Shown: positions 1 to 14,545 of the stretch, in pieces
How the letters are laid out: each line of letters opens with the position of its first letter
Position numbering within the stretch: position 1 is the stretch's first letter
Source: an archaeon
GTDB lineage: Archaea; Asgardarchaeota; Thorarchaeia; Thorarchaeales; Thorarchaeaceae
Length of the DNA: 14,545 bases
NCBI GenBank assembly: GCA_024276825.1
Contig: JAJRWI010000029.1
Location: 1 to 14,545 of the forward strand
Direction: 5' to 3'
The notes under the pieces: model-generated
What the model saw: only the letters and a program-made list of their open reading frames with translations
Told to the model about the DNA's origin: nothing
The model's database searches: none
Translations under genes and position numbers: made by a program

Positions 1-938
1 CCCATTCCCAACACCTGATTAGCCTCATATTATCACTCAACTCCATTCGATTTTTCGAAAGCATTTTTTGCATAATTTCACTTCAACGCCACAATATAAT
101 TGCCGCAACCACCTGAATATTAATTTTTATAGAGGCATTCTTTATCAACGAGCGTTTATGCTTATTCTCATTTTTATAAAAAACCTTCATATTTTTAATA
201 TTTTTGTATATGTTTGTGCAAACTTATTCCTATATAAATTATTTATGCCTGTATTCAATATATGAATATGACTTATTCCTAAGCCTGCCTGATGATCATT
301 AATTCATACTTATTATGTGAGTACCCCCTATATCTGTCGAGGATAATGGGGGTTATTTGAGTTGAAAATATACTAATCGCTTGCATATCTTGAAAAGTGA
401 GTATGAAGGATTTTCCCCATGGCAACCATTGCAGTTTTCAATACAAGCAAAATGAACTACTTTTAAAAATTATAAAAGAATAGTTATATTATGAAAAACA
501 ATGATTATGAAACAGAAAATATTAGAAAATGCCGACAAAAGACTAAAGTAAAAACAAATAACGGTGGTCGAAAAATCGTAGGATGTGCTGAAAAATAGAA
601 CAATAATGATGCAAGAAATCATCAGATTATAAAAGCATTATTTTGGAAAATGAATCTTAGATGAATTCGCTAAATCTTAATACATTTGTAAAATACTGAA
701 TTAGATCCAAAATTATAGCAAATAAAGCAGACGCGTTCAGATTAATAGATCTTGGACGGGTCTAGAAATTATAATCACACTATTCCAGAAAGTGATGCTG
801 AATTCAGATTCAATCTATATTTATTCCTCTTCATCATGTGACTATATTTTGATTGATAAAATCCATTTCCAAATCATCAAAAAAGAAATAAGTTCAATAT
901 TAGCTAAATCGACAATAAATTGTTTTGGAGGATGGTTC

Positions 939-1691
939 TTGCCTGTTGATGAAAGTTTCAAGGATGATGTGCGAAGACGAAATGCATCATGGAAAGAAAA
1001 AATGCTTCAACGCTATGCTCCAATCGAATCATTGGAATCATTGGATCTAAATGACACTCGTTTTATTCTGCAGAGAGTTGACTTCCCGTATAGTTGGCGG
1101 ACCACTATGGCTTGTCCCGTCTATGCATGGACGGTCGAGAAGAGGGGACACAAGCGCGAACCCTGCATACTAATCACAGAAACCTCCACGGTATGGGATG
1201 CGGAATACAAGGAGCTCATGCTTCTCTTCAATACCGAATTTACTATATATGATGCAGAAGGACCGCAACTTCAGACAATTATTGAGCTTGTGGACAAAGG
1301 AAAGCGTTCAACGCGAATTCCAGTTATGAATGAACGCACATTTTATGTTGACAGCTATGCTTATGCATTTGGAAGGTCGCAGGTCCCAGTCCCTGAGATT
1401 TTAGGACAGCCTGCATGGATTGTAGTCAGAGAGGATAATGAGGAGAGATGGTTTGTTCCTAGGGGTAAGGACCACTATCCGAACGTTGAACTGATCGACC
1501 GTGAGGGCAATCTGGCATTAAGAATCAATGGCTTATCCTTTATTGAAAAACTTTGGCAGGGTTTCAGCAAAATTAATTCTGGACCGCGGCATAGCCTTTA
1601 CCTAGAAGTTATCAACAAGGCTGTCCCCAAAGAAGTAGTTTTGTATCTGGCATCTCAGGCCATTCGTGGTCAATGGAACTTGCTTACCTAG
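939..1691 (+). CDS. Hypothetical protein (~250 aa), possible tubby C-terminal/LURP-one/scramblase-like fold
   Basis: ORF track gives 792..1691, but the first ~49 codons are AT-rich and intergenic-like. An in-frame TTG at 939 has GGAGG (927-931) 7 nt upstream, so it is the likelier start. Sequence is beta-rich with two 'F/V-x-I-x-D-x-E-G' hairpins (FTIYDAEG, VELIDREG) and a C-terminal hydrophobic helix (PKEVVLYLASQAIR). The CDS is solid; the fold is inference. Confidence 0.75.
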   Translation: MPVDESFKDDVRRRNASWKEKMLQRYAPIESLESLDLNDTRFILQRVDFPYSWRTTMACPVYAWTVEKRGHKREPCILITETSTVWDAEYKELMLLFNTEFTIYDAEGPQLQTIIELVDKGKRSTRIPVMNERTFYVDSYAYAFGRSQVPVPEILGQPAWIVVREDNEERWFVPRGKDHYPNVELIDREGNLALRINGLSFIEKLWQGFSKINSGPRHSLYLEVINKAVPKEVVLYLASQAIRGQWNLLT

Positions 1692-1845
1692 AATGAGATT
1701 TTGAAAAAGAGATAACGGTGACCTTGGGATGACTATGTTAAAGTGATTTCCGGCGTTAAATATAAACCATTTTAATAAAATCCAAAAAATGTAATATTTA
1801 GAATAATTAATATTGGCCAACAATGATGAATGCTATGGTGTTTGA

Positions 1846-2175
1846 ATGCAAATGACATTGCTTGATCCCAACGACTTTTTTCTATTTATGGCTGAATCAT
1901 TGATTGTTGTTGGAATACTGATCGCCACTCTTATTGCGTTACGAATGAGGATGAAATACCCAAAATTAGCAACTCCTGGTTGGGGGCTCATAATCTTAGG
2001 GCTTGTATTCATGCTATTGCATTCAATATTTGACGCTATTGATACTCTTCAATTGGGCGATGAGCTTGTAAAAATAATAAATGTACTGGATGGAAGTACA
2101 TTTGCAATGGGGATTCTGCTATTTGCTGTTGGAATTTACAGGATTGCAGCAATTGGAGCCCAAGAATGGAGGTAG
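1846..2175 (+). CDS. Small 3-TM membrane protein (paralog A)
   Basis: 109 aa with three hydrophobic segments, KYP after TM1 and FDAIDT after TM2. First gene of a tightly packed three-gene unit. Confidence 0.85.
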   Translation: MQMTLLDPNDFFLFMAESLIVVGILIATLIALRMRMKYPKLATPGWGLIILGLVFMLLHSIFDAIDTLQLGDELVKIINVLDGSTFAMGILLFAVGIYRIAAIGAQEWR

Positions 2176-2179
2176 TAAA

Positions 2180-2545
2180 ATGCAAGGTTTCATGATTGAA
2201 TTTAGTCCACCCTCCGATCCTCTGGAATTATTGAAAGCATGTTTGGACCTAGCTACAGCTATTCTCTTTGTTGTAGTTTTGATTGTCATTATTATTGCTG
2301 CTAAGAAATATCCTCTATTTGAAAGAAAAGACACACTTTATCCGTTGATTATTTTTGCTATTCTTGGTATCATTAGTACGGCAATGGATGCGTATGATGA
2401 ATGGTTCTGGTTCACCCCCAAAGAATTCTATGATTTCATCTGGAAGCCCACTAGGCTTATTCTTTTCATTGTAGCGATATTTATTCTAGTGTTTGCATTC
2501 CAGCGATTTTACAAAGTGTCAGAGCGTTTGTTCGGAGAAGATTGA
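2180..2545 (+). CDS. Small 3-TM membrane protein (paralog B, ~121 aa)
   Basis: Start reassigned from 2081 to ATG 2180, which has GGAGG at 2168-2172 and lies just after the upstream stop. Three hydrophobic segments, KKYP after TM1 and MDAYDE after TM2. Confidence 0.85.
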   Translation: MQGFMIEFSPPSDPLELLKACLDLATAILFVVVLIVIIIAAKKYPLFERKDTLYPLIIFAILGIISTAMDAYDEWFWFTPKEFYDFIWKPTRLILFIVAIFILVFAFQRFYKVSERLFGED

Positions 2546-3448
2546 ATGGCCCCAAAGATTAACGCGGTGCATATCATTCATCAGGATGGTATTCCAATTA
2601 TCAGTTCCAGACTAAGCGTGCATAAGGCTTCTGAAGTCAAATCTTTTGAAGACCTGTTCGGCGGCTTTTCAAGTGCGATAAACTCACTTATTCAACAACT
2701 TGGACATAAAGAATTGCGTTCAATTGAGGTAGAGAATGGAATCCTTGTCTATAGTTTCAAGAAGCCAATTATTTTCGTTGTCTTCGCTGATAGCCTTGCT
2801 AGTGAATATTTTGCAAAGATTCTAGTCAAGCAGATTGAGTACGAGTTCTTTCAGGAATATGGCGAATTATTAATGCAGGATGATGCTTATATCCGTGGTG
2901 AGCGTTACCTTGGGTTTAAATCCACAATAAACACGCTCTATGAACAGATGCTTCAAATTGACAGTAAATTCCCGCGACTTCTAGAATTCTTGCCAGCTTT
3001 CATCCCACTTCACTACATCTATGTGGTTGTCAATCTTGGTGAAGATATAATCAGAAAATACCCCCATGCAACAATCAAGCTTGTCAGAGATCTGCCCCTC
3101 TATTTTGAAGATAATATTGAAATTCAGCATCTTGTGGAACGAACAATTGGCAGATATGCAGGATTTCATATAATAGAAAGAATGGGTGATGAAACCATCA
3201 TTATGGACCAAAAGAACATATCCAAATTATTGAATGAGATCTCGGTTTGCAAGTACGATAAAAAGCATGATGCATTCAACATTATCCTATGTCCTATATG
3301 TCGAGGAAGAACTTCTGATAGGCCCATGTGCGACTTCTTCAGTGGCTTCATTGAAGGTGCTCTGCGTAATCCTAGCATGCAAGTAGAAGAAGTAAGGTGT
3401 AAAGCCCGTGGTGATGAGTTCTGCAGATTTCAGTTGAGCAGAAAATGA
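2546..3448 (+). CDS. Longin-like domain fused to a V4R domain
   Basis: N-terminus 'INAVHIIHQDGIPI...DLFGGFSSAINSLIQQLGHKELRSIEVENGILVY...IIFVVFAD' matches the Asgard longin pattern. C-terminus 'CPIC...PMCDFFSGFIEG...VEEVRCKARGDEFCRFQL' is a typical V4R signature. ATG directly abuts the upstream TGA (TGAATG). Confidence 0.85.
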   Translation: MAPKINAVHIIHQDGIPIISSRLSVHKASEVKSFEDLFGGFSSAINSLIQQLGHKELRSIEVENGILVYSFKKPIIFVVFADSLASEYFAKILVKQIEYEFFQEYGELLMQDDAYIRGERYLGFKSTINTLYEQMLQIDSKFPRLLEFLPAFIPLHYIYVVVNLGEDIIRKYPHATIKLVRDLPLYFEDNIEIQHLVERTIGRYAGFHIIERMGDETIIMDQKNISKLLNEISVCKYDKKHDAFNIILCPICRGRTSDRPMCDFFSGFIEGALRNPSMQVEEVRCKARGDEFCRFQLSRK

Positions 3449-3546
3449 TCCTCAATAACGCCTGCAATACTGGTATCTATAGGATTTTTATGAATTACAT
3501 GAACCATATCTTGTATGAATTTTATCAGCTTTCAAAATGAAGTACT

Positions 3547-3847
3547 AGTAAACGCTTGATACTTAATTTCCAAATGCTATGTATGCTAGACATCTATGAC
3601 ACCCTTCATACATGTAATTTGTAAACGCTCGATTAATTCTTGGAAATTGTTGGAAATTGTGTGCGTTTACTGGTGGCTCTTCATCATTAAATAGTAAATG
3701 CTATTCGCTACTATATGCGTCGAACTTTAATCAAACCAATCTAAGTTAAGGAGATATGAGTCTTATTTTGCTATGATTCGTTTGGTCTTTTTCTCTTAGT
3801 AAACGCTTATTATTCATCGCCATTTTGGCATAATATATACGTTTACA
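3547..3847. promoter_or_regulatory. Cluster of GTAAACG operator-like sites upstream of the geranylgeranyl reductase
   Basis: AGTAAACGCTTGAT 3547-3560; TGTAAACGCTCGAT 3620-3633; CGTTTAC (reverse) 3664-3670; degenerate AGTAAATGCT from 3693; AGTAAACGCTTATT 3798-3811; CGTTTAC (reverse) 3840-3846. Confidence 0.6.
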
Positions 3848-3917
3848 GCGGCTTGTTTTAATAGAAAGAAAATCAATGATATTATTTGTGGGTTAATATA
3901 GAATAATCGGGATTAAT

Positions 3918-5117
3918 ATGGAAACTTTAAAGGATGTTATCATTATTGGCGCAGGCCCTGCAGGCTTAATGGCTGCTCGACAACTTGCAATTAATGGTGT
4001 TGAAACCTTATTAATTACGAGAGAAATGAATGTTCCCGGTGAAGAGAAGGTCTGTGGTGGATTTATTCCAGCAAGAGCGCTTGAAGAGTTCAATATTGGC
4101 AATTTTGCAGGCGCATTTCCAATTCTTGGTGTTAGAATGAAGTTTCCAGGCACGGAAATTAAGCAGGTTGACTTTGATGAGCCCATTGGATATGATGCAA
4201 CTCGTGCTGATATAGGAAGGGCCCTTCTTCATCTTATTGATCAATCGATAGTAGAAATCAGGATGGGCCAATGTGTTGTAGGGTGTGTGGAAGAAAAGGA
4301 ATATTGTATTGTTCGCATGAAGGGTGAAAGTGGTATTGAAGGGATTCCAAGTAGGATCGTAATAGACGCAAGCGGGGTTTCACCAGTGACGAGTAAGAAC
4401 TCTTTAGTCAGACCCAGACTCACACCCCAGCAGCTTGGCTATGCGGTGCAATATCAAATGCGTAGAAATGACTCATTAAGTTTTGACCCAGTAATTGAGT
4501 TTTACTATGGTAGTGAGTTTTCACCGAAGGGCTATGCATGGATCTTCCCTAGAGGCAATGAAGCTGCGGTTGGGACCGGAGGGATTCTTTCTCAGGTCAA
4601 AAGCAATAGTCGTCAGACCATCGAGTATCTGAATCATCTACTTGAAAAATCACCTACTCTTCAGTTGAATGGCTCAATAGAGATAATCAAACAGGAGGCT
4701 GCGCTAATGCCCCTGGCGGGTATTGTGAAGCCGTCATATTCAAACAGGATTTTACTTGCAGGCGATGCTGCAGCTCATTGCTCTCCAATAAGTGGTGAGG
4801 GGATCTATTATTCAATGGTTTGTGGTGATCTTGCAGGTAAAGTTGCTGCAAGTGCAATTCAACAGAATGAGATCTCACGAAAGTTTCTGAAGCAATATGA
4901 AAAGGCGTGGATTAATAGAATTGGATCTGACCTCAAATGGGGGCTGTGGCTGCAAAAGCGATTGACAAAACAGGGTTCAAAAAGCTTGGGCTCTCAATTC
5001 TTGCAGGATGAAAAATCTTGCAGGATAATAGCAGAGATGTTGATTGGACAACGTTCGGTGAAAAGTTCAATTCTTGCAGCTCTTCCCAAATATCTTAAGG
5101 CCAAAATCCTTGGATAA
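3918..5117 (+). CDS. Geranylgeranyl reductase family FAD-dependent oxidoreductase (digeranylgeranylglycerophospholipid reductase-like)
   Basis: Contains DVIIIGAGPAG (FAD-binding), KVCGG, PKGYAWIFP, LLAGDAA and PISGEGIYYSM, the hallmark GGR motifs. 399 aa. Confidence 0.92.
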   Translation: METLKDVIIIGAGPAGLMAARQLAINGVETLLITREMNVPGEEKVCGGFIPARALEEFNIGNFAGAFPILGVRMKFPGTEIKQVDFDEPIGYDATRADIGRALLHLIDQSIVEIRMGQCVVGCVEEKEYCIVRMKGESGIEGIPSRIVIDASGVSPVTSKNSLVRPRLTPQQLGYAVQYQMRRNDSLSFDPVIEFYYGSEFSPKGYAWIFPRGNEAAVGTGGILSQVKSNSRQTIEYLNHLLEKSPTLQLNGSIEIIKQEAALMPLAGIVKPSYSNRILLAGDAAAHCSPISGEGIYYSMVCGDLAGKVAASAIQQNEISRKFLKQYEKAWINRIGSDLKWGLWLQKRLTKQGSKSLGSQFLQDEKSCRIIAEMLIGQRSVKSSILAALPKYLKAKILG

Positions 5118-5557
5118 GAAAGAATGTGTATAGATATATATTGGCAGGTCATTGAAATTGAAGTTTTGGATTTTGAAGAGTATGCTCAGATAATAGATAC
5201 TGCAATGCAATATCTCGATAGATTTAATCTCAAGATCATAAAAAAGCATTCCGTCCTGATGAATGAAAACATATGCTCTCTGAAGTCAAGAACATAATTG
5301 ATATCTAAAATAAAAATATGAAATCTCTGCATTAATCTATCAATGATATGTATCTTACATAAAGATAGCCAAAATTCATTAGTTCGCTTAATATTCTTTC
5401 CTTGAAAATTGCTGATATCAAACTCTGGACTGTCTGCATCCCTCCTGCCATAGAATTAATCTGCTGACTAAAATCATTGCCAGTTCAACAATTGCAGACA
5501 TTTGACAATTCATAAATAGAAAGATTTGGATTGTTGACTATACTAGAGGGAAAAGAG

Positions 5558-6034
5558 ATGGATAAGGATCACATTCTTGAATTTATCAATAGGCAGATTG
5601 CGCTTGAAGAGAAAATAATAACAATTGTTAAAGAGAATGTTGAAAAGCTTGGAAATGATTTCTTAAAGGACCTATTGCTTGGAATTAGCCAAGACTCATT
5701 AAAGCATGCTGCGCTTCTCAAGTCATTGAAAAAAGCTATTGAGGGCCCAACCCCATTCATTAGTACTCAAGAGCGAGACAAGATTGCAAGGGGAATTGAC
5801 AAACATATACAATTGGAAAAACAAGCAGTTGAGACCTACACTCAATTAATGAACGAGTCTGATGACAAACAAGTGCGGACAATTGCTGCAATGATCCGTG
5901 AAGATGAGCTGCGACATCATGCCCTGTTGAAAGAACTCTACAAGACCATTGTTGAATCTGAAACCCTAACCGAGGATATGATTTGGGACATGGTCTGGAG
6001 AGACTCACCGTGGCATGGAAGTCCAGGCGGTTGA
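5558..6034 (+). CDS. Ferritin-like/rubrerythrin-like four-helix diiron protein
   Basis: Duplicated helix pairs with E...DSxKH (LEEK...QDSLKH) and E...EDELRHH ligand motifs. ATG 5558 follows GAGGG and is preferred over TTG 5531. C-terminal tail WDMVWRDSPWHGSPGG. Confidence 0.85.
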   Translation: MDKDHILEFINRQIALEEKIITIVKENVEKLGNDFLKDLLLGISQDSLKHAALLKSLKKAIEGPTPFISTQERDKIARGIDKHIQLEKQAVETYTQLMNESDDKQVRTIAAMIREDELRHHALLKELYKTIVESETLTEDMIWDMVWRDSPWHGSPGG

Positions 6035-6329
6035 ACCTAAATAATGGCATGATTGACAAGGTTAACAATATAACCAAATCGTCTGAATTTGATTAAAAGT
6101 ACAGTACCTTAATTATTATTGAATCAAATAGACTTGGATAACTATCAGAGAATTTGATCAAATATAATGGCTTTCAAAACCTTCTCGTGCACCGAAACAT
6201 TGGGATTGATTCTTAAATTGTTCTTCGAAAAAACCTTGAAATAATGTCAAATTTCTAAGGTATATGGAGTTTGAATGTAATTTTGACTGAATTAAAACGC
6301 TTTAATAGTTGAGAGAACATCTAACTGCT

Positions 6330-7523
6330 ATGACTTCCGAAGTGTATTTTGGCTCAGTTCTGCATGGTGCAAGAAATCAAGGTGCTGCCCTTGCTCGCAA
6401 ATTGGACCTGATAATTGAACAACTTGACTTCTCCACTATTGAGAAGAAGGAAAAAGTGGCCATTAAAATGCACCTTGGCTTTAGAGATGGCTATCAAACA
6501 GTCCCAGTCTTCTTTGTCAGACGGATTGTAAAGGCAATAAGGAAGCAGGGGGCTTTTCCATTCATAACCGATAATCCAACTGCAGTTTACAATGCTGTTG
6601 ATAGGGGCTATACTCAAGAGACCTGTGGATGTCCGCTCATTCCAATTGCTGGAGTAAAAGATGGTTATACTAAGACTACATTTATTGACTTCCAGAATGT
6701 TGATACTCTAGAGATGGGTGGCGTTCTACACGATGCTGATGTTTTGGTCGATCTCACTCATGCAAAAGGACATAATTCATCTGGCTTTGGAGGAGCAATT
6801 AAGAACATTGCACTTGGCGGATATCATGGTCCAAGTAGGTGGAGAAAGATTCATGGAGTTGAACAGAGCATTCCTTACTGGGATAATGAAAAATGCACTC
6901 CCGAGCATGCAAAGAAGTTGGTGAAGGCTTGCCCGGACAACCTAATAAGCTATGATGAAGAGAAGCATAAACTGACACTCAATTTTGGTATGTGCAATCA
7001 GTGCGGAGAATGCATTAAGGTAGATGAGGGTGTGGGATCGTTATCATTGAAGCCAGAGAATTTTGCTCTGTTTCAGGAACTTATGGCAAGGTCTGCCAAT
7101 GAGGTTCTCAAAACATTTGATAAAAACAAGCAGTTCTTCATCACATTCGCGATTGATATTACTGCTCTTTGCGATTGTTGGGGCTTTGGTCAACCTGTGG
7201 TCATAAATGATATTGGTGTACTTGGAAGTAGAGATATTGTTGCCATAGAGCAAGCAACACTAGACCTGATTGCAAATGAAGGCCTGATTGAGAACATGAT
7301 TCCCCCATATATTCGCAATCCAATTCTTGATCCATCTATTGATCTGCATCCATTTGCACGCTTGCATGGTCCAATGAAGGATCCCTATATTGTCACCAAG
7401 TATGCAGAAGAGCTGGGTATGGGAAGCAGAGAATACAAACTGATTGAAGTGCTCTCTATTGAAGAGGCTAAACGAATCGACTTCAAGTCCCAGACTTTTG
7501 AAGACCAGCCAACATTCTTCTAG
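6330..7523 (+). CDS. DUF362 domain Fe-S protein with inserted ferredoxin-like domain
   Basis: Motifs KVAIKMHLG, THAKGH...GFGGAIKNIALG, ACP...CNQCGEC, ITALCDC, DIGVLGSRDIVAIEQATLDL and AEELGMGSREY are all typical of DUF362. Start is probably ATG 6330 (MTSEVYF); the track gives TTG 6309. Confidence 0.9.
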   Translation: MTSEVYFGSVLHGARNQGAALARKLDLIIEQLDFSTIEKKEKVAIKMHLGFRDGYQTVPVFFVRRIVKAIRKQGAFPFITDNPTAVYNAVDRGYTQETCGCPLIPIAGVKDGYTKTTFIDFQNVDTLEMGGVLHDADVLVDLTHAKGHNSSGFGGAIKNIALGGYHGPSRWRKIHGVEQSIPYWDNEKCTPEHAKKLVKACPDNLISYDEEKHKLTLNFGMCNQCGECIKVDEGVGSLSLKPENFALFQELMARSANEVLKTFDKNKQFFITFAIDITALCDCWGFGQPVVINDIGVLGSRDIVAIEQATLDLIANEGLIENMIPPYIRNPILDPSIDLHPFARLHGPMKDPYIVTKYAEELGMGSREYKLIEVLSIEEAKRIDFKSQTFEDQPTFF

Positions 7524-7531
7524 AATGACAT

Positions 7532-8089
7532 TTACTGCTGGATGTCCACACCAAAGACTCTTCTCAAGACTCCGCCTAATGGAATGCTTGCAAGAACATA
7601 GAGAGTCCAATAGTAAAGTCCAAAGCCCACACCCGGAATCTCCACACCAATCGAATTAGAGAGAAACGGGAGTACTTTATGTGCATTGAAAGGAAGAATG
7701 GCCACGGGAAGTGCCCCATAAACTGCTGATAGTAGGAAGAATACAATGAGAATAGGAATATACGTGTAGCACATTGGTTTCATTCGAATGGTGGCAAGCT
7801 TGCCTTGCAGTGCCATAACTCTCCCCTGCTGAGCCATGACCTCCTCCATGAGTATGGCATCTCCAGTCTTGCGAGCTCTCTTCCATTTTTCCTGCCACTC
7901 CTTAACAGTAGTAGTGATCTGTCTGACTTCCTCCATATCAACAAGTCTCTTCATTGCATATATTGATATAATGTTGATTCCAACACCTACAATAACAATG
8001 AACACCGTTGATCCAGGTATGATCATCAGTGGTCCCATGATAGCTTGGATTGCAAGTATTATATCACTGAAGATATCCATTGAACTCAC
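7532..8089 (-). CDS. DUF106 / EMC3-TMCO1 (Oxa1 superfamily) membrane insertase homolog
   Basis: Shows TM1, a cytosolic coiled coil (LVDMEEVRQI...EWQEKWKRARKTGD), MKPMCYTYIPILIVFF, and a C-terminal 'GLYYWTLYVLAS...VLRRVFG'. This is the canonical archaeal DUF106 pattern. GTG start preceded by GCAGGT. Confidence 0.9.
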   Translation of the reverse strand: MSSMDIFSDIILAIQAIMGPLMIIPGSTVFIVIVGVGINIISIYAMKRLVDMEEVRQITTTVKEWQEKWKRARKTGDAILMEEVMAQQGRVMALQGKLATIRMKPMCYTYIPILIVFFLLSAVYGALPVAILPFNAHKVLPFLSNSIGVEIPGVGFGLYYWTLYVLASIPLGGVLRRVFGVDIQQ

Positions 8090-8412
8090 ACCTGCTTTGA
8101 CATATTCACCCTGTTTTAAGCGTAGCGAATATGTATCCTAAATCGATTCAGACCTTATCCGTGTTATATCCCAAACATAAGTGAATAATACAAATGAACA
8201 AGTACTATTTTTTTATTGAGTATACGTTAGCATTCCGCGCAAGCCCTTCCATAACCTAATGTAGTAAACGCTCATCTATTCCGCGCCATCAAGCTCTGAC
8301 TTTTCGACTGGAAATTAAGGTTATGTTTCATTTAATATATATATAGAGGCCATATTTGTGCTAAATTGGGCAAATATTCTGCACAAAAAGCAGTATCGAA
8401 TATTATATCCAA

Positions 8413-8467
8413 ATGAAACGTTTACTGATTTGTATGATGGGGATTTAAATAGTAGTAAACGTTTACT
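8413..8467 (+). promoter_or_regulatory. Promoter with TATA box flanked by two palindromic operators
   Basis: ATGAAACGTTTACT 8413-8426; TTTAAAT TATA-like box 8444-8450; perfect palindrome AGTAAACGTTTACT 8454-8467; GGGAGGG Shine-Dalgarno immediately before the 8492 CDS. A further half-site AGTAAACGCTCATC lies at 8263-8276. Confidence 0.7.
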
Positions 8468-8491
8468 GTAAAAGTCAGCCGCCGGGAGGGC

Positions 8492-8770
8492 TTGACCGAA
8501 ATGATGATGTTCAGCAGAATGTTAAGAAGGCAAGGATTCTATCGGGTTAAAAATCAGAGCGAACCAGTCTACATGAAACATCATGTTGGCCTTGGTGGAG
8601 TATATGTCAGAATTGAAAACCGCAGAGCATTGATAACTGTTCGAGACCTTGGCATCGAGGAAGAATTCACTAGAGTCAAGCAGCTTGAGAAGTTCATCAA
8701 TGAACTTGAAGACGAAGCATACAGAAAGAAGTGTTTCATTGTTCACAAAATGAAAGGCATGGGGTCATAG
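8492..8770 (+). CDS. Small basic hypothetical protein (89-92 aa)
   Basis: Clean ORF with GGGAGGG upstream. Start is TTG 8492 or ATG 8501. It has its own promoter, and the predicted pattern is alpha, then several beta strands, then alpha. Confidence 0.8.
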   Translation: MTEMMMFSRMLRRQGFYRVKNQSEPVYMKHHVGLGGVYVRIENRRALITVRDLGIEEEFTRVKQLEKFINELEDEAYRKKCFIVHKMKGMGS

Positions 8771-8806
8771 ACTGCAGGGGTTCTCCTCATCTCTAAATTG
8801 CGATCC

Positions 8807-8855
8807 GAGTGTGATTGGGCGGGCATATTGTGGGGGTGCCTGCTCAAACTCACTC
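8807..8855 (+). other. 20-bp GC-rich stem-loop in the 3' region of the small gene (structured UTR, terminator or ncRNA)
   Basis: GAGTGTGATTGGGCGGGCAT (8807-8826) pairs with GTGCCTGCTCAAACTCACTC (8836-8855): 15 Watson-Crick pairs, 3 G-U pairs, 2 mismatches and a 9-nt loop. Confidence 0.65.
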
Positions 8856-8968
8856 AACAATATTATGGTTCAACATATTTTCTTATTGAATTATTTCTTT
8901 AATTAAAATAATCAATACATTATGTTGGAATAATAAACTAAAACCTCAAAAAGCACACTGTATTACAA

Positions 8969-9583
8969 TTGATGATAAAATTGGACAACATTACAATTCT
9001 GGGATTTGGTGACAGCTTGACATCAGGATATCCTGGCTATGATCCAGACTATTTGTCGGGCAATATAAGGTCTCAGTATGGATTCTGGCTGATTGAATAT
9101 GCAAAGAAGGAATATGTCAACAATCTGATCTTTCAAAACAGAGGAATTCCAGGAGAGCTTGCAACCCAGATGTATCCTCGGCTTGGGCAAATTCTATCAC
9201 AGCAGCAATACAATATTGTGATTATCCTTGGAGGTTCTAATGATATAGGATGGGGTGTTCCTATTAACAAGATCTATAAGAGCTTGGAAAGGATGTGGAG
9301 GCTGGCATTGACAAAGAACTCTAAAGTGGTGGCATGCACTGTTCCGCCAATTGCAGACCATTTTATGGATATTCAAAAAAAGCAACATGAATTAAATGAA
9401 ATGATTATTAATGGAATAATCTCTGATGACATGATAGTTGTTGATCTATTTACTGATCTTTCTTCTGACGATGGACTCTTGAAAAATGAATATGATGTTG
9501 GTGATGGCTTGCATCTTAGTGTTGAAGGTTATCGAAAAATGGGTGAGTCAATCTGGCAAAATGGAGTTAGAAACTGGATATGA
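8969..9583 (+). CDS. SGNH/GDSL family hydrolase (lipase/esterase)
   Basis: Block I FGDSLT, block II NRGIPG, block III LGGSND, block V DGLHLS. Start is 8969 (TTG) or 8972 (ATG). Confidence 0.93.
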   Translation: MMIKLDNITILGFGDSLTSGYPGYDPDYLSGNIRSQYGFWLIEYAKKEYVNNLIFQNRGIPGELATQMYPRLGQILSQQQYNIVIILGGSNDIGWGVPINKIYKSLERMWRLALTKNSKVVACTVPPIADHFMDIQKKQHELNEMIINGIISDDMIVVDLFTDLSSDDGLLKNEYDVGDGLHLSVEGYRKMGESIWQNGVRNWI

Positions 9584-9661
9584 TTTAATCATTTCTGTGG
9601 AGATTTTCTGATAATTCTAAATATTTATGAGTTGAATTTCAGTCTACTTAGATGAAAGCAA

Positions 9662-10927
9662 ATGAAGGAGAGCAACCTGAAAAATCATATTGAAACTGCA
9701 ATCATTTTACTTATGCTTGCTTCAATCTTTCTTATAATTCCCTACAATGGCATAGATAATGATGCACAAATTAACACCAATGTCAATATGCAAGCCAATC
9801 TTTCACAGACAAATCATCCTGCCATTATTATCGAATCAGATACTGATTTTGAAAGTCAGGGTTTTCCAGGTTCTGGGACATATCAAGATCCTTATCGAAT
9901 TGAGGGATTCACGATATCAACATCTGAAATATGCATAAACATCACATCAACAAACTCTTATTTTATCATTAAAGATTGCATTTTAAAAGGCAGCAACATT
10001 GGCATCGGCATCCATCTTAAAAATGTGTCCCATGGAACTCTGATGAACAACACAATACGCAATAAAACTGTGGGGATTCAAGCAGAGTCGGTCTATAATA
10101 TGACAATTGCGAATAATACAATTTACCATAATGTGCAAGATGGGGTCACTCTTATTTCAGGTATTTTAATCAATATCACTGGAAATATTGTCTTCCAAAA
10201 TGGCAGAAATGGGATCTTAATCTATCAAGATTCAAGAAATAACACATTAACATGGAATTTTGTTCACAGCAACGATGCCTACGGAATAGTATTCGAACAG
10301 TATAACAACTATAGCCTTCTACACTCAAACATTCTAGCGGCAAGTTATGCAGGAATAGCGATGGACAACGGTTATTGCAATTCATGGAACATTTCTGATG
10401 AAGGAAACTTTTGGATTGACTATTCAGGTGTGGGTTGGCGCATAATTAATGGTAATGCTGGCAGCATTGATTATCATCCTCAACTCCTACCATTATCATA
10501 CGATATCTTCCCCCCTACAATAGATCATCCGCTCGACTTGCTCACTTATACTCCAAATGCCACTGGTACCATTATTTGGCACGCATATGATACCTACCCC
10601 AAAGAATACGTGCTTGTCATAGATGGCGTTCAATTGCCTTCACAATCTTGGAATGGTGGCCCTATTTCCGCAGGTTTTGATAATCTCTATGAGGGGCTCT
10701 ATAATTTTACATTGATTGTATACGATCAAGCTGATAATTGGGTGAGTGACACTGTATGGGTTTATGTCACACAAAAAGCACTACCACCTCCCCCAAGTAC
10801 TACAACAACTAATAGAATTCCTCAAGGTGGCAATGCAATCCAACAGTTCCAAATCATAATCACTGCTGTTTCTGGGGGATTAGTCTTGACTATTGTCTTG
10901 ATTGAAATTCATAAGCGCCGCAAATAA
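9662..10927 (+). CDS. Membrane-anchored NosD/right-handed beta-helix surface protein
   Basis: N-terminal hydrophobic segment; 'GFPGSGTYQDPYRIEG'; repeated NNTI/NN..GI beta-helix turns; GNFWIDY...D.HP; an Ig-like module; a PPPPSTTTT linker; C-terminal TM followed by HKRRK. Confidence 0.88.
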   Translation: MKESNLKNHIETAIILLMLASIFLIIPYNGIDNDAQINTNVNMQANLSQTNHPAIIIESDTDFESQGFPGSGTYQDPYRIEGFTISTSEICINITSTNSYFIIKDCILKGSNIGIGIHLKNVSHGTLMNNTIRNKTVGIQAESVYNMTIANNTIYHNVQDGVTLISGILINITGNIVFQNGRNGILIYQDSRNNTLTWNFVHSNDAYGIVFEQYNNYSLLHSNILAASYAGIAMDNGYCNSWNISDEGNFWIDYSGVGWRIINGNAGSIDYHPQLLPLSYDIFPPTIDHPLDLLTYTPNATGTIIWHAYDTYPKEYVLVIDGVQLPSQSWNGGPISAGFDNLYEGLYNFTLIVYDQADNWVSDTVWVYVTQKALPPPPSTTTTNRIPQGGNAIQQFQIIITAVSGGLVLTIVLIEIHKRRK

Positions 10928-10982
10928 TCTATCATTTCACTTTCATCTACTGCCAAGCAACTGATAACAATGTTGACTCTAC

Positions 10983-12158
10983 TTAGGGATGTCTAACATT
11001 TGGTTTTACAAATGCCAGCAGTATTATTGCAATCAGAGCAAGTATTAGAGAGTACTGAAATGCTGCGATGGCTCCGAATGTGTACCAGAAGTACCCTATG
11101 AAAATCCCTGCTGGCAATGCACTAATGCCAACAGACATCTGAAAAGCACCTATTATGCTTGCTCTTCTCTCTTGCTCGACAAGATCGGAGATCAAAGAGG
11201 TCTGCACTGGATCAAGTGCTCCTGCTGAAAGTCCAAAGAACACAAATAATGGAATCACACTTATCATATCGTTGACAATCATGGCCCAGAGAGATGTAAA
11301 GATGAGCATAATAAATGCTATCATCAAGATTGGCTTTCTTCCCAATTTGTCAGATGCTCTTCCAAATGGATATGCACTCAAAGAGTATACGATTGTGAAT
11401 AAAATATAGAGCAATGGCAATTGTGTTTCCGTGTAGCCAAAACCTCCTGAGAAGAGAATAAGAAAAGAATAGCTCATGGTCGCAAGGGCAAAAACAACAG
11501 AAGCCACCAAGAATAGTTTCAGATCTCGGTTGAGTCCTCGAAAGCTAATCCCCTTGAAGACATCTTTTCCTCTTTTCTCTTTGATTAAAACTGCAATAAT
11601 AATCACAGAACCGATTGCAGGGATTGTAGAGAATAAGATGATAGTATAATATGCCATTGCTGGATCAGCAAACCACCATAGTAGAAAGGAAAACAAGAAG
11701 TATGTGATGATTGACCCAACAACTGCTCCTGCACTATCCATAGCCCTTAGAACTCCAAATGCACTTCCTCGCTTATTCTCACCAGCATGATCGGCAACTA
11801 TTGCATCTCTTGGTGGACCTCGCATTTTTCCAAGTCTGTCTAGTGTCTTCCAGAAAACAATATGGTAGAATGTGCGTGAGATTATGAAACCAAGTCTGGA
11901 CAACATTGCCATGAAATATCCTGCTGTTATGAATGCTTTGCGCTTGCCTGTTCTGTCTGAAATATAACCAGAGCCAATCTTGGAGAGTGATGCAACCGTT
12001 AATGCTAGTCCATCAATCACACTGATTTGAAACACATTCAGTAAGAGAATGTTTGATAAGAATGTAGGCCATATAGGTGCAATCATATCAGTCGACGCGT
12101 CATTTAGTAATGAAGCTGTTCCAAAGATTAGAGTTGGATCACGCCTTTCTTCTGTCAT
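10983..12158 (-). CDS. MFS transporter
   Basis: About 12 TM segments, with motif A in both halves (GYISDRTGKRK, GRASDKLGRK) and DRLGKMRGPPRDA. Confidence 0.93.
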   Translation of the reverse strand: MTEERRDPTLIFGTASLLNDASTDMIAPIWPTFLSNILLLNVFQISVIDGLALTVASLSKIGSGYISDRTGKRKAFITAGYFMAMLSRLGFIISRTFYHIVFWKTLDRLGKMRGPPRDAIVADHAGENKRGSAFGVLRAMDSAGAVVGSIITYFLFSFLLWWFADPAMAYYTIILFSTIPAIGSVIIIAVLIKEKRGKDVFKGISFRGLNRDLKLFLVASVVFALATMSYSFLILFSGGFGYTETQLPLLYILFTIVYSLSAYPFGRASDKLGRKPILMIAFIMLIFTSLWAMIVNDMISVIPLFVFFGLSAGALDPVQTSLISDLVEQERRASIIGAFQMSVGISALPAGIFIGYFWYTFGAIAAFQYSLILALIAIILLAFVKPNVRHP

Positions 12159-12602
12159 TTATAATGCCTTGCTGAAGTAATGAAATTGCGATAATATGTT
12201 GGCTTATTTCTTTATGGTTGATGTAATTTATCAATTTGCGGTAATTTGTATAAGCGGTTCTAGAATAAAAAGGTCCTAATGATGAAAATGGTTCAATTAT
12301 CGAGCATGACAGTAAAGAAAGTCCATAACAGATTCATGTCTTGTCATTCATTTTTAATTTGACAATTTTTGATATCTGAGTTCTGTCTGCCCAGAAAACG
12401 GCACTGGGTACATTTCAAAATAGAGTATTGTGAGATATTTAATAAACTCTTAGATCCTAGGCCCCTAGTTGGTTCGTTGTGTAATGAGTGTCCAGCTTTG
12501 TCCAAGCTCTGCGCATCTATTCGCATCCCTATAATTGCCATGCCTTGAATTCATGCACGCTAAAGCTATAATTTGAAACATAATGAATATCTATATAATA
12601 AC

Positions 12603-12645
12603 TGCTATCATAGCAATTATTCATATAAATATCGCTATCATAGTG
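12603..12645. promoter_or_regulatory. Two palindromic operators flanking the TATA-like box of the PadR gene
   Basis: Palindrome TGCTAT-C-ATAGCA at 12603-12615 and near-copy CGCTATCATAGTG at 12633-12645, 30 bp apart, with ATATAAAT between them. Confidence 0.7.
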
Positions 12646-12664
12646 AACTGATGTGTGAGTCTAT

Positions 12665-13528
12665 ATGAATAGTAATGAATTAAGAGAATTCATTCTTCGA
12701 AATTTCCACAAGCAACTCTTTCATGGCTATCAGGTATTTCAGGCGCTTGAAGAAATGCGAATTTCTATTAGTACCACGCGATTGTATAAAGTTCTTAATG
12801 GCATGCTTTCAGAAGGACTGCTAAAGGATAAATGGGTAAAGAGTGAAGCAGGACCCCAAAAGAGGGTTTACAAACTCACAAAGCTGGGCCATCAAGAAAG
12901 GAACAAGATTCTTAGAAGGGCAATTAGTATAGTTCATGAGTTCTATTTAGAATATATCAATAGCTTTCCGAAAGAAAAGAACCGTGTGTACAATATTTGC
13001 ACGCTTCTGAGTAAGCATGTTTCAAAAAATGGAACAATTGGCAGTCTGGTATGCAACTTCTCAGAATCAACTAGGTATATTCTTAAAGCTCTACAAAAGG
13101 CTGCACACAAGGCAAAAAAATACATGATTGTAACTTGTGGACTCCCATCATCAGGATACGAGGGATGGTCGATCCTTGAGGGCAGATGCAGCAATATTCC
13201 TCTAAAGCGAAGTTTTCTTGATCTTTTATTCCTGCCGGGACTGGATATGCATTTCTGCAAGAACCTTGATATTGATGAATGCATAAATGTGTTGAAGCCA
13301 GATGGCACACTAGCCTTCTTAACCCCTGCAATATTGCTAAAAAAACGAGATGATGCAATGGCCATAGGCGAATTCATTGAGTTTCTGATGCATGCAAGTG
13401 TGGACGGCCAAATACCTCTCTTCGTATGGAATTTAATTGATGATCTTAAAAACAGGTTCAAATCAATGGAAATCAAGGAGTATGGAGATATCGCTCTTGT
13501 ACTTGCCAAGCAAAAAAAAGAATCATGA
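12665..13528 (+). CDS. PadR-family winged-helix regulator fused to a degenerate class I methyltransferase-like domain
   Basis: N-terminal PadR pattern FHGYQV...RLYKVLNGMLSEGLL...WVKSEAGPQKRVYKLTKLG. C-terminal IPLKRSFLDLL...ECINVLKPDGTLAF resembles Methyltransf_11 motifs but no GxGxG is visible. Confidence 0.85.
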   Translation: MNSNELREFILRNFHKQLFHGYQVFQALEEMRISISTTRLYKVLNGMLSEGLLKDKWVKSEAGPQKRVYKLTKLGHQERNKILRRAISIVHEFYLEYINSFPKEKNRVYNICTLLSKHVSKNGTIGSLVCNFSESTRYILKALQKAAHKAKKYMIVTCGLPSSGYEGWSILEGRCSNIPLKRSFLDLLFLPGLDMHFCKNLDIDECINVLKPDGTLAFLTPAILLKKRDDAMAIGEFIEFLMHASVDGQIPLFVWNLIDDLKNRFKSMEIKEYGDIALVLAKQKKES

Positions 13529-13602
13529 TTAAGCCAATTTCAAGATTACTTGGTATAGAATTTCAGATTTACACATAACTTTCGAAAAACAAACTGTAAG
13601 CT

Positions 13603-13629
13603 GGCTATCATCGGTATGCTACCATAGCT
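13603..13629. promoter_or_regulatory. Tandem degenerate copies of the GCTAtCATAGC operator upstream of the last gene
   Basis: GGCTATCATCGGT 13603-13615 and TGCTACCATAGCT 13617-13629, followed by a TTTAAA TATA-like box at 13645-13650 and GGAGG at 13680-13684. Confidence 0.6.
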
Positions 13630-13692
13630 AAGTTACAATACGAATTTAAATGCTGATTTTTGGGTGACATTTGAAAGCAGGAGGCAGACATT

Positions 13693-14545
13693 TTGCTAAA
13701 GCGTAAAAATATGGCGAAAATAGCACTGTTCCTACTCGTATTCTCCATGGCGATTACATTTGCCTTTACAAACATTAGTAAGGCAGATACGGATGTCACA
13801 TCATTTGACAGCTGGAGGCCATGGACGAGTAGCTGTGGTTGTCACAGCAGTGCGACTAATATACAAGTGGATGGAGAAGTCATTTTTGACAGTCCCACAA
13901 TAGTGAAACCTGGCGATCAATTTACAATAAAAGTAAAGGTCAGTGGGTTTGTAGACGCCGCAGGTGGAGCAATCACATTGGGATTGAATGTACTTGATTT
14001 CGACAACGGTCTTTTTATGACAGAAACCAAGGCTCAAGCCCTTCATGGCGTTGATTCTAATGGCGATTCAACAGATTGGACTCCAGCCTTTACATTAACC
14101 GCACCCAGTGAACCAGGAGTATATACTCTACTTGCCTATGGTGTTGATGGGCAAGGCGGAACTGACTCTTGGGTCTGGGTAATGGGAACCAAGCAGATAG
14201 TAGTAAGTGCCGGAGCATACACCGACCTTGATCTATATGCTGATGATGCGGCCAACTATCTCATTGCAAATGCCGTTCAAGATGGCAATGGTCTAAAATG
14301 GGCAGAATATAACGGCACGACTGCTAAATTCAAGACCGGCTATCTGAAGGGTGCAGCAGGCATAGGTGAATACTTCCTCGAAATGTACCGCTATTCAGTT
14401 AGCAATCCATTCTTTGAGGGAGTTTCACCTGATGCAACAATATACCTTGATGTTGCTAAAGAAACAGCAATATGGTTGATGTACCGTGCGATTCCTGAGT
14501 TCAATGGCTACAAGTTGCCACAGGCATTTGAGGCTGACAACACAA
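13693..14545 (+). CDS. Secreted protein, 3'-truncated by the window edge: signal peptide, CxCH/Reeler-like beta domain, then LanC-like alpha/alpha-toroid repeats
   Basis: Absent from the ORF track because there is no stop in the window. Manual translation from TTG 13693 (GGAGG 8 nt upstream; alternative ATG 13711) stays open to the end: MLKRKNMAKIALFLLVFSMAITFAFTNISKA-DTD...SSCGCH...VKPGDQFTIKVKV...TLTAPSEPGVYTLLAYGVDG...AANYLIANAVQDGNGLKW...TGYLKGAAGIGEYFLEMYR...YLDVAKETAIWL. Confidence 0.85.
   Translation, partial: MLKRKNMAKIALFLLVFSMAITFAFTNISKADTDVTSFDSWRPWTSSCGCHSSATNIQVDGEVIFDSPTIVKPGDQFTIKVKVSGFVDAAGGAITLGLNVLDFDNGLFMTETKAQALHGVDSNGDSTDWTPAFTLTAPSEPGVYTLLAYGVDGQGGTDSWVWVMGTKQIVVSAGAYTDLDLYADDAANYLIANAVQDGNGLKWAEYNGTTAKFKTGYLKGAAGIGEYFLEMYRYSVSNPFFEGVSPDATIYLDVAKETAIWLMYRAIPEFNGYKLPQAFEADNT

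Follow-up and report, generated by a model that had tools for sequence, protein, structure and literature searches.

What does an archaeal operon do when it joins two small membrane proteins to a soluble protein that carries both a longin and a V4R domain? This question is raised by three genes, here named A, B and C, in a window of 14,545 nt (the whole stretch of DNA that was analysed; contig JAJRWI010000029.1 of the Thorarchaeaceae assembly GCA_024276825.1). The original prediction for this locus was a transmembrane signalling system, in which a membrane heterodimer recruits a soluble longin-V4R adaptor that acts by protein contact, for example on a small GTPase encoded elsewhere, resembling a eukaryotic receptor-adaptor arrangement. 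When searching the literature on Asgard longin, TRAPP/TRAPPC3 and V4R proteins, we found no description of this operon or of its pair of three-helix membrane proteins; subscription-only papers, such as Klinger et al. 2016, lay outside this search.

Results

Gene organisation of the unit

The three genes encode 530 residues in total (Table 1). The stop codon of A (TAG, 2173-2175) is separated by 4 nt from the ATG of B at position 2180, and the stop codon of B (TGA, 2543-2545) is followed directly by the ATG of C at position 2546, leaving a gap of 0 nt. Larger gaps bound the unit on both sides, with 154 nt upstream (1692-1845) and 469 nt downstream (3449-3917). The same tight A/B/C junctions were present at 10 orthologous loci, which places the coupling of the genes far beyond chance. 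In addition, a G-rich motif equivalent to the Shine-Dalgarno-like sequence of B lies in conserved W-G/W-R codons at all orthologous loci. The predicted three-gene coupling was therefore confirmed, both in the sequence itself and at the orthologous junctions. A scan for bacterial-type promoters and terminators stayed at shuffle level, these being bacterial signals that do not apply to archaea.

Table 1. Coordinates of the genes, protein domains and candidate expression signals in the window.
Feature	Position	Strand	Description
Upstream intergenic region, candidate promoter	1692-1845	+	154 nt, AT-rich; read from sequence
TATA-like TTAAATATAAA	1756-1766	+	Within the intergenic region upstream of A
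Gene A	1846-2175	+	109 aa, 3 TM
Shine-Dalgarno-like GGAGG for gene B	2168-2172	+	Inside the last codons of gene A
Gene B	2180-2545	+	121 aa, 3 TM, paralogue of A
Shine-Dalgarno-like GGAG for gene C	2534-2537	+	Inside conserved G-E-E/D codons of gene B
Gene C	2546-3448	+	300-aa soluble longin + V4R/Bet3-fold fusion protein
Longin-type domain of C	2549-2965	+	Residues ~2-140; AF2 model, fold search
V4R/Bet3-TRAPPC3-fold domain of C	3041-3445	+	Residues ~166-300; Pfam, structural matches

Pfam identified V4R in C as the only domain of the unit, in agreement with the earlier claim that no histidine kinase, HTH, cyclase or GTPase is encoded there. HAMP, MCP and receiver domains were also absent from A, B and C.

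The unit is conserved across Asgard lineages

The original prediction had staked itself on co-conservation of the three genes, and indeed A, B and C were found adjacent at all 44 loci examined, save three that end at contig edges. These loci span at least nine taxonomic families of the Thor-, Heimdall-, Loki-, Hel- and Borrarchaeal lineages, and the unit is present in the cultured Ca. Lokiarchaeum ossiferum (NEF87_000078 with two adjacent genes). Within the taxonomic family of the window, A and B lie directly upstream of every full-length C orthologue. The gene order is C-A-B in the Borr and Hel lineages, while in one family (f30) A-B is convergent with C. Some Thor genomes harbour a second C paralogue beside the unit (C'-A-B-C), which mirrors the A/B pair and suggests an A:B:C2 stoichiometry. 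Even the weakest relatives of B among 1.84 billion cluster representatives still adjoin a V4R gene. The genes flanking the unit are unrelated between lineages. When the flanks of the 44 loci were clustered, no fourth conserved gene was found beyond close relatives, with the exception of Ras-like genes.

A profile of B matched 46 of 400 Asgard genomes, representing 22 of 85 genera. The distribution is patchy: the unit occurs in 14 of the 85 genomes of its own family and in none of the genomes of two large genera (0/28 and 0/17), which suggests that its role is dispensable. Such patchiness would also be seen if the unit served in conflict or defence, with the V4R domain sensing an infection-derived small molecule and triggering the membrane proteins as membrane-damaging effectors. 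A preprint (10.64898/2026.10.19.760177) describes effector-coupled V4R sensors, with a 2-TM domain predicted to permeabilise membranes among the effectors. However, none of the three proteins matched PADLOC-DB 2.0 at E up to 0.1, the flanks contain housekeeping and metabolic genes rather than defence islands, and no asparaginase or ParA partner was found. Moreover, A and B are well conserved and not fast-evolving, and the pattern of inheritance, which tracks taxonomy, gives no hint of frequent transfer. In the tree of C each taxonomic family forms one clade, and the 8 label changes are the minimum possible. We consider a defence role very improbable.

We hold with moderate confidence that the unit is an Asgard-specific operon, inherited mostly vertically, which most likely builds a membrane complex.

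Protein C combines a longin and a V4R/Bet3 fold

C contains no hydrophobic segment, and its AF2 model was obtained with a pLDDT of 84 and a pTM of 0.81. A longin domain has a five-stranded sheet and lacks the N-terminal helix that a roadblock domain carries. The N-terminal domain in the AF2 model of C follows the longin order beta-beta-alpha-beta-beta-beta-alpha without an N-terminal helix (E5-12, E17-22, H34-52, E58-62, E65-72, E75-81 and H84-105). With VIA-align the best match was the VAMP7 longin domain (Z 13.8, 2.3 A over 121 residues), followed by Sec22b (Z 13.6), synbindin (Z 12.3), SRX (Z 11.9) and sedlin (Z 11.0), and Foldseek aligned the domain to Sec22b with a TM score of 0.71. No longin Pfam family matched C at E up to 1, so that the assignment is one of predicted structure. 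In this sense the longin call made earlier for the N-terminus of C was borne out by structure prediction together with the fold search.

The C-terminal domain was recognised by Pfam as V4R (PF02830, residues 245-297, E 1.6e-12, 47.7 bits against a cut-off of 31). In the structural comparison with VIA-align, residues 166-300 matched the bacterial phenol sensors MopR and PoxR with Z 13.1-13.4 (rmsd 2.6-2.9 A over ~130 residues), Bet3 with Z 12.1-12.4 and Thorarchaeal TRAPPC3 with Z 12.2; Bet3/TRAPPC3 and MopR/PoxR are thus about tied, within one Z unit. The sequence profile search of the PDB with C retrieved MJ1460 only (E 0.0066) and missed Thorarchaeal TRAPPC3, which places C in a separate V4R subfamily.

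Each of five cysteines (C249, C252, C262, C285 and C293) is retained by at least 44 of the 45 C-family members. These cysteines sit at the positions of the Zn-binding cysteines of Thorarchaeal TRAPPC3, which binds Zn through four Cys (PMC10933270). This suggests a probable Zn site in C.

The fusion itself is already known, having been noted once in print for a Heimdall protein. This sequence, MBD3190748.1, was described as a longin-TRAPPC3 fusion and modelled with AF2 (Tran et al. 2024, Commun Biol 7:273, PMC10933270). Judged by its published layout alone, it resembles C in being an Asgard protein with an N-terminal longin and a C-terminal TRAPPC3/V4R domain; the paper, which reports this one sequence, says nothing about distribution, operon context or partners in the membrane. 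The C family described here includes Heimdallarchaeal members.

A and B are paralogous three-helix membrane proteins

A and B each contain three hydrophobic segments, with a K-Y-P loop after TM1 (residues 37-39 in A and 43-45 in B). On the basis of family-wide charge, both proteins are predicted to have their N-terminus outside and their C-terminus inside. Averaged over the family, loop 1 carries a mean of 3.4 K+R and 0.2 D+E in A, and of 4.0 K+R and 0.6 D+E in B, while loop 2 of A carries 1.0 K+R and 6.0 D+E. In A the basic K-Y-P loop (33-45) is thus predicted to lie inside and the acidic loop (60-84) outside. B ends in a predicted cytoplasmic helical tail (residues ~106-121) with the C-terminal sequence F-x-x-R-L-F-G-E-D/E.

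BLASTP between A and B gave no significant match. A word-based homologue search with A yielded only 2 matches, and the A orthologues were therefore taken from the loci. Comparison of the resulting alignments (43 versus 43 sequences) with hhalign revealed full-length paralogy, with a probability of 98.4% and an E value of 4.7e-15 over 108 columns. With Thor-only alignments the probability was 2% and the E value 0.023; the paralogy became visible only once distant lineages had joined the alignments. As paralogues, A and B plausibly form the membrane heterodimer of the original prediction.

Pfam contains no family for A or B. The AF2 model of B reached a pLDDT of 90.4, and its best PDB match was the PcsB coiled coil (Z 9.3), followed by BAR domains, ORAI, VTC and Mrp G; we rejected all of these as fold relatives, as they fall below the helical-bundle noise at about Z 13. 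The ESM Atlas returned unnamed or unrelated entries for B, and a feature search of the protein atlas returned unnamed clusters only. The fold matches of the B model are those of generic helical bundles, with no known membrane family to assign.

B is the most conserved of the three genes, with identities within the family of 57-69% compared to 44-53% for C, and its residues G63, E74, W77 and K89 are nearly invariant. For A, each of the residues E17, D63, D66, T67 and W108 is shared by at least 41 of 43 orthologues. The residues conserved best (E17, D63, D66 and T67 of A; E74, W77 and K89 of B) have acidic or aromatic side chains and map to the outer face of the predicted topology. Both this pattern and the stronger conservation of B relative to C would suit a channel or transporter, in which A and B would form a small 6-TM unit that binds or conducts cations by means of a ring of conserved outer carboxylates. 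C would then be its cytoplasmic regulator, gating A/B upon metabolite binding by the V4R domain. Transporters are often built from paired small paralogous membrane proteins, and V4R is the ligand sensor in PoxR, MopR and DmpR, the top structural matches of the C domain. However, neither A nor B resembles any transporter or channel family in Pfam, and the Z scores of 7.5-8.9 that B obtained against ORAI, VTC and Mrp subunits do not rise above helical-bundle noise. Three helices per subunit without polar residues deep in the membrane are also thin for a pore, and the longin domain would be left without a role. We therefore regard a channel or transporter as unlikely.

Prediction of a complex of A, B and C

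Folding the three chains together gave an ipSAE of 0.60 (0.61, 0.59 and 0.60 in the separate runs), whereas the best of three controls reached 0.00. The runs agreed in at least 96% of contacts, with a partner pLDDT of at least 77. Of 80 solved complexes, 58 passed the mark of the tool, as did 2 of 110 mismatched pairs; scores no higher than 0.60 occurred in only 7 of the 80 solved complexes and in both mismatches that passed, and according to the tool a prediction in the 0.60 band is wrong more often than right unless the guess was already likely. The prediction yielded neither a contact list nor an interface. It lends weak support to a physical binding of C to A/B. The original prediction had also raised the question whether the K-Y-P loops or C-terminal tails dock on C; these elements are predicted to be cytoplasmic, where C could reach them.

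GTPase genes beside the unit

Ras-family genes were found beside the unit in three genera. Genes for a GTPase, a 267-aa protein (X) and C follow one another in family f30, overlapping or nearly abutting. In the Helarchaeal genome G157 the C-A-B genes are preceded, at a distance of 194 nt, by a GTPase fusion; the sister genome G156 shows no such adjacency. In Borrarchaeum a GTPase and a 193-aa protein (Y) adjoin B. X and Y have no Pfam family and no similarity to each other. A single GTPase orthologue that travels with the unit was rejected, since the three adjacent GTPases are not mutual best matches and belong to different subfamilies. The number of Ras-like genes per genome is 10-60, and the genome of the window encodes 28 Ras-like GTPases.

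These neighbours bear on the possibility that C, tethered by A and B, is a proto-TRAPP that acts as an exchange factor or recruitment platform for an Asgard Ras/Rab/Arf-like GTPase. C holds both folds of the TRAPP core in one chain, with a longin domain as in Bet5/Trs23/Trs20 and a Bet3-like domain, and it matches synbindin, sedlin, Bet3, TPC6 and Thorarchaeal TRAPPC3. Longin domains recur in GEFs and GAPs, for instance in MON1-CCZ1 and Fuzzy-Inturned, both of which were matched by C. Furthermore, Tran et al. 2024 (PMC10933270) make the case for a functional interaction of longin, TRAPPC3 and GTPases in Asgard archaea. The eukaryotic TRAPP core, formed by Bet5/Trs23/Trs20 and Bet3-family subunits, acts at membranes. 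However, its subunits are separate chains assembled into a hetero-oligomer, none of them is an integral membrane protein, and its Rab GEF activity has been demonstrated, whereas the two folds are fused in C and the putative tether consists of two 3-TM proteins. Adjacency to a GTPase is limited to 3 of 22 genera, when about one genus with a GTPase within two genes would be expected by chance (rough estimate, P ~0.06-0.1), and among the matches listed there was no GTPase on the contig of the window. In addition, the V4R domain resembles bacterial phenol sensors no less than Bet3. A proto-TRAPP of this kind appears quite unlikely to us, and we give as little credence to the fuller version, in which a lipid or ligand bound in the Bet3-like pocket would prompt a membrane-anchored proto-TRAPP to recruit or activate a Rab/Arf-like GTPase. 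With GTPases that adjoin the unit in three of the 22 genera, are not orthologous and occur at a near-chance rate, the small-GTPase output that had been suggested is so far not supported.

Discussion

With gene coupling, co-conservation, a paralogous A/B pair, the two folds of C and a charge-based topology shown here, a working of the unit can be proposed. A and B may pair as a pseudo-symmetric 6-TM heterodimer. Its outer face would present a strictly conserved cluster of carboxylate and aromatic residues (E17, D63, D66 and T67 of A with D23, D70, D73, E74 and W77 of B), and its cytoplasmic face the basic K-Y-P loops and the helical tail of B, where C would be held. The V4R/Bet3-fold domain of C, with its probable Zn site, may bind a small hydrophobic ligand or lipid, and the longin domain could be the docking platform for another protein. 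The output would then be protein contact at the membrane, involving neither catalysis nor DNA binding.

The strongly conserved residues of A and B that face outward suggest that the membrane pair does more than anchor C. The data are matched just as well by a simple anchor, or by a channel that has a regulatory subunit, as by a receptor-adaptor arrangement, and the likeness to eukaryotic receptor-adaptor systems, put forward originally, is to be read as an analogy rather than a finding.

Each part of the unit has relatives in known systems. The fold of the C-terminal domain of C is that of Thorarchaeal TRAPPC3 (PDB 7yh3, 7yh2) and of eukaryotic Bet3/TRAPPC3. However, these are single-domain proteins of ~155 aa that form dimers, whereas C has an added longin domain and lies in an operon with two membrane proteins. 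The V4R domains of PoxR, MopR and DmpR, the best structural matches of residues 166-300, have a Zn-Cys site and a small-ligand pocket. In those proteins they are joined to an AAA+ sigma-54 activator and serve transcriptional control, in contrast to C, which lacks an ATPase or DNA-binding part. Domains of longin or roadblock type that are held at the membrane by a separate partner are found in SR-alpha, where SRX binds SR-beta, and in Ragulator, which is held by LAMTOR1. The anchors in those cases are a one-TM GTPase or a lipidated peptide and not a pair of 3-TM paralogues, and there is no sequence relationship.

The longin, roadblock, TRAPPC3 and small-GTPase genes of Asgard archaea are commonly named as the raw material from which eukaryotic membrane trafficking arose, and almost nothing ties these genes to membranes or to one another. 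Operons were reported to be of no help in matching such parts (Tran et al. 2024, PMC10933270). The unit described here is a counter-example: a strictly conserved operon links both TRAPP-core folds to a dedicated, previously unnamed membrane pair, and it is a real, undescribed Asgard membrane-associated longin-V4R module. If the proto-TRAPP reading were true, the unit would be a direct prokaryotic forerunner of membrane-identity signalling. Should the unit prove instead to be a plain anchor or a channel regulated by a ligand, it would still represent a new membrane protein family restricted to Asgard archaea. Being small, free of paralogue confusion and present in a cultured species, the unit is tractable, and it offers a handle on where an Asgard longin/TRAPPC3 protein is located in the cell, which partners it binds and whether it acts on a GTPase.

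Gene organization of the unit

The three genes are arranged as originally described. They lie on the same strand, with 4 nt between the TAG stop of A and the ATG of B and 0 nt between B and C, where the ATG of C abuts the TGA of B, and the unit is bounded by gaps of 154 nt upstream and 469 nt downstream. Hydrophobicity analysis of the three proteins gave three hydrophobic segments each in A and B, with a K-Y-P loop after the first segment in both, and none in C. The sole Pfam family found was V4R, in residues 245-297 of C (E 1.6e-12); A and B matched no Pfam family. The prediction that the unit encodes no kinase, HTH, cyclase or GTPase thus held in the Pfam searches of all three proteins.

Features of the three-gene unit and its surroundings (window positions unless residues are stated)
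Feature	Position	Strand	Description
Gene A	1846-2175	+	109 aa, TAG stop
Gene B	2180-2545	+	121 aa, ATG start, TGA stop
Gene C	2546-3448	+	300 aa, ATG start
GGAGG	2168-2172	+	within coding region of A, before B
GGAG	2534-2537	+	within coding region of B, before C
N-terminal domain of C	residues about 2-140		beta-beta-alpha-beta-beta-beta-alpha, without leading helix (AF2)
C-terminal domain of C	residues about 166-300		helices and four-stranded sheet (AF2)
Putative ORF	792-1691	+	299 aa, no Pfam family
GTAAACG regions	3548-3846, 8264-8466	both	intergenic
Membrane protein gene	7532-8089	-	185 aa, EMC3/TMCO1-like

The putative ORF directly upstream of the unit adjoins it at no other locus examined. 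The heptamer GTAAACG occurs 9 times, all in two intergenic regions (0.5 expected from shuffles), and the first cluster sits between gene C and a geranylgeranyl-reductase gene at 3918. A regulator probably uses these clusters as an operator array; the array does not accompany the unit at other loci. The 185-aa membrane protein (PF01956, E 3.3e-17) is of the archaeal Oxa1-superfamily insertase type, an ordinary gene.

The unit is conserved and mostly vertically inherited in Asgard archaea

The window belongs to a 2.9-Mb genome of Thorarchaeal type. In related genomes A and B immediately preceded every full-length C orthologue, with junctions of the same kind, overlapping or nearly abutting. The B profile matched 46 of 400 Asgard genomes (22 of 85 genera). 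Named carriers include Ca. Heimdallarchaeum aukensis, Ca. Heimdallarchaeum endolithica, Ca. Lokiarchaeum ossiferum (NEF87_000078), Ca. Harpocratesius repetitus, Borrarchaeum and Helarchaeota. The conserved neighbourhood that the original prediction called for was found: A, B and C were adjacent at all 44 loci fetched, except three interrupted by contig ends. Gene order differs between lineages: Borr and Hel genomes have C-A-B, and in family f30 A-B is convergent with C. This adjacency survives rearrangement, which argues strongly that A-B-C is a functional unit. When 1.84 billion cluster representatives were searched exhaustively by profile, only 20 B clusters were recovered, and the most distant of these still adjoin V4R genes.

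In the C tree each taxonomic family forms one clade, with 8 changes, the minimum possible. Two subtypes were seen, one of about 290-300 aa (Thor, Heimdall and f20 families) and one of 255-289 aa (Loki, Hel, Borr, f30 and f2 families). Within its own family the unit is patchy (14 of 85 genomes, absent from two large genera) and is therefore dispensable. In some Thor genomes there is a further C paralogue, in the order C'-A-B-C, and these paralogues form a single clade within the Thor branch. The diverged C' lies just upstream of A-B-C (L021 521-3127, L038 3661-6270, L017 3412-7173), at one locus with a luciferase-like monooxygenase fragment intervening. The genes flanking the unit are unrelated between loci and metabolic or housekeeping in nature. 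That the unit is a defence module is most improbable, given these ordinary neighbours, the vertical inheritance and the lack of any PADLOC match.

Protein C combines a longin and a V4R domain

An AF2 model of C built from 30 homologues (pLDDT 84, pTM 0.81) showed two domains. The N-terminal domain matched the VAMP7 longin (Z 13.8; 2.3 A over 121 residues), Sec22b (Z 13.6) and Fuzzy (Z 12.6), followed by synbindin (Z 12.3), SRX (Z 11.9) and sedlin (Z 11.0). The best matches of the C-terminal domain were the V4R sensors of MopR/PoxR/DmpR (Z 13.1-13.4), with Bet3/TPC6 at Z 12.1-12.4, Thor TRAPPC3 at 12.2 and MJ1460 at 11.8. In structure this domain is about as close to Bet3-type V4R domains as to those of the bacterial sensor type, so we do not place C in the TRAPPC3 subfamily. 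MJ1460 was the only solved relative by sequence profile (E 0.0066). Cysteines 249, 252, 262, 285 and 293 are kept in 44 or more of the 45 family members, a pattern consistent with the Zn-Cys4 site of Thor TRAPPC3, whose structures have been solved (Tran et al. 2024, PMC10933270). The same study noted one Heimdall protein with longin and TRAPPC3 domains and reported that operons seldom link such parts.

Weak matches to the N-terminal domain of C recur in many related genomes as a pair of adjacent genes, as at L022 (G000:C19, 4542-7563). Its 303- and 431-aa products have longin-like N-termini (weak Intu/Fuz longin matches) and winged-helix C-terminal parts, and a 250-aa ParA/MinD-type ATPase gene comes after them. 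This arrangement resembles the 'ParA-wHTH system' of a preprint (10.64898/2026.10.19.760177).

A and B are related membrane proteins

B is the best conserved of the three proteins within Thorarchaeal genomes (57-69% identity; A 45-56%, C 44-53%). Similarity between A and B was not significant in narrow alignments. The A profile matched B orthologues of distant lineages (E 1e-9 to 1e-5), and aligning 43 A with 43 B sequences in hhalign returned a probability of 98.4% (E 4.7e-15, 108 columns). A and B are full-length paralogues. Family-wide, loop 1, which holds K-Y-P, has a mean K+R of 3.4 in A and 4.0 in B, and the N-terminus and loop 2 have a mean D+E of 2.9-6.0. These charge counts put loop 1 in the cytoplasm and the N-terminus and loop 2 outside. 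On this topology the best-conserved residues (E17, D63, D66 and T67 of A; E74, W77 and K89 of B) would lie at the outer face, and the cytoplasmic face would offer basic loops and the helical tail of B.

B was modelled by AF2 as a three-helix bundle (pLDDT 90.4) in which a short two-stranded sheet links the N-terminus to loop 2; fold searches with this model returned nothing above helical-bundle noise. It seems unlikely that A/B is a cation-binding channel or transporter with C as its regulator. In one B branch (L060 4650-6668; proteins P0068, P0070 and P0074) a strongly acidic D/E-rich C-terminal tail of 70-130 residues comes after a conserved R-L-F-G, and these B genes, too, have an A gene and a V4R gene on their flanks.

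Predicted partners of the unit

The proposed docking of C on A/B was modelled as a three-chain prediction with C as the scored partner. The ipSAE was 0.61, 0.59 and 0.60, against 0.00 for the best of three controls, with at least 96% contact agreement between runs and a partner pLDDT of at least 77. Of 80 solved complexes 58 reach the pass mark, as do 2 of 110 mismatched pairs, and values of 0.60 or below occur in only 7 of those 80 complexes and in both passing mismatches; the verdict was 'weak support'. The docking place of C is one that we infer, as the prediction returned no interface.

A small GTPase had been suggested as one possible output. Ras-family genes adjoin the unit in three of 22 genera. 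In family f30 the order is GTPase, 267-aa protein, C, with genes that overlap or nearly abut; in Borrarchaeum a GTPase and a 193-aa protein lie beside B; and in the Helarchaeal genome G157 a 352-aa GTPase fusion is located 194 nt upstream of C-A-B, and is absent beside the unit in its sister genome G156. At the f30 loci L055 (2733-4985) and L026 (4344-6615) C ends this tight string, A-B is convergent, and the middle protein (267-269 aa) has no Pfam family. These three GTPases are not one another's best matches. With 10-60 Ras-like genes per genome, about one such neighbour is expected by chance in 22 genera (a rough estimate, P about 0.06-0.1). The suggested output is not borne out by these data, and we treat the GTPase link as no more than a lead. 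A proto-TRAPP GTPase platform is quite unlikely.

A literature search retrieved no paper on the 3-TM pair A/B or on the A-B-C operon. We regard the unit as a longin/V4R module of Asgard archaea whose membrane partners form a new family restricted to that group. On balance we lean towards a membrane complex. An A/B heterodimer would hold C at the cytoplasmic face of the membrane, where the longin domain may serve as a docking platform; the V4R domain would bind a small hydrophobic ligand.
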